Both the position numbers and the translations under genes were made by a program. DNA of 64,000 nt, from NCBI GenBank assembly GCA_000004985.1, contig GG738845.1; one strand, 5' to 3'. Under the pieces are notes generated by a model. It was not told the origin of the DNA. It did no database searches and was given only the letters and a program-made list of their open reading frames with translations. This stretch comes from Naegleria gruberi. Lineage: Eukaryota. How positions within the stretch are numbered: position 1 is the first letter of the stretch; every line of letters starts with the position of its first letter. This document shows positions 1-64,000 of the stretch, piece by piece.

Positions 1-3000
1 ATTTGATGATTTTAAGAGCTTTTGTTTTGTTTTGCTTGGTATCAAATGCTTTAAATACTGACCCAAAGGCACCTTCTCCAATTTTAACTAAATCCTTATA
101 ACGAGAAAGTGGATTAAATGCATTTTGTGAGTCTGAACTCTTGATAGAGGAAAAACTCATGAGTGGTGTGAAATGTGCACTTTCTTGTGATGGGAAATCA
201 CTATGAGAGGGTATTGTTACTTCCTCAATTAGTTCAGTTTCCTCTGGTTGTTCTTGTTGGTGTAGGGTTTGTTTCTTCTTTTGTAACACCACCACAACAG
301 CAACCACTACAATGACCACAATAACAATTACCACCACAATAAATAAAGCGACTAGTATGCCAACAATTAGTCCAATAGTTGCTCCATCATCCACAGGAAT
401 ATTCTTATTGCCTTGACTTGATTTTGGTGATGCAGTAACGGAAATTGTTGGAGTTATTACAACGTTATTATCAATAACTGAAAAGGTTGTAAAATGTTTG
501 GTGGCACAAGTAATTTCATAGATATTTGCTGATTTTGACTTGATAATTGTTTGAATACCCAAGGTTGACCAAGTATTGGAGTTCGTATCATAGTAATTAC
601 ATGATAGATTAGAAGATTTTGTTTCAATATTATCAAAAACAATGTCTACTGTTTGATTTAGATTTGCAACTGAGACTTGTGCCAAGTTATCTATTTTTTG
701 GATTGAAAGACTTATTATTTTGCTTACAATATTCGAATCTGTCTTCTTAGTCGTTGATTTGAAAATAAAACATGATCTCTTGGAAGACAAATCCACTTGA
801 GAAGCAAAATTTGATGGGAATTTCACAGTAACATCTGAAATTTGATTTTGTTTTGAGTTAAGTTCTTGAGAGGAGAACAGGAATTGTTTTCTTACTGTGG
901 TTTCTCCATCAGTTGACTCCACAACATTTTGAGTTATTGAACCTGGGCCTGATAAAAGAATTTCAGTCATTTGAAGAGATGTTTTGAATTGATCAAATAA
1001 TATCAAATTCTGTGATTGACCAATTTCAACTAATTCATTCAACTCACTCAAATGAACTAAATCTATCATATAAGGAAGCGTCTTCTCACTATAATAAGGT
1101 AAATTACTTGTAATACTATTGACTGACCATGAGATCCATTCTTTCAACTCATCTAATTTATCTATTTTCTTATCAGAAAGGTATAAAAGTTTGTAAGTTT
1201 TGTGGAGTGGAGGAATGATGAGTGAAATTAGTTTATCATCCACATTGTAACCAACAGATCTAATGTCAGATAGAACTGATAAAATATCAATCAAGGTTGC
1301 TCTAACACTTGAAAGTGATGTCAGTTGGGATGATTGGGATTCCAAATAGGTCAACAAGAAATTCAATTCTTGTAACATTTCAAGACCTGAAGTTCTATTT
1401 CCTTTCATATAAGAATATTCGTCTTTGAAGTAATTCAACGGATCAGATGTTGGATTGGAAACACTTGTTAAATTTCTCATGAATTCTCCAACGTTTCCAT
1501 TTCTGCTTAAAACTTTCACCTTAATGGAAGAATTTGGAAGAATGGTAGAGAATTTCATGGCTACTTTCTTTTTCAATGTATTTGAAATGATGAATTTACG
1601 TTTCAAATCCATATTAAATTCCATAAGAATCATTAATCGATTCTCAATCATGTGATCACAAGAAATTGTTAAATAACTATTGGAAAGTAAATTAATATCA
1701 CAAGAAACTCTTGGTGAGCGTTCAGAGGTAAACGAGTAAGAGTTTGAAGCAACTACATCAACTCCATTCAGAGCTTGAATCTCGAAAATATAATTCTCCT
1801 CTTGATAGAACAAATCACCACTCATCCAGATGGAAGTTCTCAAATAATTATCACTTTGAGCTAAAATATTTGATTTAAGAGAATCACTCGATTGTAATCT
1901 TCCTTGACTAACCTTCCAGTTATAGTTTGAAAAGTTTCCAGTTATTTCTGCCTCTATGTAACATCCAGAATAGCTCAATGAATTCCAAGCTTTTGTAATC
2001 TTCACAGTGATTGGTTTTGATTTGGTTATTTCGAAGCGACCAACAACTGATCCACTTCCCAAATTATCATCTGAAGTACTAGCTTGAATTTGATAAACTC
2101 CAGGAGTAAGAGAACCTGCAGACAATTTAGCAATATTGGAATTTACACTGAATACCGATTGAGGAATTGTTGTTAATTTTGTGTCATTTTCAACCCTGAA
2201 AAGACTCCAATAGAAAGAAAGTTTTGAAAGTCTGAAGGAGGATTCGTTTTCAGCTGTAACCTCAATGGTGAAACTGTCATTTTGCGAATTCTTTGTGTCA
2301 ACCCCAACGAATGACAATTTAAGATCCACGCTTGTGAATGGTTTGTACTGGAGAGTGACAGTGATATCTCTGGAAGTGGTGGAGTCTTTGGCAGAACACA
2401 ACAAAGAAGCTTCACTCTCTTCCAAATTGGCATCTGAAAAGACTCTTATCATATGCTTATTCTTGAGAACATTGGTAAAGACATTTCCATATAAAGAAAT
2501 AGATTGGGATGGAGCAAAAGTTTCAATTTCTAGAATACATTCAAATCCAGAACATGAAATTATTCTAGTATCCAAAATATCATTGAAAAATTCAATGTTT
2601 GGACCTGTGGAGGTGATTTTCAAATCTAGTTTTGAACTTGATTTTGAATTGTTCATCCAGTTGTTGGTATTTAAAACTAAACTAATAGATGATGTCGATG
2701 ACAAATAGGTTTTTGGTATGATCAAAATATCTCTATTCAATCCAATAAATTCTCCAGTTGACCCACAAGTTGGACATGTCCATTTATAGTCAATTGATTT
2801 GGCAAACCTGTAATTGGAATCAATACTTGGTCTAACAATCAGATCAGAAGAAGAGGGAATAGTGGAATATAGTTTGGTTACCTTGATACTTGTGGAAGCG
2901 TAAGTTTTCGAATTGGATTTTGCTTCTTCCATACTAACATAAACTGAAATATTCGAATTTTTCAACTTGAGAATATCTCCAGTTTCTAAAATAAAGTTAT

Positions 3001-6000
3001 AACCTAAATAGATTGTTAAATTAGTGTTCCACACACAGATAGGTTGTTCGCCCAATTTCAATAGAGAAGTAGAATCAAATAAACTTTCACATTTTCCATT
3101 AAACATCTCAAAGGATTCATCCCTTGCAATAATGGTTTGAACTAGTGGCGCTAGAGTAATGGATTGATAATTCATACTGAAAACGTAATTTTCACATTCC
3201 TTTCCAATATATCCATTCTTACAAGTACATGTATGTGGACCTGAACAATTACCATTTCCAGAACAAACACCTGGATCAATTTCAACCTTTTGATAACACT
3301 TGAAATATTCGCATTTAGAACCAGCATATCCATTTGAACATTGGCAGACGTCCTTATCTACACATTGACCTTTCAAATTTGAACAAACACTTGCATTATT
3401 ACTATCGATTCCATAACAAGAAGTCAAGTTACAATTATTCCCAAACCATCCAGACTGACATCTACAATCATTAATGCCTACACATGTTCCCTTTCCATTA
3501 CAAACAGCAGTCTTATCAGAGGTTATTCCATAGCAATATGGATAATCACATCTCAAACCTCCGTATCCATCAGTACAGATACAATTTCCAGGACCATTAC
3601 AAGTACCATTATTGGAACATGCCTTTTTTCCATAACAATCGAATAATTCACATTGATTTCCATAGTAACCTTCAATACACGTGCAGTTATTGGGAATTCC
3701 ACAAACTCCATTACCACTACAGACACTTCTATTATTACTCATTATACCATAACAATATGTGATATTGCAATTACTTCCAGTCCAGGAATTTGCTGTACAA
3801 ACACAAGAGTTTGGAAGATCACAATATCCTTTTCCTGCACATACACCAGTTGAGTTTGCTTTAACTCCAAAACAAATTGGGATACATTCAGTTCTTTCTT
3901 GATTGAAATCATATCCATCCTCACAATAGGGCGTCAGTGATCTTATTGAATTATCTACTATATAATAAATCTTATTAGTTTCAAAGTCAGCTGTCAATTT
4001 TACAATTGAAGTACTAGCAATGGAATATCGTTCACCATTCTTTGGATATCTCCAAATATTATTTTCAGTGCTTGATATATAAACTATTGTATCACCGTTT
4101 GGCATAATTGCTAAATCCTTTGTCGAAGACTCTGTTTTATAGACAGTCTCAACATAATTATCACTTCTGAGAGTTCTTATGAGATTGTTGCCATTGTCTA
4201 TATAGTAAATTTGATCAGTCCCATTTGCAAAGGCAGCACCAACACAATAAAACATGTATGTTTCATTAAGCGGTTGTACTATTGGTAGATCTGGACCTTT
4301 TACAGTATATTGAGTACCAATTAATGAACTGGCTCTTCCTTTGTAAATTGTTTCTACAGTAGAATAGGCCCAAAAACTATGGATAAGCCTGTCATCAGAT
4401 GAAACTTTCAAATACTCAAGGGTATAATCAATATGTGTATGACGAGATGGTACATCTTCACCATATCCTATAAGTGTTCTTCTTCTTCCATCTGTGAGAT
4501 TGTGAAATGAAATTCCTTCGTTTTCCATAACAAGCAAATTACCATCTGGTAATAGAGCCAGATCCATTGGATAAATCATCTTTGCTTCTGTTGAGAGTAA
4601 GCCAGGAATTGGCTTCTTTCCATACAAATCAGAGTTTCCAGCAACAATGGTTATCTGATTATTCTCAAATTTCTTAACGAATCCATTAAAGTTATTTTCA
4701 GTTATATAAATAGCATCATTAATGACGATTGCCTTATTAGGGCAAGATAAACCACTTATTGGCAAAGTTGTGGTTGCACCTCCAATCACAGTTTGTTGAA
4801 TAGAATTTGCTTGACAATTTGCAACATAAATGGTATCATTGGCATGCACATATAAACCAGCTTTTGATGAAATTCCGCTCAAAACCGTTACCAAAGTGTT
4901 CGAAACTAGGTGCCTTAACCTTCCACCTTCAATAAACACGATACTTCCATTCGAAAGTACTCCAATAGCTGATGGCTCATTGATAGAACTCAAAGCTGGG
5001 ACAAATTCACCACTATATTCATTTTGACCATTACCAGCGATTGTGATTATTGTGCCATTAGTCAAAATTTTTCTAATTCTGTAATTCATACTGTCTGCTA
5101 TATAAATTTCATTATTTGAGGATAATGCAATTCCTTTCGAATAAATTGATGCCTCAGTAGCCAAAATACCATCTCCATTATTTCCTGAAACATAGTTTCC
5201 TGCAATTGTGTAATATCTTTGTTCACTCCAAACAAACTTTCGAATAACTTGGTTCATGGTATCAGAAACTAAGAAATCACCATTAGGATAAAGTGCAAAC
5301 GAAGGCGTTGAATAAATGGCATCACCAGCAACAATTTCTAAAGTTCCATTCTTGTGAACTTTGTAAATGTATCTACTATAGTGAAAATATAAGAGATCTC
5401 CATAAGCAGCAATTCGTTTAGGATAATCGAAGGAATATGTGCCGAATTTACAATCTGAAAGTTTAGATCCTTCTGAAACAATCTTACTTGAGTAAGGAGA
5501 GGATAATAAGTAAACATTTCCATCGGTTGCTATCTTTCTAATAGATTTTGAATCAGAGAAAAAAAGTTCTCTTGTTTTTGGATTATACACAACATCGAGT
5601 GGTGAATCTAAATTGGCTTTGCTAGGTTTCACACCATCTCCATAATAGGATGTACTTCCATCAGGAGCACCAACAACTTTAGAATAATTACCTTTCGAAA
5701 GTGAAACTTTTACAATTGCATTATTGGACGAATCTGCAATGTATAGCTCATCATTTTGGTTGATTGTTGCATAGTATGGATTTTTCAAGGAAAGAGAGCT
5801 ATTTTCATTGCCTGCAATTGTTGTGATAATACTAGTGTTCGAAATCAGACGAATCTTATTATTCCCCGCATCACAAATAACTAATTCATTCTTATAATTC
5901 ATGAAAACACACATTGGTGCAGTGAGTAAGGCATTAATCGCCAAACCTCCATCACCAATAAATCCAGAAGTCCCATTTCCTGCCATAGTAACGACACTTC

Positions 6001-6724
6001 CGTTTTGAAAAATCTTTCGAATACAATTATTTCCACTATCTGCAACATAGAGCTCACTTTCGTCTAAACTAAATGAAAGCCCTGAAGGTCTATTGAATAG
6101 AGCACTCAATCTTGTTTGATTATTGTCAAAACCACTCACACCATCTACACCAGCATAGTTATCAATAATTCCAGTGCTTGAATTAATTACTCTGATGACA
6201 TGCCTGTCAAAGTCGGTAAAGAAAATGTCACCTCTTTTGTTCATAATAATATCTAGTGGAGCAGAAAGGGTGGAATTAGTGGCAATTTGACCATTTCCAT
6301 AACCTCCTACCTGTCCATTACCTGCAATATTAATAACTTGTTTAGTTTCGAATATATATTTCTTAATCGTGTGAGTACCCAATTCTGTAAAGTAAATATC
6401 CATATTCTTATCCAGTAAAATTCTTGTAGGATTGACAATAGAAGGATTATCAAGTGAAGTAATAATACCATCGTTATCAATTATTCTAATCTTGGTATTA
6501 GAAGAATCTGCTATTGCCATGAAGAAAGGTTTCCTATTCTTGCCGCTGTCCCACATGGCAAATCCAGTTGGGAAATTCAACACAGACTTCTCAGCAGGTA
6601 CATTATCACCCAACAAATTTGTACCTACAACAAGTTCATTTCTATAAAGTATTCTAGCGGAAAGTGTTGTGTGTACAAGAATTGAAATTAGAACCAACAA
6701 AACTACCAGCACCGTTCGAAACAT
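1..6724 (-). CDS. Receptor-type protein kinase, N-terminal ~2240 aa. Domains in order: signal peptide, NHL-repeat beta-propeller, 6 EGF-like modules, large extracellular repeat region, single TM, start of kinase domain. Kinase C-terminus lies beyond the window start.
   Basis: Continuous minus-strand ORF from the ATG at 6724-6722 runs off the window start. It is absent from the ORF track because it has no stop in the window. Hand translation gives: signal peptide MFRTVLVVLLVLISILVHT; more than 12 NHL-type repeats (e.g. LSAPLDIIMNKRGDIFFTDFDRHVIRVI, FNRPSGLSFSLDESELYVADSGNNCIRKI, LTAPMCVFMNYKNELVICDAGNNKIRLI); six Cys-rich EGF-like modules of the form CxxxGxCxxxNxCxCxxGxxGxxC encoded at about 3900-3230; a hydrophobic TM segment IGLIVGILVALFIVVVIVIVVIVVVAVVVVL at about 370-290; then RYKDLVKIGEGAFGSVFKAF...KALKIIK, i.e. 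kinase subdomains I-II (GxGxxG and the VAIK lysine) at about 105-1. Confidence 0.75.
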   Translation of the reverse strand, partial: MFRTVLVVLLVLISILVHTTLSARILYRNELVVGTNLLGDNVPAEKSVLNFPTGFAMWDSGKNRKPFFMAIADSSNTKIRIIDNDGIITSLDNPSIVNPTRILLDKNMDIYFTELGTHTIKKYIFETKQVINIAGNGQVGGYGNGQIATNSTLSAPLDIIMNKRGDIFFTDFDRHVIRVINSSTGIIDNYAGVDGVSGFDNNQTRLSALFNRPSGLSFSLDESELYVADSGNNCIRKIFQNGSVVTMAGNGTSGFIGDGGLAINALLTAPMCVFMNYKNELVICDAGNNKIRLISNTSIITTIAGNENSSLSLKNPYYATINQNDELYIADSSNNAIVKVSLSKGNYSKVVGAPDGSTSYYGDGVKPSKANLDSPLDVVYNPKTRELFFSDSKSIRKIATDGNVYLLSSPYSSKIVSEGSKLSDCKFGTYSFDYPKRIAAYGDLLYFHYSRYIYKVHKNGTLEIVAGDAIYSTPSFALYPNGDFLVSDTMNQVIRKFVWSEQRYYTIAGNYVSGNNGDGILATEASIYSKGIALSSNNEIYIADSMNYRIRKILTNGTIITIAGNGQNEYSGEFVPALSSINEPSAIGVLSNGSIVFIEGGRLRHLVSNTLVTVLSGISSKAGLYVHANDTIYVANCQANSIQQTVIGGATTTLPISGLSCPNKAIVINDAIYITENNFNGFVKKFENNQITIVAGNSDLYGKKPIPGLLSTEAKMIYPMDLALLPDGNLLVMENEGISFHNLTDGRRRTLIGYGEDVPSRHTHIDYTLEYLKVSSDDRLIHSFWAYSTVETIYKGRASSLIGTQYTVKGPDLPIVQPLNETYMFYCVGAAFANGTDQIYYIDNGNNLIRTLRSDNYVETVYKTESSTKDLAIMPNGDTIVYISSTENNIWRYPKNGERYSIASTSIVKLTADFETNKIYYIVDNSIRSLTPYCEDGYDFNQERTECIPICFGVKANSTGVCAGKGYCDLPNSCVCTANSWTGSNCNITYCYGIMSNNRSVCSGNGVCGIPNNCTCIEGYYGNQCELFDCYGKKACSNNGTCNGPGNCICTDGYGGLRCDYPYCYGITSDKTAVCNGKGTCVGINDCRCQSGWFGNNCNLTSCYGIDSNNASVCSNLKGQCVDKDVCQCSNGYAGSKCEYFKCYQKVEIDPGVCSGNGNCSGPHTCTCKNGYIGKECENYVFSMNYQSITLAPLVQTIIARDESFEMFNGKCESLFDSTSLLKLGEQPICVWNTNLTIYLGYNFILETGDILKLKNSNISVYVSMEEAKSNSKTYASTSIKVTKLYSTIPSSSDLIVRPSIDSNYRFAKSIDYKWTCPTCGSTGEFIGLNRDILIIPKTYLSSTSSISLVLNTNNWMNNSKSSSKLDLKITSTGPNIEFFNDILDTRIISCSGFECILEIETFAPSQSISLYGNVFTNVLKNKHMIRVFSDANLEESEASLLCSAKDSTTSRDITVTLQYKPFTSVDLKLSFVGVDTKNSQNDSFTIEVTAENESSFRLSKLSFYWSLFRVENDTKLTTIPQSVFSVNSNIAKLSAGSLTPGVYQIQASTSDDNLGSGSVVGRFEITKSKPITVKITKAWNSLSYSGCYIEAEITGNFSNYNWKVSQGRLQSSDSLKSNILAQSDNYLRTSIWMSGDLFYQEENYIFEIQALNGVDVVASNSYSFTSERSPRVSCDINLLSNSYLTISCDHMIENRLMILMEFNMDLKRKFIISNTLKKKVAMKFSTILPNSSIKVKVLSRNGNVGEFMRNLTSVSNPTSDPLNYFKDEYSYMKGNRTSGLEMLQELNFLLTYLESQSSQLTSLSSVRATLIDILSVLSDIRSVGYNVDDKLISLIIPPLHKTYKLLYLSDKKIDKLDELKEWISWSVNSITSNLPYYSEKTLPYMIDLVHLSELNELVEIGQSQNLILFDQFKTSLQMTEILLSGPGSITQNVVESTDGETTVRKQFLFSSQELNSKQNQISDVTVKFPSNFASQVDLSSKRSCFIFKSTTKKTDSNIVSKIISLSIQKIDNLAQVSVANLNQTVDIVFDNIETKSSNLSCNYYDTNSNTWSTLGIQTIIKSKSANIYEITCATKHFTTFSVIDNNVVITPTISVTASPKSSQGNKNIPVDDGATIGLIVGILVALFIVVVIVIVVIVVVAVVVVLQKKKQTLHQQEQPEETELIEEVTIPSHSDFPSQESAHFTPLMSFSSIKSSDSQNAFNPLSRYKDLVKIGEGAFGSVFKAFDTKQNKTKALKIIK

Positions 6725-6779
6725 TTTTTGAATGAGTTGAAATGTACCACACCACCAATGTTTTTTTTTGTCTGTTGGC

Positions 6780-6793
6780 AAGACGGCCGTCTT
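6780..6793. promoter_or_regulatory. Perfect 14-bp GC-rich palindrome AAGACGGCCGTCTT, about 55 bp upstream of the receptor-kinase ATG, inside a 940-bp divergent intergenic region.
   Basis: Read directly from the sequence; the palindrome is self-complementary. It is GC-rich in an otherwise AT-rich spacer shared by divergently transcribed genes (6724 minus, 7665/7731 plus). Any regulatory function is inferred only. Confidence 0.3.
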
Positions 6794-7730
6794 CTTAGTT
6801 TGTCCTGATCTACCATTAGTTGATACTGAAAGCTCAACATGTCATGTGAGAAAACTTAATTGGAATTACAAAAAGGCATTTTAAACATAAATATAATTTG
6901 ATATGAGAGTTGACAGCAACACTGTTACAGATCTCTTCTTGCCAAGTCCAATATTAAATATTCTACATGAAATATTTATTGCTTACCTTTAGATGATTAC
7001 CATAGGATAATTGTGGTTAGATAGGTAATTTTATATCTCATCTTCCACCAATAGAAGATGGTACAGGGTATCAAGTAATACAGGTGAGGTACCAAGTATA
7101 TACCAAGTATTTAGTTGGATTGAAAAAGAATCCTCCATAGGAACCTATTGTCGATAAACTTGGTATAATAAACTTTACAATAACAGTTGCGCACCAGACT
7201 AGTCTTCATGATTACAATATGTTTGATTGAAATTTACACAAAAGCAATACAGTATCTGTTATTCTTATTGCTTTTGTTGAAAGCAAAGTAATTGTGTAAG
7301 AGTTAATAATCTTGACAGGAACTGCACCCACACAAAACAATCTTTGATAGCAGGTTGTAGTTTCTTCATCAACAACTGCTGTGCATCACGAAAACAACTG
7401 GGCTATTAGGCAGACTGTGAGGATAACAAATCCATTTACTGTGTTTATGGTAAAACCATTACCGTTCCTTATTTCATTTTAAAATTTGGTGTCCATCAAA
7501 GCAGATTCCAGTAGGCTCAGTATCATTCTACAGCTGAGAAAATAACTTTCAAAAACAGTAACATTCCTTCCTTTTCAAATATCCAAATACTGTAAACAGA
7601 TAAAAATGGACCATAGGTAAAGACCAGTAGCTTTCGCCCTTTCACAACCAAGTAACCAAGCAACATGTTCCACATATCTGTCGATGCACAGACGCACGGC
7701 TTATCTGTGAAAAACCAAACAAGAAAAAAG

Positions 7731-8843
7731 ATGCAATCTTCTACTTTAGCTATTCTTTTGCTTTTCTGTTTGGTTGGTTGTGTTACTTGCGCCAGTAATA
7801 CGACTGTAAGAGCTTACATCCTCGATATTCAATCAGAATATGAAAAGATAGACACTCTTGGGCAACGTCTCACAAAGGCGATTGATATGTTAAATTTTGC
7901 AAACATCAACTCGACCTTAATTCCTCAAATTGTTCAAACAAGAGCAGCTCAATTGAAAAAATTAACAACTGCTAGAAGCATGCTCGCTCTTGAAATGTCT
8001 GTATTGAGCAATCAATGTAATATGTTTGGAGGAGATGACTGCACCGTTCCTACATGTTCATATCATGGAAAATATATAAGTAATAATCAAACAGCTAAAT
8101 GTGTATGTGATCAAGATTGGACTGGGTTAAACTGTTCTGTTCCAATATGTTATTCCATTCCTGCAACAAACAGCTCTGTGTGCTCAGGCTCTGGTACATG
8201 CATCTCCAATAATACATGTCTCTATCCAACTCCATCAAACAACCTTGTTGTTGACACCATTAGAATGTATGCGAATGGAACTGTTGCAAGAAGTTGTAAA
8301 GAATATCTCTCAACATTTAATGAGAGTGGACTCTATTGGATCAAACCAGATAATAACTATCCAAGTTTTGTAGTTCATTGTGAGCAGAAATTCAATGGTG
8401 GAGGTTGGATTTTAATTTCATCAAGAAACAAATCAATTCCTCCAAAATATTCTGATGTTGTAAAGCCACTCAATGATGGTTCGTCAATGGCAGATGATAA
8501 ATGGGCCATTTTCAGAAATGCCAATCCTGACTTAATGTGGAAAGATTCAGATCGTGATGAGTATAGTGTAACAAATATTTTGGGATGGAAAAATGGAGCA
8601 AATTGTAAAGTATTAACAACAAAACTAACTGATCTGTTGCTTGCTCATAAGGAGAACACTGGCTGTACAATGTCAGGAAGTGATTATTGCTTGCTTGGTG
8701 ATACTAGATTCGGTATGACTCCTTGTGCATCATGTGAGGCAACATACACAGCACCAACTTTGATTTGGAAAGAGTGGAAGTTCAAAAGCTATTTTTGGAA
8801 TGATTCTCCTGAACTATCAAAAGCAGATATTTATTTAAGATAA
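7731..8843 (+). CDS. Secreted protein with coiled-coil-like N-terminal region, two tenascin-type EGF modules and a C-terminal fibrinogen-related (FReD-like) domain.
   Basis: The ORF is 7665-8843; the second ATG at 7731 gives a clean signal peptide MQSSTLAILLLFCLVGCVTCA. EGF-like region: CTVPTCSYHGKYISNNQTAKCVCDQDWTGLNCSVPICYS...CSGSGTCISNNTC. The segment SCKEYLSTFNESGLYWIKPDNNYPSFVVHCEQKFNGGGWILISSR matches the conserved N-terminal core of fibrinogen C-terminal domains (C..SG.Y.I.P....F.V.CD....GGGW..IQ.R; compare tenascin-C [47 protein letters not shown]). The rest of the domain is divergent. Confidence 0.65.
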   Translation: MQSSTLAILLLFCLVGCVTCASNTTVRAYILDIQSEYEKIDTLGQRLTKAIDMLNFANINSTLIPQIVQTRAAQLKKLTTARSMLALEMSVLSNQCNMFGGDDCTVPTCSYHGKYISNNQTAKCVCDQDWTGLNCSVPICYSIPATNSSVCSGSGTCISNNTCLYPTPSNNLVVDTIRMYANGTVARSCKEYLSTFNESGLYWIKPDNNYPSFVVHCEQKFNGGGWILISSRNKSIPPKYSDVVKPLNDGSSMADDKWAIFRNANPDLMWKDSDRDEYSVTNILGWKNGANCKVLTTKLTDLLLAHKENTGCTMSGSDYCLLGDTRFGMTPCASCEATYTAPTLIWKEWKFKSYFWNDSPELSKADIYLR

Positions 8844-8972
8844 ATATTTTTGACATTGTATTGCAAAACTTAATTCTACCTCTACGATTCAACCCCAAGA
8901 ATCAGATACAGATGTATTGAAAGAAAATTCAGATCTTTTTATTTTTGTGCTTTGTGAGATTTTAATTTGAAT

Positions 8973-9503
8973 TTAGTTTTCATAAATGAATATCTTATTT
9001 GCCATTACAGACATATTTGGTCTCTTTTCAAGTTTTTCCAATAAGTCTTTCCAATCTCTGCATTCAATTTGCCCACCATTTCTTTCAATATTCTTGAATT
9101 GTTCCACCAATACTTTTGCTGCCTTTTTCAATAAGGTCATCTCAAAGTTTGGAATGAAATTTAATACAAATGGATTAATTTTAACAATTTTCTCTAATTC
9201 TTCTTCAGAGTTAACCTTTTTCTCAATAATTTTAATGCAACATGCTCTCTTCGCCACCAATCCAATCTCAAATTCATCCAAATTTTGAATAAGAGTTTTT
9301 AAACCATAACTGTAATATTTGTAATTCATTCCATTCACTAAGACTGCCTTCATCAGGAATTGATTATCCGTTCGAAATTTATCAGGTAATTCATTAATCA
9401 CATAATCATCCATTTCCACTGCTTTCAAAACAACATCTTCATCATTTTCCCATGGTTCAATCCAATTGATCCAGTTTTTCAATTGTTTCAATAAAATATC
9501 CAT
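8973..9503 (-). CDS. Hypothetical protein (~176 aa), acidic/coiled, no recognised domain.
   Basis: ORF track 8973-9506. The first M is TTG; the in-frame ATG is at 9503-9501. No motif recognised. Confidence 0.4.
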   Translation of the reverse strand: MDILLKQLKNWINWIEPWENDEDVVLKAVEMDDYVINELPDKFRTDNQFLMKAVLVNGMNYKYYSYGLKTLIQNLDEFEIGLVAKRACCIKIIEKKVNSEEELEKIVKINPFVLNFIPNFEMTLLKKAAKVLVEQFKNIERNGGQIECRDWKDLLEKLEKRPNMSVMANKIFIYEN

Positions 9504-9937
9504 CAAAATCTTTTCTACTTTTACTCTTCTTATCGGTGAAACCCTTCTCCCAAAAATCTTGTCGTTTTAACAACCATTTCGGAATTTTTTATCAAGAGGA
9601 AAATTAATATTTTCCTTTATTTTGAATGATAATAAATTGCTTTAAATTTTGCTATCTTTGCTTGTTTTTGGATGTGATAGAAGTTAGGGATATTCCGATA
9701 ACTAATTTCAACCATGATCGTCAAATTTCTTCCTTTTTTGATCTCCAAAATAAAGGTAAATATTTTGGCGCCAACCTACCAATATAGATTACCTTCCATA
9801 TTTAACTTTGTAATTTATTGACAACTCCGTGGCAGATGATTGGACGACTATTGACGATTCTTATCATAATCCCCACAAACATGAATCCATATAAATAGTG
9901 CTCATCTCTTCAACTTTAATATTAACTGTTAAAAAAA

Positions 9938-10663
9938 ATGAAACAATTTAATCAAGTCACCATTCAACTTGTCATTGCAACAATAATTATTAGCTTTGTA
10001 ATTACTTGTTCATCATCCTATTCAACTCCACGTACCAAACCCTATGAAAACACACTTCCTTTTCAATTATTGAAAATACAAGAATTATCATCTAGTCAAC
10101 CATCCACTTTACAACGTAACATTAACATTCAATCCAAAGATTTAACCTATCCAATATGGCCACTACAATTCAATGCTACACTACTAAAAATCACACCATT
10201 CAACACAGATATTCAATGGACCAAACTATACTATGATTATAAGAATCAATTAGGTCGATTTGATTTCTTTGATTCCTATTATAGTATGAATAATGAATGG
10301 GGAAGTACAAACTTTACTATTTTATGGTGGAATTCAACTGTTTGGTATATCTATCCAAAATCTAATGAATGTTGGATTAGATCCAAAACTTTACCTTTAA
10401 TTTCACCTCATTGGTTACAAATGACTCATTATATTGGAAGAAGTTTATTCAGGGGATTATATTCTGATTGTTGGGAATTTCCAAATGTTGATGAATTGGA
10501 TGGAATGAAATATTATCATCGTGTTGCAGATAAAATGGAAGATAGAATTCCATTACGTTCCACTAATCAAGCTAATGATCCAGGTGCAACTGATTATGTT
10601 GATTTTGTTATTGGTCAATCTGATTTATCTTTATATACTGTTCCAAAATATTGTCCAAAATAA
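9938..10663 (+). CDS. Secreted hypothetical protein (241 aa), Trp/Tyr-rich.
   Basis: ATG at 9938 preceded by an A-run. N-terminal signal peptide MKQFNQVTIQLVIATIIISFVITCSS. No recognised domain. Confidence 0.5.
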   Translation: MKQFNQVTIQLVIATIIISFVITCSSSYSTPRTKPYENTLPFQLLKIQELSSSQPSTLQRNINIQSKDLTYPIWPLQFNATLLKITPFNTDIQWTKLYYDYKNQLGRFDFFDSYYSMNNEWGSTNFTILWWNSTVWYIYPKSNECWIRSKTLPLISPHWLQMTHYIGRSLFRGLYSDCWEFPNVDELDGMKYYHRVADKMEDRIPLRSTNQANDPGATDYVDFVIGQSDLSLYTVPKYCPK

Positions 10664-10686
10664 ATATCCATTCCAATTTTTAATGT

Positions 10687-13600
10687 TTAAACATCTTCCC
10701 ATTCGCCCATTATTTCATCATCTTCAAATTCATCTGCAATTTCAAGACCACTTGTTGTATTTCCTAAAAAGAATACAATTTGAAATGCATACTTGTTAAA
10801 GTATTTTCCACTTTGTTCTATTATTGTTGGTTTGTAAAATGATGGATTCAGCAAATCACAAAATTCCTCTGAATCAAAATAAAGCGACGTTCCACTTTTA
10901 CGTTCTTGATAATTCTTCAATTCAATTCTATTATACTTTCTAATTTGAATACTTTCTCTATCAAATGATTCATTTGCAATTAAATATTTAATTTTAAAAA
11001 TGTCAGTGGATTTAAACACTTCTAATAGATCAATAGAAAATAATCCACTTTTTCTTGATATAGGTGTCAGGTAGATATTAATATTATTTCCAAATACGTT
11101 AAAGAGATTGGAGGAGAAATTGTAATCCTCCAATACTTCAAGTGGAGTGAGAATAGAAATATTATGATGACTCATTGGTATATTCTTGGATAATTGTCTA
11201 TCAATCCATGGATGTACTCCATAGAGTGGTGATGCTGAACTCATTGAGAGAGTATTATTTAAAGATGGTGATTTCTCCAATAACTTCATACATACAACAA
11301 TCTTGTAGTCATAAGCATCATTTTTGAATTCTGTGGAGAGAATGGAAAAATGATTTTGTGAAATATTATCCAAGGCATGCTGAAATTTGTGGGAGTGTAC
11401 AGAGTAATGATTTGAATAGTAATAAGGGAAAAAAGCAACATCAACTCTCAAATATTCCAATACTGAGGAAGAATCATCTTCATGTTGTGTCGATTGTAAA
11501 TATAATGAACATGTTGCCAATGTATTATCTTCTCCACTATGAATAGTCATAAACCAATTAAATCCAAATGCTTTGAAAGTTTCAGAATGAACCTTTTTGT
11601 ACATTTCCCATTTGATTGGTTTTGAAATTTCAATACATGTTGTGAATGTATTCTCTCCTTTCCAACAATCAGGTATTGGAGTATATTGTGGAATGACATT
11701 ATTTATACCAGTACCACCCTCGCCAGTGTATAGAAAATTATTGTTATATGCCTTAGCAACCATCAACCCAAAAGGTCTACTCAAAGTAGAGAACCTTGTA
11801 TTACTTGTAAACTGAGAGATACTGTCATGTGAAAATGATTGATGTAGATTAATCTTATTTTCTAGACATTTCTTCATAAATTTATCAACATATTTTTTAA
11901 CACCAGATAAATCTAATAAATCCTCAGCAATTCTTGCAAAATGCTTAGCAATAATGTGTGGAACATTAAAATCCAATAAAATACTCAATGCTAAAAAGGT
12001 ATCCACTGTTGAATTCAATGCAATGAATACTGGAAGTGCCTTAGATAGAGAATAGATTAATGCTTCTCTATCAAATGCGAAATTACCATTCTCAATCTTG
12101 TTGGCGAAATATTTTAACAATTTTGTAAAGGACGATCCGTTCATATAGTCAAAGCTAAATACTGATTGTAAAGTATAGCATAATATAGTGAATCTATATT
12201 CATCTTTGATGGGTAAATCCAACAAGCGACTCATATATAAATTCAATTCCACTAATTTTCTCTCCTTCAATAGATTTGGAATAAGAGTTGCATTCAATTC
12301 TTCAAAGAGATGATTGGCACTCTCTACTTTGATACTCTGTAAATTTTCAGTAATAGTTTTGAGAGCACGTTCCATATTGAATTTTCTTTCCTTAATCTTG
12401 GTACAGAAAAAGTGAAAATCTCTTTCATGTTCCAACAATGAGATTTCATTGATATCCCTGAATTGAGGACAATCCACTAAAAGTAATAATGTTAATTGTT
12501 TCATGGATTTAAATGTAGAGAGTAATTGATTGGTGAGTTGAGAACAACCGTTAAAATAGATGGATTCAATAGGAGAATCATTAGTACATAATTCATTCAC
12601 AATTTCATCTTGAATGGATGATTGTTTCAATTTTAAAACTCTTAATTGAGTTAATGATTGAATATTCTTAACAAATCCCATTTCAGATCCTGAAGGATTT
12701 TCAAAAGATGAAATTGACAAGGTATATATTCTAAGTGGAAGTATCAAATGATTTGGAAATGGAACTGACATGTCTAAAATATTCAGTGTCTCTAGAGTTG
12801 TAAACTCTAATAGACTGATGGCATGATCATATACCATTGATAAATTTCTAAGTTTCTTCTTATTGGTTAGTTTCTTTACAATTTCAGATGTGATCAAATT
12901 ACCAGTGATTGATTCAAGATGAGGTAAAGGAACAATCACCTTTTCTAAATTGTGATTTTCTATCGATGCATCCAAGTGAAGTGATTTAACATTTTGACAT
13001 TTGGAAAGGAATTCAAAATTCATTTGATTTTCAAATCCAGTCACTGAAAGTTCTTTGAGGGACCTTCCAACAAGTACTGGAAGTAAAATGCCTGCTCCTT
13101 CCACTAAATCACAGGATACACTTTCTAAACGATTAAAACTTGAGGTGTCGGAAAGTTTCTTAATTAAATCTTTTGAAAATGAAACTCTTGTCATGAATAA
13201 TAGCTTTAGTTTGTTTAAATTTGGTAAAGAACAAATTGCCTCTAATAATGAATTATTATTTTTGGTAGATTCTATTCCAACAATAAATAAACTCAAATCT
13301 GTCAAATGTTCAACAATTTTTCCAAAAGCATTATTTGGAACAGTTATATCTGCTCTAACAAATAAAGAAAGTGATTTCAACTTGAGAGGTTCCTTAAAAG
13401 TAGTGAAAATTGAATTAGTTAACTGAACATCAGGTATCTCTGGATACATGAAATGGAACGAAGAAAGTTTAGGTAAATTTTTCATTAAAAATTGTGCATT
13501 CTTTTCTGAAACACCTCTCAAACGTAATTCCATTAAATTTGGGCATTGGTTTGGAATGTTTTTTAAAACTGCTGTTGGTAATATGTAATCAACTACTAAC

Positions 13601-14169
13601 TTCTCCAATTTTGAAGGAAATGTTACCTTGATATCCACTGAAATACCATTTCCTATTAAAGTTAATTGTTTCAAATTGGAAAATGATGAAAGTGAAAGGT
13701 TTTCAATATGAAAATCAAAACCACACATCAACAACTCTTCAAGACTATTCACCATTTGAAGCTTTTCATCAATGGCATCTTGTAAAAAGAATCCAGAAAA
13801 GGCATCACACGCCAACAAATCAAGCTTTCTAATTTTACAATTTAAAGATCGGAGAATTTTAAAGAATGATAAATCATCAATTTCTTCTCTAGCCTGAATT
13901 TCATCATTATCAATACTTTCTCTACTATTAATTTCTTGTAAATTTACTAATTTTGATAGATAATACTTGTTAATATTTTCCAATTGACCAGCTTTAACTC
14001 GGTAGGGAAGAATATACGAAGTTTTGTGGGTAATCCAATAATTCCAAATTAATTTGTTAAAATTATGATTGGTAGACTTGAGAGCGATTAAATGATGTTG
14101 TGGAATGAAGGGAAGGAGATGATCAAACAAGACTTCATTGGGAATATCCGAGAGGTGAATGTTGATCAT
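10687..14169 (-). CDS. F-box / leucine-rich-repeat protein (1160 aa) with a C-terminal region containing a possible MATH/TRAF-like domain.
   Basis: ATG at 14169-14167. N-terminal F-box-like motif IHLSDIPNEVLFDHLLPFIPQHHLIALKSTNHNFNKLIWNYW. The central ~400 aa is a long run of L-x-x-L-x-L LRR-like units (LKSLHLD, LRNLSMV, LRVLKLK ...). The C-terminal segment HSETFKAFGFNWFMTIHSGEDNTLATCSLYLQST resembles a MATH core (S..F..GG..W.l.lyP.G....lSlyL); this last call is tentative. Confidence 0.7.
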   Translation of the reverse strand: MINIHLSDIPNEVLFDHLLPFIPQHHLIALKSTNHNFNKLIWNYWITHKTSYILPYRVKAGQLENINKYYLSKLVNLQEINSRESIDNDEIQAREEIDDLSFFKILRSLNCKIRKLDLLACDAFSGFFLQDAIDEKLQMVNSLEELLMCGFDFHIENLSLSSFSNLKQLTLIGNGISVDIKVTFPSKLEKLVVDYILPTAVLKNIPNQCPNLMELRLRGVSEKNAQFLMKNLPKLSSFHFMYPEIPDVQLTNSIFTTFKEPLKLKSLSLFVRADITVPNNAFGKIVEHLTDLSLFIVGIESTKNNNSLLEAICSLPNLNKLKLLFMTRVSFSKDLIKKLSDTSSFNRLESVSCDLVEGAGILLPVLVGRSLKELSVTGFENQMNFEFLSKCQNVKSLHLDASIENHNLEKVIVPLPHLESITGNLITSEIVKKLTNKKKLRNLSMVYDHAISLLEFTTLETLNILDMSVPFPNHLILPLRIYTLSISSFENPSGSEMGFVKNIQSLTQLRVLKLKQSSIQDEIVNELCTNDSPIESIYFNGCSQLTNQLLSTFKSMKQLTLLLLVDCPQFRDINEISLLEHERDFHFFCTKIKERKFNMERALKTITENLQSIKVESANHLFEELNATLIPNLLKERKLVELNLYMSRLLDLPIKDEYRFTILCYTLQSVFSFDYMNGSSFTKLLKYFANKIENGNFAFDREALIYSLSKALPVFIALNSTVDTFLALSILLDFNVPHIIAKHFARIAEDLLDLSGVKKYVDKFMKKCLENKINLHQSFSHDSISQFTSNTRFSTLSRPFGLMVAKAYNNNFLYTGEGGTGINNVIPQYTPIPDCWKGENTFTTCIEISKPIKWEMYKKVHSETFKAFGFNWFMTIHSGEDNTLATCSLYLQSTQHEDDSSSVLEYLRVDVAFFPYYYSNHYSVHSHKFQHALDNISQNHFSILSTEFKNDAYDYKIVVCMKLLEKSPSLNNTLSMSSASPLYGVHPWIDRQLSKNIPMSHHNISILTPLEVLEDYNFSSNLFNVFGNNINIYLTPISRKSGLFSIDLLEVFKSTDIFKIKYLIANESFDRESIQIRKYNRIELKNYQERKSGTSLYFDSEEFCDLLNPSFYKPTIIEQSGKYFNKYAFQIVFFLGNTTSGLEIADEFEDDEIMGEWEDV

Positions 14170-14816
14170 TTTTTTTAAAGGCTTTTCTGAATTTCCTGTT
14201 TTTACCCGATTTTAGATTTTACAACAACAATAAAAATTCAAGAAATGGGTCTTTGATCCCGTGCTGATTTTTCTACACTACCCAACAAGTGCTTCGTCAA
14301 TTGGAATACACTCTTCTAGTACTACTATTTAAACCACTAATAAACATCATATTATTCATCAAATATTTGTCATCATGTCAATTTACCATTGGCAAATCTG
14401 ATACCAGTGTTGATTTTCAGCCCGATATCAAATTATTGAACAATAAAACAATCGAAGTGTAAAGTATACAAACTCCACCCCACACACTTATTTTGATGTG
14501 AATTCACATATTGGTGACTTTAATATTTATATGTTAGAAACTTTGCTTATAAACTGGCTGAATCTAGACTCATAATAGAAGTAGTACATTGATTACTAAT
14601 AACATCATCACAAGTTTAAGATAGTTATCTTTTCGTTGAGTATGAATTGAATTATTAATGTAGTAAATTGACAGAATACTTTGATTTGCCTATGAATTGG
14701 ATTTGTTATTTCCTATTCTGAAATCTTGTTATCATGGTCAATATTTTCTAAATGAAGATTCAGTGTTACATTATCAATTTTCTCTCTGAAGTGCGCAATT
14801 CAATTCGTCAATTATA

Positions 14817-15791
14817 ATGAAATGGGCTGAGACATTACAATTTTCAAAAAAAATGTTAAACGACTCAGTTTCGGTTGTCTTGGACGAAACTATTGAAAGC
14901 AAATTACTGCAAGGAAAATCCATCCACAAATTTATCCCATTCAAGTCATTCGAGAAGATCAAAAGTTATTCATTGGCAGAGATGAATACTCCAGAAACAA
15001 TTGTGATTTACAATGGAAAGATCATTATTGGTGATACTTACAATAACAATTTGGTGACGATTGACATGATTGAAGGTGAAAAGAAAGTTATTGAATTTAA
15101 CGATTCTCCATTCCACCCTTTCCAGATTTATATCGAGAATGGATATAAAAAGGATGGAAAGCAAAGTTATGGATCTGCATTGATATTCTATTGTTTCACT
15201 CAAGGTGTTCAAAAACATGACATGAGGGATGTGTTAAATGAGTGGAATTCATCAAAAGCTATTTGGAAGTTGAATGTGTCATTTGGTTGCATGATCATTG
15301 ATAAAACGAGGGGTGCAATTCATGTGTTTCCAAAGTATGAGTTCTTGTCTGCCTATGTTCCAGTTGTATTTCCTGAAAATACATCCTTTGATCTGGAAAC
15401 TGGAGTAAAATTGAGTGATAACTTCAAGATCAATAGAGAAACATTCACATTTCCAGTATTTGGACCAGATAACTCTGTATTGATTCATGACGGAAATACT
15501 ATTGAGAAATTAATATTGAAAGATGGAGAGTATTCTGATAAGGATATTGGTTTCAGATCTTTGAAGAAAGAAGGAGTGTATAGATTGTATTATGATAACG
15601 AGTTGACTGGACTGTTATTTGTGATTGGAAAGGATTATATTTCTGTATTGGATACTAATCTCATTGAAAAGTATTCTTACCCAATTGATTTTGTTTGCAC
15701 ACAAATAGCTGTCAATAAGGAAACAAGTGAACTATTTGTTTTGAGTGCCAATAACAAGATTTTACATGTTTACAAAATACATACTGATTAA
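14817..15791 (+). CDS. Hypothetical protein (324 aa).
   Basis: ATG at 14817. Single ORF with coding-like composition. No motif recognised. Confidence 0.45.
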   Translation: MKWAETLQFSKKMLNDSVSVVLDETIESKLLQGKSIHKFIPFKSFEKIKSYSLAEMNTPETIVIYNGKIIIGDTYNNNLVTIDMIEGEKKVIEFNDSPFHPFQIYIENGYKKDGKQSYGSALIFYCFTQGVQKHDMRDVLNEWNSSKAIWKLNVSFGCMIIDKTRGAIHVFPKYEFLSAYVPVVFPENTSFDLETGVKLSDNFKINRETFTFPVFGPDNSVLIHDGNTIEKLILKDGEYSDKDIGFRSLKKEGVYRLYYDNELTGLLFVIGKDYISVLDTNLIEKYSYPIDFVCTQIAVNKETSELFVLSANNKILHVYKIHTD

Positions 15792-15858
15792 AGACGCACT
15801 ACTAAACAAATTTATAAATTTAATTGATTTCTCATTAAGAATAGGATTTTTTGCTAAA

Positions 15859-16850
15859 CTAATCCTTTACAATATTAATCCTTAACAAGTGTTCAACTGT
15901 TTCTCTAATCATTACATTATTACCAATGAATTCAGTTAAACCCAATTCTCGTTTAATCTTCTTATTCGAATAATAAGATGGCTTTCCAAGATTACTATTA
16001 ATACCTTGTCTAATTCCTTTTGGTTGAAATAGAGCTATTCCCTTCACTAATAGACTTCCAAGTGCTCCTTCCAAAGATAATGTTGGTAATTTTTTGAGAA
16101 AGTTTCTTTCTGGGAATTCCTTCTTGATTATTTCACATACTTGTCTTATTGAAATAGTTTCATCTCCACATGAAATGAAACGTTCTCCTTTGGATGGTAA
16201 AAATCTAAGTTGATTGTCCATGTCCAGTTCCATGCATTTCACATGTGAAAGAGCAACGTCTTTAACATCTACAAATGTCATGTGCATGTCAATTAGTGCT
16301 GGCTGGCATTTCGCCATTGAGAATTTTAGCTAAAATGTCATGGGATTGGTTGACTTGTTGTGGAAGAATTGGCTTACCAATTACACCACTTGGACAAATA
16401 GTTGCCATTTCAATGAAATCTTCTCCATGTTTAGTTTGCATTTCTTTCATCAACTTCCAAGGCTCTCTGAAGTGACTTTCGAATAAAAATAAGGATTTCT
16501 ATCCACAGTTGACAATTCATTCCAATCATCCTCAGTATAAATCTTATCCTTCTCTGCTGTATCACATATAGCAACAATGGATGAAGTAATAATGATCCTT
16601 TGCAGTCTATTGTGATCTTGAGATGATTGTTCTAATCTGAGCTTGATACATTCATTCAGAATATTCAACGTTCCTTTCACAGCTGGATCCACCAACTCTA
16701 GCTGTGGATCCTTCACAGTTAACTTGTATGGACTAGCAACGTGATGTACAAATCGACATCCCTTATTTTGATTGTAATTAGTGCGCTGTTCAACTCAATT
16801 GAAGTGCTCATATGGAAGTTATCACTTGTTTGTAAAATGGTGTTTATTAA
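15859..16850 (-). pseudogene. Decayed NAD(P)-dependent epimerase/dehydratase gene, cinnamoyl-CoA reductase / dihydroflavonol reductase-like. N-terminal Rossmann exon missing; two compensating frameshifts.
   Basis: ORF pieces 16450-16716 and 15859-16317 share a frame. Their products (CRFVHHVASPYKLTVKDPQLELVDPAVKGTLNILNEC ... YFYSKVTSE and ALIDMHMTFVDVKDVALSHV ... KIKRELGLTEFI ... ETVEHL) align to CCR/DFR-type reductases (DPQAELIDPAVKGTLNVL; WYVLSK; NVKDVANAHI). The intervening ~130 nt encodes the homologous stretch EPWKLMKEMQTKHGEDFIEMATICPSGVIGKPILPQQVNQSHDILAKILNGEMP in a different frame. Entry is by a +2 slip at TCAGAGAGCC (~16450) and exit by a 1-nt slip at GCCAGCCAGC (~16312). Upstream, the frame closes at a TGA after only ~40 codons, with no GxGxxG exon before the neighbouring gene ends at 16847. 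Confidence 0.55.
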
Positions 16851-18132
16851 TTGATTACCAATAAAATTACAACAAAGGTAATTGTGAATAAATAGCTCCA
16901 AATGGTAGCTGCTTGTGATGTTCTTGAAATATCAACATTAATTGATTTGGTATCTGAAAGTGTTTGATAAGTTGCCTTAAGAGAGGCTGAAGATGCAGCT
17001 GTTGCTGACAACTGAACTGAGAAGGAAGCAACACCTTCACTTGCCACTTTAGATTTATCACCAGTTATTGTAATACCAGATGATCCTACCATTTCCAAAG
17101 TGATAGTTCCTGAACCTGATTTGAGAGTATTTCCACTCGAATCCAACATTGAGACAGTTGCAGTGAATGCTGCACCACTATTCACAGAGGATGGAAGTGA
17201 GAGTTTGATACTGGAAGGTTGGGTTGGGTGACTGTGGTGGAGGTTTCACATTTACTACCAGTGTATCCTGAGAAGCATGTACACAAATCTTGACCACTAC
17301 ATGTTCCTTTACTGACAGTAGTACTGGAAGGTGCAATGCCATAACAAGTGAATTGAGATTGAGTGGCAGTCACTGTAAACTCAGCAGATGTCAATGAAGG
17401 AGCAGACATAAATTGGGTATTGATAGAAGCGAATAATTTAACAGTACCAGAGCTTGGTGCAGTGATTTCTGGACCTTTCATAATACCATTAGAAGCCATG
17501 GAAGAGTGTAAAGAACCAGGGTAGGTTAGATCAATTAAATAATTTCTTGGAACAACATTTCCATCACTATCGACAATTCTAACTTCAGGTGTGAATTTGG
17601 ATCCAGCCACAACAAGTGAAGGAGCAATAATAAGCAATTTTGAAGCAGATTTGGAACAAGCGCAATAATTTTGTACATCAACTGAACAGGAGGTAATGCT
17701 ATTCTTACATGAGAGTTTGGTAGTGTAATCAGTGGTATCAAGAATTAAGGAATTAGAGGCACTGAAACATTCTCCAACATTGTACCTGGTTTGTTCTTTA
17801 GAAAATTCAGCCACCTTGACAGAGGTATCAGTGGATGTTGTTTCAATAATGTAGGTGTGGTAGTCACCTTTTGGTGAAACCAAGAGATCCATTGCACTGA
17901 CATAATAACCAGTTGGACATTTGGTAGGACATTTAACTTCAATTGAGAAGAGGAAGGATAAGGTTACACTTCCTCCACATCTAGGACAGGAACATGTGGC
18001 TTGGGATGCTCTCTTTTGAAATAAATTGACTGGTTGGGGAATGTTGGAAGTATCACTTGTGGCAACAGTCAACTCGTAAGCAAAAGTGAAGAGGAATAGA
18101 CAAATGAGTAAAATTATATTAGAAACTTTCAT
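16847..18132 (-). CDS. Secreted, probably GPI-anchored, adhesin-like protein with an EGF-like module and repeated beta-sandwich-like segments. The reading frame is interrupted at ~17183 by a frameshift or sequencing error.
   Basis: ORF 17182-18132 starts with ATG at 18132 and the signal peptide MKVSNIILLICLFLFTFAYELTVA, contains the EGF-like module GTCSGQDLCTCFSGYTGSKCE, and ends ...SNSHFHPL-stop. The adjacent ORF 16847-17185 has no ATG (the track M is GTG). It continues the same repeat type (SGAAFTATVSML vs SAEFTVTATQSQ) and ends in a hydrophobic, GPI-signal-like tail WSYLFTITFVVILLVIN. The 16-nt junction cannot be an intron. Confidence 0.5.
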
Positions 18133-18545
18133 TGTTGTTTTTTTAATACTTTCTCCAGGTGGCCAAGGTTTTCAGCAGCTTTTATTGAGTTTGCCTGAGT
18201 TGTGAATTCTGTGCGTCTTTCAACAACAATCAATATCCAATCATTTTAGTTCCGAAATCATTGTAAATTACATTCTCATATTTCAAATGTCATTGGGGTT
18301 ATTGTTTCTATTGGTAAGTTATGGTTGAGTTTGGTACTTTCAAATTTACAATGAATCTTGCCGTGCAGCAACTTTGAAATTAACAAGAACTGATGCTCTA
18401 ATGTTGTGGCTGATGAATCAGTTGTTTAAAGGCTTAATAACTTCAATGTCTCTTCAAATGTCTCCTTAATTAATGAAAATTTGATTCCTTGTATTTGGAT
18501 TATGATATGTGGTGACAATAATGACAATAATGAAAAAAAATTTCA

Positions 18546-18567
18546 TGAGTGTGGGACTGATAAAATT
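18546..18567 (-). repeat. Duplicated copy of the tRNA 3' terminus (TCCCACACTCATGA) immediately downstream of the tRNA, flanked by T-runs (TTTT and T8).
   Basis: On the minus strand the tRNA end ...TCCCACACTCATCA is followed by AATTTTATCAG, then TCCCACACTCATGA, then AATTTTTTTT. Both runs are read directly from the sequence. The T-runs look like Pol III terminators; the origin of the duplicate is unknown. Confidence 0.4.
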
Positions 18568-18658
18568 TGATGAGTGTGGGATTTGAACCCACGCCCTTGC
18601 GGAACACGGTATTAATCATACCTTAACGTGTCGTCTTAGACCACTCGACCAACTCACC
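18568..18658 (-). tRNA. tRNA-Leu (anticodon AAG) with an 11-nt intron at the canonical 37/38 position.
   Basis: Minus-strand sequence GGTGAGTTGGTCGAGTGGTCTAAGACGACACGTTAAGG[TATGATTAATA]CCGTGTTCCGCAAGGGCGTGGGTTCAAATCCCACACTCATCA. The acceptor stem is GGTGAGT/ACTCATC. The D-loop AGTGGTCTAAG is typical of class II tRNAs. The anticodon stem is ACACG/CGTGT with loop TTAAGG|C. There is a long variable arm, and the T-arm is GGGTTCAAATCCC. Without the intron it is collinear with human tRNA-Leu-AAG. The intron lies at about 18620-18610. Confidence 0.8.
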
Positions 18659-18773
18659 ATCTGTAAATTTTATAAATATTACTATTATGTTGATTTTTGA
18701 GGAGATATTTTTACGTTGGTCAAAAATGAAATTAAATATTACCGTATTAGAAAGTAGGCGGGAAGGTTTGAAA

Positions 18774-18820
18774 GAAGCAAGTTTTTTTGTGTGCAAATCC
18801 GTCACAAAAAAACTTGCTTC
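18774..18820. repeat. Perfect 18-bp inverted repeat (hairpin, 11-nt loop) in the spacer between the tRNA-Leu and the terpene synthase gene.
   Basis: GAAGCAAGTTTTTTTGTG (18774-18791), loop TGCAAATCCGT, then CACAAAAAAACTTGCTTC (18803-18820), which is the exact reverse complement. It lies ~115 bp upstream of the tRNA 5' end and ~130 bp upstream of the TPS ATG. Confidence 0.6.
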
Positions 18821-18950
18821 TGCAAACAGTGTGTAAAAATATTTGCATTAAGCTATTTTAACACGCGAACAGATAACTATATTTCACAACAAAAAAAAAC
18901 AACACAACCAAACAATAATATATTTCACACAACAAGAAAACACAACGAAA

Positions 18951-20120
18951 ATGCAAGCTCAAGTCAATTTTAATCAAATCAAGTCATCAATCTTTGTTCC
19001 TTTGGATAAGAAGAAATCTGATCAACATTGTTCTCTCCTTTTCAGCAATCTAATTGGTACTGCTTTACAATTCAGAGACAACAAGTACACATACTGTGGA
19101 TCATATGATCTTTCACAGTGGTTGGTTCTCTGCTTTAATACTATGGTCAAACAAGATGAGAAGTTATTTGCAGATATTGTTATCCCATTGGTAGCATATA
19201 TTTCGATTGTTGACGATGCATGTGATGAGAAGATTACAGACATCTCTATTGAAGAGATGAAATCACATTGCATGATATTTAGAGGTGAATCTGTACAAGC
19301 AACAAACCCAGCTCACAAGATGGGAAAACTCGTCTATAATTTGATCAAAGACAGTAGATTCGATGGAATTAGAGGAAAGATTTTAGAATTCTTGACCGTT
19401 GGAACCAATCTCATAGAGAAGGCAAAGAATGAATGCGAAAATAATGGACTTGTCTCTGAAGAAACCTTGCTTGCCTTTTTGAAAGAAAGAAGAGTCGACT
19501 CAATGTCCTCTCTTTTCTTTACTATTAATAATTTCTTTAATGACATTCCAGAGATCGATACATGCGATCACGTCATTGAATATAACCACTTGGCATGTGA
19601 CATTATCAGTTTGTTCAATGATGTTGCCTCAATCGCTAAAGATGCCAAGAAGGTTGTTAACAATTATATCATTTTGAATAAGGGCTTGAAAGAGGGCATG
19701 TCATACAGCCAACTTAAACAACTCCCAGTTGAAGCCTTTGATTCATCCCTCAATGAAGTATTGGAATTAATCAAAGAGAAATTGCAACAAATGGAAACAA
19801 TCAAATCCTCCAACCCAGACAACTCCAAACAATTTGAATCCATCGATGAAGTGATGAAAGGATATTGTACTTGGTGCATCATTTCAAAGAGATTCCAACA
19901 TTCTAACCACCTCCTTCCTGAATACCATTCCAAAAAATCAGTACTCAAGGCAATGATTGAAACTGTGTTAATGCCATTCCTCAAACCTTGGTCTGATAAT
20001 GATATGCTCACCTATCTTGATGATATTGAAAATTCCATGAAGAAATCCTCCTTTTCAAGCATATTGGACTCATTTGCCTACTCTATCGGAAAATTTTGCT
20101 CTTTTTCAATCACTAATTAA
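18951..20120 (+). CDS. Class I terpene synthase, microbial-type (trichodiene-synthase-like fold), 389 aa, intronless.
   Basis: ATG at 18951. Aspartate-rich motif IVDDACDE (DDxxD) at about aa 86-93. NSE/DTE-type second metal-binding motif FNDVASIAKD (N-D-x-x-S-x-x-x-D) about 135 aa downstream, the spacing expected for class I terpene cyclases. Size (~45 kDa) and alpha-helical composition are also consistent. Confidence 0.8.
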   Translation: MQAQVNFNQIKSSIFVPLDKKKSDQHCSLLFSNLIGTALQFRDNKYTYCGSYDLSQWLVLCFNTMVKQDEKLFADIVIPLVAYISIVDDACDEKITDISIEEMKSHCMIFRGESVQATNPAHKMGKLVYNLIKDSRFDGIRGKILEFLTVGTNLIEKAKNECENNGLVSEETLLAFLKERRVDSMSSLFFTINNFFNDIPEIDTCDHVIEYNHLACDIISLFNDVASIAKDAKKVVNNYIILNKGLKEGMSYSQLKQLPVEAFDSSLNEVLELIKEKLQQMETIKSSNPDNSKQFESIDEVMKGYCTWCIISKRFQHSNHLLPEYHSKKSVLKAMIETVLMPFLKPWSDNDMLTYLDDIENSMKKSSFSSILDSFAYSIGKFCSFSITN

Positions 20121-20422
20121 TTGTAAATAAATTCACCTAATTCATTCAATAATATTCACAAGTAATTAATTGCAACAATGATATCAAATAGTAGTTTTTT
20201 TGATTCTAAAGTAATTAATTTAAATTTACCCATTCGGAATATGTAATGATGAAAGGTTAACAATTCATTTTTAATTAGTATAGCAAAGAAGAAGGCCTTG
20301 AGTATCCATCAACATGTATGCACTGTGTCTTCACTAATAATCACATGTAATTACTTGCAACAACAATAATTATTTTTTAAAAATTGTAAAGAAATTTAAT
20401 TTTTTATTGTTATTTTAAAAAA

Positions 20423-21280
20423 ATGTTCAGACAAGGTTTGCTCTCACTCTCCTCATCATTAAAAACCGTCTCGGGTTCTTCAAATTTGTTCGCTCGAGGC
20501 TTTTCCAAGCAATTATCTGGTGTTGTTGCTTTAAATTCCTCCCAATCATCTCTTCTTCAATTTACATCATCACTCAATGTTCAACAAACTAGATGTTATG
20601 CCATCCCTAGAAAAGTTAGAACTAAACTCTGGTATGAACAACAGGAAAAGGAAAAAGTGGACGGAAAGGGTAGAATTAAATATGCTAGACAACAACCTGA
20701 AGTTAACAATACTTTTATTCTTCAACAATTGTCTGTTCTGAAGAAGAATCGTAATTGGAAGAGAGCATACACTATCTTTAAGAGAATCTCAGAAACCAAG
20801 GCCAGACCAAAGGCTGAAGTTTTTCAAATGTTGTTGTACACAATCGGATATAGAGGAGGTCAAATGAAAGAAGCTTTTGAAGTTTTTAATTACATGAAAA
20901 AATGCCAAAAGGATGTTAAATCATACAATGTTATGCTCCACGCTTGTTCAAAGTATCCAGTTGAAATGAATACATATATTCGGGATCATGATGAAACAAC
21001 AAATTCATTCAACACTGCTGTTAAAATATATAATGAAATCAAGGAACGTAAGATTACGTCGTTCACCATTTCCTACATGGCCAAGTGTGTTGAAAGTGCT
21101 GTTCAACAAAATCTCTTGGATGAAGCTGGTAAACAAGAATGGATTCAAACTCTCCAACAAGATGGTGAAGCATTCCTCCAAAATCCAAATGTTCAAAAAG
21201 CATTGACACAAGCTGCTCAAGCTGTTTCCACTGTTGTTGAAAAAGTTGAACCTGTTGCCGAACAAAAACAACAAGCCTAA
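20423..21280 (+). CDS. Probable mitochondrial protein with PPR-like helical repeats (285 aa).
   Basis: ATG at 20423. The N-terminus is Ser/Arg-rich and presequence-like (MFRQGLLSLSSSLKTVSGSSNLFARGFSK). The middle has PPR/TPR-like repeats (YNVMLHACSKY..., AFEVFNYMKK...). Confidence 0.45.
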   Translation: MFRQGLLSLSSSLKTVSGSSNLFARGFSKQLSGVVALNSSQSSLLQFTSSLNVQQTRCYAIPRKVRTKLWYEQQEKEKVDGKGRIKYARQQPEVNNTFILQQLSVLKKNRNWKRAYTIFKRISETKARPKAEVFQMLLYTIGYRGGQMKEAFEVFNYMKKCQKDVKSYNVMLHACSKYPVEMNTYIRDHDETTNSFNTAVKIYNEIKERKITSFTISYMAKCVESAVQQNLLDEAGKQEWIQTLQQDGEAFLQNPNVQKALTQAAQAVSTVVEKVEPVAEQKQQA

Positions 21281-21512
21281 ATTCCACTCCAAAAAAACAT
21301 TTAAATAACTAATCAACCAAATAAAGGATTTTTTAAAATTACAAAAATTTTAAATTGTGTAACAACTCTTGTCAACTTACAGAAATATTTATTAATAAAT
21401 ATGTAGCTCAGATTTTTGTTAATATTGTAAACTGAGTAATATAAACTGTAAGTTGATATTGAATCATTTTTGATCAAAACCCTTTTTTGAAGTGTTTTAT
21501 AAATCAGTACCC

Positions 21513-22544
21513 TTATTCCATTGATTTCAGCATTCTTCGTTTTTTTGTCATATAAGTGTCATAGTTCATTACATATTTTTCCATATCCTCATCTTCATCA
21601 TAACCATCACTACTATTTTCTGAATAGCTTTCCTCCTCTGATGGAATAAAATCTTCTTCATCCTTAAAGAATTTTGGATCCACCTCATAATCCTCCAAAT
21701 CTTCAGAAGAAGAAGAAGAATCTGACTCGAGTGCTCTCTTCAAATTTTTGATTCCATGAGTAATTCTAGGTTTCTGCTGCTCAAAAAAGTCTTTCTTCTT
21801 GTAATTAAAAGCAACTCTTCCTAATTTCTTAACAAGAGCTTCAGTCTTTGCGTCCATGGTGGTTCTTGGTGAAATTCTCTTGTAGGAGAAGACTTTTGGA
21901 ATTTCCATTTGCTCATGAATGATAGCAGCAGCCTTTTCAGAAGTACTACGATTTGCCTTGTTGGCTTCAGAAGTTAAATCATTAAGAGTCACAGTATTAT
22001 TTACATTGTTCTGTGGTTGTTTGTTGTTTGAGGCTTCATTATTCTTCTTCTTGGTTTGTTTGTTATTATTATTAGTGTTCGGAGTGTTGTTATTGGCAGA
22101 CTTTGTTGGTTGACTCTTCTTATTTGAATCATCAGGCTTCTTATTGTTATTGGCTGCATTGTTTGAATTATTTTGAGGTTTGTTGTTATTTGTTGGTTCA
22201 TTATTCTTTTTCTTGGTTTGTTTGTTATTAGTATTCGGAGTGTTGTTATTGGCAGACTTATTTGAATTATTATTTGGCTTGTTGACTACTTCCTTATTAC
22301 TATTTGAATTGTCCAATTTTACATTGTTACTTGTTGAATTATTTGCATTCTTGTTGTTATTATTAGTAGGTTGAGCCTTCTTTTGCTTTTTGTTGTTGTT
22401 ATTGTTATTATTGTTTGGCTTTTGCTTGTTATTATTATTCGGAGTATTATTCTGTTTGTTGTTATTATTGTTACTATTTGGAGTGTTGTTCACTTCATTT
22501 GTGTTGGCTTTCTCTTGTGTGTTTTGCTTTTTCTTCTTGGCCAT
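21513..22544 (-). CDS. Asn/Lys-rich low-complexity protein (343 aa) with acidic, Ser-rich C-terminus.
   Basis: ORF track. Mixed basic N/K-rich and acidic S/E/D-rich composition, nucleolar-like. Contains a 2-copy 162-bp tandem repeat (see repeat feature). Confidence 0.45.
   Translation of the reverse strand: MAKKKKQNTQEKANTNEVNNTPNSNNNNNKQNNTPNNNNKQKPNNNNNNNNKKQKKAQPTNNNNKNANNSTSNNVKLDNSNSNKEVVNKPNNNSNKSANNNTPNTNNKQTKKKNNEPTNNNKPQNNSNNAANNNKKPDDSNKKSQPTKSANNNTPNTNNNNKQTKKKNNEASNNKQPQNNVNNTVTLNDLTSEANKANRSTSEKAAAIIHEQMEIPKVFSYKRISPRTTMDAKTEALVKKLGRVAFNYKKKDFFEQQKPRITHGIKNLKRALESDSSSSSEDLEDYEVDPKFFKDEEDFIPSEEESYSENSSDGYDEDEDMEKYVMNYDTYMTKKRRMLKSME
22030..22275. repeat. Two tandem ~162-bp repeat units inside the N-rich CDS, encoding a repeated 54-aa unit (KSANNNTPNTNNKQTKKKNNE...).
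   Basis: Near-identical DNA segments TTCATTATTCTTCTTCTTGGTTTGTTTGTTATTATTATTAGTGTTCGGAGTGTTGTTATTGGCAGACTT at ~22035 and ~22197. Corresponding protein repeats KSANNNTPNTNNKQTKKKNNEPTNN / KSANNNTPNTNNNNKQTKKKNNEASNN. Confidence 0.6.
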
Positions 22545-22825
22545 TTTTTTTGAAGTTAAACTATTAAATTCATTGAATGTGCAATATTATTTCATGACAT
22601 GTAAACAAATAAATAAATATTACAAGAAATCAAATACCTTCATAGATACTTCCATCTGACTTAACATTAAAAGAATCCATAGATATCCATACTAATGGGT
22701 GTTATTAGATTTATTACCAATTCTTTGTTTCATTTAACAATATTGTTAAGGTCTTGTTTTTTTAAGGTGCAAAATAGATGTTTGAGCTTCTATCACATCC
22801 CAAATGTGAGTTGGATGATTTGGTT

Positions 22826-24712
22826 TTATCTCATACCCACTTGCTTTTGTGCTTCCAATTCCTTCTTCTTTTCCTCAATCTCTTGTTTGGATCGTTTGTA
22901 CTCGGTGGTTCTCTTATATCTGACAAAGATGTCCATCAAGTCTCTTTCCACATGCTCTACCAATTTGTAAAAGATAGAATCTGGAATCTTCTTCTTTTCC
23001 AAATTGTCTAAAATCTCCTTTTCCCATATGGAACGGTTTGGTAAATTGAGTTCTAAATTGGATCCATACTGGACGTATTTTGAAATAATGGTAGTGGCGA
23101 ATTTCTTCTTCTTTTCCTTTGATTTAATTTTGAGAAAGGCATGAGCATCTTCCCAAAACAAGATACCTTCTGGAACGAAGGATTCAGTGGCGAATTCCTT
23201 AAAGAAGGCTCTTGCCTTCTTGTCTCTCAAAATTTCTCTCACCTCAATAGAATTACCAGCTTCAGTACTATCATTCCATTGATATTTGGAGGTTTGGAAT
23301 GACAAGATGATTGGAATTAAGCAAGAGACAACATTGTCAAACAAACAACCAAACAAGATAATCCAACCAGCTGGGAAATAATGTTCATATATCAAGTTAT
23401 AACTTCCCCAAATACCAGCAACGAAGAATAGTAAAACATCAATAATCCAAAAAAGCATGACAACGAAAACTTCCCTTCTGATGAACCAATTTTCCTTAAC
23501 CTTTCTCCAAATAATAATTAACATGACAAAACTGGTTACATAATAAATAAGTGTAAGCACTAAAACAGCATAGACTTTGGTTCCTACGAAACAACCTTGA
23601 AGGAATGGTTTTGTTGAATAATATCCAATATCTGTGAGGATTAAAATTACAAAGACAGCAAAGTGAATCATGTAAACAACAGCAATGATGGTAGACAGGG
23701 CTGCTTTGGAGCTCAGCTTGGCAAAGAGGTCGAGTTTCTTTGTTACTGTCTTACCTGATTGTGGTGGGCTATCTGTTGGTCTGTCATGGTCCAAGTTCGG
23801 GATTTCAATAGCTTCAATATCAAGATCATCATCATCCAATTCCGCAACATTTCTTGCTTCATCATTGTCTGTTGTAGTAGTTTCATCCTCAGTCATTATA
23901 CTATTGCTGTTATTAGCTGATTGAGAAGTTATAACAGGTAGTGTTGGAGTGTTCGTTTCAGAAACAGGTTGGTTTGCATTAATATTTGCATCTAATAATT
24001 CAGTAGTAGAGAGAGGTGATGTTGGCTGTGATGATGTTTGTACAGCACTAGAAGGAGAAGGTTTTGTAAATATTGGTTGAGGAGGACTTTGCCTTTTCAT
24101 GACCAAAGATTGTCTTCTTTCATTATAGGTGGTAATGAGCTGTTTCTTCTTACTTATTAAATACACGAAAATTAATCGCCAACATCTATTTTGGTTAATT
24201 AGTGTTAATATGGATGTGACTCTCGGTGAGAAAACTTACCTCAAAATGGCAGGCAAAAACAATCCTGGATAAGCCAACAAAAGCAGGAAGGTAAAGAAGA
24301 AACAAGGAAATTCATATCTTCCAAAAGCAAATCTCAAAGTTACCATGAGACTGACAAAATAGGTGGCAACAATGCTTACAATCATTAAAAAGATGTCTCT
24401 TGCTTTTACAGGTTGATAATTTCTTCTCCAAATTGCAAGAGAGAGAAGGAAAACAAACCACAGTGTAAATGCTCCAAGTAATGCCCATGAAACTGGCGAC
24501 ACATAACTCAAGTCCAATATTTCATGCCGAGTTGTAACAATTCCAGAATATACAGAGGAGAGAGATGATTTTAGGTAGGGAGTTGATGATGAATTGACAG
24601 CTAAACTTGCTAGTTGTTGCAATACTAGATCATAGTAACCATTGTTGTCCGAGTTAATATATGGGGATGCAGGAAAATATTGCAGAATGGTCGAATTCGA
24701 GTTATTGGACAT
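22826..24712 (-). CDS. Seven-transmembrane protein with C-terminal RGS (regulator of G-protein signalling) domain; 2 exons; ~610 aa.
   Basis: Exon 1 is 24712-~24240: the ATG at 24712, N-glycosylation sites, and TM1-3. The donor is ...CCATTTTGAG|GTAAGT. The 54-nt intron ends ...CCAAAATAG at ~24186. Exon 2 is ~24185-22826: a Ser/Thr/Pro-rich ~170-aa loop, TM4-7 (LSTIIAVVYMIHFAVFVILIL, VYAVLVLTLIYYVTSFVMLIII, VFVVMLFWIIDVLLFFVAGIW, GWIILFGCLFDNVVSCLIPIIL), then the RGS box ARAFFKEFATESFVPEGILFWEDAHAFLKIKSKEKK...ISKYVQ. The ORF track splits this into 24236-24712 and 22826-24166 (GTG start). Confidence 0.7.
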
Positions 24713-25719
24713 GGTTAAAGTTGTATGGGATTTATGGAATAAATTAAATATCTAGTAGATGATGTTGTTTAAACAAAGCTTAGGAGAGAGGTTTAAATAG
24801 ATGATGGATTGTTGATGATTATATGTAGATCTTCACCGAACAACACGTGGAACAACGCAGATATTAAACCTCTCAAAAGAATAATGATGATTATGAATGA
24901 CTTCTTCACCACTACCACAATAATAATAATTACTGAGAGAGAATATGATGAATAGCAACAACGCTCTCGGCACGTTTTTTTTGAAAGTGTTGAGACGCGA
25001 TAAAAAGGTGACAATTTGGAAAACAACTTCCGGAAAGAATGAATTTGAGCCAACTAGGCAGGTTTTACGGCTATGAGGCAGGTTTCTGTTCAGAAGAACT
25101 CAAACTTCTCTACCAATGTAGATGTTAATGGATGGTGTTGAAATTAATTTTATAAAGTTGATGCAATCAGAAGAAGATATGAAGGAACGATAAGGTAGCA
25201 ATCAGATGAGCTGTTGTGATGCTAGTTTCAGAATCTTGTTCACCACGTGTGAAAATCATGATTGATCGAAATTGGGGACAGGTTATCATAATTGTCATTT
25301 TGTCAAAGTGAGATGATTTTATCAAGTAGACTCAATATATTAAACATTATGATTATGTAGGAGGAATCCTGATACATGGTGATGTCGTCTTGTTTACAGT
25401 AAATATTTACAATTCATCTTTACAATTGTAAAATACAAAACATCTACAGTAACTAGTTGAAATAAAGTGACATAATATACAATGTTCATAGATGTCTTCC
25501 TAAAAAACAAGCATTGATGGCCATTTAAGGTTCATTCAGAGATATTCTCTCCATGAATGTGGCCTTTCTCAACATATAGATATTTACAAACACCATCTCA
25601 CATCAAGTCAAAAGTAATTGATAGAGGCTGATACTTTTTCTCGAGAACATTTAATCTTTTGGATAACAGGAAATAAATTACTTTATTGATTCTAGCATAA
25701 ATATTTAACATTGAGAGTA

Positions 25720-27291
25720 TTATATTACAATGAAGGCTGTTGAAAGTTTAAATTCAACCATCTTTAGTACATTGACTCCTTGAGGAATCTCTAAATTTGA
25801 AATATCAGGAACTTCTTCTCTATAGACAAGTCTGTTTTCCTTTTCATATCGAGCTTCGAGCTTTTTTGATTCAGCAAAAATTCTCCTCGTCTCATTCATA
25901 AAAGGATTACTCTTTGATATCTCATCCTGCAAATGTTAAACGATATCTGCCGAAAGTGGAACTACTTACAAAAACATCCATTTCTTCCAACTGTCTGTTG
26001 GCATTAATGATAAACGAAACTGAGATTCCACTCTTTCTATAATAAAATTAATAATCTGTGATTATATATCATCTAACTTACCCATTTTGATTGGCATCCA
26101 AGGCTAAATAGTACAATGTAATTCCTCTATATAAAATTCTATATTGAGCACAAATCAATCTCAATTCAGGATCTAATAAACATCCCATACTTTCGAATAG
26201 GGAAATTGTGCTCTTTTCGTTATTGTTTTTAAGTTTTGTATCCAGCATGATTAGAGTTTGTTGAGCTTGATCAAAAATCTTGAATACTGAAACACTGAGA
26301 CGTGCAATAGTTGCTGCTGTCTTTCCTGTAGCAATTGCAGTGTGAATGGCAATAACTTGTCCAATACCTTGAGTGTATTCAACAAGTCCTCGAGCACAAA
26401 GTACATCCATCTCTGGAAGGAGTGAAAAGGCAGATTTTGGGAAGGATAACTTAGAACTGATGGTTGGGAAAGTGGTTGGGTATGGATTTGATAGTGGGGA
26501 GGAGGAAACTGGAGAAATTTCTTGGAGGGTATTAAAATCCTGTCCAGTAATATAATGTGGAATACCAATATTTGCCAAATAATTAAATACACCAGAAGCT
26601 CTTCTCAAACAAAGAGCAGCATCTTGATAAACTTCAATTATGGAATTATTATCAGCTAGATTTGCTGTCATTTTGATTTTTTCTGATGCCAAATTACACA
26701 ATGCATATCCATAAGTATATACTACCATAAGTACTTCAAAGCTGATGAGTTTTGATGAAAAGTACTTTCTTGATTTTGAAAATGTTTTAGTTTCCTCTCC
26801 AAGTAATGCACTGGTCCATTCAAAAACAATACCATCTCTATCCTTTGCATCCTTTTGTGATTTTAATTGTTCATTTTCTGTTGCATGTAAAATTCCAGTT
26901 AAATATGGCAAGTACTTTTCGATTGCCTATTTGTATTTTTATCATCAATTTGTTTCATCAATTTTCCAAATATTATCCATTTAATTATTATTATTAAATT
27001 GTATACAATTATGATCACAATAAATACAACAATTCCATTATTTGCACAAATATACATCATCAATAACAACTGTACAAAAACAACAAGAACACATACCGCC
27101 ACCAACACTTGAAAAGGTTTCGATTTTGACAGGGCAATAATCATGTGATCTCTAGCCTTTGTAGCCTCCTTCAAATTCTCCTTTGTCATATTTATCGATT
27201 CCTTCGAAGCACCCGAAGAAATTATCTGCAACTTTTCCAAGTTTACCTTCTTCGTTTGTGGTGCAGTAAAATCGTGAGGGAGAACCGTCAT
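25720..27291 (-). CDS. BRO1-domain protein (BROX-like), 4 exons, ~440 aa.
   Basis: Exon 1 is 27291-~27097 (ATG at 27291; ends ...FQVLVA|GTATGT). Intron 1 is 170 nt ending AAATAG at ~26927. Exon 2 is ~26926-26082 and ends AATGG|GTAAGT. Intron 2 is 45 nt. Exon 3 is ~26036-25970 (...EEMDVF|GTAAGT). Intron 3 is 43 nt. Exon 4 is ~25926-25720. Motifs: SSKLISFEVLMVVYTYGYALCNLASE / EVYQDAALCLRRASGVFNYLAN (BRO1 core, compare ALIX GSVKLALASLGYEKSCVLFNCAALASQ ... KIAAKHYQFASGAFLHIKE). C-terminal ENRLVYREEVPDISNLEIPQGVNVLKMVEF resembles BROX [33 protein letters not shown]. Confidence 0.65.
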
Positions 27292-27525
27292 TTTTTTTAA
27301 AGTCGATGACTGTCTCGTTTTCTTTCATCAAATTTCTTATCCAATTTATTAATTTCAATGTTTTTAAAGTTTTAGTAATGTGGACTTTTCATATAAAACA
27401 TTAATAATAATACTATGTAATATGTTGACTCAAAGTAAAAAGTAAATTGATTTGTTTGGAAAATTTGAATTGTAGGCAGAATCTTTTTTCGAATCTTTTT
27501 AAAATTTGAAAAAAAGAAATAAAAA

Positions 27526-28227
27526 ATGACTGACGAATCTTCACCACACGTTACTCTCTGTGATGCTGCTTACCACGGCGATTTGGATTCCATTAGAGAA
27601 GTTCTCTCTAATAGAGATAATAGATATTATGTTAATGAATTTTTGAACTATGATGAACAAATGGGAGAAGTATGTGTCGCTATTGTTTTTTAAATGTGTA
27701 TTCTAATATCGTCCGAATTTTTGATATTATTCATCATTATGTAGATGACCCCATTCATGTATGCTGCCGTTAAAGGACACATTGATTCCTTAAAATTATT
27801 CTTTGAATTGGGTAGACCGATTGTTAATCTTCCTGATGTAAGTTTGACCTTTTTCTATCTTTTTATGAATAATGAAAATAGTTTGAAGGTGATACTCCAC
27901 TGATTTTGGCTACCAACTCCAAGCAATATGATGTTATGAGATTCCTCATTGAAAAGGGATCAACTATTGACCATATGGATGAAAATGGAGTATGTGTTTT
28001 TTCAATTCAAGCCAATTTTCTAACTGTTATTTATCGGAATTAAATAGATGAACGCTCTTCACATTGCTGCATCAAATGGTGATATTCTTGCAGTAAAGAT
28101 TTTGCTTGAAAAGGGTGCTAACAAGAATCAATCAACAAGAGGAAAGGAAGGTCACACTGCCGATATGATTGCTGAAATGTACGGACACACAAAGGTTGCT
28201 CAATACATTCGCGATTTCCCTCTCTAA
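27526..28227 (+). CDS. Small ankyrin-repeat protein (~174 aa), 4 exons.
   Basis: ATG at 27526. Exons ~27526-27669, 27745-27837, 27882-27989, 28048-28227. Introns start GTATGT/GTAAGT and end ATGTAG/AAAATAG/TAAATAG, all phase 0. Ankyrin motifs: MTPFMYAAVKGHIDSLKLFFELG, GDTPLILATNSKQYDVMRFLIEKGSTIDHMDENGMNALHIAASNGDILAVKILLEKGANKN. Confidence 0.7.
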
Positions 28228-28492
28228 AATCATTGAGAGAATGGTGTGAAACATTACAAAAACTGGTCGAACCTTAGTTTGTGTTGCTAGAGTTTAAATG
28301 ATGAAAAACTATGTCAATGTGTATAGAGGTGGAATTGTGTAATGTCGACAAGTGTTTTTGAAATAAAACCAATACATAGTCTAGGCCAATTTAAATACAT
28401 ATCTAAAAGTCCCATCACTAAAATCTGTCACTTTTCACAGGGGAATATTTCTCAACAAAAAGAAATTGCTCTCTACACTGGCACCTGCTAGT

Positions 28493-29266
28493 ATGTCTGT
28501 TCTTTCAACAACATCAAAAAGTAGTCATCAGACAAGAAGAACCTCCGGAAGGGTGCAACAACGTATAGAACAATTAGAAAACAATGTCACCATCGATATT
28601 AATAATACAATTCAATCAAAACCAATTCCAATAACCAGACCAATTTCCACAACAAGTACTTCTCATTCAAGGTTGAAGCAATCAACAATTACTTCATCAG
28701 TAAACACACCAACCTCCACTTCATCTCTACCACGAAGGAGTAGAACAAAATCGAAAATGGAAATTTTCGAAGATGTTTACGAACAATTAGAACAATTGGA
28801 TGAATTATATTTTGAAAATATGTCGATTGATGATTGTACAATATCATCATCACCAGTTATTCAATTTGATAACAGCTCCTCAGAATCGGCTGTAATTCCA
28901 AATTTACATGTCCGAATGAATAGTTTAATGTCTCGTCAGGAATACGAAACAAAACGAGAATTGATTTGTCAACAATATTATAATGCAGATAGTGATAATG
29001 ATGATTTTGTGGACTCTAAAGTAGATAATATTTCAGAACATATTTCAATTGAAAAACAATTGAATCAATATTTGGATCCAAATTTGCACAAATTTTCATA
29101 CTTGGAACTGAAAAACAAATTTCCCAAAGGTGTAAAGGAATCTGAAAAAGAGAAATACCTATCAGATGATGAATTTTTCACAATATTTGGCATGACTCAA
29201 ACTCAATTTCAATCTCTTGGTGAGTACAAGAGAAGAAGACTGAAAATTGATAAAGGATTATTTTAA
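28493..29266 (+). CDS. Ser/Thr-rich protein with C-terminal villin-headpiece (VHP) domain.
   Basis: ORF track 28466 (TTG); first ATG at 28493. The C-terminus KEKYLSDDEFFTIFGMTQTQFQSLGEYKRRRLKIDKGLF matches the villin headpiece consensus ([35 protein letters not shown]). Confidence 0.6.
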   Translation: MSVLSTTSKSSHQTRRTSGRVQQRIEQLENNVTIDINNTIQSKPIPITRPISTTSTSHSRLKQSTITSSVNTPTSTSSLPRRSRTKSKMEIFEDVYEQLEQLDELYFENMSIDDCTISSSPVIQFDNSSSESAVIPNLHVRMNSLMSRQEYETKRELICQQYYNADSDNDDFVDSKVDNISEHISIEKQLNQYLDPNLHKFSYLELKNKFPKGVKESEKEKYLSDDEFFTIFGMTQTQFQSLGEYKRRRLKIDKGLF

Positions 29267-29475
29267 ATCTCTCTCAAAAACTCATATTTCTGATCTAATC
29301 TTTTTCAATAATATTATTGTAAAGTATATTTAGTATTCTTAATAATAATTTAAAAGACACAACACCTTCAATAATTAAGAAATTCTAAAATTAAACCTCA
29401 AATAACCCGAAAAAATAACACAAAACATTTCATTAAAAAAAGTTTTTTTTCAAACAACTCTAGGAAATAATCAAA

Positions 29476-31667
29476 ATGTCCCTGCTGGATGAATTCTTTG
29501 CCGATGCTGCTGATGATACGACAACTACAACGTCGACACCTCCACCACCATCATCATCATTATTATCACTCTCTGTGCCACCACATGGTGTGCCTCCTCC
29601 GCAATCATTGAATAATACAAACCAACAACAACAACAAGTAGTAATCTACTTTTAAATCATCACCATCATCATGTATTTATTAATCCATTTCTACCTTCGA
29701 CTGTTGCTGGTATTGCTTCCCAATCTATTACAAATTTAACGCCCATTAATCTAAATCCACAGACCCTCTTTCCTTCTTCTTTGAATTCGTCAATGGTTAT
29801 GGATGACGATGGATCTACTACCACTGATGAAGCAAGTTCTTCCGGAGCACCATCACTCTCTTCTATAAACTTGTCGAGCCATGCCCAAAGATTCCACCAA
29901 GATCATGACACACTTTCTACAACTTCATCCATGAGTACTTTTTCTTCGGGATCGTATAGTCATTTCGTCCCAGATATTAATAATCAATCAACCAGTAATG
30001 GAGTAGCTACTATTGTGCAACAACAACCACAGCAACCTGTCATCAAGCCAATTATTAATACTCCAACCACAATTTCACTTTTACTTCGTGATGAAAATTT
30101 CAACATTCATATGGAGAAAATCAAGGAATTTGTAAAATTGACCAACAGCGGAAAAGTCATCAAAACTGGAGAATCGTTTCAAACCGATGAAGAATATCCT
30201 TATATTTTAGCCAGTAATTCATACACCTTGTCAATTGACCAGGATATTGACCAACTGTTTATTCAGTTAAAATTATTATATTCGGAAAAGTTTAAAGATT
30301 TGGAGAGCAATATTATTGATCCAATGACTTTTGTAAATACAGTATTGCGAATTGGTAACGGTATTCCACTTGTGGCTCCTAGAGGTTCACAAAATTTCAC
30401 AGATATTGATCTGAGTGATATTTTACCTCCTTCAACAATTATGATTCTTAAAGTAACAGCAGCCAATGATGGTACCTTTAAAGTAAATCTATCTGAAGAT
30501 AAGTGGAAGAAAATTGAACAAATTTGTAGAGATGTCATACTTTTGGATGAACATAAGGAACATATTTTACAATATCTATCTATGAGAATGTCCTATGTTG
30601 CTCCTAATTTGAGCTTATTGGTTGGAACAAGAATTGCTGCCCAATTAATAGGTGCAGCAGGTGGAATTTTATTACTTTCTCAAACTTCAGCAGATGTAAT
30701 TCAATGTCTGGGAAGAGAAAAGAAGAAACTTGAAGGATTTTCTACTAAGACTTACATGGGTATGCTCCCAAAGAGGAAACAAACTTCGACTGACTCAAAG
30801 GATGGAAACTATCTCCTCTCCTATACGGCCAATGATTTTTCTCATATGAGATATACTGGATTTGTTGGATTGTGTGATTTGGTGATGGAACATACTCCAC
30901 CAAGAGAAAAACTGAGAAAGAAGGTTGCTCGTCTTGTTGCCACTAAATGTGCTCTTGCTGCCCGTATTGACAGTTGTAATTCGGCCAAGAATGGCTCAGA
31001 AGGATTACATCTTCGTGAGGATATTCAAATGGCCATCAAGAAAATGTTAGAACCACCAAAAAGAAAGGAGGACAAACCACTCCCAGCCCCAGATTCTATT
31101 AAAAAGTCTGGATCTCGAGGTGGTTCAAAATCAGCAGCTGAAAAGCAATTGGCCAGAACTTCAGAATTGAGAAAGAAATATGCCAGATTACCATTTGGAG
31201 AATCAGGTTCAGATGATTCCTATACTGGAGATGGATCAGGAACCATGTTGGGCGATGAAGGCAAGAAGGGATTGGGCCGATCTCTAAGTGTACACAATGC
31301 AATTCTTGCTTCTGGCAAACGATACGAAAACAAGCACAAAAAGAAGGAGAAAAAACATACATCTGGCTCATCAACTGGGGTCAATACTGCACTTTCATCT
31401 TCCTCGGCTTACTTTGATGGTATCAGCACAATTTCAAACACCTCAATTTTCAAGAGTGGTACTGCTACTCAAATCATCAGAACTGGTACTGCCACTTCCA
31501 TGGCAATTAGCAATAACAATGAAATGGAAATTCTTAACCCTAATCTTATTGCAGAAGATCAGAAACGAAAGACAGAACAAAAGAAGGGATACTTTTCTAT
31601 GGATACTAAATTTAAGAAACCATCAGATGTTATGGCACCACCTTCTTCCACTGAAAAGAAAAAATAA
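29476..31667 (+). CDS. PRPF31: U4/U6 snRNP protein PRP31 (Nop domain), 2 exons, ~688 aa.
   Basis: Exon 1 is 29476-~29637. It begins with the conserved PRP31 N-terminus MSLLDEFFADAADD... (human MSLADELLADLEEA) and ends with the donor CAACAA|GTAGTA. The ~125-nt intron ends ...AATCCACAG at ~29762. Exon 2 runs ~29763-31667; the track ORF 29781-31667 starts at a TTG. Nop-domain core: EHILQYLSMRMSYVAPNLSLLVGTRIAAQLIGAAGGILLLSQTSADVIQCLGREKKKLEGFSTKT...GFVGLCDLV...PPREKLRKKVARLVATKCALAARIDS. Confidence 0.8.
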
Positions 31668-31780
31668 ACTTTAAGGTTTCAAACAGTTTCTTATTTTATA
31701 AAATAGACATAGTTCAGTAAGCTGTTTTATAAAATTATTAGAGTTGAGTATTAAAAAAGTATCAAAATGGAGAATTTATT

Positions 31781-32392
31781 TTAAAGATCAGTCTTTTTCT
31801 TCTTCTTCTTTTTATCAGTATTATCCTTCTTGGTTGCACTGCTTGTTACTGGAACTGGAGTGGCAGCAGCAGCTGTTATTGATGGTTGTTTCAATGTGGA
31901 GGTCATGTGATCTCTCAAAATGTTAAATAAAGTGGATTGGAATGTGGCCAAATCCTTATTTAATACAATTGTGGAAAATTTCTTATCTTTACCATTTGTT
32001 ACTCTAATTAAACATCCTTCATTTAATTTGTTTGCTGAAGATTTCTTTTTGATTCCACTTGAACTCTTTTTTAAACTATCAAAATGTTGTTGTTTTTCAG
32101 ATTTTGGCTTTTGTTCCTTTGGTGTGACTGTTTAATATGTGCATTTATAAATTTCATCAATTCGATCAAAATTATTGGTTTAATAATTGTATCATGTTGA
32201 ATTCCAATATAATATAATAATCCAAGTAATTGTCCATTGTTATGCATAAATAATTTCCATCCATCATGTAAATTTTAAATAAAAAGACGTACACTTTTTA
32301 AAAGTCATCCATACAGAATGTTTATCCTTATTTTCACTATACAATTGCGAAACTTTTGTAATAAATTCGTGTTTGTTATTAATATAAACCAT
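31781..32392 (-). CDS. SRP14: Signal recognition particle 14-kDa subunit (SRP14), 2 exons, ~148 aa.
   Basis: Exon 1 is 32392-~32293: MVYINNKHEFITKVSQLYSENKDKHSVWMTFKK (human MVLLESEQFLTELTRLFQKCRTSGSVYITLKK), with donor AAAAAGT|GTACGT in phase 1. The intron is ~165 nt and ends TTAAACAG at ~32128. Exon 2 is ~32127-31781: ...NKLNEGCLIRVTNGKDKKFSTIVLNKDLATFQSTLFNILRDHM (human NKCLLRATDGKKKISTVVSSKEVNKFQMAYSNLLRANM), followed by an Ala/Lys-rich tail. It is not in the ORF track because no complete M-initiated ORF exists in the window. Confidence 0.7.
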
Positions 32393-32656
32393 TTGTTCCG
32401 ATCAAAAAAGTATTATTATTCTTATTGTGCTTTGGTGCAATTTCCTCGTCTCAATTTTTTTTATTTTTAAATATTTTATTTGATTACATCATCAAGGCAA
32501 ACTTGCAAGCCAAATTAATTTCATCACACACATAAATATTAATATTACTAGATTTCGGAATTCATGTTTTGCTGCTTAATAGACAGATAAAACGTGATTC
32601 ACAAAATTTGATGAACAAGAGAATTACCTGACCACATCTAATAATAGATAATAAAA

Positions 32657-33730
32657 ATTGAAAAAAATGAATTGGTATTTTACTGATCAAGAATTGGCTT
32701 TGCTTCCATCACTTCAGGGAGAGAATAAAATAACGAGGGAGAGTGAAGCTGAATATAGAAGATCAACAGCATCGTTTATTCAACAAGCTGGTATTCATTT
32801 GAAAGTGTAGGTTGAAAATAGTAGAATAGTAATTTTAAATTTCCGAAGTCCACAATTAACCATCGCAACTAGTCTAGTATTCTTTCATAGATTTTATGCT
32901 AAATATGAATTTCAAAAACATGATAGATTTGTATGTAGTAGTTGGTAGTTTTTTCGGATAGAATTAATATTTTGGAAATTAATTTGTTTGTGGATTATTG
33001 GATGTTGTTGTATTTATAATAATTTATTCATAATTATAATAATAATTATTGGAAATGATTGCAGACGGTTGCTATTGCTTGTCTGTTTTTAGCAGGTAAA
33101 GTGGAAGAAACACCAAAGAAATTAAAGAATATTATCGATTCTAGTGATGCTGTACGAAAGAGTAAACAATCAACTAAGGAAATGGAAAAATTAATTGAGG
33201 ATGTTATTGAAAAGGAAAAATTATTATTGAAATTATTGAATTTTGATTTTAAAATTGAACATCCATATAAATCAGTCATGCATTATATTTACAATTTAAA
33301 GAAAGATGACAAGTATAAAGATAAGGTTAAAGAGTTGGCACAATATGCTTGGAATTTTGTGAACGATAGTTTCCAAACTCTCTTGTGTTTGCAATATCCT
33401 CCAAGAAAGATTGCTGCTGCCTGTATTTACTTATCAACAAATCAATATATCAATATACAATTACCTGATGGATGGGAACAATCAGATGTCTTTAAAACTA
33501 CACACGCCGAAAATGAAAAGATTTCAAAAATAATTTCAGCTCTCTACCCTCAACAACCAAAGAAGAAATTACCATTTGAGGTTATTGACAACAACACAAG
33601 TGGATCAGCTAGTAGTTCAAGCAATGTTCAAGAACAACCAAGCACAACAGAAAATCCTTCCTCCTCAACATTACAAGACACTCAGGACTCGATAATGAAA
33701 GGAAATTCAGAATCTGCCACTGAGTTTTAA
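32657..33730 (+). CDS. Cyclin K-like cyclin, 3 exons, ~295 aa; divergently transcribed from SRP14 (264-bp spacer).
   Basis: Exon 1 is 32657-~32796: MNWYFTDQELALLPS...AEYRRSTASFIQQAGIHLK, with a GTAGGT donor. Intron 1 is 42 nt. Exon 2 is ~32839-32920: VPQLTIATSLVFFHRFYAKYEFQKHDRF, with a GTATGT donor. Intron 2 is ~144 nt ending TTGCAG at ~33064. Exon 3 is ~33065-33730. Matches to human cyclin K: [19 protein letters not shown] ([20 protein letters not shown]), FDFKIEHPY (FDLQVEHPY), WNFVNDSFQTLLCLQY (WTFVNDSLCTTLSLQW). Confidence 0.75.
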
Positions 33731-34027
33731 AGCACAAACAATGTCAATAAATAATTTAACCTCTTACAATTATGAATCTGATTAATAAGCCTCCCATTCA
33801 AGGTGTATCAGTAATGAAGAAGATAATCTGCTATTAACATTCGATTGGTTTTGTTAGAAAATCAACAAGAATTCTTCTTCACCTTCAAAGAATATTTTTT
33901 ACATTTAAAAAAAATACAAAAACAAATATTTTGTGATCCGATCAATCTTCATCACGAATATTTTTCATCATCATTATTGGCCATCATCGCAAAGAATAAT
34001 ATTTATTGGAAAAAACAACTTGTACAA

Positions 34028-34756
34028 ATGGTAAAACTTTCACCGGAATTAGTAGCATCATCAGCACAATTTTTCAATCCAATCAAGGAGAGAGAATTAG
34101 ATTTGAGAGGAAATAAAATTGTAACTATTGAAAATCTTGGTACTACGAGGGATAGTTTTGATGTGATTGATTTTTCGGATAATGAAATTGCTAGAATGGA
34201 GAACTTTCCATTGCTAAGAAGATTACATACACTCTTTTTTAACAATAATAGACTAAATTATATTGATGAAAAGCTAGGAGAAAAGAATTTACAAAACTTG
34301 GAAACTTTAATATTGACTAATAATTATTTCAAGGAACTTTACGAGTTGAACGGATTAAAGACATTTAAAAAGTTGAAATCGATATCATTGCTGGACAATT
34401 TGGTAAATAAGAAGGAAAACTATAGGTTATATTTGATATTCCTCTTACCAACTTTAAAGTACTTGGATTTCATCAAGGTAAAGAAAATTGAAAGAGATAG
34501 ATCTAAACACATCTATGGAACACTTGCCAAGCCAACAGAGGAAGCTCAAAAAATTCTAGGAATTACAAAGACAGCAGCTGTCATTAGTACAGAAACTAGT
34601 AACAAACAAGCATCTGCTTTAACAGAAAAGCCAGCCCTCTCTCCCGAGGAAATTATGAAAATCAAAAAAGCAATCATACAAGCCAAAACGCTTCAGGAAG
34701 TTGAATATTACAAACAAGCTCTCAAACAAGGTATTCTTCCAAAGGAGCTTCATTAG
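34028..34756 (+). CDS. SNRPA1: U2 snRNP protein A' (U2A', LRR protein), 242 aa.
   Basis: In-frame ATG at 34028; the track ORF starts upstream at 33845. MVKLSPELVASSAQFFNPIKERELDLRGNKIVTIENLGTTRDSFDVIDFSDNEIARMENFPLLRRLHTLFFNNNRL...LETLILTNNYFKELYELNGL...LDNLVNKKENYRLYLIFLLPTLKYLDF is collinear with human SNRPA1 (MVKLTAELIEQAAQYTNAVRDRELDLRGYKIPVIENLGATLDQFDAIDFSDNEIRKLDGFPLLRRLKTL...NPVTNKKHYRLYVIYKVPQVRVLDF). Confidence 0.8.
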   Translation: MVKLSPELVASSAQFFNPIKERELDLRGNKIVTIENLGTTRDSFDVIDFSDNEIARMENFPLLRRLHTLFFNNNRLNYIDEKLGEKNLQNLETLILTNNYFKELYELNGLKTFKKLKSISLLDNLVNKKENYRLYLIFLLPTLKYLDFIKVKKIERDRSKHIYGTLAKPTEEAQKILGITKTAAVISTETSNKQASALTEKPALSPEEIMKIKKAIIQAKTLQEVEYYKQALKQGILPKELH

Positions 34757-34860
34757 ATTATGTAACATTACAAATTGTTGTTATTAATAAATATTTCAAT
34801 TTCACTCTCCAAATTTCAATTTCACTTTGAAGCTCAATATCAAATTTTAACAAATAAAAA

Positions 34861-36090
34861 ATGTCCCAAGATCACTCAACTTCATTACAATTAACTACTG
34901 ATCAGACAAATTTAAAAAGTATTATTTGTAGAGCTCTCGAAAAAAGTGAGATATTCAGACAGCGTTTCGCTGAGAAATTCCATCAAACAACTCTGGAAAA
35001 TTTGTGTATTAAAAGTTCTGCCATCGATAATGGCATTAGTAACAAGATTTTCACAATTGAATTATCCTCATCTTCTCCCTCATTAGTAGAAACAGCAATC
35101 GAGAAAAATTCGATCTGGAGCTGCATGGAAGTGATCCTTAAAATTACTTCTGACAAGTCCACAAATATTCCTTCATTATTTAACAAGACACTGAATGAGG
35201 CATGTATTATGAAATTCCTACATGCCAATCTTGCTCATCAATTTAAATCTCCAACAATTTATGATCATACAGATGGGAATGGGAAGGGAGAAAGTGAAAT
35301 GGATTACATTCTGATGGAGAAATGTGAAGGAATGGCCTTGAATTTGATTTATGATGAATTGAGTGATGAGGAGAGAAGATTGCTCATTTCACATATAAGT
35401 GAGATGAGAGGTAAATTATGTGAATTTGCATTCATTCCAGAGGATTCTCATGGAAACTTAAAGGAAACTCTATTTGGATCAGTGCTAGATATTAAGGTAG
35501 TTAATGATAAGGTTGCTCATGTCACTGTTGGAAGAAATAGTGATGGAGATGGACCATTTGAATCATTTTCAGACTTTTTAATTGCTAATTTTGAAAAAAG
35601 GATTGAAGAAATGCTCAAAGATGAAAGAGTTTCGTCTCTAGTTTACAATTTTCAACAATTAGTGAAGTATCTGAAAGAGAAACCTCTTTCTATTTCTTCA
35701 GATTTATATCAATTATGTCACATTGATTTGACCCCAAATAATGTTATTGTCAATCCTTCCACCAATCACATTACTGGCATAATTGACTGGGAATGGGGAG
35801 TAATGACTCTCTTAGATATGGACATTAATGAATTAATGACATGGACAAGAAATGATCAAGAAATATCCTTCCTCAAAGAATGTCTCCACCAGCACATTCC
35901 CCAAATTGGTAAAAACTCGAATTTTTGGGAGGAATTTGAAGGGAGAAGAAAATTATTTCTAGCACTGGATTGGGCCATTCGATTATCAAGTTACAAGAAT
36001 TGGTTTAGAAATGATGAAACAGAGGCAGAATCATTCATTGTGAAGGCATTGGAAAATACCAAGCAGTTTTTTATGGAAAATTCATTCTAA
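34861..36090 (+). CDS. Aminoglycoside-phosphotransferase-family (APH/choline-kinase-like) small-molecule kinase, 409 aa.
   Basis: ATG at 34861. Catalytic-loop (Brenner) motif LCHIDLTPNNVIVN (HxDLxxxN) followed by ITGIIDWEWG (the DxD/DFG-equivalent metal-binding site of the APH/ChoK/FN3K fold). An N-terminal lysine-containing nucleotide-binding region is also present. Confidence 0.65.
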   Translation: MSQDHSTSLQLTTDQTNLKSIICRALEKSEIFRQRFAEKFHQTTLENLCIKSSAIDNGISNKIFTIELSSSSPSLVETAIEKNSIWSCMEVILKITSDKSTNIPSLFNKTLNEACIMKFLHANLAHQFKSPTIYDHTDGNGKGESEMDYILMEKCEGMALNLIYDELSDEERRLLISHISEMRGKLCEFAFIPEDSHGNLKETLFGSVLDIKVVNDKVAHVTVGRNSDGDGPFESFSDFLIANFEKRIEEMLKDERVSSLVYNFQQLVKYLKEKPLSISSDLYQLCHIDLTPNNVIVNPSTNHITGIIDWEWGVMTLLDMDINELMTWTRNDQEISFLKECLHQHIPQIGKNSNFWEEFEGRRKLFLALDWAIRLSSYKNWFRNDETEAESFIVKALENTKQFFMENSF

Positions 36091-36156
36091 ATTCTGCATT
36101 TTTCTTAATTTGGACTTGGGAATTGCAAAATTGAATTAAAACACAATAAAATTACA

Positions 36157-37764
36157 ATGGTGTTGCTCTTTACAATCATAAAACAAATGAATACCAGACA
36201 CACAGTTTTCAGAAAATCCAATGTGATGGATTTAGCAACATGTTTGCGTACCTCAACACTCAGAACCAATAATGCTCAGAAAGTTAAGGAAAAACCTCTC
36301 GAACCACTCATTCTCTCACCTATTAATCACTTGTGGGAAATATGTGTCAAGATAAATTCCTACTTGAGACCAAAAGATTTATTCAAAATAATGTTGACTT
36401 GTTCACAGTATTATGAATGGGTTGTCAAATATAATTTAGAAAAACATGTTCCAATTGGAGTTTCTTCATGTCTAGCAGTTTATTTTAAGTTTTCAGCAGA
36501 TCGATTTAGAAAATATGAAAAAAGTTTATTGTTCATGATGGATAGGTTTGGGCACGTCATTTCAGAAAGTCAATTATTACAGATTTTACAACAGAGCTGT
36601 ACCAGTGGATTGGACAGATTAATGTATTCAGCAATAGATTTGATGGATTCTATTAGGTTTGAATCAATCTTGGAATTGTATTTTAGAGATCAAAACTTAT
36701 TCGATATGTTCTTTAGACATCCCAAGCTCATTGAAAGAGTGGAAGAATTTCAAGATTCTTTTATTGCTCATTTAGAATCAACTGATAGAGAGTTTAGAAT
36801 GGTATACAAATTCTTCTTCAATTCTGAATTATTTAACTGCTTGATAGAAAATTCATTACCTTGGATTGAGAAGAATAGCCAAGTACTGAGAGAAATTAAG
36901 GATTTGGATGTCAAGATGAGACAAATCCCAAAACTCAAACAATTGGTAATTAAGCATTTTGAATCAGTAACGGATTGTAATACTGAACAATTGAGTAAGA
37001 TAGTTTTGCAACTGTCAAAGAAAGAAAGAGAAACTGTGGAGAGTAAGCTGAATGATGAAGATGATTTAAACATGGAACACATGAAAAGTTATGAGGTCTG
37101 CAAAGTATTTGGTAAATCCATTCTCGAAAAAGCAAACTCTCAAGACAAAAAAAGCCACAATTTGATAGCTCTCTGCTTGAGAACAAATCCAGAGTTGGCC
37201 AAGGATTTTGATTTGAGAACATTTGGGTATGATCTTATTGTGAATCGTCAATTTGCAATCATTTCTGGTCTAGTCTCAACTTTTTCATTGAAATTCATTG
37301 AGCAATTAGCTCCCTCTCCAAGATCTTTCCTTGTAATGGTATTGAGAAGTGCTAATCCGCTTGGATCAAATTCCAATTACATTGGGCTTAGGAGTACTGA
37401 AACGTCTTCAAGAATAACTAGACACAAAGTAGAGCTGATCTACTTGATTGAAAACATGTTCCACAAATTCCCAGATATGAAAATTCGTAGGTTCAATGAT
37501 AAGGTATTGAGAGAGGCCAAAAATCTCCATTCCAAAGAGATTGAAGCATCAATTTTGAAACACAAGGATTATTCAACTGAATGTGATAGCGAAAGTGATT
37601 GTAGCAGCAGTGAGGATGAATATTCTTTGGAAAGCGGTAAAAAAATTATGGATGAAATTAATAAGAAACGAATTGAGAGAAATCAAAAAAATAGAAAAGT
37701 AAGAAGGAGCTATAGAAATTACTTTGATGAAGATGATTATGATTCCATGTATGGGTATTATTGA
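36157..37764 (+). CDS. Hypothetical protein (535 aa) with a weak F-box-like N-terminal motif and a Ser/Asp/Tyr-rich C-terminus.
   Basis: ATG at 36157. LSPINHLWEICVKINSYLRPKDLFKIMLTCSQYYEWVV resembles an F-box (LP.EI...I...L...DL.....VCK.W). Otherwise unassigned. Confidence 0.45.
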   Translation: MVLLFTIIKQMNTRHTVFRKSNVMDLATCLRTSTLRTNNAQKVKEKPLEPLILSPINHLWEICVKINSYLRPKDLFKIMLTCSQYYEWVVKYNLEKHVPIGVSSCLAVYFKFSADRFRKYEKSLLFMMDRFGHVISESQLLQILQQSCTSGLDRLMYSAIDLMDSIRFESILELYFRDQNLFDMFFRHPKLIERVEEFQDSFIAHLESTDREFRMVYKFFFNSELFNCLIENSLPWIEKNSQVLREIKDLDVKMRQIPKLKQLVIKHFESVTDCNTEQLSKIVLQLSKKERETVESKLNDEDDLNMEHMKSYEVCKVFGKSILEKANSQDKKSHNLIALCLRTNPELAKDFDLRTFGYDLIVNRQFAIISGLVSTFSLKFIEQLAPSPRSFLVMVLRSANPLGSNSNYIGLRSTETSSRITRHKVELIYLIENMFHKFPDMKIRRFNDKVLREAKNLHSKEIEASILKHKDYSTECDSESDCSSSEDEYSLESGKKIMDEINKKRIERNQKNRKVRRSYRNYFDEDDYDSMYGYY

Positions 37765-37834
37765 TCAATTTCTGATATCTGATGATGAATAAATAATCGA
37801 GTTTCCATTGTAACATTGAAAGTACTTTTTCCTT

Positions 37835-39441
37835 TCATTCTTTCTCATTGTCATCACTTTGAATTTCCAAATTTTGCAATATTTCCTTAATTACTTTTCT
37901 CTCTTCGTTTGAACATTTTTCAGATTCTAAAATTTCACATAGTTTCCAATCTTCAATTTGTGGACTTACAATATCCTTATCAGTTTTTACAAGCTCTAAC
38001 AGACTTTTCAAACAGTGCCATCTACATGGCTCAAGACCCACTCCTTCATTAAGAACTGTTATTGCACCTTGTCCTATTAAATATTTGACGGATTCTTCGT
38101 CATTGCAGTAGCAAATGTTCATAATGGATATAAAAGCTTCTGATTTGATTTGAATTTCGTTACTTTTGGCAGAATCAATGATGAGAGGAACCAAACCAGC
38201 GTCTATCACATGTTTAATTTGAGTATCGCCTCCCAGTATATTAGCAATAGTTAAAAGAGCATCTTTTCTTATTGATATTCTTGGGCTATTGATCAGTGTT
38301 GGCATTTCTCGTAGTAATCCAGCATTCAACATATACTCTGTCTCCATATCATTCCCACTAGATATGATTGCAAAAATACGAAGTACAGGGCTATTGTTAT
38401 TGGAATATTCCAGCTCAATTGATTTAAATCAATATTCAACTTACGTTACAATGGAATTGCTTTTTGATCTGAGAAAAGGGATTATTCTTGTTATAAAACC
38501 ACTTTCAATAAATAATGAAATGCCCTCATCTTGAAAAAACATAATTTTTTCAAGAGCCCAACAAGCATCACAAAGAATTTGATCATCATCAGCAAACAGC
38601 AATATGTGAAGTGCTGACATGACCATTTTAGCATGATTCAATGAAACACATGGTTTACCTTTTGTTAAATTCAAAAGACATGAGGAGACTGAAAGCTGGT
38701 CTCAGAATTATTATCAGCTCACTGCAACTTACCAGATCTCATAAAAGTAATAGAATTGGAATTCTGTTCTAACTGTTTCAGTATTGTTGGTAGCACGTCC
38801 TCATCCAAAATCAAGTCTCTAAACGAAACCAATTCTTCAGCAATATCCCCAAGTACGTAATTACATTGTTCTTTCAAATCCAAACAATCGCAAGTTTTCA
38901 ATAAATGTACAATGTGTGGAATGCATCCTAGTGAAACCATATTGGATGCTGAACTTCCAAAACTGAAAACTCTTTCAATAGTAGACATTACTTCATAATA
39001 AAGAATTTCCAACTTTTCTCTTGAAATTGTTTCAATTTTCTTTGTATTGTTGTGTCTTCCATTTTCAATATTGTAATAGATTGAAATAAAATCTTCATTG
39101 ATAAATAATGCCATTCGCTCAACTAATTCAGTGACACGAGAAAGTCTTCTACTAGAGGCAGTAATGATCTTTCGTATTTTCACAACAGTTTCCAACACTT
39201 TTTTAAAACTGTTATATTCCATATCAAGATAATAGTGAAAAATCTTGAAAGTATCATCCGAGAGTGGAGCATCCTTTCGTTTCGAATAAAAATTGCCAAG
39301 TTTAGATCGTGATTTTGCTTCAATTACATTCCGATAGTTTTGTTTTTTAATCCATTCATAGCCTGGCGATAATTTCACTTGTTGATCGGTGATGTCGTGA
39401 TGATTAACAAGGATGCTTTCTTCGGTTTCTTGTTGGTTCAT
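37835..39441 (-). CDS. Armadillo-repeat protein, importin-alpha-like ARM domain; 3 exons; ~506 aa.
   Basis: Exon 1 is 39441-~38733 (ATG at 39441; the track start at 39453 is TTG); donor TCTG|GTAAGT. Intron 1 is 44 nt. Exon 2 is ~38688-38445; donor AC|GTAAGT. Intron 2 is 54 nt ending CAATAG. Exon 3 is ~38390-37835. ARM motifs: ILCDACWALEKI (compare importin-alpha VLTDACWALSYLS), SLGCIPHIVHLL, IRKDALLTIANILGGDTQIKHVIDAGLVPLII. No clear IBB domain at the N-terminus. Confidence 0.65.
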
Positions 39442-39488
39442 TTTTTTTTGCAATTCTATTGTAAACTGTCTTGTTATTAATACATCAT

Positions 39489-41453
39489 TTACAAAAATTC
39501 CATATGATCATCATCATTGGAAGGACGATGAACAAACCTATAAAGAGCTACCAGATATCTTGGATCCATTCTACTATAATTCTCAAAATTTTGATCCATA
39601 AAATCAGAATAATCCTCCCCTGATAGTATTTTCTCGGTATGTTCAGAAAGTAGCAAATTCTCATTGATCATTGTCAAATGGTAGAGAGTGAGTCGTTCCT
39701 CTGTATTAAATACAGTGTGAATCGTGTTTTCCAACAAGTCCAAATCAAAAATATTTGGCTTGAAACAATTTCTGAGCCAATGCAAATTAGTTTCACAATC
39801 AGTCCAACCAATGCAGTGATGCACTATGGAGAGAATATTTTCCTTGATTATATCCTCATCTCCCTTAATTTCACTCAATTTCTTCCATTCCACAATTAAG
39901 CTTGGAAATATTATGTCAATATGTGATTTCATATCAACAATATATTTAAATGAAGTCAATAAGTTGGATAAAAATCCAGTACGTTCCTGAATCTCAAAAA
40001 TATCTAAATTGAAAGTGTCCATTATATATCTGATAGTGAAAGAGCTGCTCTGTGAGTAGTGTCGCCAAAAAAGTGCTTCCTCAATACGCTCTAGAGGAAA
40101 ATTAATTCCTCTCTTATTTGCAATTTTTAGAAACTTGTCAGTAATTTTCAATTTGGCACAATCTAGAAAGGAAACTGCCTCAAGATCTATTGGATACAAT
40201 TTCAAGAGCTCATCAATATAGACATCAGATAGTTTGCAAATCGAATCTAGGAGAAAACTATGCAAGTATCTGGAAATAATCGATTCACGACTTGTAAATT
40301 TCTCCAAGTGCTTGAAAAATCGCACCACTGTATGAGCGAGAGACAATTCTTCCTCCTCAGAGTCAACATTTCTCAAACATTGATACAGACCACTTTCTGG
40401 AAGCCCTTTCTCCATTCCATTTCTTTCGAATATTCCAATTACCAATGGTAAAATATCTTCAAAATATTCAATGTTCTGTAACAAGATACTTTCAAACCAT
40501 GTACTGCTGAGTGGAGTTTTAAATTTAAGTCCAACAAAGTGTTGTAGAACGGTTCCACAATCCTCTACTGGAACATGTGAATGTAAATAATTGATACATG
40601 CACGAAATATTGAGAGCCAACACCTTTCAGAATAGTCCAACTCTAAATGATGCTTGTAAAAGAATGAAAATGCTTTCATTCCAAATTGAAAATCCTCTTT
40701 TGGACATGAACTACTTGGATGGTGTTCCCTTCCTGTAAAAACTGTCAACATTGGATAAAGGAAGGCCTCACTATGTTCACTGTAATTATACCAATAAAAG
40801 AATGTAGAAATTGCAATAGATCCTATAGATAATAATTGTTTTTCCATCAAGTATTTGTATCTTTTCCCATTCACAAACGAATTATTCTCATTTGATATCT
40901 CACTAATTGAATCATCATTCACTTGAGGTTTTTCCACAAATTTCTGAAAGGATTTTCTCTTTGCTGTTGAATCCTTCAATATGTGAGCAGAATACGAATT
41001 GATAAATGTATTCATCAATGCTCTATTCAACATGCAATATTTCGATTCACCTTTCCATTTGATTCTTTTCAATGATGAAATTAATACTTGTTTCTCCTTA
41101 ATATTTTCTTCAGTATAGAGATCTGAACTGGAAAGTATACTTCCTATCATCCTAACCACCTCATCATTCCAAGTATTTCTATCACCATTATTAATTACGT
41201 TATTATTAATCTTTGCAATATTATGAAATTTAATTCCTCTCCCTATTGCTGCAGCTGAATGAACATTCATTAATTTATGAAATTGCAATTTAATATTAGA
41301 CGAAAGAAAGTGTTGCAGAATAGTTCGCCAGAATGGTTCAAATCGATTCAAGTGTTTCGTCCACTCGGAACAAACCAGCATTGCATTGGCCAAATTACGA
41401 ATTGGAAGAAATTCCAACACACAAAATAAATCATCCAGTGATAAATGTTTCAT
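39489..41453 (-). CDS. F-box protein (654 aa), no recognised C-terminal domain.
   Basis: N-terminal F-box LSLDDLFCVLEFLPIRNLANAMLVCSEWTKHL. Single ORF from the track; my line-by-line read places the ATG one nucleotide off from the track, at 41454 instead of 41453. Confidence 0.6.
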   Translation of the reverse strand: MKHLSLDDLFCVLEFLPIRNLANAMLVCSEWTKHLNRFEPFWRTILQHFLSSNIKLQFHKLMNVHSAAAIGRGIKFHNIAKINNNVINNGDRNTWNDEVVRMIGSILSSSDLYTEENIKEKQVLISSLKRIKWKGESKYCMLNRALMNTFINSYSAHILKDSTAKRKSFQKFVEKPQVNDDSISEISNENNSFVNGKRYKYLMEKQLLSIGSIAISTFFYWYNYSEHSEAFLYPMLTVFTGREHHPSSSCPKEDFQFGMKAFSFFYKHHLELDYSERCWLSIFRACINYLHSHVPVEDCGTVLQHFVGLKFKTPLSSTWFESILLQNIEYFEDILPLVIGIFERNGMEKGLPESGLYQCLRNVDSEEEELSLAHTVVRFFKHLEKFTSRESIISRYLHSFLLDSICKLSDVYIDELLKLYPIDLEAVSFLDCAKLKITDKFLKIANKRGINFPLERIEEALFWRHYSQSSSFTIRYIMDTFNLDIFEIQERTGFLSNLLTSFKYIVDMKSHIDIIFPSLIVEWKKLSEIKGDEDIIKENILSIVHHCIGWTDCETNLHWLRNCFKPNIFDLDLLENTIHTVFNTEERLTLYHLTMINENLLLSEHTEKILSGEDYSDFMDQNFENYSRMDPRYLVALYRFVHRPSNDDDHMEFL

Positions 41454-41580
41454 TTTTTTACTCTAAACTGGAGTCGATCAAAGGAATAATGGTTCAGAAA
41501 TGAACCTGTAACAGGTTCAATAATTTAAAAACTATTTACAATAATATTAAAAAATAGTAAAAATTATTATTAATAAAAAA

Positions 41581-42282
41581 ATGAGTAAAGTGATGATGGA
41601 AAAGAATGTTGAGGAAGATGATCGGGATGAAGAATTAAATTCGGATGATGATCAACACGAAGAACAACAACAACAAACTAATTTGGAGGATGCGTTTAGT
41701 TCTCTTGATAAACGATTAATTAATACATTAAAAAGTCAATACGGAGATGAAATTGTAGGAGATTTAGAATATAAACTAGGAAGTAAAATGATGATTGAAG
41801 ATGATGATGATGAAATTGTTGAAATTATAGATGATGACGACGATCAAATGGAGGATGAGCAAGAAGTAAATGGTGATTCTGCAATTCCTTCACGATATGT
41901 ATTTAGAAATTACGAACCAACAGATTATAAATTAAAAAGATACAAAAAGAGAAATTATGCCACTCTCAATACTAGTGAGAAAACATCCAAGTATTTCGCT
42001 ACTCCAATAGAATCGACTGAAGTCATTTTACGTGATACACTTGCTCCACTGTTGGAAATTGCTGCAAAACAACAAAGCTTGGCAGGATTGGATAAACTTT
42101 TGGTTGGTGAAGATGATAGTGCAGAAATAGCTCTGCTGAAACCTAAAAAGCTCAATGAGGATTTAAAGAGACAGATAAAAACCGAATTGGAATATTTAGA
42201 GAAGCAAACTAATGTTGCTCTCAAGGATATGCTCCAAGAAAGAATTGAAGAGGAGGAAGAGGACTCTGAAGAAGAAGATTAA
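41581..42282 (+). CDS. Acidic coiled-coil protein, cwf18/CCDC12-like spliceosome-associated protein (233 aa).
   Basis: ATG at 41581. RYVFRNYEPTDYKLKRYKKRN matches the cwf18/CCDC12 signature (human LRLRNYVPEDEDLKKRRVP). The C-terminal basic coiled coil LKPKKLNEDLKRQIKTELEYLEKQTNVALKDMLQERI resembles the CCDC12 C-terminus. Asp/Glu-rich tails. Confidence 0.5.
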   Translation: MSKVMMEKNVEEDDRDEELNSDDDQHEEQQQQTNLEDAFSSLDKRLINTLKSQYGDEIVGDLEYKLGSKMMIEDDDDEIVEIIDDDDDQMEDEQEVNGDSAIPSRYVFRNYEPTDYKLKRYKKRNYATLNTSEKTSKYFATPIESTEVILRDTLAPLLEIAAKQQSLAGLDKLLVGEDDSAEIALLKPKKLNEDLKRQIKTELEYLEKQTNVALKDMLQERIEEEEEDSEEED

Positions 42283-42410
42283 TTATTGTAACAATACTAA
42301 ATTATTTCACTTTTTAAATATTTATACTTGAGTTCTAGATAAAGAGTACATCAACCTATTTGTATTGAATTTTGATTTTACAAATTCTGAATATTTTCAA
42401 CTTGAAAAAA

Positions 42411-43759
42411 ATGTCATCATTGCGTTCATTAAAAACAATTTGTTCGGGGAATACTAGTCGAGGAATATTTTCTTTATACAGCAGCAGCAGTAGTAATTTG
42501 TCTACTCTTTCATTATCGAATAAATTCCACTCCTCATCATCATCATTTAATAATAATGCAATAATAGGAATGAATAATCAATGTGCCTTTTATGCAAGAT
42601 TGGTGACTTCAAAGAAAATGGAAATACCATCGGAAGCCTCTACTCTCTCGGAGAAGAGGAAAATAATTCCAAAGGAAGTTATTTCAGAGGAAGATTTGGA
42701 AGAAACAAGTTTTAATCTTTCCTTGTATGTATATTCTTCTTCAACAACAATTAAATTATAAATAATTAATAGACCAAATTCAAAGAGAAATCACATATTA
42801 AAGGAATTGGAAAAATTACCACCAACTCTCGGAGAGGAAGATTTAGTAAAGAGAGAACAAGTGGAAAGAGTTTCTAAATTTTTGGCTCGTGTTGGAGTTT
42901 GTTCTAAACAGCAAGGAGTTGATTTGATAAAGGCAGGTCAAGTGAAAGTGAATGGTATTCTTATTACAGAGAGTGGACAGAAAATGAATCCATTCTATGA
43001 TGTGGTGACTGTTAAAGGTGTAAATGTAAGGTCTTCTTTTTCAATTATTATGAAATATGCTTTAATTTATTCAAATAGATTACAAAGAAGGATGTAGAAA
43101 GTAATTTGGAAAATGTTAAATTATATGCCTATCACAAACCAAGAGGGGTTTTGTGTAGTCGTGTGGATAATGGAGGAAATAGAGAAACAATTTATCAGCG
43201 ATTGGAAAGAATGGGTTTTGGTCATTTGATTTCTGTTGGAAGATTGGATTATAACTCTGAAGGATTAATTCTTTTAACAAATGATGGAAATTTATCGAGA
43301 CATTTGGAATTGCCACAAACAGGACTTGAAAGACAGTATCTTGTCAGAGTTCATGGCCAAGTTTCACAACCTCTATTGGATTCTCTTCAAAAAGGTTCTA
43401 CCATTGAAGGAGTTCACTATGCAGGTATGAAGGCCACTCTTCATAGAGAAGGAGAAAAAACTAGTTGGATTAAAGTAATTCTCCATGAAGGAAAGAACAG
43501 AGAAATCAGAAAAATATTCCAACAATTGAATCTTCCAGTGAGCCGAATTATGAGAATTCAATATGGACCTTACAAATTGGAAAATATTCAAAAAGGACAA
43601 ATCAAAGTTCTAGAACTCAAAGAAGAATTTAAACAAAAATGTTCTAACATTTACAAAACAGCAGTCAGGAGTAAAGAGAAGGAACTGGAAAGAGATTTCA
43701 AAAACAACAGGGCTGGCAATCCTAAGTCAAACAACTCTAAAAGGATACCTGAATTCTAA
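42411..43759 (+). CDS. RsuA-family RNA pseudouridine synthase with S4 domain, probably mitochondrial; 3 exons; ~415 aa.
   Basis: Exon 1 is 42411-~42724, with a Ser-rich presequence MSSLRSLKTICSGNTSRGIFSLYSSSSS... and donor TCCTT|GTATGT. Intron 1 is ~48 nt. Exon 2 is ~42773-43025, containing the S4 domain ERVSKFLARVGVCSKQQGVDLIKAGQVKVNGILITESGQKMNPFYDVVTVKGVN, with donor AAT|GTAAGG. Intron 2 is ~53 nt ending CAAATAG. Exon 3 is ~43079-43759, with the catalytic motif HLISVGRLDYNSEGLILLTNDG (RsuA Asp) and KLYAYHKPRGVLCS. Confidence 0.75.
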
Positions 43760-44006
43760 AATATACTGTTCCAATTTAAGAGGCATTAAATGCATTTACT
43801 CTCGTACATGAAATCCTATTCTAAATCTTATTTTCATCAAGAATAAATTTTGATAAAGAGCAAAATGCACAATGTTTTTTCATACTAATAACTTTCTTGA
43901 ATTTGACAAACCGATATTTCTACAACAAGTTCCCAAAAACTCATCAACCCTCAAAACCGAAAACTCTCATTCCGCACCATCTCTCTCAATACCTTAGATA
44001 AAAAAA

Positions 44007-47000
44007 ATGAGCAACAACAACAATAATACATCGAATCAGTCGACGGTCTCACTCTCGGTGAATAACAATAGCAGCTCTTTGAATTTAACTACACCAACGA
44101 ATCGGATTGGAAGATCACGTTCTGTTCTTTCAAAGAAGGCAGGAGTGGCGGGAATTGTGGGCTTGGTGGCAAATAATACGAGTGCCAATAGTAGCATTAC
44201 CAGTAATACAAGTACTAACTTGAAAATTCCTGTTCAACGATTAAATCAATCAAAGGATGAAAGTAATACGAGTGGTATAAAGGATGATATAAATAATACG
44301 AGTAGTTTTAGTTATACTAAAGAATTTGAGGAAGAAAAATTGGGAGAGATGAATGATGATGAACTGTTTCAGAAACTCCGAGATATAATTAAGGGAGAAC
44401 AATCGGAGGAATCAATATTACAAGCAAAAGTGGTTAATCGAATTGCTAGTTCAATCAATGAAAAGTATACAACTGAATACATTCAAGAATGGAAACAATT
44501 GAATTTATTTCATTATAAAAAGCTTAATCAACTTGGAAGTGATGCAAAGGATAACATGACAGATTTAAGTACTCTTGTCTATGATCTAATGGCTTTTAAG
44601 GATATTATTCTGGAATATTATACAGTATTACCATACAAATTGTTACAAGATATTGTACTGATTTCATCAAAGTTTTATAGAAAACAAAGTGATTTATTTT
44701 GGAATCTTAGCGAGTTTATGACATATATATTTTATTTTGAAAATGGAAATCCCAAACAAGCAGCAGATATTACGGATTCAGATATTAATTATGATTTTTT
44801 CTCAATGAGGCAGCTCATGTTTCAATACCACCAACAAGAAAAGTTATTAAAAAAATCATCATCTCAGCTGGAAGACTTGAAAAAACATGCAGAAACAAGT
44901 AAGTCATGACTATTAAGATTTCAATTGTAACATTCATCAAGTTATTTCAAAGAGATATCTGCAAATGGAAAAGGAGGTTGAATTTTTGAGAGGAGAAAAT
45001 AAATTTCTGAAAGAAAATACAGCCAACGTGGAAAAACAAACTTTGAAATTGTATAACGAGTTGACAGATGCTTTTTTAAGAAATCAAGAATCGGCTGTTT
45101 CAGAAATTGAAACAGATAGAAGTTCTTCAGATGAAGGAGAAAATATCAAGAATAGCAAATATAATGAAGAATTGAGAGAGTTGGGATACAAGTTGGATTC
45201 TGAATTGAGAGGAGCTTTCCAAAAAATCAATGCACTCAAAGAAGTTTTAGACAATTCACTCACTCAATCCAACACTCTCAAGTCAACAGAGGCCAAAGTT
45301 TTCCAACAATTGCAATCAGTCTCAGTTCAATTGATAACACTCTCCAAAAAGTTTGATGGCAAGCTTCAAGATTCTGTTCAAAACATTTCCAAAGAAATTG
45401 ATAAAGCTCTCGAGAAGAAACTCAAAGCTTCCAAGAGAGATATGGTCCAGTGGAGATTGTTCAACAAGGATGTAGTCTCAAAGAGTCAAATGAAGGAATT
45501 GTTAATGAAGGCGAGGGAGGATTTACTCTCCATAAAGGATGATAATGATGCAAAGGAAGAGAGTAGGGATGAAAAAATGGCTGAAAAGATATTGCAAGTT
45601 GATGAATCTCTCAAATCACTTATCCTTCAAGTTGCTCCAAACGAGTTTTCGAGAGTGCCAGAGGAGAACCAATTGAGAGGTAACAATACAGACACAAAGA
45701 GACCTATCAAATTACTCCAACAAACTCTCAATGAGATTAGGTACGAAAAGAATGCAGAGAAAGCTGCAAAGCAGTCATACCTTAAAAAGTTCACATCTAC
45801 TGTTGCATTGGCAGTTGAGCAAAAAGATGCTGGAAGAAGTGCTCCCGTAAAGAAAATGTCTGCTTCAATATTTGACGAGCAAGCTCCCCAAACGCCAACT
45901 GAAGAGGACGCTGCCAACAATAATAGTCACTGTACTAGTGTAAACAATAGTAACACTGAGGAAAAGGAAGAACCATCCTCAATTAACGTTCAACAACCAT
46001 TTAAGGTGGATCAAATGTTGAAACACATCGAAAAAATTACAACCAACATTCAAGAAGATAACAAATCGTTCCAAGTCTATCAGAAGAAACTGCAAGAAAC
46101 GGAGAAGAAGTATGTTTCTAAAATTAAGGACCTCGAACGACAAGTTCTCATTCTACAAGAAGAGTTAGTTAAAAAGAATACAAAACCACAAGGAAAATCT
46201 CCAATCAACAAGGTGACAAATGCTGTAACTGCTGTAAATAGAATGAAGAGTGCAGCTGAGGAATCGTCGTCCAATCTACTCAGTACTGACTTTTCTACAA
46301 ATCCAATCCTTTCACCATCTCCAACTCCTAATAATCTTCAAAATCTATTTGCAACACCCAAATCGGCTTCTACCTTAGATGATCAAAGATCATTTTCAAA
46401 TAGTCCACAGCCTAAAGCTGTGGACAAGTCATTCCAAAATACTAACAGTAATTCTGGAATACTCAAGAGCCATGGCTCAAAAACGAATGTGCAACAACAA
46501 CAACTGCAGCAGCAACAACAATCTTTTGTTGACACACCTTCAAAAAGTGTGACCTTCCAACTTCCAGCCAATGGAAGTATCAATCCAAATAATCAAACAA
46601 TTCAGAATTCTGTTGACGTAAGGCAGAGTGTTGATTCTAAAGTTGGAAATCTTAGTATTTCTGTCACAGATAGCAGAGTCAAATTCCCTAATTCCAACTC
46701 TCAAAACACAACACCATCGAAATCATATGACCATAATACTGACAATCTAGTTACTCCTAACATTAATACCAACACTAGAAATGAAACAGAAACTATCATA
46801 ATACCTTCTCCTCTAACTCAAGTTGTCATCTCTTCAAATGAGACCTATAATGGAGAAGTTTCCAGTCCAACATCTTTCCACACAGAAAATAATCCTCTAG
46901 TTCTTCAAATTTCATCCTATGGAGGATATCCTCAGAAATATGCCTATGGTAGTGGCATATCTACTAGCAACACTGCTAATAATTATGTTGGTATTGATAT

Positions 47001-47451
47001 GTTACAACAACAGCAACCACAATACAATTACTATGACAGTGAAAATGAAATGGACTATCGAAGAGACATTTCTCAAAACCCTGATGCTGTTAAGGAGTGT
47101 CTCACTGCCCAGTCAATTGGTCCACTAGGCACAGCATCAGGCAGAAGAAGACCAGAGGAAATTAATATTGTTACCTATAACAGATCTAGCTCACCAGTTT
47201 CTAGATCAGAATCAGTATCACCAACAATGAGAAAGACTAGGAGAACTAATTCCAGAAGGAAAGAACTTGAGGACGAACAAATTGTTGTAGCTCCAAATGA
47301 ATACGGTATTACAACAGATGAAGTACATGCTCTCCCACTTATTACATCCTTACTTTTAGAAGATCCTCAACTTCATGAAAAGGTTATGAGGAAGAAGAAA
47401 TCAAGTCTTCCTTATCTTTTCAATAACAATAATGAAGAGGTAATAAATTAA
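44007..47451 (+). CDS. Large coiled-coil / low-complexity protein (~1130 aa), 2 exons.
   Basis: Exon 1 is 44007-~44898 (N/S-rich; ends ...KKHAET with donor ACAA|GTAAGT). The 43-nt intron ends ATCAAG at ~44941. Exon 2 is ~44942-47451, continuing ...IISKRYLQMEKEVEFLRGENKFLKEN... (heptad-rich) followed by S/N/T/Q-rich regions. The track shows the two exons as separate ORFs (44007-44909, 44965-47451). Confidence 0.55.
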
Positions 47452-47639
47452 TGTGTGAAGTTTACTGCATTCATACATTACACTCGAGTGTAATTCGAAT
47501 CAGATTATATTGGTTGGATAATCTAGGGTTGGCTTAGATGTATTTTTCTTAGTGCGATGCTGTTTAATCCTAGAATCCAATCTTGTGTTGAGAATTTCGA
47601 AATGTGCTAAACAAGTCTGTTTAGACTTTTGGTGATTGT

Positions 47640-48764
47640 TTACACGCTCGAAAAACCCTTTTCATAAAGACCAGAAGATTTGGTGGTATTATATACTGGT
47701 TTTTGGATAAATTCTGTGAATGAATTATCTCTGAAAGGGTCATAATAGTCAGAAACGACAATTGGTTCTTCAAAAATATGACCATCATAAATCATTCTCT
47801 TTACAATTTCAGAGATTGTCAAACAATCACACAATCCACTGTGGTGTTGGCCAACAAAAGACAAACCACTTTGATCAACCATAGATTTCAAACCACGAAC
47901 AAAGGCATATGGATAGCATTTGGAATATTCCTTTCTCAAATCATAAAAAGTTCTGAAATATGAGTCGAATGAAATACCCTTTGTTGTTGCTTCCTTGATG
48001 AGTAATCCCTTGATATCCCATTCACTATCAGTTAGAATGCAAAAAGTTTTACCATCTGTAAAAGTTTTCTTGACATAGTTATGGAAGTTTTGAATGGCAT
48101 TACTGAGAGAAATTCCTTCCTTTTCTAAAATCTCATCAGTAATACCTGTTAGTTGAGTGCAGAATGGTGTCAATTTATCACTCCAAGTTGGTTTTACATA
48201 GTATCGTTCCTTATGAATTACCTCCATTGATGCAAGGTCAAAAACAACAAATGGAAATTCAATCATTTCCTGATTGTCACGAGTAATAACTGGATTTACT
48301 CCATTATCACAAGTAGCTTCAAAATCAATAATAACTAAATAATCATATCTATGACGTCCATTATGAATTTCATAGAATTGATTTTGTTGTTGGAATTGAT
48401 CAAAATCAATATAGGATTTTGACTTGTGTTTTCTAGCATTATTTGGAGGAGAGGAAGAATAATATGACTTGTTCTTTTGATGACGAGAAGGGAATCGGTT
48501 AGGAGTGTATGTTGATTGATTAAAGTTAGTAGTATTATTATTCTTTGGTGACTTGTTTTGATTACGGTTATTTCTATATTGATGATTAGGTGATCGTTTG
48601 AATGGTGACGATTGTACTTCTTCATTGACTTCTATAGGAAATATACAAGCATCTTCATAATCACTATTCTGAATAGCATTGGAATTTTGATCAAGAGTTG
48701 ATGATGATGATGATGGACTGGTTGGAGTGTCCAATCTCATATTTGTAGTGCTTTGATAAAACAT
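47640..48764 (-). CDS. ERI1: ERI1-type 3'-5' exoribonuclease (DEDDh family), 374 aa.
   Basis: DYLVIIDFEATCDNGVNPVITRDNQEMIEFPFVVFD (human ERI1 DYICIIDFEATCEEGNPPEFVHEIIEFPVVLLN), LTGITDEIL (Exo II), ILTDSEWDIKG, and HSGLCDCLTISEI (Exo III, DEDDh His). N-terminal S/N-rich extension. Confidence 0.8.
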   Translation of the reverse strand: MFYQSTTNMRLDTPTSPSSSSSTLDQNSNAIQNSDYEDACIFPIEVNEEVQSSPFKRSPNHQYRNNRNQNKSPKNNNTTNFNQSTYTPNRFPSRHQKNKSYYSSSPPNNARKHKSKSYIDFDQFQQQNQFYEIHNGRHRYDYLVIIDFEATCDNGVNPVITRDNQEMIEFPFVVFDLASMEVIHKERYYVKPTWSDKLTPFCTQLTGITDEILEKEGISLSNAIQNFHNYVKKTFTDGKTFCILTDSEWDIKGLLIKEATTKGISFDSYFRTFYDLRKEYSKCYPYAFVRGLKSMVDQSGLSFVGQHHSGLCDCLTISEIVKRMIYDGHIFEEPIVVSDYYDPFRDNSFTEFIQKPVYNTTKSSGLYEKGFSSV

Positions 48765-49869
48765 GATGACAGAGTAGTATACTGATTATATAATAACAAT
48801 GATAGTAGTGGTTGATTAATTTGATGATGACAATAATTATTAATAATTAAATAACTTTGATGACTATTCAATAAGTAAAGCATAAAAAAAACCGTTAAAT
48901 AAATAGTAAACTAATAAAAGTGATGTGATGTGTAAATGAGATTGTAGACACTCTTTTTCTTATTGTAACAACTTGATATTATTATTCTCTCGATATCAAC
49001 CGACAATTTTTGACGTCTATTATCCTAGCAGTAGTGATAGTAGTAGTAGTTCAATGATGTGAATGTGATCAATAGTGAATTCCAATATTTTTGTAGGAAT
49101 CCAATAAGTGTGTGATGATCAGCGCTTAGAGTTTTTATACTTGAGTATTCTAAACTCTCAACAACCAAAGAAGATGAAGTGAAATAGAATTTCTAATGTG
49201 ATGATGAACAGTTATTTTGAACTGTCGATTGAGTGGATTGTTTTTTTGCGTTGAGGAGCGTCATCTCCCGCGTTTTTAAAAACCCTTTATATACTAAGCT
49301 CTAAAAATATTTTGATGTGGCTTGATGGCACAGGATTTGAACTATTAATATTTTGCTCATGATGGAGCAATGCAATGCTCTGATTGCACAATCAAATGCC
49401 AACTTCATGATTTGTTGGTTGACTAAGAAGGATTGATACGGAAGGAAGAAACCGAGATTGTTACAATACATCATCATGTCTTGTTGTATGATGGGTCTTA
49501 AAGAAGAGTTTAGAGTTTTTCCAAAAATGTTCATAGTATTTTCCAATATAAATGTACCATTCAACCAAAAATACTGTCAATGCTTTTACAAAAGATACTT
49601 ATAACTACTACACTTTAAGTGAGTTTTTGGTTCTTTGAAATATGTATCAGTTTCGAACAAATAGAGTTTCATCAATTTGCATGTCCTTAATAAAAGTCAT
49701 CAAACGTTCCGACGTATCTAGTGTTTTATTGAGGTAAAATTCATCGTTTGTTAAGTTATCATATTTCAACTAGAAATCATCCTTTTTTCTGAAATGTCAA
49801 GTTGTGTAATGTTGTGACATCTTATTGCCCCAATGACCTGTCTATGTCACCATTCCAAAAGTCAAAAAA

Positions 49870-50349
49870 ATGAAAATTATTCTCGTCTTGTCTCTATTGT
49901 TGGTTATCCTATGCATTTCTTCCTTTTCTCATGCGCAAACTTGTGCTGACACTAAGACAGCCCCTTTTTCTTGTCCTACTTGTAAGACTTGTACAGGTCC
50001 TTCATCAACTTGTTGTGATGTTGTCAAAGATGCCGCTTCGGGTGCCTTTATGGACTTGGTGAAATTAAGAAAGGCCTCACAAGATTGCATCGACCAAGCT
50101 AAAGAGTTTACATGTGCTAGATGTGACCCTAAAAATCAAGGCCTTCCTACCGACATCAATGGTATTGTCTTGTGCAAGTCTAAATGTTTGACCATGCAAA
50201 AAGTTTGTTCGGGTGTGCTTACTTTCAGATGTGATGACGCACCAGAATCAAATTGTTGGAGTAGCGCCGAGAGTATTCGTCTTGTTGATTTAAAGTTTGT
50301 CGTGGCACTTGTGATTTCAATTTATTTGTTTATTTGTCATTTGATTTAA
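49870..50349 (+). CDS. Small secreted Cys-rich protein (159 aa), probably GPI-anchored.
   Basis: ATG at 49870. Signal peptide MKIILVLSLLLVILCISSFSHA. 16 Cys. Hydrophobic C-terminal tail VVALVISIYLFICHLI. Confidence 0.5.
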   Translation: MKIILVLSLLLVILCISSFSHAQTCADTKTAPFSCPTCKTCTGPSSTCCDVVKDAASGAFMDLVKLRKASQDCIDQAKEFTCARCDPKNQGLPTDINGIVLCKSKCLTMQKVCSGVLTFRCDDAPESNCWSSAESIRLVDLKFVVALVISIYLFICHLI

Positions 50350-50646
50350 AGAATAAAATTAAATTTGCAAGCTATAGTCAACCTGGTGATAAGAACAATT
50401 AGATGATTTTATTTTTACCTATTCCCATATTAAGTGGTTTGATGTCTCGAATATCAGTGTGAGTAATATCGAAGTTCCAATATATAATTGCAATGTTGTT
50501 TATGTGAAGATTGCTCCTCTTCCATTTAAATAATATTCTTCTTCCTTTTTATTCCTCCTTGAGAAGAATCATAGCTCTCCGATTTGTAGTAATTGAGAAG
50601 AATAAAGAAACTACGAGCAGTAATTATCATAATTTAAAGAATGTTG

Positions 50647-51060
50647 TTATTTCATTGAGGGATTAACACCATCCTTTGAGAAACAGGCGTGCTCAGCTCT
50701 AGGCATGACATTTTGTCCTTCAAATCCATTCTGTTGCAATACTTCATGGTAGAAACGTCTGTCTTGATTTTCGGAATCACCATTTGGATTCAATCTGCAG
50801 TAATCCCATTCCTTAACATTTTCATTCAAAGTGAGACCATCCTTATAGATATAAGTCCTATCAACTAGTTTCCCTAAATGCCATAATCCCTCCACTTTGG
50901 CTCCTGAGCTGAAATATATAGTTCCTCTTCCATGAAATTGACCATCCTTCATCTCTCCTTCATATCTCATTCCTTCGGTAATGTAGGAAAATCTACAATT
51001 TTCTCCCTCCATTCTTCCATTATTTTCATCTCCCGAATATTTAGCATTAATAAATTCCAT
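50647..51060 (-). CDS. MORN-repeat protein (137 aa).
   Basis: Repeats YEGEMKDGQFHGRGTIYFSSGAKVEGLWHLGKL (MORN consensus YeGe..ng..hG.G......G..YeG.w..g...G). Confidence 0.6.
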   Translation of the reverse strand: MEFINAKYSGDENNGRMEGENCRFSYITEGMRYEGEMKDGQFHGRGTIYFSSGAKVEGLWHLGKLVDRTYIYKDGLTLNENVKEWDYCRLNPNGDSENQDRRFYHEVLQQNGFEGQNVMPRAEHACFSKDGVNPSMK

Positions 51061-51170
51061 TCTATTTTACTCTTTTCGATATTGGCAATCAATGTGCTAG
51101 TGGTGTGCACCTATTTGAATTATTTACAGTTTTTTTTGTAGTTTGAATTTATAAAAATAGCGCGTTAACT

Positions 51171-53093
51171 TCAATTCTTCGTCTTTGAAAGTAAGAGAAC
51201 TTGGAGGGTGAGGTCAGAATCAATAAACTCTTTCAAACGATTGTTTGGAGAGAGGTGATTGGAAATTTCAGACCATCTTGTTGTTTCAGTGCTGTAGTGA
51301 AGATATTCTGAGAGAAGCTTGATGGATGGATAGGAGGATTTGTTGAGAAGTGCCTCATTAAAATAGGTTGGGCCAACCAAAACAACCTGATCATGGTTTT
51401 CAAGCTCTCTTTGTAAATGTTCATTGAAGAGAGTGGAATTGTCAATACCTTCTAATCCTAAAACTGTAATATTTGGATGATAGTATGAAAGTAAGTAACC
51501 AGGAGGACTGTAAGTATTGTGATAAATTACTCTGGTATTGCTGCTGCTGCTGGATTGTGATTTGTTGATTAATTGAGGGATGGAAATCAAGCTCTTAACA
51601 ACACCTGCTTGGTGAACAAACAGATAGAATAATGAAACCAAAATTCCATGTAAAATGCACAGGGACAAGAAGGTTTTGGATTGATATTTCCATTTTGATT
51701 CGTTTTGGTGATTAGCACTTGCATTGTCATTCTTTTTACCTTGACTCTGAGTTTCAAAATCATATCCCAACATGATAATCCATGGACAATAGGAAGGAAG
51801 AATAAATCTTGGTTCTTGGTGAGGAGCTATACTCAAAATAGCAATACCAGCCAACCAAGAGAAGAATGAAAGCCAAATAATATATGGTACTTGTGTAATT
51901 GGAACAGCATTAGAATTCCAATTATTGGTACCAAAGTTTCTGGTTATCAACTTGAAAATCCACATTATCATTTTGAAAATAATTACAAAGAAGGTACATC
52001 CAAATAAAAGAGGCATATTTACAAAGAAGTGAAGTCCTCTGAAATGGAGTGTGTGAAGTGCCAAATTTTCCACATATGAATTGTAAATGATATTATTGAT
52101 TGGTGTAATGTAAATTGGAAAATTGAAAAAACTTGGGAGGGATTTCGAGTTCCAATCATCAATCAATTCCAACTTGTAGAAAATGTATCTAAAAGAGTTT
52201 TGATAGTTGCTTGAAAGTACATTGCTATAAAATAAAGTATCCAATCCAATCATTAAACTAAAGAAGAAGAGTGTTGAAAATCCAAATACCAACAAATTCT
52301 TAAATAATTGTGACAATCCAGAAGAAAATGAAGGTGATTCAAAAAGTGGAAGTGTTATAACCATAAGAATAACAGTAACTGAATAAAAGGCATAAATAAA
52401 GTTGCTGAAAAATCCCAATGTAAAAATAAATCCATAAATTATCAAATAGTAATTATTTCTTCCACTTTCTCTCCTTTTAATTTCCAACATGAATAGCAAA
52501 GCCAATAGGGCACTTGAAATAGTATTCGAAAATGTTCTAGTATGAAACACTAGAGAAGTGAAAAAGAAGGAATAAATCAAGAATAGGAAATTAGACTTGG
52601 ATAAGAGAGTGCTCTTGGTTGAATTTTCAAAATTATGAGCCTGTCTACATTCTCTAGATTTTAAAATATTCCAAACAATTCTATCTGTAAAGAAGGAAAA
52701 AATAAATAATAATATTTTCGGAGCATAGAGTAAAAAGTAAGGAGAGAGATTTAACAAACTTGCTCTAATATTTGTATCAAATTCTTGTCCATATTGCATT
52801 AATAATTTTATAATATAAATTGGAAGGCCAGTCATTGTGAGAGGAATCAGAGTATTTCTCTGTGGAAAATCAAAAGTAAATTCCCACCTCAGGAAACTTT
52901 CATCCAACACTGTTCCGTTCAATGTTTTTACAAGATGATGATTACTATTTGGATGAATATCTTTCAAAATAATAGATGATGAAAATGATGGTGATTGAAA
53001 GAATTCATCTGGAAATATATATCCCATCGGAAAGATGAAGAATAATCGCAAAATCAAGCTAATCCATAACAGTAAAGAATATGATTTTTGCAT
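51171..53093 (-). CDS. Multi-pass membrane Dol-P-Man-dependent mannosyltransferase of the GT22 family (PIG-B/PIG-Z/ALG9/ALG12 type), 640 aa.
   Basis: About 10 predicted TM helices. Signature motif SIAPHQEPRFILP (HxE(E/P)RF, diagnostic of GT22 GPI/ALG mannosyltransferases) in a luminal loop. Long C-terminal extension. Confidence 0.65.
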   Translation of the reverse strand: MQKSYSLLLWISLILRLFFIFPMGYIFPDEFFQSPSFSSSIILKDIHPNSNHHLVKTLNGTVLDESFLRWEFTFDFPQRNTLIPLTMTGLPIYIIKLLMQYGQEFDTNIRASLLNLSPYFLLYAPKILLFIFSFFTDRIVWNILKSRECRQAHNFENSTKSTLLSKSNFLFLIYSFFFTSLVFHTRTFSNTISSALLALLFMLEIKRRESGRNNYYLIIYGFIFTLGFFSNFIYAFYSVTVILMVITLPLFESPSFSSGLSQLFKNLLVFGFSTLFFFSLMIGLDTLFYSNVLSSNYQNSFRYIFYKLELIDDWNSKSLPSFFNFPIYITPINNIIYNSYVENLALHTLHFRGLHFFVNMPLLFGCTFFVIIFKMIMWIFKLITRNFGTNNWNSNAVPITQVPYIIWLSFFSWLAGIAILSIAPHQEPRFILPSYCPWIIMLGYDFETQSQGKKNDNASANHQNESKWKYQSKTFLSLCILHGILVSLFYLFVHQAGVVKSLISIPQLINKSQSSSSSNTRVIYHNTYSPPGYLLSYYHPNITVLGLEGIDNSTLFNEHLQRELENHDQVVLVGPTYFNEALLNKSSYPSIKLLSEYLHYSTETTRWSEISNHLSPNNRLKEFIDSDLTLQVLLLSKTKN

Positions 53094-53189
53094 TTTTTTT
53101 AAAATAAAAATAATTAAATGGAATATTCTAGTTTATGATCAACTCAGTGTATTCTCAAAATGAAATTTCTGTAATGTTAAATTTATAAA

Positions 53190-54749
53190 TTACTTTTCCA
53201 TGATAACATCTTGACCACTCAACATGAAAGGAACAAGTGGCTTTGGAATTTTAACACCTAATTTACCGTTTTCATCATAAAATTGATTATTCTCTAAAAT
53301 AGTAATGATGGCTCTAGGAACAGCCATTGCAGTACCATTTAACGTATGTGGATAAACAGTAGTATTGTTAGATCTGTATCTGATATTCAATTTACGAGAT
53401 TGGTAATCAGTACAGTTGGAAGCAGAAGAAACTTCACCATAACCTAAACGGCTTGGAATAAATGCTTCCATATCAATCTTTCTGAAAGCAGGATTTCCCA
53501 AATCATTACAAGGCATGTCAAGAATTTGGAAATGGAATCCCAATTCACTAAATATTTCTTCTTGAATGGAAACAATTTCATCTAAGAGAGCTTCACTTTG
53601 TTCAGGTTCACAATAGACAAACATTTCAACTTTGGTAAATTGATGTACACGATAGAGTCCTCGATCCTTGCTTCCTGCAGCTCCTGCTTCAGTTCTGAAG
53701 CAATGAGAAAGACCAGCATACTTCAATGGTCCCTTGAAATTAGGCATGAATTCATTACAATGGAGAGCAGCCAAACCTATTTCACTTGTACCAATCAAGC
53801 ATAAAGAATCATTACAAGTTTCACCATTCTTAGTGGTGGTTGGTTCTTGATTTGAATTTTCAATTCTATAGATTTGAGAGTGTTCACCTCTTGGTTGGAA
53901 ACCACATCCTTCAACAATTGATTGCTTCATCAATTCTGGTGGCATGATGATTTTAAAGCCACGTTTTAACAATTTGGAGATGGCAAAATTTTGCAAGGCA
54001 ACTTCCAATAAGACACCTTCATTCTTCAAGAAGAAAAATTTGGAACCGGAACATTCATTGGCAGGTTCAAACAAGTCCAACTTTTCACAAATTTCATAAT
54101 GTGATAATTTTGGAATTGTTTCCTTCTTTTCTCCAACATACTTGACAAGATTTGGTTGATTGGAATTTTCTTTAGAGAACTTCATGACACCTTCTTCGGT
54201 AAAGTTTGGTAATTTAACTGTCTTTTCACACAATTCTTGATACACTTCGTTTTTAATCTTTTCTAAATTTTGAATTTTAGTTTTAAATTCCTTTCCGATA
54301 ACTTTCCAACTATCTGCTTTTTTGTTTTCCAAATCTTCTTTGATTAAATTTTTAATTTCAATAGGAACTTGTTCCGATGTTCTTTTACCTGCCAAGTATT
54401 CAGCAATTTCCTTTCTAAGATATTGCACTTGTTCATATTCTTGATCAATTTGAATATATTGTTCATAATTTTTCAACACTTGGTCTAAATCAATATTTAA
54501 TTCTCTCAATTTAATATTTTCCTTCATTTCATCTTGTTTTTCAATCATCTTTTCAAAATTATAATTGTATGGTAAATTCTTGGCCTTGTGTTCTTGTTGT
54601 TGGCTTGCTGCTACATTATTGGTATGGAATGTTCTAGCAGTGTTATTATTACTAGTCATACGAATTAACCATGATCTACAACTAGCCCGTGCTGATGATG
54701 CGCACGAGCGTAAAAGTGATGAAGGAAGGCTTTTATGATGATGAAACAT
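53190..54749 (-). CDS. Seryl-tRNA synthetase, probably mitochondrial (519 aa).
   Basis: ATG at 54749. Arg/Ser-rich presequence. Class II motif 2 FRTEAGAAGSKDRGLYRVHQFTKVEMF and motif 3 GTAMAVPRAIITILENNQ. N-terminal coiled-coil arm. Confidence 0.85.
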   Translation of the reverse strand: MFHHHKSLPSSLLRSCASSARASCRSWLIRMTSNNNTARTFHTNNVAASQQQEHKAKNLPYNYNFEKMIEKQDEMKENIKLRELNIDLDQVLKNYEQYIQIDQEYEQVQYLRKEIAEYLAGKRTSEQVPIEIKNLIKEDLENKKADSWKVIGKEFKTKIQNLEKIKNEVYQELCEKTVKLPNFTEEGVMKFSKENSNQPNLVKYVGEKKETIPKLSHYEICEKLDLFEPANECSGSKFFFLKNEGVLLEVALQNFAISKLLKRGFKIIMPPELMKQSIVEGCGFQPRGEHSQIYRIENSNQEPTTTKNGETCNDSLCLIGTSEIGLAALHCNEFMPNFKGPLKYAGLSHCFRTEAGAAGSKDRGLYRVHQFTKVEMFVYCEPEQSEALLDEIVSIQEEIFSELGFHFQILDMPCNDLGNPAFRKIDMEAFIPSRLGYGEVSSASNCTDYQSRKLNIRYRSNNTTVYPHTLNGTAMAVPRAIITILENNQFYDENGKLGVKIPKPLVPFMLSGQDVIMEK

Positions 54750-54854
54750 TTTTTAAAATAAATTTAAATAATTATTTTATTTAACCTATCAATTTTCGTT
54801 GTTATTCACAAGCGAAACAAGAAGTTTAACTGAGAGAATATTTGGAACATATAT

Positions 54855-56291
54855 TTATTTGACCTCTTTGACCTTTAAACCAAAATTCAAGTGAATATTA
54901 ACTTTGTAAATTCTATGTAAATCGGCCAAGGCATAGGTGTGAATATATTTTAAGGATTGTTGAATGATTTTGAGTTGACTGTTTGTTCTCGCAATTAAGT
55001 CAGCATCAATGATTAAATGTTCACCAGATTTTGACAATTCCAATTTGGTAATATTAATTACAGTTTGATATGGAATTTCCTTATTACATCTTCTATAGAG
55101 CTTCTCTCTAATAATTTCCTTAATAGTGTCCATGGTTGTGATTCCAGGAGTAACTTGATCCTTATCGAAAAACCATTTTCTGTCACGGGTCTTTTCACAC
55201 AAGTATTTGATAACACTTTCCATACCATACCCAGTCTTGGCACTGATAATAAAGGCCTGATTGAAAACCCCTGAACGAACCAATTCAAATCTATATTCTT
55301 CACATCTATCCATTTCAACCATATCAGATTTGTTAATGAGGGCACACAAGTGGAATTGCTTATCTTTCTTTGCATAATTGGCAATTAAATCCAAAATATG
55401 ATCAATTTCTCTCAATGGTTTAGTAACATCAATTAAAAGTAAAACAACATCTGCCAAATCCAATGTTAAGCATGATTCCTCTTGTAATCCTTCAATGGTT
55501 TCTCTGGCAGTTTTATCTGTTTTCAATCTAGAATATTCCATATTCAATATACCTGGTGTATCAAAAAATACAATTTGATTCTCCTCATTATTTAACACAG
55601 CCAATGATCTAGAACGTGTTGTTTGAGTTTTTGGTGAAACTGCCGAAACCTTTCTTGAAACAAATCGATTCAAAATTGTCGATTTACCAGCATTAGGATT
55701 ACCAACAATTGTTACCTTCACTACTTTAGAATTCTTTGGTGAATGTTCAGCTGTACGTTTAAAGATTTTATGTAAATTCTCCAAAGTGAGTTCAATCTTT
55801 TCCTCCTTAGTTAACATATCCTTGAATGAAACTCTTTCCTGAACAGTGTTTTTAGCCTTCTTGTTATTTGTATCTATTTTCGACAGCTCATTGGAAGTTT
55901 GTTGTTCCTCTTGTTCAATAGGCTCATCAACAATATTCAATAATTCCTCACGTTTTTTCAAATCTTTATAATCATTCGGAAATTGTTTTTCAATGAATTG
56001 GTCCACTTTTTCACTAGTAAATAATTGATTAATTTTACTTTTAAATTGATCCTTTGGAATTTGTTGTTTTACTTGATTAATCTTTTGTTCAATTTTCTTA
56101 CGTTTAGATAAAATTGAATAATTGGCAGTGTTGTTATTAGTTGTTAATATTCCTCCTCCGATAATCCTTGATAATAAATTATGACCAGTATTATTATTAA
56201 ATATTGTTCTTCCTCCTATCAAAAAGCCACCTCCTCGTGATGTTGTTGTTGTTGTGGCTGTTGTTGAATAATTTATCAAATGTTTTCTCAT
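54855..56291 (-). CDS. Era-like GTPase with C-terminal KH domain (ERAL1-type, probably mitochondrial), 478 aa.
   Basis: G1 VTIVGNPNAGKSTILNRF, G3 FFDTPGI, G4 NKSD. C-terminal KH-like segment. Lies 105 bp upstream of SerRS on the same strand. Confidence 0.8.
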   Translation of the reverse strand: MRKHLINYSTTATTTTTSRGGGFLIGGRTIFNNNTGHNLLSRIIGGGILTTNNNTANYSILSKRKKIEQKINQVKQQIPKDQFKSKINQLFTSEKVDQFIEKQFPNDYKDLKKREELLNIVDEPIEQEEQQTSNELSKIDTNNKKAKNTVQERVSFKDMLTKEEKIELTLENLHKIFKRTAEHSPKNSKVVKVTIVGNPNAGKSTILNRFVSRKVSAVSPKTQTTRSRSLAVLNNEENQIVFFDTPGILNMEYSRLKTDKTARETIEGLQEESCLTLDLADVVLLLIDVTKPLREIDHILDLIANYAKKDKQFHLCALINKSDMVEMDRCEEYRFELVRSGVFNQAFIISAKTGYGMESVIKYLCEKTRDRKWFFDKDQVTPGITTMDTIKEIIREKLYRRCNKEIPYQTVINITKLELSKSGEHLIIDADLIARTNSQLKIIQQSLKYIHTYALADLHRIYKVNIHLNFGLKVKEVK

Positions 56292-56556
56292 TGTTTTTGC
56301 TTTTTTTCAAAAAAATTAAAATCAAAATTTTTGATGATTTAAAAATGTAAATTCAATCAAAAATTAAAGAACACAGGAAAATATTTTGAAACATGTTAAG
56401 AAAGAGTACTAATTAGAGGATTTTTTATGTAATTTGTAAATGTCCCCTCTCGCCTTGGTATTGTCCTAATGTGGCTTTTACGATTGTGATGTGAGAATCA
56501 GTTTCGAATACAGCAATATAAGAAGGATAAAAAACTATCAAAACATCTCTCAGAAA

Positions 56557-57999
56557 ATGCGTCCATTATTACTTGGCAAACACTCTACCCATTCTAATAG
56601 TGTAGGAACGTTTCAACAACAGGATAATCATCACCAATATATATATCCCAATAATAATAATGGCCTTTCGAATAATAATCAACTAAAATCCAATAGTCCT
56701 AATTCGTCTCATGATAACATGACGCCTCTCCTTTTAAAAAATAGAATGACAGCTCCTAAAGCAATTGATAAAGAAATTAGTAAATGGTCTTGTCAAGATG
56801 TTGGTATTTGGTTAGATTGGATGAAACTATCACACTTGAAACCGATATTTATTCAAAATCAGATAAGTGGAGATGAATTATTGGAATTAACGGATGCTGA
56901 AATAATTAATGATTTGAAAGTTAGGGACGAATATGAACGAAAGTTAATTAAAGAATTAATTGATAATAGGGAAGTTTGGATGAAACGAGGAAGTAAAAAA
57001 CTTTCAAATGATAGTTTGGATTCTTTGGAAGAATATCCGAAACCAATTTCACCCATTAACATGAGTCCACAAGCAGTGAAATATCAAGTTTTGAATCAAA
57101 AACCTATATTTCCCAATACAAAAAGTTCATTAGAATTGGATGAATTTTCAGATTGTGATGATTTGACAAGTGTTGGAGGAATATTTCTTGACAGATCAAC
57201 TATTGCTTCTCAAAAATTGGAAGTATTATTAGAAACTCTCTATAAGGATGTAGGAAATGTAAAATTCAAAGTTTACAGAGGTAGTGATATTTATCTGATA
57301 ACTCAAAAACGTTCTCAACTCTCATTCACCTCACTCAAATTGGAAATTATTGAGAGATATCAATGTGTCAAACCAACAATACTTTACAAGACGAGAGACG
57401 GTGATTTTATTATAATTAATAGGGACGAGGATTTGGCAAGAGTTATTTCTTCCTATCATCAGAATGGAGGCGATGTTTCTCAGCCAATCAAGTTACAAAT
57501 TGAAACTAATGATTTGCCAATTGGATTGATTACTGCAACATCAACAGGTACGAATAGCAACACAAATTCCAATGCCACAAATCAGATGAGCAATAATCAT
57601 CATAGTTTGCATAGTCCTCGGGAGTGGACTTATTCATCAGATCAATCTCAAAGCTCAACCAACAGCCTACCTCCAAATAATCAACTAGCTCAAAAATTAA
57701 TTGAATTGGAATTGGAAAATATTGAGAAAAATAATTCAATAAGAGAACTGGAAATCAGATTACATAATCAACAGGTTGAACATGAAAAGCAAACAACCTA
57801 TTCAAAATCTTTGCAGGACGATATTTCTACTCTCAAAATGCAACTCTATTCCTATAAGAATGGTACAGTGTTTAACCCATCGGGCTCTTTGAGCAAACAG
57901 GAAGAAATTAGTGAATATATCAAATTATGCAAGTCCTTACAATCATCACTCGCAACTGCTCAGAATAAGCTATTCGAATTACTTGGAAATCAATTGTAA
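56557..57999 (+). CDS. SAM-domain plus PB1-domain protein with C-terminal coiled coil (~480 aa).
   Basis: Track ORF starts at 56491 (GTG); first ATG at 56557 (MRPLLLGK). SAM: ISKWSCQDVGIWLDWMKLSHLKPIFIQNQISGDELLELTDAEIINDLKV. PB1-like: KFKVYRGSDIYLITQKRSQLSFTSLKLEIIERYQ...ILYKTRDGDFIIINRDEDLARV. Coiled coil: ELELENIEKNNSIRELEIRLHNQQVEHEKQ. Confidence 0.6.
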   Translation: MRPLLLGKHSTHSNSVGTFQQQDNHHQYIYPNNNNGLSNNNQLKSNSPNSSHDNMTPLLLKNRMTAPKAIDKEISKWSCQDVGIWLDWMKLSHLKPIFIQNQISGDELLELTDAEIINDLKVRDEYERKLIKELIDNREVWMKRGSKKLSNDSLDSLEEYPKPISPINMSPQAVKYQVLNQKPIFPNTKSSLELDEFSDCDDLTSVGGIFLDRSTIASQKLEVLLETLYKDVGNVKFKVYRGSDIYLITQKRSQLSFTSLKLEIIERYQCVKPTILYKTRDGDFIIINRDEDLARVISSYHQNGGDVSQPIKLQIETNDLPIGLITATSTGTNSNTNSNATNQMSNNHHSLHSPREWTYSSDQSQSSTNSLPPNNQLAQKLIELELENIEKNNSIRELEIRLHNQQVEHEKQTTYSKSLQDDISTLKMQLYSYKNGTVFNPSGSLSKQEEISEYIKLCKSLQSSLATAQNKLFELLGNQL

Positions 58000-58017
58000 T
58001 TTATACATTTTGTACAC

Positions 58018-59196
58018 TTAATAACAAATAAATGACTTTTCAGGATCAAAAGCATTTTGAGCACTAATTGCCTTTGGTTGCCACTCATCCTCCACAAAAC
58101 TTCCTTCAACCTTAATTTGCTTTTTTTCTCCTTTTCCATTCTTTGATGCAAAGAGGAAAGATCCAGAACTGTTTGCTGGTGTTTGGTTAAAGTTCTTAGA
58201 TTCATAGGTAGTCCCACCAGGCATCACCCAAGTACCAGTCTTGATTTGACCATTCTCCCAATGTGCTGCCTTATATGTACTATTATTTGAAGCAAAGTAA
58301 TAGTCACCCACTCCATGTTTTTGGTTATTCTTCCATTCTCCATTGTAAATGTCACCATTTGCATAGTACATAATACCCTTTCCGTGCTTTTTACCATCAA
58401 AGAATTGGCCAATATACAGAGAACAATCCTTATACCTCATGATTGATTTATCATTGAGTTCAATTGATGGATGTTCTGTATTTTCAGGCACATGTTTTGG
58501 TTCAAGTACAGTTTGTTTCTTGTCCTTACAATAGGATCCTTCATAGAATGGATAAGGCCCATATTTAAGAACATAAAAAACTCTATTTGGTCCAAGTTTC
58601 TTGAATGGTTCCAATGTTGAAATGTAATCTGAAGCTTCTTGTAACTTCAAGTCATCATTTAATTCCTTAGCAAGTATTTCTTTAACTTTTTCATCTTCCT
58701 TCATTTTGACAATTTCCAAATCAACTGGTGGTATCGATTTTTGGGAGTTGTGTTGAGAGTAGTAAATATAGAGACAATCCTTTCCATGTTTCAAGTTTTG
58801 TTCGTAACCTCCCTTGTATTCATCAAAGTTGGAATAGATTGAACAACCCAATCCTTCTCTTTCATTAAATTCATTTACTCCACCCGAATATAATCCAAGT
58901 CTCAAAACCATTTTAATTCTGTTCTCATCTAATTGTTTTGATTCAACAGTAGATGCAATAAATCCTTCCTTATCAAAATCATCCTCAGCTGGCTCATCTT
59001 CTTTTTCACCATCTTCCTTATCCTTTTCTTTTTGATGGGCCTCCCTAGCACTAATATACAAATCCCAAATCATTTTATCAACTTTTTTAAATCCAGTCTC
59101 TTCATCAACCTCATCATAATTGTATGTTGGGGCTTTTACTTCTTCTTCCTCTTGTTCAGAGTTGTTTTCATCATCGTCATCTACGTCTCTTGGCAT
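58018..59196 (-). CDS. MORN-repeat protein with acidic N-terminus (392 aa).
   Basis: Several MORN units (YIGQFFDGKKHGKGIMYYANGDIYNGEWKNNQKHGVGDYYF; YKGGYEQNLKHGKDCLYIY). N-terminal Asp/Glu-rich region. Confidence 0.6.
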   Translation of the reverse strand: MPRDVDDDDENNSEQEEEEVKAPTYNYDEVDEETGFKKVDKMIWDLYISAREAHQKEKDKEDGEKEDEPAEDDFDKEGFIASTVESKQLDENRIKMVLRLGLYSGGVNEFNEREGLGCSIYSNFDEYKGGYEQNLKHGKDCLYIYYSQHNSQKSIPPVDLEIVKMKEDEKVKEILAKELNDDLKLQEASDYISTLEPFKKLGPNRVFYVLKYGPYPFYEGSYCKDKKQTVLEPKHVPENTEHPSIELNDKSIMRYKDCSLYIGQFFDGKKHGKGIMYYANGDIYNGEWKNNQKHGVGDYYFASNNSTYKAAHWENGQIKTGTWVMPGGTTYESKNFNQTPANSSGSFLFASKNGKGEKKQIKVEGSFVEDEWQPKAISAQNAFDPEKSFICY

Positions 59197-59266
59197 TTTT
59201 TTTGAATAGATGTTGTAAATTTATTTGGCGCCAAACATTTTAAAATCATTTCAGCGCCAAAAAAAA

Positions 59267-62200
59267 ATGAAAAATCATCATCACAATCCTGTTCTCACGC
59301 TCATCAACAAGGAACCTCTATCACTTTCGAATAGTAAATACACACTAACGAAGATATTCACATTTATAAACAAGGGAAGAGAGGAGAGGATCGTAATTCA
59401 AATACCTACGGAATTAAATAACAAGGAATTAGAGCCTCCACAAGTTATTTGGTATTATGGAAGTTCGGATGCTCTCCGAGTACACAGAAAATATAAATTT
59501 AGCAGTCATCAACATCATCCGAATATTCCTATTATTCCAAATGATGTTTGCTTGTGTACTTTCTCATCAAATGAAAAAATGTTGTGTATATTATTGGATA
59601 ATTCAAGGATTGAAATTTATGGCGAGTCTGGAAGATCTTTTATTGTTTCTTTGCCATGTAAAATGAGCAAAATTTGGAGCTTAAATGATGAATATTTATT
59701 AGTGGAACGGAAAATAGTCAACCCAGATCCATCTAGCACTATTCCTATTATTTATTATTTAACACATCCATTGGAAGATTTAAAAGCTCTTGCATCTGTT
59801 GTTGATAATCAATCAAATGATATGGAAGATGATATATTAATGACTGAGCCAATATATGATTACTTGAAAAGTGAAGAGGAAGTCATTGCTTACATATTTT
59901 TGAACTTGTTCATGATTACCTTCAATACTAACACCAAAATATTGTCAATATATTCAATAATGGAAGAAGGTTTTGTTCAAAGAATACCATATGCTGATAA
60001 TAATGATTTCTCAGACTATTTGAAATGCAATTTGGAAACAGTTCAAATTTCAATCTTTCCACAAAATAATTTTGGTACTGAGTATACCCTCTTTTTGATT
60101 AATAACAATAGCCTATTTGCTTTCACCATCTTCAGAAATGATCTAGAAGAGGCATTCATTCTTAAACCAAAATTTTTCAAAGAAGGTGTTGTATCCATTT
60201 CTGAATTTAACTACCCTCTAGCAAATGAAACACTTTTTAATGGAAATATAGAGGGATTCTTACATTTGATGATCTTGGCAGAAAATTCCAATTACTCTTT
60301 AATATTAGTTTTGGATGGTGAGTTCATCATGTGGGAACAAGCCCTTGACAGTCAATATTCAAAGATTGAACATCTTGTGGACAATAGACTCTCCCTTAAA
60401 ACAGCCGACTACTCTCTAAGATATAGACTTGATATTTGCCCTAATTCGAAACTAGTACAAGATTGTCTCTCAGTCTTTCAATCAGTCCTAACAAAGGACT
60501 TATTTTCGAGTATTTTCTACGACTTTCAAACATCTAGGATTGGAAATGCTAATGACTGGGATATTTTCATTAACCTGTTAAATTATTTAACATTTGGAGT
60601 TGAACCAAATAGTCCCACCACTCAGGAATCTGATCCATGGAAATTAATGGAACTTATCCATACAAAAAATAGTGCCACATCAAGTCAAATATTCAATACA
60701 TCCAAACTGAGAACAAACAAACAGGTACTTATCCAAAACTTGCCTTTGATTCTGATTTCAATACACTTACTCTACGAAAATTACAAATTACACACCTCAG
60801 AGTGGAACAATGTAGAAACTCTTGTCAGATACCTTTTCAATCTTTCAAACAAATTGAAATGGAAAGCATTTAGTGAAGTTTACCAAAGGGACTTTAATTA
60901 CACCTTGACTTTGACAGTGCCATCTAATCCAGTTGACATTGAGTTCCCGGTTGTTGAAAAGATTAAATTCCTCAACAATTACTACACAACTGGTATAATT
61001 GCACCAACCATTTTAGGATGGATTGAAGAAATATTTATCAATAAGAGTTTAAATGTTGATCTAATGTATCCTTCAATCACTAATTGCTCGGCAACAAGTC
61101 TTTCAAGAAAGATTTGCAGGTTTTTCTCTTTACTTGTTACCAATAAGGAAGATCTTTACAATGTTGAGAGCAATAATAACAGTGTTTCAATGGATATCAA
61201 CGGTTTACAAACAGGGCTACTTGATTTACCTCCACACGAACGTGTAGCAATAGCTTTATTACAAGAGGGCTTCTCTAGTGTTGATGGATTGAGTTTTTTA
61301 CCATTTAGTGTCTCACTTCCAATAAGAGAGGCTTTAGTACAATGTAGAAACAGCATTCAACCTGTAACCAGAACCCCTGAATACTGTAAGCTCATAGAAA
61401 GAGAGGATTTGGCTGTCAATAATCAAGCCCAATCTGAATCCGAAGTTCTACTGGATGGAAATCAAATCGTTTCAGAATTTACAAAAACGCTGGGAACAGG
61501 AGTCCCTTCTATTGCCAGTAATCAAGATTCTGAGGATGATATAGGTCATATGATTTGGAGTGAAGATAGGAGACTTGAGCAAGTGAGTAAAATGCTAGAT
61601 AGTAGTATACCTACTCAGATTCAAAAGCATACACTTCAACTTAGCGAGGATGATTTGGATGGTTTTGATCCTAACGATGCACCAGAATTACAACGTAAAA
61701 TCCTACTCAACATGAAGCAACAAGTTCTTTCATTCTGTATTGGAAGAGGAATGCTTTCCATTGCCAGCAAGAAGAATAATAATTCAGGATCTGTTTCTAA
61801 TGATACCACGAGTAATATTTTGACAATACCTCCAATAGTTTTATCATCCAAACTTAAAAGAAATAGAGCTATTATGACCATAGATGTATCAAAAATAGTA
61901 CCAGAAAATGAAATTTCTGCCTCGTGCAGCACTCAATGGGCTGAATTCCATAATGGGGTGGCCTCTGGATTAACAATTGGAAGAGACTCTAAAATAACGA
62001 AAGAGTGGATAATGTTCCACAAGCCAAACAAGAGGGCTGGACAGTTTATGAACAAGACTTCAAACGATAGTGTCTCTCATGCTGGCCTCTTATTAGCCTT
62101 AGGTCTACAAGGTCATTTGACATGTCTTGGACCAACTGATATTTATGGCTATCTTCAACAGAGACACGAAGCAACCACTATTGGAATTTTACTAGGATTA

Positions 62201-64000
62201 TCATGCTCATATATTGGAACACAAGACCAATATATTACAAGATCACTTTCACTCTATGTTCCTTCCCTTGTTGTTGGAATGAGCGATATGGAAATGCCAA
62301 TGGAAGTAAGTGGTGCTGCACTTGTTGGCATTGGTTTATTATATATGGGAAGTGGTCATAGATTTATGACTGAAGTACTATTGGGCGAATTGGCAAGACC
62401 ACCAAACGATAATTCCACCAATTCAAGAGAAAGTTATTCACTTTCAGCAGGTTTTGCACTTGGATATGTCCACTTGGCCAAGGGTGCCAATGGAAGCAGT
62501 CATGAACTCAAAATGGATCAAAGACTTCTTTCCTACATGACTGGAGGAAGTAAACGACCAGAGTTTGACACATTTGCAATGATGGCATCCAAATCAAAGT
62601 CTCAAATGATACAAAAAGGAGGAAAAGGTCAAAATACTAGTGAGTTTGTTAACACCTCTTGTTCAAGAATTAAGGAAAATGAAAAGTTTGTCAATGTGGA
62701 TGTGACTGGACAAGGTGCTTGTATTGCTTTAACTTTGAAATACTTGAAAACACACGACCTTACAATTGCCTCTGAAATGAAAGTTCCAGACACCAAATAC
62801 ATGTTGGACTATGTCAGACCAGATATGATCATTTTGAGAATCGTTGGATCGTCTCTAATTATGTGGGATCATATTAAGAATACTGATGAATGGATCAAAT
62901 CCAAACTTCCAGGTGTACTGAATAATACTGCACCAATATCTATTGTTGAGAGCAGTGAACTCTCAAAGATATATGCCTATTCTGTTAGTGGATGTTGTAT
63001 GGCAATTGGATTGAAATATGCTGGATCCCACGACACGAAAGCATACAATCTCTTACTTGGACTGTTACAACAAGTCATCAAATCAAAACTCAAAATATTC
63101 TTGAATAATGAACAAATGCAAATACCATACTCTGTCAATCTAGACAAATACACAACTGATAGAGCTACAACTGTTATTCTATTGAGTATTTGTTGTGTGA
63201 TGGCTGGCAGTGGTAACATTGAAGTTATACGTATCATCAAATCATTAAGACAGAAATATGTAGCATCACCAGCTACTCAACAGGGAGGATATGGCATACA
63301 TATGGCTTTGTCTATGTCTTTGGGTTTACTCTTCTTGGGAGGTGGACGTTGTTCACTGAGTACAAATGATAGATCTATTGCTGCTCTTCTTTGTTCTATT
63401 TACCCAATTTTCCCTCAAACTACAACTGACAATAGATACCATTCACAAGCCCTTAGACACATGTATATTCTTTCCACAGAAAATAGACTTATAGAAACTG
63501 TCGATATTGACACCAAAGAAAGATGTCACGTACCAATTCAAATAGAAACTACTCATGGCGATGTTCTACACAAACTTTCTCCTTGTTTGATTCCAGAGGC
63601 TCATCTTCTTAAAAAGATTACAACCATGAATGAGAGGTACTATCCTCTAACTATTAGTGAATTCCCACTTAAGAGCCATATTATTAATGTAAAGAAGAAA
63701 TCAGGATATTTGACTTACAAGGATGATCCTAAAGGAATAAGATCAACTGTACATTCTAACTTTATATCAAACCTGGTTGATCAAGATCCTGAATCTCTTG
63801 TTAAATTATTCGAAAAAATGTCCTATCACACTCATATTGGACCATATGTGAAATATAGAATCTTTACTCAGAATAACATCTCATCGGATGATAGAAATAT
63901 TGCCAACGCCATCAATTCCCTCTCACTTAATGAGCATACCTATGGAAATGTTGCCCTCATGCTCTATCACGCTCTAACTGAGTCGCTGACAAATGATTGC
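59267..64000 (+). CDS. ANAPC1: Anaphase-promoting complex subunit 1 (APC1), N-terminal ~1578 aa; continues beyond the window end.
   Basis: Open frame from the ATG at ~59267 to the window end; it is absent from the track because no stop occurs in the window. Multiple PC (proteasome/cyclosome) repeats: GLLLALGLQGHL, GILLGLSCSYIGTQD, GAALVGIGLLYMGSG, LSAGFALGYVHLAKG, GACIALTLKYL, GCCMAIGLKYAGSHD, LLSICCVMAGSGN, MALSMSLGLLFLGGGR. Confidence 0.8.
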   Translation, partial: MKNHHHNPVLTLINKEPLSLSNSKYTLTKIFTFINKGREERIVIQIPTELNNKELEPPQVIWYYGSSDALRVHRKYKFSSHQHHPNIPIIPNDVCLCTFSSNEKMLCILLDNSRIEIYGESGRSFIVSLPCKMSKIWSLNDEYLLVERKIVNPDPSSTIPIIYYLTHPLEDLKALASVVDNQSNDMEDDILMTEPIYDYLKSEEEVIAYIFLNLFMITFNTNTKILSIYSIMEEGFVQRIPYADNNDFSDYLKCNLETVQISIFPQNNFGTEYTLFLINNNSLFAFTIFRNDLEEAFILKPKFFKEGVVSISEFNYPLANETLFNGNIEGFLHLMILAENSNYSLILVLDGEFIMWEQALDSQYSKIEHLVDNRLSLKTADYSLRYRLDICPNSKLVQDCLSVFQSVLTKDLFSSIFYDFQTSRIGNANDWDIFINLLNYLTFGVEPNSPTTQESDPWKLMELIHTKNSATSSQIFNTSKLRTNKQVLIQNLPLILISIHLLYENYKLHTSEWNNVETLVRYLFNLSNKLKWKAFSEVYQRDFNYTLTLTVPSNPVDIEFPVVEKIKFLNNYYTTGIIAPTILGWIEEIFINKSLNVDLMYPSITNCSATSLSRKICRFFSLLVTNKEDLYNVESNNNSVSMDINGLQTGLLDLPPHERVAIALLQEGFSSVDGLSFLPFSVSLPIREALVQCRNSIQPVTRTPEYCKLIEREDLAVNNQAQSESEVLLDGNQIVSEFTKTLGTGVPSIASNQDSEDDIGHMIWSEDRRLEQVSKMLDSSIPTQIQKHTLQLSEDDLDGFDPNDAPELQRKILLNMKQQVLSFCIGRGMLSIASKKNNNSGSVSNDTTSNILTIPPIVLSSKLKRNRAIMTIDVSKIVPENEISASCSTQWAEFHNGVASGLTIGRDSKITKEWIMFHKPNKRAGQFMNKTSNDSVSHAGLLLALGLQGHLTCLGPTDIYGYLQQRHEATTIGILLGLSCSYIGTQDQYITRSLSLYVPSLVVGMSDMEMPMEVSGAALVGIGLLYMGSGHRFMTEVLLGELARPPNDNSTNSRESYSLSAGFALGYVHLAKGANGSSHELKMDQRLLSYMTGGSKRPEFDTFAMMASKSKSQMIQKGGKGQNTSEFVNTSCSRIKENEKFVNVDVTGQGACIALTLKYLKTHDLTIASEMKVPDTKYMLDYVRPDMIILRIVGSSLIMWDHIKNTDEWIKSKLPGVLNNTAPISIVESSELSKIYAYSVSGCCMAIGLKYAGSHDTKAYNLLLGLLQQVIKSKLKIFLNNEQMQIPYSVNLDKYTTDRATTVILLSICCVMAGSGNIEVIRIIKSLRQKYVASPATQQGGYGIHMALSMSLGLLFLGGGRCSLSTNDRSIAALLCSIYPIFPQTTTDNRYHSQALRHMYILSTENRLIETVDIDTKERCHVPIQIETTHGDVLHKLSPCLIPEAHLLKKITTMNERYYPLTISEFPLKSHIINVKKKSGYLTYKDDPKGIRSTVHSNFISNLVDQDPESLVKLFEKMSYHTHIGPYVKYRIFTQNNISSDDRNIANAINSLSLNEHTYGNVALMLYHALTESLTNDC

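Follow-up and report, generated by a model that had tools for sequence, protein, structure and literature searches.

A short fibrinogen-like domain of bacterial type in a secreted Naegleria gruberi protein encoded beside a putative NHL-EGF receptor kinase

The locus described here comprises two adjacent, divergently oriented genes of Naegleria gruberi, a giant gene on the minus strand and a small gene on the plus strand. It lies at the start of a window of 64,000 nucleotides (the whole stretch of DNA that was analysed) from contig GG738845.1 of assembly GCA_000004985.1. The features of the locus are as follows.

2–6724, minus strand: coding sequence of the large gene, an NHL-EGF-GPS-like receptor kinase of 2241 or more residues, 3' end cut by the window (translation, Pfam)
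2–100, minus strand: beginning of a protein kinase domain, with subdomains I–II (Pfam Pkinase, PDB phmmer)
284–376, minus strand: single transmembrane helix, residues 2117–2147, followed by the stop-transfer sequence QKKKQ (read from sequence)
470–607, minus strand: GPS-like motif LSCNYYDTNSNTWSTLGIQTIIKSKSANIYEITCATKHFTTFSVID, residues 2040–2085 (Pfam GPS, below cutoff)
608–3193, minus strand: Ser/Thr/Asn-rich ectodomain stretch of ~860 residues without an assigned family
3194–3874, minus strand: six tandem EGF modules, residues 951–1177 (cysteine spacing, Pfam)
3935–6637, minus strand: NHL-repeat beta-propeller region, residues ~30–930 (Pfam NHL, custom HMM)
6656–6724, minus strand: signal peptide of the large gene, MFRTVLVVLLVLISILVHTTLSA, residues 1–23 (read from sequence)
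6725–7730, no strand: divergent intergenic spacer of 1006 bp, containing a palindrome and a tandem repeat
7731–8843, plus strand: NAEGRDRAFT_61599 (XP_002683287, D2UX13), a secreted protein of 370 residues in a single exon, 100% identical over its full length
7731–7796, plus strand: signal peptide of the small gene, MQSSTLAILLLFCLVGCVTCAS, residues 1–22 (read from sequence)
7803–8024, plus strand: helical stalk bearing heptads, residues ~25–98 (AlphaFold, heptad register)
8016–8219, plus strand: EGF modules of the small protein, complete at Cys 96–135 and truncated at Cys 140–163
8286–8840, plus strand: C-terminal short fibrinogen-like domain of the bacterial YCDxxxxGGGW type, residues 186–370, ending in YLR

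The minus-strand frame stays open for 2280 codons, from position 6841 to position 2, and continues past the start of the window; from its first ATG, at 6724, 2241 codons without a stop lie inside the window. Protein database searches found no identical deposited protein. The initial annotation had described a single frame of more than 2200 residues cut by the window start, with a signal peptide, an NHL-repeat region, six EGF modules, one transmembrane helix and the first two kinase subdomains, and all of these are recovered here. The signal peptide has a typical sequence and comes directly after the ATG. The NHL region matches the Pfam NHL family (1.4e-18), and hundreds of bacterial NHL proteins match it in a database search with 25–32% identity. 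With a custom NHL HMM, residues 37–852 yield 11 blades; their spacing leaves room for ~16, so the earlier figure of more than 12 blades is plausible, the exact count not being fixed. The EGF modules are six regular six-cysteine units (C-x10-C-x5-C-x5-C-x-C-x8-C), these match Pfam EGF_2 (5.9e-15) and EGF_Teneurin (PF23106, 8e-13, above cutoff), and score 63.4 bits against EGF_TEN (PF25024), which is below its cutoff of 65.

The ectodomain that follows the EGF modules is about 940 residues long, rather than the ~850 first reported, and it terminates in a GPS-like motif that had been overlooked. Residues ~1790–1960 appear helical by eye. The ~860-residue stretch ahead of the motif gave no Pfam family at E≤10, no homologue in a protein database search and no PDB match; compared with the Naegleria lovaniensis paralogue, it showed no similarity except over 55 residues (E 0.03). 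The GPS-like motif ends 31 residues ahead of the transmembrane helix. It aligns to positions 2–45 of the 45-position Pfam GPS profile at 19.4 bits (E 0.0015), below the cutoff of 22.5, has two cysteines where four are usual, and shows H-F-T instead of H-L-T/S as its triad. The motif may sit in a GAIN-type fold, as it does in adhesion GPCRs and polycystin-1; such a fold consists of a helical subdomain A and a beta-sandwich subdomain B, the latter containing the GPS. A sequence search of the PDB with residues 1741–2111 returned no GAIN relative. A REJ domain occurs in one of the N. lovaniensis NHL-EGF paralogues.

For the last 38 residues in the window, alignments to CDK and MST3 N-lobes were obtained (PDB phmmer, Giardia CDK 1.3e-4, MST3/STK24 5e-3), and positions 1–33 of 263 in Pfam Pkinase (PF00069) are covered. 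Both the GEGAFGSV glycine loop and, within ALKIIK, the beta3 lysine are present. The catalytic core (HRD, DFG, APE) falls beyond the window, which holds the ATP-binding start of this putative Ser/Thr-type kinase. No kinase is present in the NHL-EGF paralogues of N. lovaniensis. As the signal peptide is N-terminal and the transmembrane helix C-terminal, the large protein is of type I. Within what the window shows, the combination of signal peptide, ectodomain, single transmembrane helix, GxGxxG loop and beta3 lysine supports a type I receptor kinase layout with NHL and EGF modules, as read from sequence. Such a protein would bind an extracellular partner via its propellers and then signal to a cytoplasmic Ser/Thr-type kinase.

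The plus-strand ORF runs from 7665 to 8843 and the deposited model starts at 7731. The distance of 940 bp originally given between the genes is correct if the ATG at 7665 is used; counted from the deposited ATG the spacer measures 1006 bp. The palindrome AAGACGGCCGTCTT (6780–6793) and the tandem repeat TACCAAGTAT(A/T) (7090–7111), to which attention had been drawn, both exist in the spacer, but both are at chance level and unremarkable. The palindrome carries no weight because perfect 14-bp palindromes number 16 in the window versus 7.9 in shuffles. In this comparison no regulatory element shared by the two genes exceeds chance.

After its signal peptide, NAEGRDRAFT_61599 appears to be built as a stalk plus head, with a heptad helix and EGF spacers leading to a globular head at the C-terminus. 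The same stalk-plus-head logic is seen in coiled-coil lectins with fibrinogen-related domains (FReDs) (PMC8878817). Single-sequence AlphaFold predicts helices at residues 4–56 and 63–98 (pLDDT 55–74), and the heptad register is constant over residues ~25–90, in agreement with the coiled-coil-like region described before. The stalk is probably an oligomerisation coiled coil. Two EGF modules had been counted; the first is complete with six cysteines, the second breaks off past the fourth. This region matches Pfam EGF_TEN (7e-6) and scores 23.1 bits against EGF_Teneurin, below the cutoff of 24.3. The same EGF type occurs in both genes of the locus, in the ORF at 17185–18132 and in N. lovaniensis proteins, and on this sequence comparison it is an ordinary, widespread Naegleria module.

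The head is ~185 residues long, compared with ~220 for a canonical FReD. It contains the A-subdomain motif (Cys...YC(D/E)M...GGGWT), with C189 and C217 at the conserved positions. Pfam Fibrinogen_C (PF00147) matches above its cutoff (24.9 bits versus 22) over positions 3–50 of 221 only. NCBIfam NF040941, the GGGWT_bact model for bacterial proteins with a fibrinogen-like YCDxxxxGGGW domain, matches at 39 bits (cutoff 30) over all of its 46 positions, at residues 188–229. In a PDB phmmer search every match to the head is a fibrinogen domain or an intelectin. A profile of the head's family matches Xenopus XEEL (1.3e-13) and fibrinogen beta (4e-13) over profile positions 9–66, and hhalign against an alignment of canonical FReDs gives 98.7%, with columns 12–94 aligned to columns 2–80 of 214. 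The AlphaFold model (pLDDT 86.8, pTM 0.86) has a fibrinogen-like predicted fold; the top Foldseek matches are all FReDs. Their TM-scores are just 0.35–0.47, and the fold is therefore substantially different from that of canonical FReDs. The head is not a full-length FReD of ~220 residues, since the Pfam alignment ends at position 50 of 221 and the hhalign alignment at column 80 of 214. The P-subdomain motifs (the D-x-D calcium site, GGWW and C-x-x-NLNG) are absent from the head and from the family consensus. The fibrinogen core segment pointed out in the initial annotation is present, in a shortened, non-canonical domain without a P subdomain. Taking the model together with the profile matches, the head is a real, if non-canonical, fibrinogen relative in predicted fold and in family membership. 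It retains the A subdomain with the C...YC(D/E)x4GGGW motif and the disulfide of that motif; judging by how far the alignment reaches, it would also retain the greater part of the B-subdomain sheet. A segment of ~55 residues takes the place of the ~95-residue ligand-binding P subdomain. This segment has conserved residues of its own, H-x-E-x3-C-x5-D-Y, in which C, D and Y are invariant and H and E occur in at least 90% of the family alignment.

The short fibrinogen-like family is defined here by an alignment (A1) of a C-terminal domain of ~190 residues, with conserved C15, C43, GGW50-52, W84, C118, H132, E134, C138, D144, Y145 and a final Y-V/I-R. NAEGRDRAFT_61599 has these features and ends in YLR. 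A family search found 275 cluster representatives at E≤1e-3; among the 150 matches listed, at least 58 extend over at least 110 residues (E 1e-13 to 1e-47 in local rescoring). Most representatives are metagenome proteins, and the named members are bacterial, among them Pseudoalteromonas, Marinomonas and an alphaproteobacterial MAG. Myxobacterial-type Cys-rich repeats are present in other members, and bacterial members also occur with lectin or adhesin modules (H-type lectin, LamG, RbmA-like FnIII). The YCDxxxxGGGW motif is found at no fewer than 536 bacterial loci, and predatory or social bacteria (Myxococcota, Bradymonadia, Bacteriovorax, Pseudoalteromonas) are well represented in the family. 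FReDs are commonly treated as modules of animals, serving as lectins and in clotting (PMC11401434, PMC8878817). The head belongs to a family of bacterial type, with bacterial named members and a full match to NF040941, so that for this module the initial annotation's view of such domains as essentially metazoan is outdated.

At least four paralogues of the head occur in N. gruberi, three of them on other contigs; they form one clade in a neighbour-joining tree without support values. This single clade suggests one acquisition or retention followed by domain shuffling. RCC1 repeats are combined with the head both in a Bradymonadia protein and in N. gruberi NAEGRDRAFT_73810.

We consider it probable that the locus encodes a receptor kinase and a separate protein with a stalk and a short fibrinogen head, with no demonstrated link between the two. 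If ficolins, angiopoietins and invertebrate FReD proteins are taken as analogues, NAEGRDRAFT_61599 is most likely secreted as a multivalent binding protein of the lectin or adhesin kind. Lectin function is not simply transferable to the head, which lacks the canonical site for sugar and calcium. The conserved H, E, D and Y of the head might just as well belong to a metal or catalytic site. The head could instead be a metal-dependent enzyme or a toxin-like effector, in which case Naegleria would have acquired its copies recently from bacteria and would use them to feed on bacteria or to compete with them. H132, E134, D144 and Y145 cluster where the P subdomain is replaced, and the abundance of predatory or social bacteria in the family and the RCC1 architecture shared by the Bradymonadia protein and NAEGRDRAFT_73810 point the same way; we judge the enzyme or effector unlikely. 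Less probable still is that YCDxxxxGGGW is a short motif shared by an unrelated fold and the head no fibrinogen relative. The Pfam, NCBIfam and PDB sequence matches do span just ~46–58 residues, and many bacterial or amoebozoan-like proteins carry a module of ~50 residues, single or in tandem, with differing continuations; the hhalign alignment runs over some 80 columns, and both the PDB and the Foldseek matches are to fibrinogen-type domains.

The initial annotation had proposed that the two genes form a ligand/receptor or matrix/receptor module. In its fullest form, a tenascin/angiopoietin-like FReD ligand or matrix protein would signal via the divergent NHL-EGF receptor kinase, co-regulated with it in an Ang-Tie-like manner. 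The divergent arrangement across a common spacer of 1 kb, the extracellular nature of both proteins with the same EGF subtype, and the resemblance of stalk and head to angiopoietins speak for it. However, adjacency is the only link; the EGF subtype is widespread in Naegleria; the head is without the P subdomain, which is the receptor-binding part of angiopoietins; the three other N. gruberi heads are encoded on other contigs; the N. lovaniensis NHL-EGF paralogues lack a kinase; and the spacer holds no shared regulatory element beyond chance. This pairing is in our opinion very unlikely. We would give hardly more than a slim chance to the stronger proposal, that the large gene encodes a self-cleaving GAIN/GPS "adhesion receptor kinase" and that its neighbour is its multivalent fibrinogen-type ligand. 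If true, a heterolobosean would have joined the tethered-ectodomain device of adhesion GPCRs and polycystins to a Ser/Thr kinase that crosses the membrane once, and the locus would hold an independent non-animal counterpart of angiopoietin-Tie, built from a domain of bacterial type. Returning to the two separate proteins, both genes are new combinations of known modules, neither is extraordinary alone, and their functional pairing is unsupported.

The interest of the locus lies in a compact relative of the fibrinogen domain in a distant protist, with the A and apparently most of the B subdomain and without the P subdomain. Here the bacterial-type head already sits on a stalk-plus-head scaffold, as in animal ficolins and angiopoietins. 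It is a small, well-predicted outgroup that bears on the origin of the animal domain and its binding pocket, and on the ancestral binding site; the conserved H-x-E...D-Y site of the family lends itself directly to mutagenesis. A possible GPS-bearing receptor kinase is added by the large gene.

Several known systems resemble parts of the large protein. It shares module types with teneurins, namely teneurin-type EGF modules and NHL propeller blades. In teneurins, which are of type II, the EGF modules come ahead of NHL, and there are a YD-repeat shell, a toxin-like C-terminus and no kinase, whereas the large protein is of type I, has NHL before EGF and a kinase at its end, and gave no YD or Rhs match in Pfam. 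The description teneurin-like therefore fits its architecture in terms of module types, but not its topology, its domain order or the missing YD shell. Its GPS-like motif of 45 residues just outside the membrane recalls GPS/GAIN receptors (adhesion GPCRs and the polycystin-1/REJ family); theirs is followed by 7TM or 11TM regions rather than one transmembrane helix and a kinase, and the Naegleria motif differs in its sub-cutoff Pfam score and its two of four cysteines.

For NAEGRDRAFT_61599 the earlier comparison with tenascin and angiopoietin stands as an analogy of architecture. Tenascins have an N-terminal heptad assembly domain, an array of tenascin-type EGF modules, FN3 repeats and a canonical C-terminal FReD; a tenascin identity was rejected, as the protein has no FN3 match, 1.7 EGF modules and a non-canonical FReD. 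In angiopoietins a coiled coil leads straight into a canonical FReD, which binds Tie2 through its P subdomain. An angiopoietin identity was likewise rejected: the protein does have a helical stalk, but EGF modules intervene and there is no P subdomain. Canonical FReDs in general (fibrinogen beta/gamma, ficolins, angiopoietins, tenascin FBG, FIBCD1) have FST-D-x-D-N-D, GGWW and C-x-x-NLNG, which the head does not, and similarity to them stops after ~80 residues. It is in the pocket of the P subdomain that canonical FReDs bind acetylated sugars or peptides. Intelectins, or X-type lectins (human intelectin-1, 4WMQ; Xenopus XEEL, 4WMO), are ~280 residues long with a calcium-dependent diol-binding region of their own, and in the PDB comparison the head family profile has no sequence match to them past residue ~66. 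The NF040941 proteins, such as WP_063367195 of Pseudoalteromonas luteoviolacea, are bacterial and their partners are RbmA-like FnIII, H-type lectin, LamG, RCC1 and myxobacterial Cys-rich repeats, whereas the Naegleria head sits behind a signal peptide, heptad helix and EGF modules in a eukaryotic host. With these proteins the whole domain of ~190 residues aligns at ~30% identity, and the conserved cysteines, GGGW, H-x-E, D-Y and Y-V/I-R end are the same as in the Naegleria head.

The C-terminal head (residues 186-370) of the 370-aa secreted protein NAEGRDRAFT_61599 belongs to the fibrinogen-like superfamily as a genuine, though shortened, member. The initial annotation had called this small gene tenascin/angiopoietin-like and its large divergent neighbour teneurin-like, and suggested that the two form a ligand-receptor module. 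Its observation is confirmed and its interpretation is partly supported; on testing, neither product proved to belong to the teneurins, tenascins or angiopoietins. The small gene's product is identical to an N. gruberi 'predicted protein' in the database (100% identity, full length), and three further ORFs in the window match N. gruberi proteins exactly (NAEGRDRAFT_45265, NAEGRDRAFT_61604 and NAEGRDRAFT_61605). The window has a GC content of about 30-37%, single-exon ORFs and a high gene density.

Features of the locus
2-6724 (-): large gene, NHL-EGF receptor kinase, at least 2241 aa, cut by the window start
7731-8843 (+): small gene, EFC50543 / XP_002683287 / UniProt D2UX13 / NAEGRDRAFT_61599, on a 1.56-Mb contig
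10690-14169 (-): NAEGRDRAFT_45265, 1160-aa single-exon ORF, no Pfam family at E<=1e-3
17185-18132 (-): NAEGRDRAFT_61604, EGF module of teneurin type scoring 21 bits, slightly under its cutoff of 24.3
18567-18659 (-): tRNA-like gene of 93 nt, anticodon not determined by ARAGORN; may be an unusual or intron-containing tRNA
18951-20117 (+): NAEGRDRAFT_61605, Pfam Terpene_syn_C_2 (28.2 bits, cutoff 23.7), a terpene-synthase-like gene of a heterolobosean amoeba

The Pfam Fibrinogen_C profile matches the head above its cutoff (24.9 against 22 bits), but only over the N-terminal part of the profile, positions 3-50 of 221. All 47 matches among PDB sequences are fibrinogen chains, angiopoietins, FIBCD1, FGL1 or intelectin-type lectins, and cover the same ~50 residues. 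The bacterial 'fibrinogen-like YCDxxxxGGGW domain' of NCBIfam (NF040941) is matched over all 46 positions with 39 bits against a cutoff of 30. A profile of the head's family finds PDB sequences through positions 9-66 only, the best being the intelectin XEEL (1.3e-13) and fibrinogen beta. When the family profile is compared with that of six canonical fibrinogen-related domains (FReDs), the probability is 98.7% for columns 12-94 against 2-80, and the match reaches as far as the conserved tryptophan in the 'EFWLG' region of FReDs. The ~140 aligned residues correspond roughly to the A and B subdomains combined, a subdomain assignment that we infer. The P subdomain of FReDs, about 95 residues, contains the calcium site and the ligand pocket. 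It has no sequence counterpart in the head, in which a ~55-residue segment with a conserved H-x-E...C...D-Y is found instead; the head sequence has none of the motifs FST-D-x-D-N-D, GGWW and NLNG.

The single-sequence AlphaFold model of the head was unusable (pLDDT 41) and was replaced by a run with a 40-sequence alignment, which gave a confident model (pLDDT 86.8, pTM 0.86) with a floppy loop at model residues 159-168. Foldseek searches with this model return only FReDs, although with TM-scores of just 0.35-0.47. The fibrinogen domain of the initial annotation stands at superfamily level, but as a short, bacterial-type variant rather than the FReD of tenascins or angiopoietins.

HMMER was run exhaustively against 1.84 billion cluster representatives and matched 275 proteins at E<=1e-3. 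Among the 150 matches listed, 58 align over at least 110 residues; these define a domain of ~190 aa, nearly always at the extreme C-terminus and ending in Y-V/I-R. Invariant or nearly so, in the numbering of the short-head family alignment, are C15, C43, G50-G51-W52, W84, C118, H132, E134, C138, D144 and Y145. Converted to positions in NAEGRDRAFT_61599, H132, E134, D144 and Y145 are H317, E319, D329 and Y330. The other matches contain only a ~50-aa module, sometimes in tandem arrays. Pfam reads the tandem modules as the N-terminal part of Fibrinogen_C as well as that of the fibrillar-collagen C-propeptide. Three large proteins (P0122, P0124 and P0129) carry 6-9 tandem copies of this fibrinogen-A / collagen-C-propeptide-N module without the rest of the domain, one of them also bearing Dictyostelium-type CTDC repeats. 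Outside animals, the module thus seems to serve as a repeat in its own right. A 1695-aa JGI metagenome protein (P0136) holds a near-full-length FReD of canonical type (Pfam positions 4-195 of 221), a short-form copy and five LamG-type domains; if it is bacterial, complete fibrinogen-like domains would occur outside animals too.

The named members of the family are bacterial, from Pseudoalteromonas luteoviolacea (where the protein is called 'fibrinogen-like YCDxxxxGGGW domain-containing protein'), Marinomonas mediterranea and an alphaproteobacterial MAG; other members bear Cys-rich repeats of myxobacterial type. A scan of one bacterial genome per species, queried from six bacterial family sequences, located the motif at 536 or more loci, only some of them with the full 190-aa form. 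These are prominent in Myxococcota, Bradymonadia, Pseudoalteromonas, Bacteroidota and Bdellovibrio-like lineages. The partner domains in bacteria are lectin/adhesin modules (H-type lectin, LamG, RbmA-like FnIII) or RCC1 repeats. A literature search for the YCDxxxxGGGW domain found nothing relevant.

The head has at least three further paralogues in N. gruberi (NAEGRDRAFT_72070, NAEGRDRAFT_68173 and NAEGRDRAFT_73810). In a neighbour-joining tree without support values the query, these three paralogues and one eukaryote-like sequence form a single clade. This fits a single putative acquisition from bacteria, or else a single retention, after which the Naegleria lineage would have duplicated the gene and shuffled its domains. 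RCC1-like repeats followed by a C-terminal short head are found both in NAEGRDRAFT_73810 (P0272) and in a Bradymonadia MAG protein (locus L001, 16-3567 +), and the shared architecture is a hint that an entire gene, and not just the domain, was transferred. What is new here is that this bacterial-type fibrinogen-like family, recognised but uncharacterised, has a clade in a eukaryote other than an animal.

The large gene is a receptor kinase with NHL and EGF domains as far as the window reaches, and every part described for it initially is present. Six-frame translation gives a single open frame of 2280 codons running from 6841 down to 2 (-), where the window start truncates it; translation from the first Met, at 6724, begins with a hydrophobic signal sequence. 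Pfam matches NHL (1.4e-18), EGF_2 and EGF_Teneurin (48.7 bits, cutoff 24.3), with EGF_TEN slightly below its cutoff (63.4 against 65 bits). An HMM which we built from homologues detects 11 NHL blades in residues 37-852; the gaps between blades equal a blade in length, so that the earlier count of more than 12 is reasonable. Six regular EGF units of six Cys each, as first counted, appear in the cysteine map at residues 951-1177, and the transmembrane helix spans residues 2117-2147. At the extreme end of the truncated product positions 1-33 of 263 of the Pkinase profile are matched, and the last 38 residues align with the N-lobes of a CDK and of MST3/STK24; they include GEGAFGSV as the glycine loop and the ALKIIK lysine. 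Two N. lovaniensis relatives (P0016 and P0050) have NHL, EGF, a transmembrane helix and a short tail but, unlike the N. gruberi gene, no kinase. In a collection of 5.8 billion proteins the whole product finds mainly bacterial NHL proteins and no identical or near-identical entry, and its last 1066 aa find no match. The gene may be without a deposited model; its neighbours NAEGRDRAFT_61599, _45265, _61604 and _61605 are all present in that collection.

Between the EGF modules and the membrane lies a stretch of 940 aa that terminates in a GPS-like motif, overlooked initially. The motif, C-x-YYD...W-S-x-x-G...C-x-x-x-H-F-T-T-F-S-V-I, covers positions 2-45 of 45 of the Pfam GPS profile at 19.4 bits (E 0.0015), under the cutoff of 22.5 bits, and the transmembrane helix starts 31 residues after it. 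Of the four cysteines usual in the motif two are kept here, and the triad reads H-F-T in place of the H-L-T/S of adhesion GPCRs and polycystin-1. The presence of a REJ domain in one N. lovaniensis NHL-EGF paralogue is consistent with a polycystin/REJ-like theme for the ectodomains of this gene family. The remainder of the stretch matches no Pfam family, the putative GAIN region gives only noise against PDB sequences, and BLASTP finds no meaningful similarity between the post-EGF ectodomain and P0050. The protein probably carries a putative GAIN/GPS domain. Searches of the literature for GAIN domains in Naegleria found nothing relevant.

The two genes are divergent, with annotated start codons 1006 bp apart; the 940 bp reported earlier holds from an upstream in-frame ATG at 7665. 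The spacer does contain the palindrome of 14 bp and the tandem decamer noted initially, but both are at chance level, and a regulatory role for either was rejected. Perfect palindromes of 14 bp number 16 in the whole window, where mononucleotide shuffles lead one to expect 7.9; almost all of the 16 are AT-rich, the sole GC-rich one being at 6780. The EGF subtype found in both genes is uninformative because it is common in Naegleria, and it is not specific to them because it recurs nearby in NAEGRDRAFT_61604. A local cluster of related genes was also rejected, the neighbours being ORFs without Pfam families, a terpene-synthase-like ORF and a PPR protein. Literature searches found no paper on either gene or on any Naegleria fibrinogen-like protein. 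Ligand-receptor pairing is unsupported, a guess from adjacency.

The small protein begins with a signal peptide (residues 1-22). The coiled-coil-like region proposed for it corresponds to residues ~25-98, which single-sequence AlphaFold predicts to be helical at low confidence and in which the heptad register is constant. One of its two reported EGF modules is complete (Cys 96-135), but the other (Cys 140-163) ends after the fourth cysteine; its pattern, C-x10-C-x5-C-x5-C, is that of the EGF units in the large gene and in N. lovaniensis. Ficolins, angiopoietins and many invertebrate FReD lectins have this same stalk-plus-head design: in them several heads, each binding weakly, are displayed on an oligomerising stalk of coiled coil or collagen, as described for the coiled-coil FReD lectins in PMC8878817. 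By this likeness we propose that the product would be a secreted, oligomeric binding protein. The conserved H/E/D/Y cluster probably forms its putative binding site, which may be metal-dependent as in intelectins and FReDs; an enzymatic site is a possible alternative. In Naegleria a short bacterial-type head is set in an animal-like stalk-plus-head architecture, beside a possibly GPS-bearing receptor kinase.

What the first reader, a model, noticed from the sequence alone, without database searches (positions are those of the whole stretch)
15859..16850. Decayed CCR/DFR-like NAD(P)-reductase next to the terpene synthase: compensating frameshifts and a missing Rossmann exon
Three in-window segments each align to cinnamoyl-CoA / dihydroflavonol-reductase-like enzymes, but the middle ~130 nt is in a different frame from the flanks. 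Entry is by a +2 slip at TCAGAGAGCC and exit by a 1-nt slip at GCCAGCCAGC. The N-terminal nucleotide-binding exon is absent; the frame closes ~40 codons upstream and the next gene ends at 16847. Either this is a genuine pseudogene of a reductase that once sat 2 kb from the TPS, possibly a former tailoring enzyme, or two indel errors fall in a simple-repeat context. The adjacent adhesin gene also has a frame interruption, so the 16.3-17.2 kb interval is either decaying or poorly sequenced.
Basis: seen in the sequence. Interest (0 to 1): 0.5.

Follow-up and report, generated by a model that had tools for sequence, protein, structure and literature searches.

The report
Dead reductase gene in Naegleria gruberi
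This is the broken remnant of a duplicated NAD(P)H-dependent reductase gene in the amoeba Naegleria gruberi; it is an ordinary decaying pseudogene, not a sequencing artefact, and nothing links it to the nearby terpene synthase.

Summary
On the minus strand of window 15859-16765 lie three collinear pieces of a CCR/DFR/GRE2-like extended short-chain dehydrogenase/reductase. The outer two share a frame and the middle ~160 nt is in another. The first ~87 codons, including the Rossmann motif, are missing.

The window is Naegleria gruberi NEG-M. An independent metagenome contig (L001, 98-99% identical) shows what happened:
- **350-bp deletion** (junction 16766|16765): NEG-M lost the 5' leader, the ATG and codons 1-87.
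- **Net 4-nt loss** (16461-16464): NEG-M only.
- **4-bp tandem duplication, CCAG** (16299-16306): present in both assemblies, so it is a real mutation that predates their split.

L001 has lesions of its own: a Gly-to-Arg change in TGxxGxxG and a 2-nt deletion. The gene is therefore dead in both strains. The frameshifts "compensate" only arithmetically (-4, +4), because the shifted stretch contains four stops.

The public annotation calls the last 142 codons a "predicted protein" (D2UX17). A paralogue 86% identical (D2VW02) lies on another scaffold, and its model leaves the correct frame after residue 263.

I found no support for a terpene-tailoring role. No reductase copy shares a scaffold with the other two terpene synthase paralogues, and no other biosynthetic genes lie nearby. 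Interest is low.

The parts
15859..16765 (-). Whole reductase remnant: about 300 of an original ~387 codons of a CCR/DFR/GRE2-like extended SDR, with stop codon TAG at 15859-15861.
   Evidence: tblastn homology to P0001, P0003 and P0005 starts at 16764/16761 and ends at 15865/15880.
16464..16765 (-). Segment A (frame): KGCRFVHHVASP...ITSS...YFYSKVTSE. It retains the catalytic Ser (TSS) and the YxxxK motif.
16765..16766 (-). Junction of a 350-bp deletion relative to L001. The deletion removed the 5' leader, the ATG and codons 1-87, including the TGxxGxxG Rossmann motif. The junction is blunt, with no microhomology.
16767..16846 (-). Retained stub of the original intergenic region between the adhesin-like gene's stop codon and the reductase promoter. 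It is not coding. It accounts for the apparent in-frame codons VEQRTNYNQN.
   Evidence: It is collinear with L001 1684-1764, which lies about 90 nt upstream of the L001 ATG.
16461..16464 (-). First frameshift, a net 4-nt loss. L001 and the paralogue read TCAGAGAAGGCTGCTTGG (S-E-K-A-A-W); NEG-M reads TCAGAGAGCCTTGG. It is specific to NEG-M.
16303..16460 (-). Segment B, in the shifted frame: WKLMKEMQTKHGEDFIEMATICPSGVIGKPILPQQVNQSHDILAKILNGEMPA. The invariant Asn of the NP motif is replaced by Cys.
16299..16306 (-). Second frameshift, a 4-bp tandem duplication: CCAGCCAG where the ancestral sequence was CCAG. It is shared by NEG-M and L001. Removing one copy restores NGEMPALIDMHMTF, which aligns without gaps to the paralogue's NGEMPALIAMYMTF.
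15859..16302 (-). Segment C, back in the frame of A: ALIDMHMTFVDVKDVALSHVKCMELD...INIVKD*.
15859..16287 (-). The current public gene model on this remnant: NAEGRDRAFT_61603 / EFC50856.1 / D2UX17, a 142-aa 'predicted protein'. It is just the C-terminal fragment of the pseudogene.
16847..18132 (-). Upstream neighbour (context only): a secreted EGF-containing adhesin-like gene. In NEG-M it is split into 316-aa and 112-aa ORFs by a 5-bp tandem duplication at 17225-17229. In L001 it is one intact ORF.
18951..20120 (+). Terpene synthase NAEGRDRAFT_61605 / D2UX19 (context only). It is intact and lies on the opposite strand. It is separated from the remnant by the adhesin-like gene and a tRNA gene.

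Best explanation
The locus is a non-functional, duplicated (non-processed) pseudogene of an intronless NAD(P)H-dependent aldehyde/ketone reductase. The parent enzyme belongs to the CCR/DFR/GRE2-like branch of the extended short-chain dehydrogenase/reductase superfamily. The genome is Naegleria gruberi NEG-M.

Inferred order of events:
1. A gene duplication produced this copy and D2VW02 (86% amino-acid identity).
2. A 4-bp replication-slippage duplication (CCAG) at codon ~245 broke the frame before NEG-M and the strain represented by contig L001 separated.
3. Freed from selection, each lineage accumulated its own damage. NEG-M lost 350 bp (5' leader, start codon, Rossmann motif) and a net 4 nt at codon ~190. 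L001 gained a Gly-to-Arg change in the glycine-rich motif and a 2-nt deletion at codons 43-44.

The '-4 then +4' compensation is a coincidence of arithmetic. The 160-nt shifted stretch holds four stops and the start codon is gone, so no reductase can be made.

What is shown: the lesions, their distribution between the two assemblies, the family assignment, and the existence of the paralogue. What is inferred: the order of events, slippage as the mechanism, and lack of expression.
For: - **Organism.** Four neighbouring ORFs are letter-identical to N. gruberi proteins from one 1.56-Mb scaffold.
- **Family.** phmmer against PDB gives DFR 2e-21, methylglyoxal reductase 6e-16 and CCR 8e-15. Pfam Epimerase and 3Beta_HSD hits are sub-threshold on the remnant. 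Pfam Epimerase rises to 49 bits when L001's N-terminus is added. The catalytic TSS and YxxxK motifs are present.
- **Lesions.** Base-by-base alignment with L001 shows the 350-bp deletion, the net 4-nt loss and the shared CCAG duplication. tblastn of the paralogue against L001 needs three frames and shows TRGTGF where the paralogue has TGGTGF.
- **Relaxed constraint (weak).** At columns invariant in eight outgroups, the pseudogene has 3 private changes and the paralogue has 0. The three are Gly to Arg in the glycine-rich motif, Leu to Met, and Asn to Cys in the NP motif.
- **No rescue copy nearby.** No N-terminal piece or second copy occurs anywhere in the 64-kb window.
- **Intact relatives exist.** Full-length relatives of 395-396 aa occur as single ORFs in environmental contigs, so the ancestral form was an intronless ~390-aa gene.
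Against: - No read data or RNA data could be examined, so the three NEG-M-specific lesions rest on one assembly.
- The remnant is still well conserved: 86% identical to the paralogue, with few substitutions. Only 5 SNPs separate it from L001 (3 synonymous, 2 non-synonymous by my count). Neutral evolution therefore cannot be demonstrated statistically.
- The C-terminal 142 codons form an open ORF that is annotated as a gene. Expression of a fragment is not excluded.
Confidence: 0.9

Rival explanations
1. The gene is intact in the organism, and the frame changes and missing N-terminus are sequencing or assembly errors in the NEG-M scaffold.
For: Both small lesions lie in short repeat contexts (AGAG, GCCAGCCA). 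A third frame break occurs about 900 bp away in the adhesin-like gene. The three NEG-M-only lesions could not be checked against reads.
Against: The CCAG duplication is present base for base in the independent contig L001. L001 also has different disabling lesions, so the gene is broken whichever assembly is used. Indels of 4-5 bp and a clean 350-bp deletion are not typical base-calling errors; that judgement rests on general knowledge.
Confidence: 0.03
2. The locus still encodes something useful: the annotated 142-aa ORF (D2UX17, the C-terminal substrate-binding fragment) is expressed as a stand-alone protein or regulatory transcript.
For: The 142/152-codon ORF is open in both NEG-M and L001, with one amino-acid difference. 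JGI annotated it as a gene.
Against: - It lacks the nucleotide-binding domain and the catalytic residues.
- It has no Pfam domain of its own; the L001 152-aa ORF has no hit.
- Its promoter region is gone in NEG-M.
- An ORF of this length is expected to stay open in a young pseudogene.
- No independent homologue with this truncated architecture turned up.
Confidence: 0.04
3. Before it died, the reductase was a tailoring enzyme of the adjacent terpene synthase, making this a degenerate two-gene terpenoid cluster. This reading is compatible with the pseudogene verdict.
For: The remnant lies about 2.1 kb from an intact TPS. SDR reductases do tailor terpenoids in other organisms; that point is general knowledge and was not tested here.
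Against: - An unrelated adhesin-like gene and a tRNA gene sit between the two, and the TPS is on the other strand.
- No other biosynthetic genes occur within about ±12 kb. The neighbours carry EGF/fibrinogen, DUF4116, PPR, RGS, BRO1, villin-headpiece and Prp31 domains.
- The two other N. gruberi TPS paralogues lie on scaffolds of 530 kb and 1.0 Mb, while the reductase paralogue lies on a 304-kb scaffold. No second TPS-reductase pairing exists.
- The TPS has stayed intact while the reductase decayed in two strains.
Confidence: 0.08

Closest known systems
N. gruberi D2VW02 / XP_002671736 / EFC38992, annotated '3-beta hydroxysteroid dehydrogenase/isomerase family protein' (P0003), the paralogue in the same genome
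   Same: It is 86-87% identical in protein sequence over the shared ~175-260 residues. It has the same lineage-specific inserts and the same TSS and YxxxK motifs.
   Different: It has an intact N-terminus (MSIRVCVTGGTGF) and is in frame across both sites that are broken here. It lies on a different scaffold of 304 kb. Its own model (288 aa) leaves the correct frame after residue 263: its last 24 residues match the out-of-frame translation of this locus. Whether it is intact is unresolved.
Plant dihydroflavonol-4-reductase and cinnamoyl-CoA reductase, and yeast GRE2-type methylglyoxal or ketone reductases (PDB 4qtz, 4r1u, 4r1s, 6kws, 4pvc, 2c29)
   Same: It shares the extended-SDR fold family, with collinear alignment from about residue 73 onward. 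The motifs ASP...DPQ.ELVDPAVKGT.N, TSS and YxxSK...AW are shared.
   Different: The match is only E of about 1e-21 to 1e-11, with low identity outside the motifs. The heterolobosean clade carries two extra inserts. The CCR signature NWYCY, which I recall from memory, reads NPYFYSK here. The substrate is therefore unknown, and the names 'CCR' or 'DFR' should not be taken literally.
Environmental full-length homologues P0001 (396 aa, same metagenome sample as L001) and P0002 (395 aa)
   Same: They are 54-56% identical over 96% of the remnant, have the same inserts, and are intronless single ORFs.
   Different: They are intact, with the complete Rossmann motif. Their source organisms are unknown, and they have no TPS neighbour on their short contigs.
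Duplicated (non-processed) pseudogenes in general
   Same: There is a parent-like paralogue in the genome. The copy decayed in place, with its original 5' flank still recognisable in L001. It has frameshifts, a truncating deletion, and loss of invariant residues.
   Different: Nothing unusual. Because the parent gene is intronless, absence of introns cannot separate a processed from a non-processed origin. The retained upstream leader in L001 and the absence of a poly(A) tract after the stop codon favour a non-processed origin.

Membership tests
Extended SDR, CCR/DFR/GRE2-like reductase (functional enzyme) | N-terminal Rossmann glycine-rich motif TGxxGxxG | tested here: not met
   It is absent from the window. 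Homology starts at reference residue ~73 and no N-terminal piece occurs anywhere in the 64 kb. In L001 the motif is present but mutated to TRGTGF.
Extended SDR, CCR/DFR/GRE2-like reductase (functional enzyme) | Catalytic Ser plus YxxxK | tested here: met
   ITSS and YFYSK are present in segment A and align to the catalytic positions of 4qtz and the homologues.
Extended SDR, CCR/DFR/GRE2-like reductase (functional enzyme) | Significant collinear sequence similarity to family members | tested here: met
   phmmer against PDB gives E = 2e-21. Homologues reach E = 7e-113. Pfam Epimerase scores 49 bits with the L001 N-terminus but is sub-threshold (18 bits against a cut-off of 20.9) for the NEG-M remnant alone.
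Extended SDR, CCR/DFR/GRE2-like reductase (functional enzyme) | Uninterrupted ORF of ~320-400 codons with a start codon | tested here: not met
   There are two frame changes, four stops in the shifted stretch, and no ATG or N-terminus.
Bona fide cinnamoyl-CoA reductase | CCR signature motif NWYCY around the catalytic Tyr (recalled from the literature, not checked here against a reference) | tested here: not met
   The sequence at that position is NPYFYSK. It is best described as CCR/DFR-like only.
Pseudogene (duplicated, non-processed) | Disabling lesions that are real mutations, not sequencing errors | tested here: met
   The CCAG duplication is identical in the independent contig L001, and L001 has additional lesions of its own. 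The NEG-M-only lesions were not verified against reads.
Pseudogene (duplicated, non-processed) | Parent or paralogous gene in the same genome | tested here: met
   D2VW02 lies on a 304-kb scaffold and is 86% identical.
Pseudogene (duplicated, non-processed) | Evidence of relaxed selection | tested here: inconclusive
   Private changes at invariant columns are 3 for the pseudogene and 0 for the paralogue. Only 5 SNPs separate it from L001. The numbers are too small for a test.
Pseudogene (duplicated, non-processed) | No functional transcript or protein | not testable with these tools
   No RNA-seq or proteomics data were available.
Terpenoid biosynthetic gene cluster (TPS plus tailoring reductase) | Conserved co-localisation of TPS and reductase across paralogues or species, or further pathway genes nearby | tested here: not met
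   The TPS paralogues and the reductase paralogue lie on different scaffolds. The neighbours are unrelated. Other Naegleria genomes could not be examined.

The most novel reading that the evidence does not exclude
NEG-M, a laboratory strain, may have no working copy of this heterolobosean reductase subfamily. This copy is dead, and the only paralogue's model (D2VW02) goes out of frame after residue 263. The three NEG-M-specific disruptive lesions within 1.3 kb are the 350-bp deletion, the 4-nt loss, and the 5-bp duplication that truncates the neighbouring adhesin-like surface protein. They might reflect gene decay during laboratory or axenic propagation, or a local slippage-prone hotspot, rather than ordinary strain divergence.
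Probability: 0.12. Interest if true: 0.3.

Novelty: new member of a known kind. Interest (0 to 1): 0.15.

Why it matters
The practical value is modest.

- **Annotation.** NAEGRDRAFT_61603 / D2UX17, a 142-aa 'predicted protein', is a pseudogene fragment and should not count as a protein-coding gene or an orphan family. NAEGRDRAFT_61604 / D2UX18 (316 aa) is a truncated allele of a longer protein.
- **Worked example.** An environmental contig from a near-identical strain can separate real frameshifts from assembly errors without read data.
- **Terpene biology.** It removes a tempting but unsupported 'terpene cluster' reading in a protist whose terpene synthases are of comparative interest (PMC6902781).

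It opens no new biological question.

Tried and rejected
- **Introns as the cause of the frame changes.** Rejected. Homology runs without interruption across both junctions, and the differences from L001 and the paralogue are only 4 nt.
- **Fetching the N. gruberi scaffolds (this locus and the paralogue) by exact protein look-up.** The TPS and P0003 are 'not on record'. The paralogue's DNA, and therefore its integrity and neighbours, could not be examined.
- **Scanning JGI metagenome contigs with the paralogue protein.** Only relatives of 44% identity or less were found. None was Naegleria-like, and none was useful for synteny.
- **Searching for TPS homologues outside N. gruberi to test synteny.** Only the two N. 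gruberi paralogues were returned.
- **Recall of the homologue search.** It is incomplete. One search did not list D2UX17 or the L001 ORFs, although they are in the collection. Absence of hits there is weak evidence.
- **Microhomology or direct repeats at the 350-bp deletion junction.** No repeat longer than 6 nt was found.
- **Literature on project PRJEB11402.** Nothing was found.
- **Rfam scan of the whole window.** It found only one tRNA.
- **A second copy or a displaced N-terminal exon in the window.** None was found.

Full report
**Where the window comes from.** The window is AT-rich, about 33% G+C. Four long ORFs around the finding are letter-identical to Naegleria gruberi proteins that all come from one 1,555,553-bp scaffold:
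- 10687-14169, minus strand: D2UX15.
- 17182-18132, minus strand: D2UX18.
- 18951-20120, plus strand: D2UX19, with Pfam Terpene_syn_C_2.
- 20423-21280, plus strand: D2UX20.

The window is therefore the sequenced strain of N. gruberi; the report calls this strain NEG-M from prior knowledge, since no tool output names it.

**Checking the observation.** I translated the minus strand of 15859-16850 in all three frames.
- One frame reads ...KGCRFVHHVASPYKLTVKDPQLELVDPAVKGTLNILNEC...RIIITSSIVAICDTAEKDKIYTEDDWNELSTVDRNPYFYSKVTSE, which is segment A.
- After a stretch with four stops, the same frame resumes with ALIDMHMTFVDVKDVALSHVKCMELD...ETVEHLLRINIVKD*, which is segment C.
- The intervening ~160 nt reads WKLMKEMQTKHGEDFIEMATICPSGVIGKPILPQQVNQSHDILAKILNGEMPA in a different frame. 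This is segment B.

Segment B alone matches the N. gruberi paralogue at 80% identity over 56 residues, E = 3e-34.

The conceptually joined protein hits solved structures of dihydroflavonol 4-reductase (2e-21), NADPH-dependent methylglyoxal reductase (6e-16) and cinnamoyl-CoA reductase (8e-15). Its residue 11 aligns to about residue 73 of the references. The Pfam Epimerase and 3Beta_HSD matches fall just below threshold on the remnant.

**The decisive comparison.** The 316-aa adhesin-like neighbour clusters with a 461-aa ENA protein. Its contig, L001, is 5,136 bp and comes from sample ERZ929261, run ERR1078381. It aligns to window 13756-18531 at 97.7-99.2% identity. L001 is therefore a near-identical strain that was sequenced and assembled independently.

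Base-by-base alignment shows four things in and around the reductase:
1. **350 bp missing from NEG-M.** L001 has 350 bp (L001 1765-2114) that NEG-M lacks between window 16766 and 16765. This stretch holds an A-rich leader, an ATG and the N-terminal coding region MSIHVCVTRGTGFVASHLVYQLLLKGYYVHTTIRDLKKKNEL...ALLQYHKENSTDESSALLSNQVLDERLSIFESDLMKEGSFSEVI. It runs straight into KGCRFVHH. The 'missing Rossmann exon' is thus a deletion of the first ~87 codons plus the promoter-proximal region of an intronless gene. The junction is blunt.
2. L001 reads TCAGAGAAGGCTGCTTGG (S-E-K-A-A-W), identical in protein to the paralogue. NEG-M reads TCAGAGAGCCTTGG, a net loss of 4 nt that is specific to NEG-M.
3. 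Both NEG-M and L001 read ATGCCAGCCAGCACTA. Removing one CCAG gives NGEMPALIDMHMTF, which aligns without gaps to the paralogue's NGEMPALIAMYMTF and to all other homologues. This is a 4-bp tandem duplication shared by two independent assemblies. It is a real mutation that predates their divergence.
4. **L001's own damage.** The first glycine of the nucleotide-binding motif is Arg (TRGTGF against TGGTGF). A 2-nt deletion at codons 43-44 puts the N-terminal 42 codons out of frame with the rest. tblastn of the paralogue against L001 needs three frames.

The gene is therefore broken in both strains, by one shared lesion and by different private ones. That pattern is what an inactivated gene decaying independently in two lineages should look like.

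**On 'compensating' frameshifts.** Frames A and C coincide because the events are -4 and +4. Three facts together mean no product can be made:
- The shared +4 event came first.
- The -4 event lies 160 nt upstream of it, and the stretch between them has four stops in the resulting frame.
- NEG-M has also lost the start codon.

Roughly one random second indel in three would restore the frame, so this needs no selective explanation.

**Family and likely former function.** Full-length relatives exist: P0001 (396 aa, from the same metagenome sample as L001) and P0002 (395 aa). Both are single uninterrupted ORFs and are 54-56% identical to the remnant.

With L001's N-terminus added, the conceptual 387-aa protein passes the Pfam Epimerase threshold at 49 bits. 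The catalytic Ser (TSS) and YxxxK (YFYSK) are retained.

The heterolobosean clade carries two inserts relative to plant DFR and CCR. It does not show the CCR signature as I recall it. 'CCR/DFR-like NAD(P)H-dependent aldehyde/ketone reductase, substrate unknown' is as far as the evidence goes.

At alignment columns invariant in eight outgroups, the pseudogene has three private replacements and the paralogue has none:
- Gly to Arg in the glycine-rich motif.
- Leu to Met.
- Asn to Cys in the conserved NP motif.

This is weak but consistent evidence of relaxed constraint. Only five SNPs separate NEG-M from L001 within the remnant, too few for a dN/dS test.

**Paralogue.** N. gruberi D2VW02 (P0003, 288 aa, on a 304-kb scaffold) is 86% identical. 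It has the intact N-terminus and is in frame at both sites that are broken here.

Its last 24 residues (FYHPKENVSFVVEMKPSQLDKYVK) match the out-of-frame translation of this locus. The model thus leaves the correct frame after residue 263. Back-reading that tail in the correct frame would give ...FLPSKGERFICCGDETISIRQVCEI; this is my inference from the pseudogene's DNA. Either the paralogue has a lesion near codon 264-275 or the model is wrong. I could not fetch its DNA, so whether NEG-M has any intact copy is open.

**Annotation.** The public annotation places a gene on the remnant: EFC50856.1 / D2UX17 / NAEGRDRAFT_61603, a 142-aa 'predicted protein', which equals window 15859-16287. This is the C-terminal fragment of the pseudogene.

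**The terpene synthase link.** The TPS (18951-20120, plus strand) is intact. It is separated from the remnant by the adhesin-like gene and a tRNA gene.

Nothing else biosynthetic lies within about 12 kb on either side. The neighbours carry these domains:
- EGF and fibrinogen-like.
- DUF4116.
- PPR.
- RGS.
- BRO1.
- Villin headpiece.
- Prp31.

A large 1160-aa neighbour has no Pfam domain.

N. gruberi has two further TPS paralogues, on scaffolds of 530 kb and 1.0 Mb. The reductase paralogue is on a 304-kb scaffold, so there is no second TPS-reductase pairing. N. gruberi TPSs have been used in published phylogenies (PMC6902781). I found nothing that links them to a reductase. The 'former tailoring enzyme' idea rests on adjacency alone.

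**The neighbouring adhesin-like gene.** In L001 it is one ORF. Prodigal-style calling gives 461 aa. The likely true start is MKVSNIILL..., a signal-peptide-like N-terminus; that is my inference.

In NEG-M a 5-bp tandem duplication (ACCCA at 17225-17229) shifts the frame. This yields the annotated 316-aa D2UX18 and orphans the last 112 codons, which include the hydrophobic C-terminal tail. The two other indels in this gene are in frame (6 nt and 3 nt).

**Verdict.** This is a genuine, young, duplicated pseudogene of an SDR reductase. It is mis-annotated as a small predicted protein. This is an ordinary kind of feature and its interest is low.

Noticed in passing
window 16847-18132 (minus strand); duplication at 17225-17229: The adhesin-like secreted EGF-domain gene is truncated in NEG-M by a 5-bp tandem duplication (ACCCA). 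The annotated D2UX18 (316 aa) is the N-terminal part only. A 98-99% identical environmental strain (L001) has one intact ORF with a hydrophobic C-terminal tail.
   Followed up: yes
window 18567-18659 (minus strand): A 91-93-nt tRNA gene lies between the adhesin-like gene and the TPS (Rfam tRNA, 47 bits). ARAGORN could not name the anticodon. By eye it looks like an intron-containing type-II tRNA with a long variable arm, probably Leu with anticodon AAG.
   Followed up: partly
paralogue D2VW02 / P0003 (another N. gruberi scaffold, not in the window): The annotated 288-aa model of the only reductase paralogue ends with 24 residues that match the out-of-frame translation of this locus. That gene is therefore either also damaged near codon 264 or mis-modelled.
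   Followed up: partly
window 14817-15791 (plus strand); L001 4056-4063: The 324-aa ORF of unknown function has no Pfam hit, and its exact sequence is not in the protein collection, so the public model differs. It has an 8-nt indel relative to L001 immediately after its start codon, so the N-terminus differs between strains.
   Followed up: no
L002 (ERZ929261 contig k127_582519, 1236 bp): The metagenome sample that yielded the N. gruberi-like contig L001 also contains an intact, intronless 396-aa member of this reductase clade (P0001, 56% identical, contig G+C 37%). No close counterpart was returned from the NEG-M proteome. It may come from another heterolobosean, or it may be a gene that NEG-M lacks.
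   Followed up: partly
window 18951-20120 (TPS) and its paralogues P0036 and P0037: N. gruberi has at least three TPS paralogues (68-70% identical) on three different scaffolds. The word-indexed search found no close homologue outside N. gruberi.
   Followed up: partly

Follow-up and report, generated by a model that had tools for sequence, protein, structure and literature searches.

Within the window, the 64,000-nucleotide stretch of Naegleria gruberi DNA analysed here (AT-rich, 33% GC), two minus-strand open reading frames (ORFs) were present as reported in the first-pass annotation: one of 158 aa beginning with ATG (24236..24712) and one of 446 aa that nominally starts with GTG (22826..24166). 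That annotation had joined the two across a 54-nt intron running from GTAAGT to AAAATAG. Exon 1 ended in ...CCT GCC ATT TTG AG and was followed directly by GTAAGT; the intron contained ACTAAT, a branch-point-like motif, and ended in ...ACTAATTAACCAAAATAG, after which exon 2 opened with A TGT TGG CGA.... Intron removal joined TTG AG to A TGT in phase 2, yielding a 1833-nt coding sequence for a 610-aa protein, whereas retention of the intron halted the reading frame at a TAA within GTAAGT. A stop codon was situated in frame 14 codons 5' of the ATG, and the position of the start Met was common to orthologues. Coordinates of the gene and its parts are given in Table 1.

Table 1. Features of the receptor-RGS gene, in window coordinates
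Feature	Coordinates	Strand	Details
Exon 1	24240..24712	-	start codon 24712-24710; aa 1-157 and two bases of Arg158; N-terminal ectodomain, TM1, TM2, most of TM3
Intron, spliceosomal, 54 nt	24186..24239	-	GTAAGT...ACTAAT...AAAATAG; phase 2, codon Arg158
Exon 2	22826..24185	-	aa 158-610 and stop codon 22826-22828
N-terminus, short, predicted extracellular	24494..24712	-	aa 1-73; low pLDDT
TM1-ICL1-TM2-ECL1-TM3	24179..24493 (span includes intron)	-	aa 74-160
ICL2 (TM3-TM4 loop)	23708..24178	-	aa 161-317, ~157 aa
TM4-TM7	23294..23707	-	aa 318-455
RGS box	22892..23239	-	aa 474-589; canonical R4-like nine-helix fold; E497, N538, R572
C-terminal helix, K/E-rich, conserved	22826..22891	-	ends ...KKKE-x-EAQKQ-x-GMR, then stop codon

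The spliced protein matched XP_002683603.1 / EFC50859.1 / UniProt D2UX22_NAEGR at 100% identity over 100% of its length, an entry held in the databases (XP_002683603.1 / D2UX22) as an N. gruberi "RGS-domain-containing protein". The spliced gene model is the existing RefSeq/UniProt annotation. The first-pass annotation had presented the fusion as revealed only by joining the ORFs, a claim that does not stand, as the spliced model was already in RefSeq and UniProt and the family had been described (PMC9283941, PMC3971589).

Comparative evidence for the splice

Full-length orthologues were found in N. lovaniensis (52% identity), N. fowleri (XP_044569699.1 / FDP41_000025, 623 aa, 50% identity, 100% coverage) and Willaertia magna (43%). 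Either ORF is open by itself, and on that ground the joined model might be an artefact of two separate genes, one for a 3-TM protein and the other for a GTG-initiated 4-TM RGS protein. Against this, four species kept the junction peptide in colinear order, and the region ...LP[AS]ILRCWRL[IFL]FVY... aligned across the orthologues free of gaps. The N. lovaniensis orthologue had a single 153-nt intron (GTATGT...TATAG) at the identical codon and phase, though differing in length and sequence, and intron-naive ORF calls in N. fowleri and another relative ended at the same ...ILR. The Willaertia magna orthologue carried two introns, at codon 96 and codon 529, and none at the junction; there, the junction peptide ...LPSILRCWRLFFVY... 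was encoded within one exon, directly validating the joined reading. Translated comparison with N. lovaniensis (tblastx) gave similarity that ended at 24187 and resumed at 24237/8, the two intron borders. A GTG start would also be unexpected in a eukaryotic nuclear gene, and the seven-helix fold, predicted at pLDDT >90, requires both halves. Two separate genes are thus hardly conceivable here. Because of the orthologues, the shared intron position, the single-exon junction in Willaertia and the tblastx borders, comparative sequence evidence confirmed the 54-nt intron as real and the two ORFs as one gene. A synteny comparison with N. lovaniensis or Willaertia detected no conserved neighbour genes.

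Seven-helix topology and the RGS box

Hydropathy analysis gave seven segments (residues ~74-96, 105-127, 136-160, 318-341, 359-382, 393-416 and 431-455). A predicted structure was built with AlphaFold2 from 88 homologue sequences (mean pLDDT 79.7, pTM 0.76), in which the seven TM helices and the RGS box were mostly modelled at pLDDT >90; it was used in place of a model from 6 sequences (pLDDT 47.6), which was set aside. Lys and Arg accounted for 14 of the 63 residues flanking the helices on the cytoplasmic side, compared with 3 of 54 on the outside, a charge bias that indicates an N-out/C-in orientation and hence a cytoplasmic RGS box. The topology put forward in the first-pass annotation, with seven TM helices, the N-terminus outside, a long Ser/Thr/Pro-rich second intracellular loop and a C-terminal cytoplasmic RGS domain, was borne out by these predictions and by HMM scoring of the RGS box (below).

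The short N-terminus (family median 42 aa) contained N-X-S/T sequons at N3, N6 and N40, where glycosylation is predicted only; no Venus-flytrap or other ectodomain and no Pfam domain was found in these 73 residues. The first TM block carried RRNYQPVKAR in ICL1 and two landmarks in TM3, with Cys137 at its top and R158-x-x-R161 where the helix reaches the cytoplasm. In ICL2, TM3 continued as a helical extension, the core (203-283) was disordered and rich in T/S/P/D, and a further helix (301-315) preceded TM4; the length of the loop varied from 22 to 325 aa across 75 homologues (median 101). TM4-TM7 contained the ECL2 Cys356, the motif KENWFIR with its acidic residue 389 where ICL3 meets TM6, and a TM7 proline, Pro449. 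Conservation of these positions was high: C356 was invariant (88/88), and R105 (77/81), C137 (77/79), D/E389 (85/87), P449 (83/86), R158 (71/83) and R161 (68/84) were kept in most homologues. The Cys137/Cys356 pair is predicted to lie outside.

Residues 474-589 matched the Pfam RGS family PF00615 over nearly the whole model (3-116 of 117) with E=7.9e-12 and a score of 46 bits (cutoff 23.9 bits). In the predicted model, the RGS box superposed on RGS4, RGS8 and RGS16 taken from G-alpha complexes at 1.5-1.8 A rmsd, and its sequence matches in the PDB were RGS10, RGS3, RGS12 and RGS5. Residue E497 aligned with E320 of AtRGS1 by BLASTP and was kept in 82 of 84 homologues; N538, the Asn of an E-L-N-L motif common to RGS10 and AtRGS1, was kept in 78 of 83. 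In RGS4 numbering, where AtRGS1 E320 is E87 and N538 is N128, Gly498, the neighbour of E497, corresponds to N88, a position at which R4 RGS proteins carry Asn. The alpha7-alpha8 contact positions (equivalents of RGS4 D163/S164/R167) were variable across the family, and together with Gly498 they suggest that G-alpha specificity or potency may differ. An AtRGS1 E320K mutant has been described as GAP-dead (PMC5951851). Judged from sequence, the key residues for G-alpha contact and assistance of catalysis (E497, N538) are retained, and the specificity for a G-alpha partner does not appear to be readable from the RGS box. Behind the box, the tail (590-610) formed a K/E-rich helix with one Ser; the C-terminal helix was modelled at pLDDT >90 over residues 585-606, and K597, K598, K599, E600, Q604, G608 and M609 were invariant in six orthologues.

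The receptor half: class C receptors and AtRGS1

The first-pass annotation had likened the protein to AtRGS1 of plants. For comparison we used NP_189238.2 / Q8H1F2, a sequence verified by exact look-up. BLASTP aligned the RGS domain alone (29% identity over 78 aa, E=2e-7) and returned no alignment for the TM region. Profile comparison by hhalign of a 74-sequence TM profile with AtRGS1-type TM regions gave only a short segment (P=0.061, score 17.8; reversed control 0.27). With the TM-domain homology test failed by both methods, membership of the plant RGS1 (AtRGS1) family was rejected. The likeness to AtRGS1 therefore held for architecture and RGS box, and by sequence comparison the TM region is set apart.

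The same TM profile matched class C receptors (CaSR, mGlu5 and GABA-B2) at P=6e-4, where the CaSR and GABA-B2 references were checked against the PDB. The AtRGS1 TM region compared with class C gave P=0.43, the profile compared with class A receptors (rhodopsin and beta2-adrenergic receptor) gave P=0.56, and reversed controls ranged from 0.18 to 0.7. Searched by itself, the 610-aa protein had no match to Pfam 7tm_3 (PF00003) at E<=10, and PDB sequence searches with the TM profile and P0010 gave no hits of any kind, also at E<=10. Across the 88 homologues from an exhaustive profile search, Pfam identified RGS in 79, and the sole recurring 7TM family was 7tm_3, matched by 11 of the 88 (best E=2.2e-10) below the gathering score; P0116, for example, reached 30.3 bits where 33.5 were required. 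Homologues with a short ICL2 matched nearly the full 7tm_3 model collinearly (P0093, 12-243 of 251; P0111, 6-220), and a family consensus with the loop removed matched 7tm_3 alone (E=0.0027, collinear over 8-219 of 251). Landmarks of class C receptors were found in collinear order: ICL1 RRNYQPVKAR resembled RNTPIVKATNR, RCWRL at the end of TM3 resembled KTWRV of GABA-B2, KENWFIR resembled NDSKYIG ahead of TM6, and the TM3 Cys, ECL2 Cys and TM7 Pro were all present. The basic residues ending TM3 and the acidic residue beginning TM6 presumably form an ionic lock, by analogy with class C receptors. Fold comparison of the predicted model also grouped the 7TM domain with class C GPCRs. Structurally, the protein appears closer to GPR158 than to AtRGS1. 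From a subthreshold sequence signal for the protein itself and the predicted fold, the 7TM domain is very likely of class C type. A class C-like receptor half within a single-chain 7TM-RGS protein is the one modestly new point of this analysis.

Compared with the Pfam 7tm_3 class (mGlu, GABA-B, CaSR, TAS1R, GPR156 and GPRC5), the N. gruberi protein fell below the Pfam threshold, lacked a large ligand-binding ectodomain, and had a giant ICL2 and an RGS box at its C-terminus. The large Venus-flytrap ectodomain is absent also from GPR158, GPR156 and GPRC5D. GPR158, a mammalian class C orphan receptor without a flytrap domain, binds RGS7-G-beta5 as a partner recruited in trans (PMC8611064; PDB 7ewp, 7she, 7shf). 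In GPR158 (and GPR179) the RGS protein is a separate subunit, whereas in N. gruberi the RGS box is covalently fused and would act in cis; at ~10-12% sequence identity, the likeness to GPR158 is an analogy of design, not orthology. With AtRGS1 the protein shared an N-out 7TM domain with a cytoplasmic C-terminal RGS box, the match to E320 by E497 and the ELNL Asn, and presumably GAP control over self-activating G-alpha. AtRGS1 has short loops, in contrast to the 157-aa ICL2 and K/E-rich C-terminal helix found here. The C-terminal tail of AtRGS1 is Ser-rich and subject to phosphorylation-driven endocytosis; with one Ser in the N. gruberi tail, the S/T-rich region is ICL2 instead.

Proposed function and the wider receptor-RGS family

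Proteins of the 7TM-RGS type have been reported from many bikonts and from chytrids, filastereans and ichthyosporeans; in N. gruberi, RGS proteins number 229 (PMC3971589). In N. fowleri, 28 7TM-RGS proteins have been described (Bosch, Jeck & Siderovski 2022, PMC9283941), and RGS boxes from three of these acted as selective GAPs on Nf G-alpha 2/3/5/7, some of which are self-activating (PMC9283941). That study reports no similarity between the 7TM parts and known receptors and makes no mention of class C (PMC9283941). The protein described here shares with the N. fowleri family its genus and its architecture, a 7TM domain with an RGS box C-terminal to it. The N. fowleri proteins that were assayed, four in number, were in contrast 1215-2459+ aa long with EGF, lectin or GPS ectodomains of adhesion type, whereas the N. 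gruberi protein has 610 aa, an N-terminus of 73 aa and a very long ICL2. Since they are far larger and carry adhesion-type ectodomains, they are not orthologues.

The number of cluster representatives returned by a profile search with the full-length orthologues was 951 at E<=1e-3, falling to 237 at <=1e-10 and 62 at <=1e-30; the 951 include RGS-only proteins among the weaker matches and so are not a count of 7TM-RGS proteins, and many matches covered the TM and RGS parts together. Named family members included paralogues in N. gruberi (D2VUE7), N. lovaniensis and Willaertia, and family transcripts also came from Pharyngomonas kirbyi and the amoebozoan Cavostelium apophysatum. The fungal GprK-like / MoRgs7 proteins, described as a class of GPCRs that carry RGS domains (PMC12842992, PMC6405168) and sharing the same domain order, were absent from the named matches of this search.

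We consider the 610-aa protein to be probably a membrane receptor-GAP for Naegleria G-alpha subunits, composed of a class C-like bundle and a fused RGS box. This is the function best supported by its sequence features, and agrees with the first-pass proposal of a candidate G-protein shut-off receptor. The RGS box would lie in the cytoplasm and speed GTP hydrolysis by at least one of the many G-alpha subunits of Naegleria. Nucleotide exchange is spontaneous in some of these subunits, in which case the GAP step would set the level of signal, and we postulate that the 7TM domain modulates GAP access or activity upon a cue. The long S/T-rich ICL2 may add a further layer of control by phosphorylation or trafficking. 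The logic would be that of AtRGS1 and of the mammalian GPR158-RGS7 complex, but within a single polypeptide. Gene structure, topology signals, RGS fold, G-alpha-contact residues and class C-like bundle were all found, and GAP activity in three other N. fowleri 7TM-RGS proteins provides precedent (PMC9283941). Points against a receptor-GAP are the lack of a Pfam 7tm_3 match in the protein itself, Gly498 in place of RGS4 N88, the variable equivalents of D163/S164/R167, and that the assayed N. fowleri proteins are not its orthologues.

The class C-like fold of the predicted model would also suit a conventional ligand-activated class C-type GPCR acting as an exchange factor, in which the tethered RGS box only sharpens or ends the receptor's own signal; the protein would then be a self-limiting GPCR and not a pure GAP receptor. 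Such a receptor would fit the alignment of TM3 R158/R161 and the acidic residue 389 of TM6 with the class C motifs K-T-x-R and N-D/E-x-K, the kept TM3-ECL2 cysteine pair, and the presence of arrestin-like genes in Naegleria (PMC9283941). It is less easily reconciled with a 157-aa, mostly disordered ICL2 insertion of very variable length; some Naegleria G-alpha subunits, moreover, self-activate and need no exchange factor (PMC9283941), and G-protein activation is not evidenced for any 7TM-RGS protein. On balance we regard an exchange factor as unlikely. A non-catalytic RGS box, serving as a membrane-anchored binding or scaffold module for G-alpha or other partners, would accommodate both the Gly at the N88 equivalent and the lack of conservation of the alpha7-alpha8 contacts in the family. 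Some RGS domains have indeed lost GAP activity and serve as scaffolds (PMC3971589). However, E497 and N538, the positions best tied to GAP function, were kept in >93% of homologues, and the fold superposed on G-alpha-bound RGS4/8/16 at <2 A, making a pure scaffold very improbable.

As the gene was already annotated, and the receptor-RGS class to which it belongs was known and had been assayed biochemically in Naegleria, the finding is largely ordinary. The existing annotation was reconstructed correctly, which makes the result one of confirmation: reading raw ORFs and allowing for one canonical intron recovered a genuine gene for a putative receptor-GAP. Proteins of the 7TM-RGS type invert the usual logic of GPCRs in that the receptor switches G proteins off. 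Naegleria has them in abundance, and a pathogenic relative, N. fowleri, is a target for drug discovery. A class C-like receptor half, resembling GPR158 and GABA-B and not AtRGS1, may offer a structural template for studies of GAP gating, with R158/R161, E389, C137/C356, E497 and N538 as targets for mutagenesis. That the receptor half is class C-like and not AtRGS1-like suggests an independent origin of the receptor-GAP design. Whether the orthologue group and its wider family represent an independent receptor-RGS fusion derived from a class C GPCR, with a receptor part not homologous to AtRGS1, we hold to be evenly balanced. If so, receptor-GAPs would have arisen at least twice, class C receptors and RGS-mediated shut-off would be anciently linked, and the family would correspond, in covalent form, to the GPR158/179-RGS7 complex of mammals.

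Surroundings of the 7TM-RGS gene

The ORF adjoining the 7TM-RGS gene encodes 343 aa, most of them in low-complexity runs rich in Asn (NNNNN..., K/N/T-rich); its C-terminal part is acidic and rich in Ser. On the plus strand, a 389-aa ORF matched the Pfam model Terpene_syn_C_2, for the metal-binding domain of terpene synthase family 2 (E=1.9e-6, 28.2 bits, cutoff 23.7), and is, judged by this match, an amoeboflagellate gene of terpene-synthase-like kind. Five further genes are, by their Pfam matches, ordinary neighbours.

Features of the 7TM-RGS gene, its Willaertia magna orthologue (locus L002) and other genes in the window
Feature	Position	Strand	Basis or detail
Terpene-synthase-like ORF	18951-20120	+	Pfam
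343-aa ORF	21513-22544	-	ORF call
C-terminal tail, aa 590-610	22826-22891	-	
Naegleria intron	24186-24239		codon 158 phase 2
PRP31-like protein (Nop + Prp31_C)	29781-31667	+	Pfam
Alg9-like mannosyltransferase	51171-53093	-	Pfam
Class II aminoacyl-tRNA synthetase core	53190-54749	-	Pfam
MMR_HSR1 GTPase	54855-56291	-	Pfam
SAM+PB1 protein	56491-57999	+	Pfam
Willaertia intron	L002 3288-3485		codon 96 phase 2
Willaertia intron	L002 4784-4846		codon 529 phase 1

Introns and C-terminal tail

The Willaertia and Naegleria orthologues had no intron position in common, and since the positions are wholly different, comparison of the two genes indicates intron gain or loss at this gene within Vahlkampfiidae. 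After the RGS box, the protein ends in a tail (KKKE-x-EAQKQ-x-GMR-stop) that was invariant in six orthologues and predicted with confidence to be helical; no known motif was recognised in it.

Reach of the family

Comparison by hhalign of the family TM profile (columns 154-212) with AtRGS1 (residues ~150-214) gave a weak collinear match that was not significant (P=0.061), in which an AtRGS1 loop Cys paired with the family ECL2 Cys, and ...ELRDLWKG... in AtRGS1 with the family motif ...vRDtWgIK.... This non-significant match is the sole hint of deep kinship between the TM domains. Homologues with an RGS domain and a subthreshold Pfam 7tm_3 match were identified in a transcriptome of the amoebozoan Cavostelium apophysatum (P0119) and in the deep-branching heterolobosean Pharyngomonas kirbyi (P0111). 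Therefore, barring contamination in the amoebozoan record, the class C-like 7TM-RGS family may be wider than Heterolobosea.
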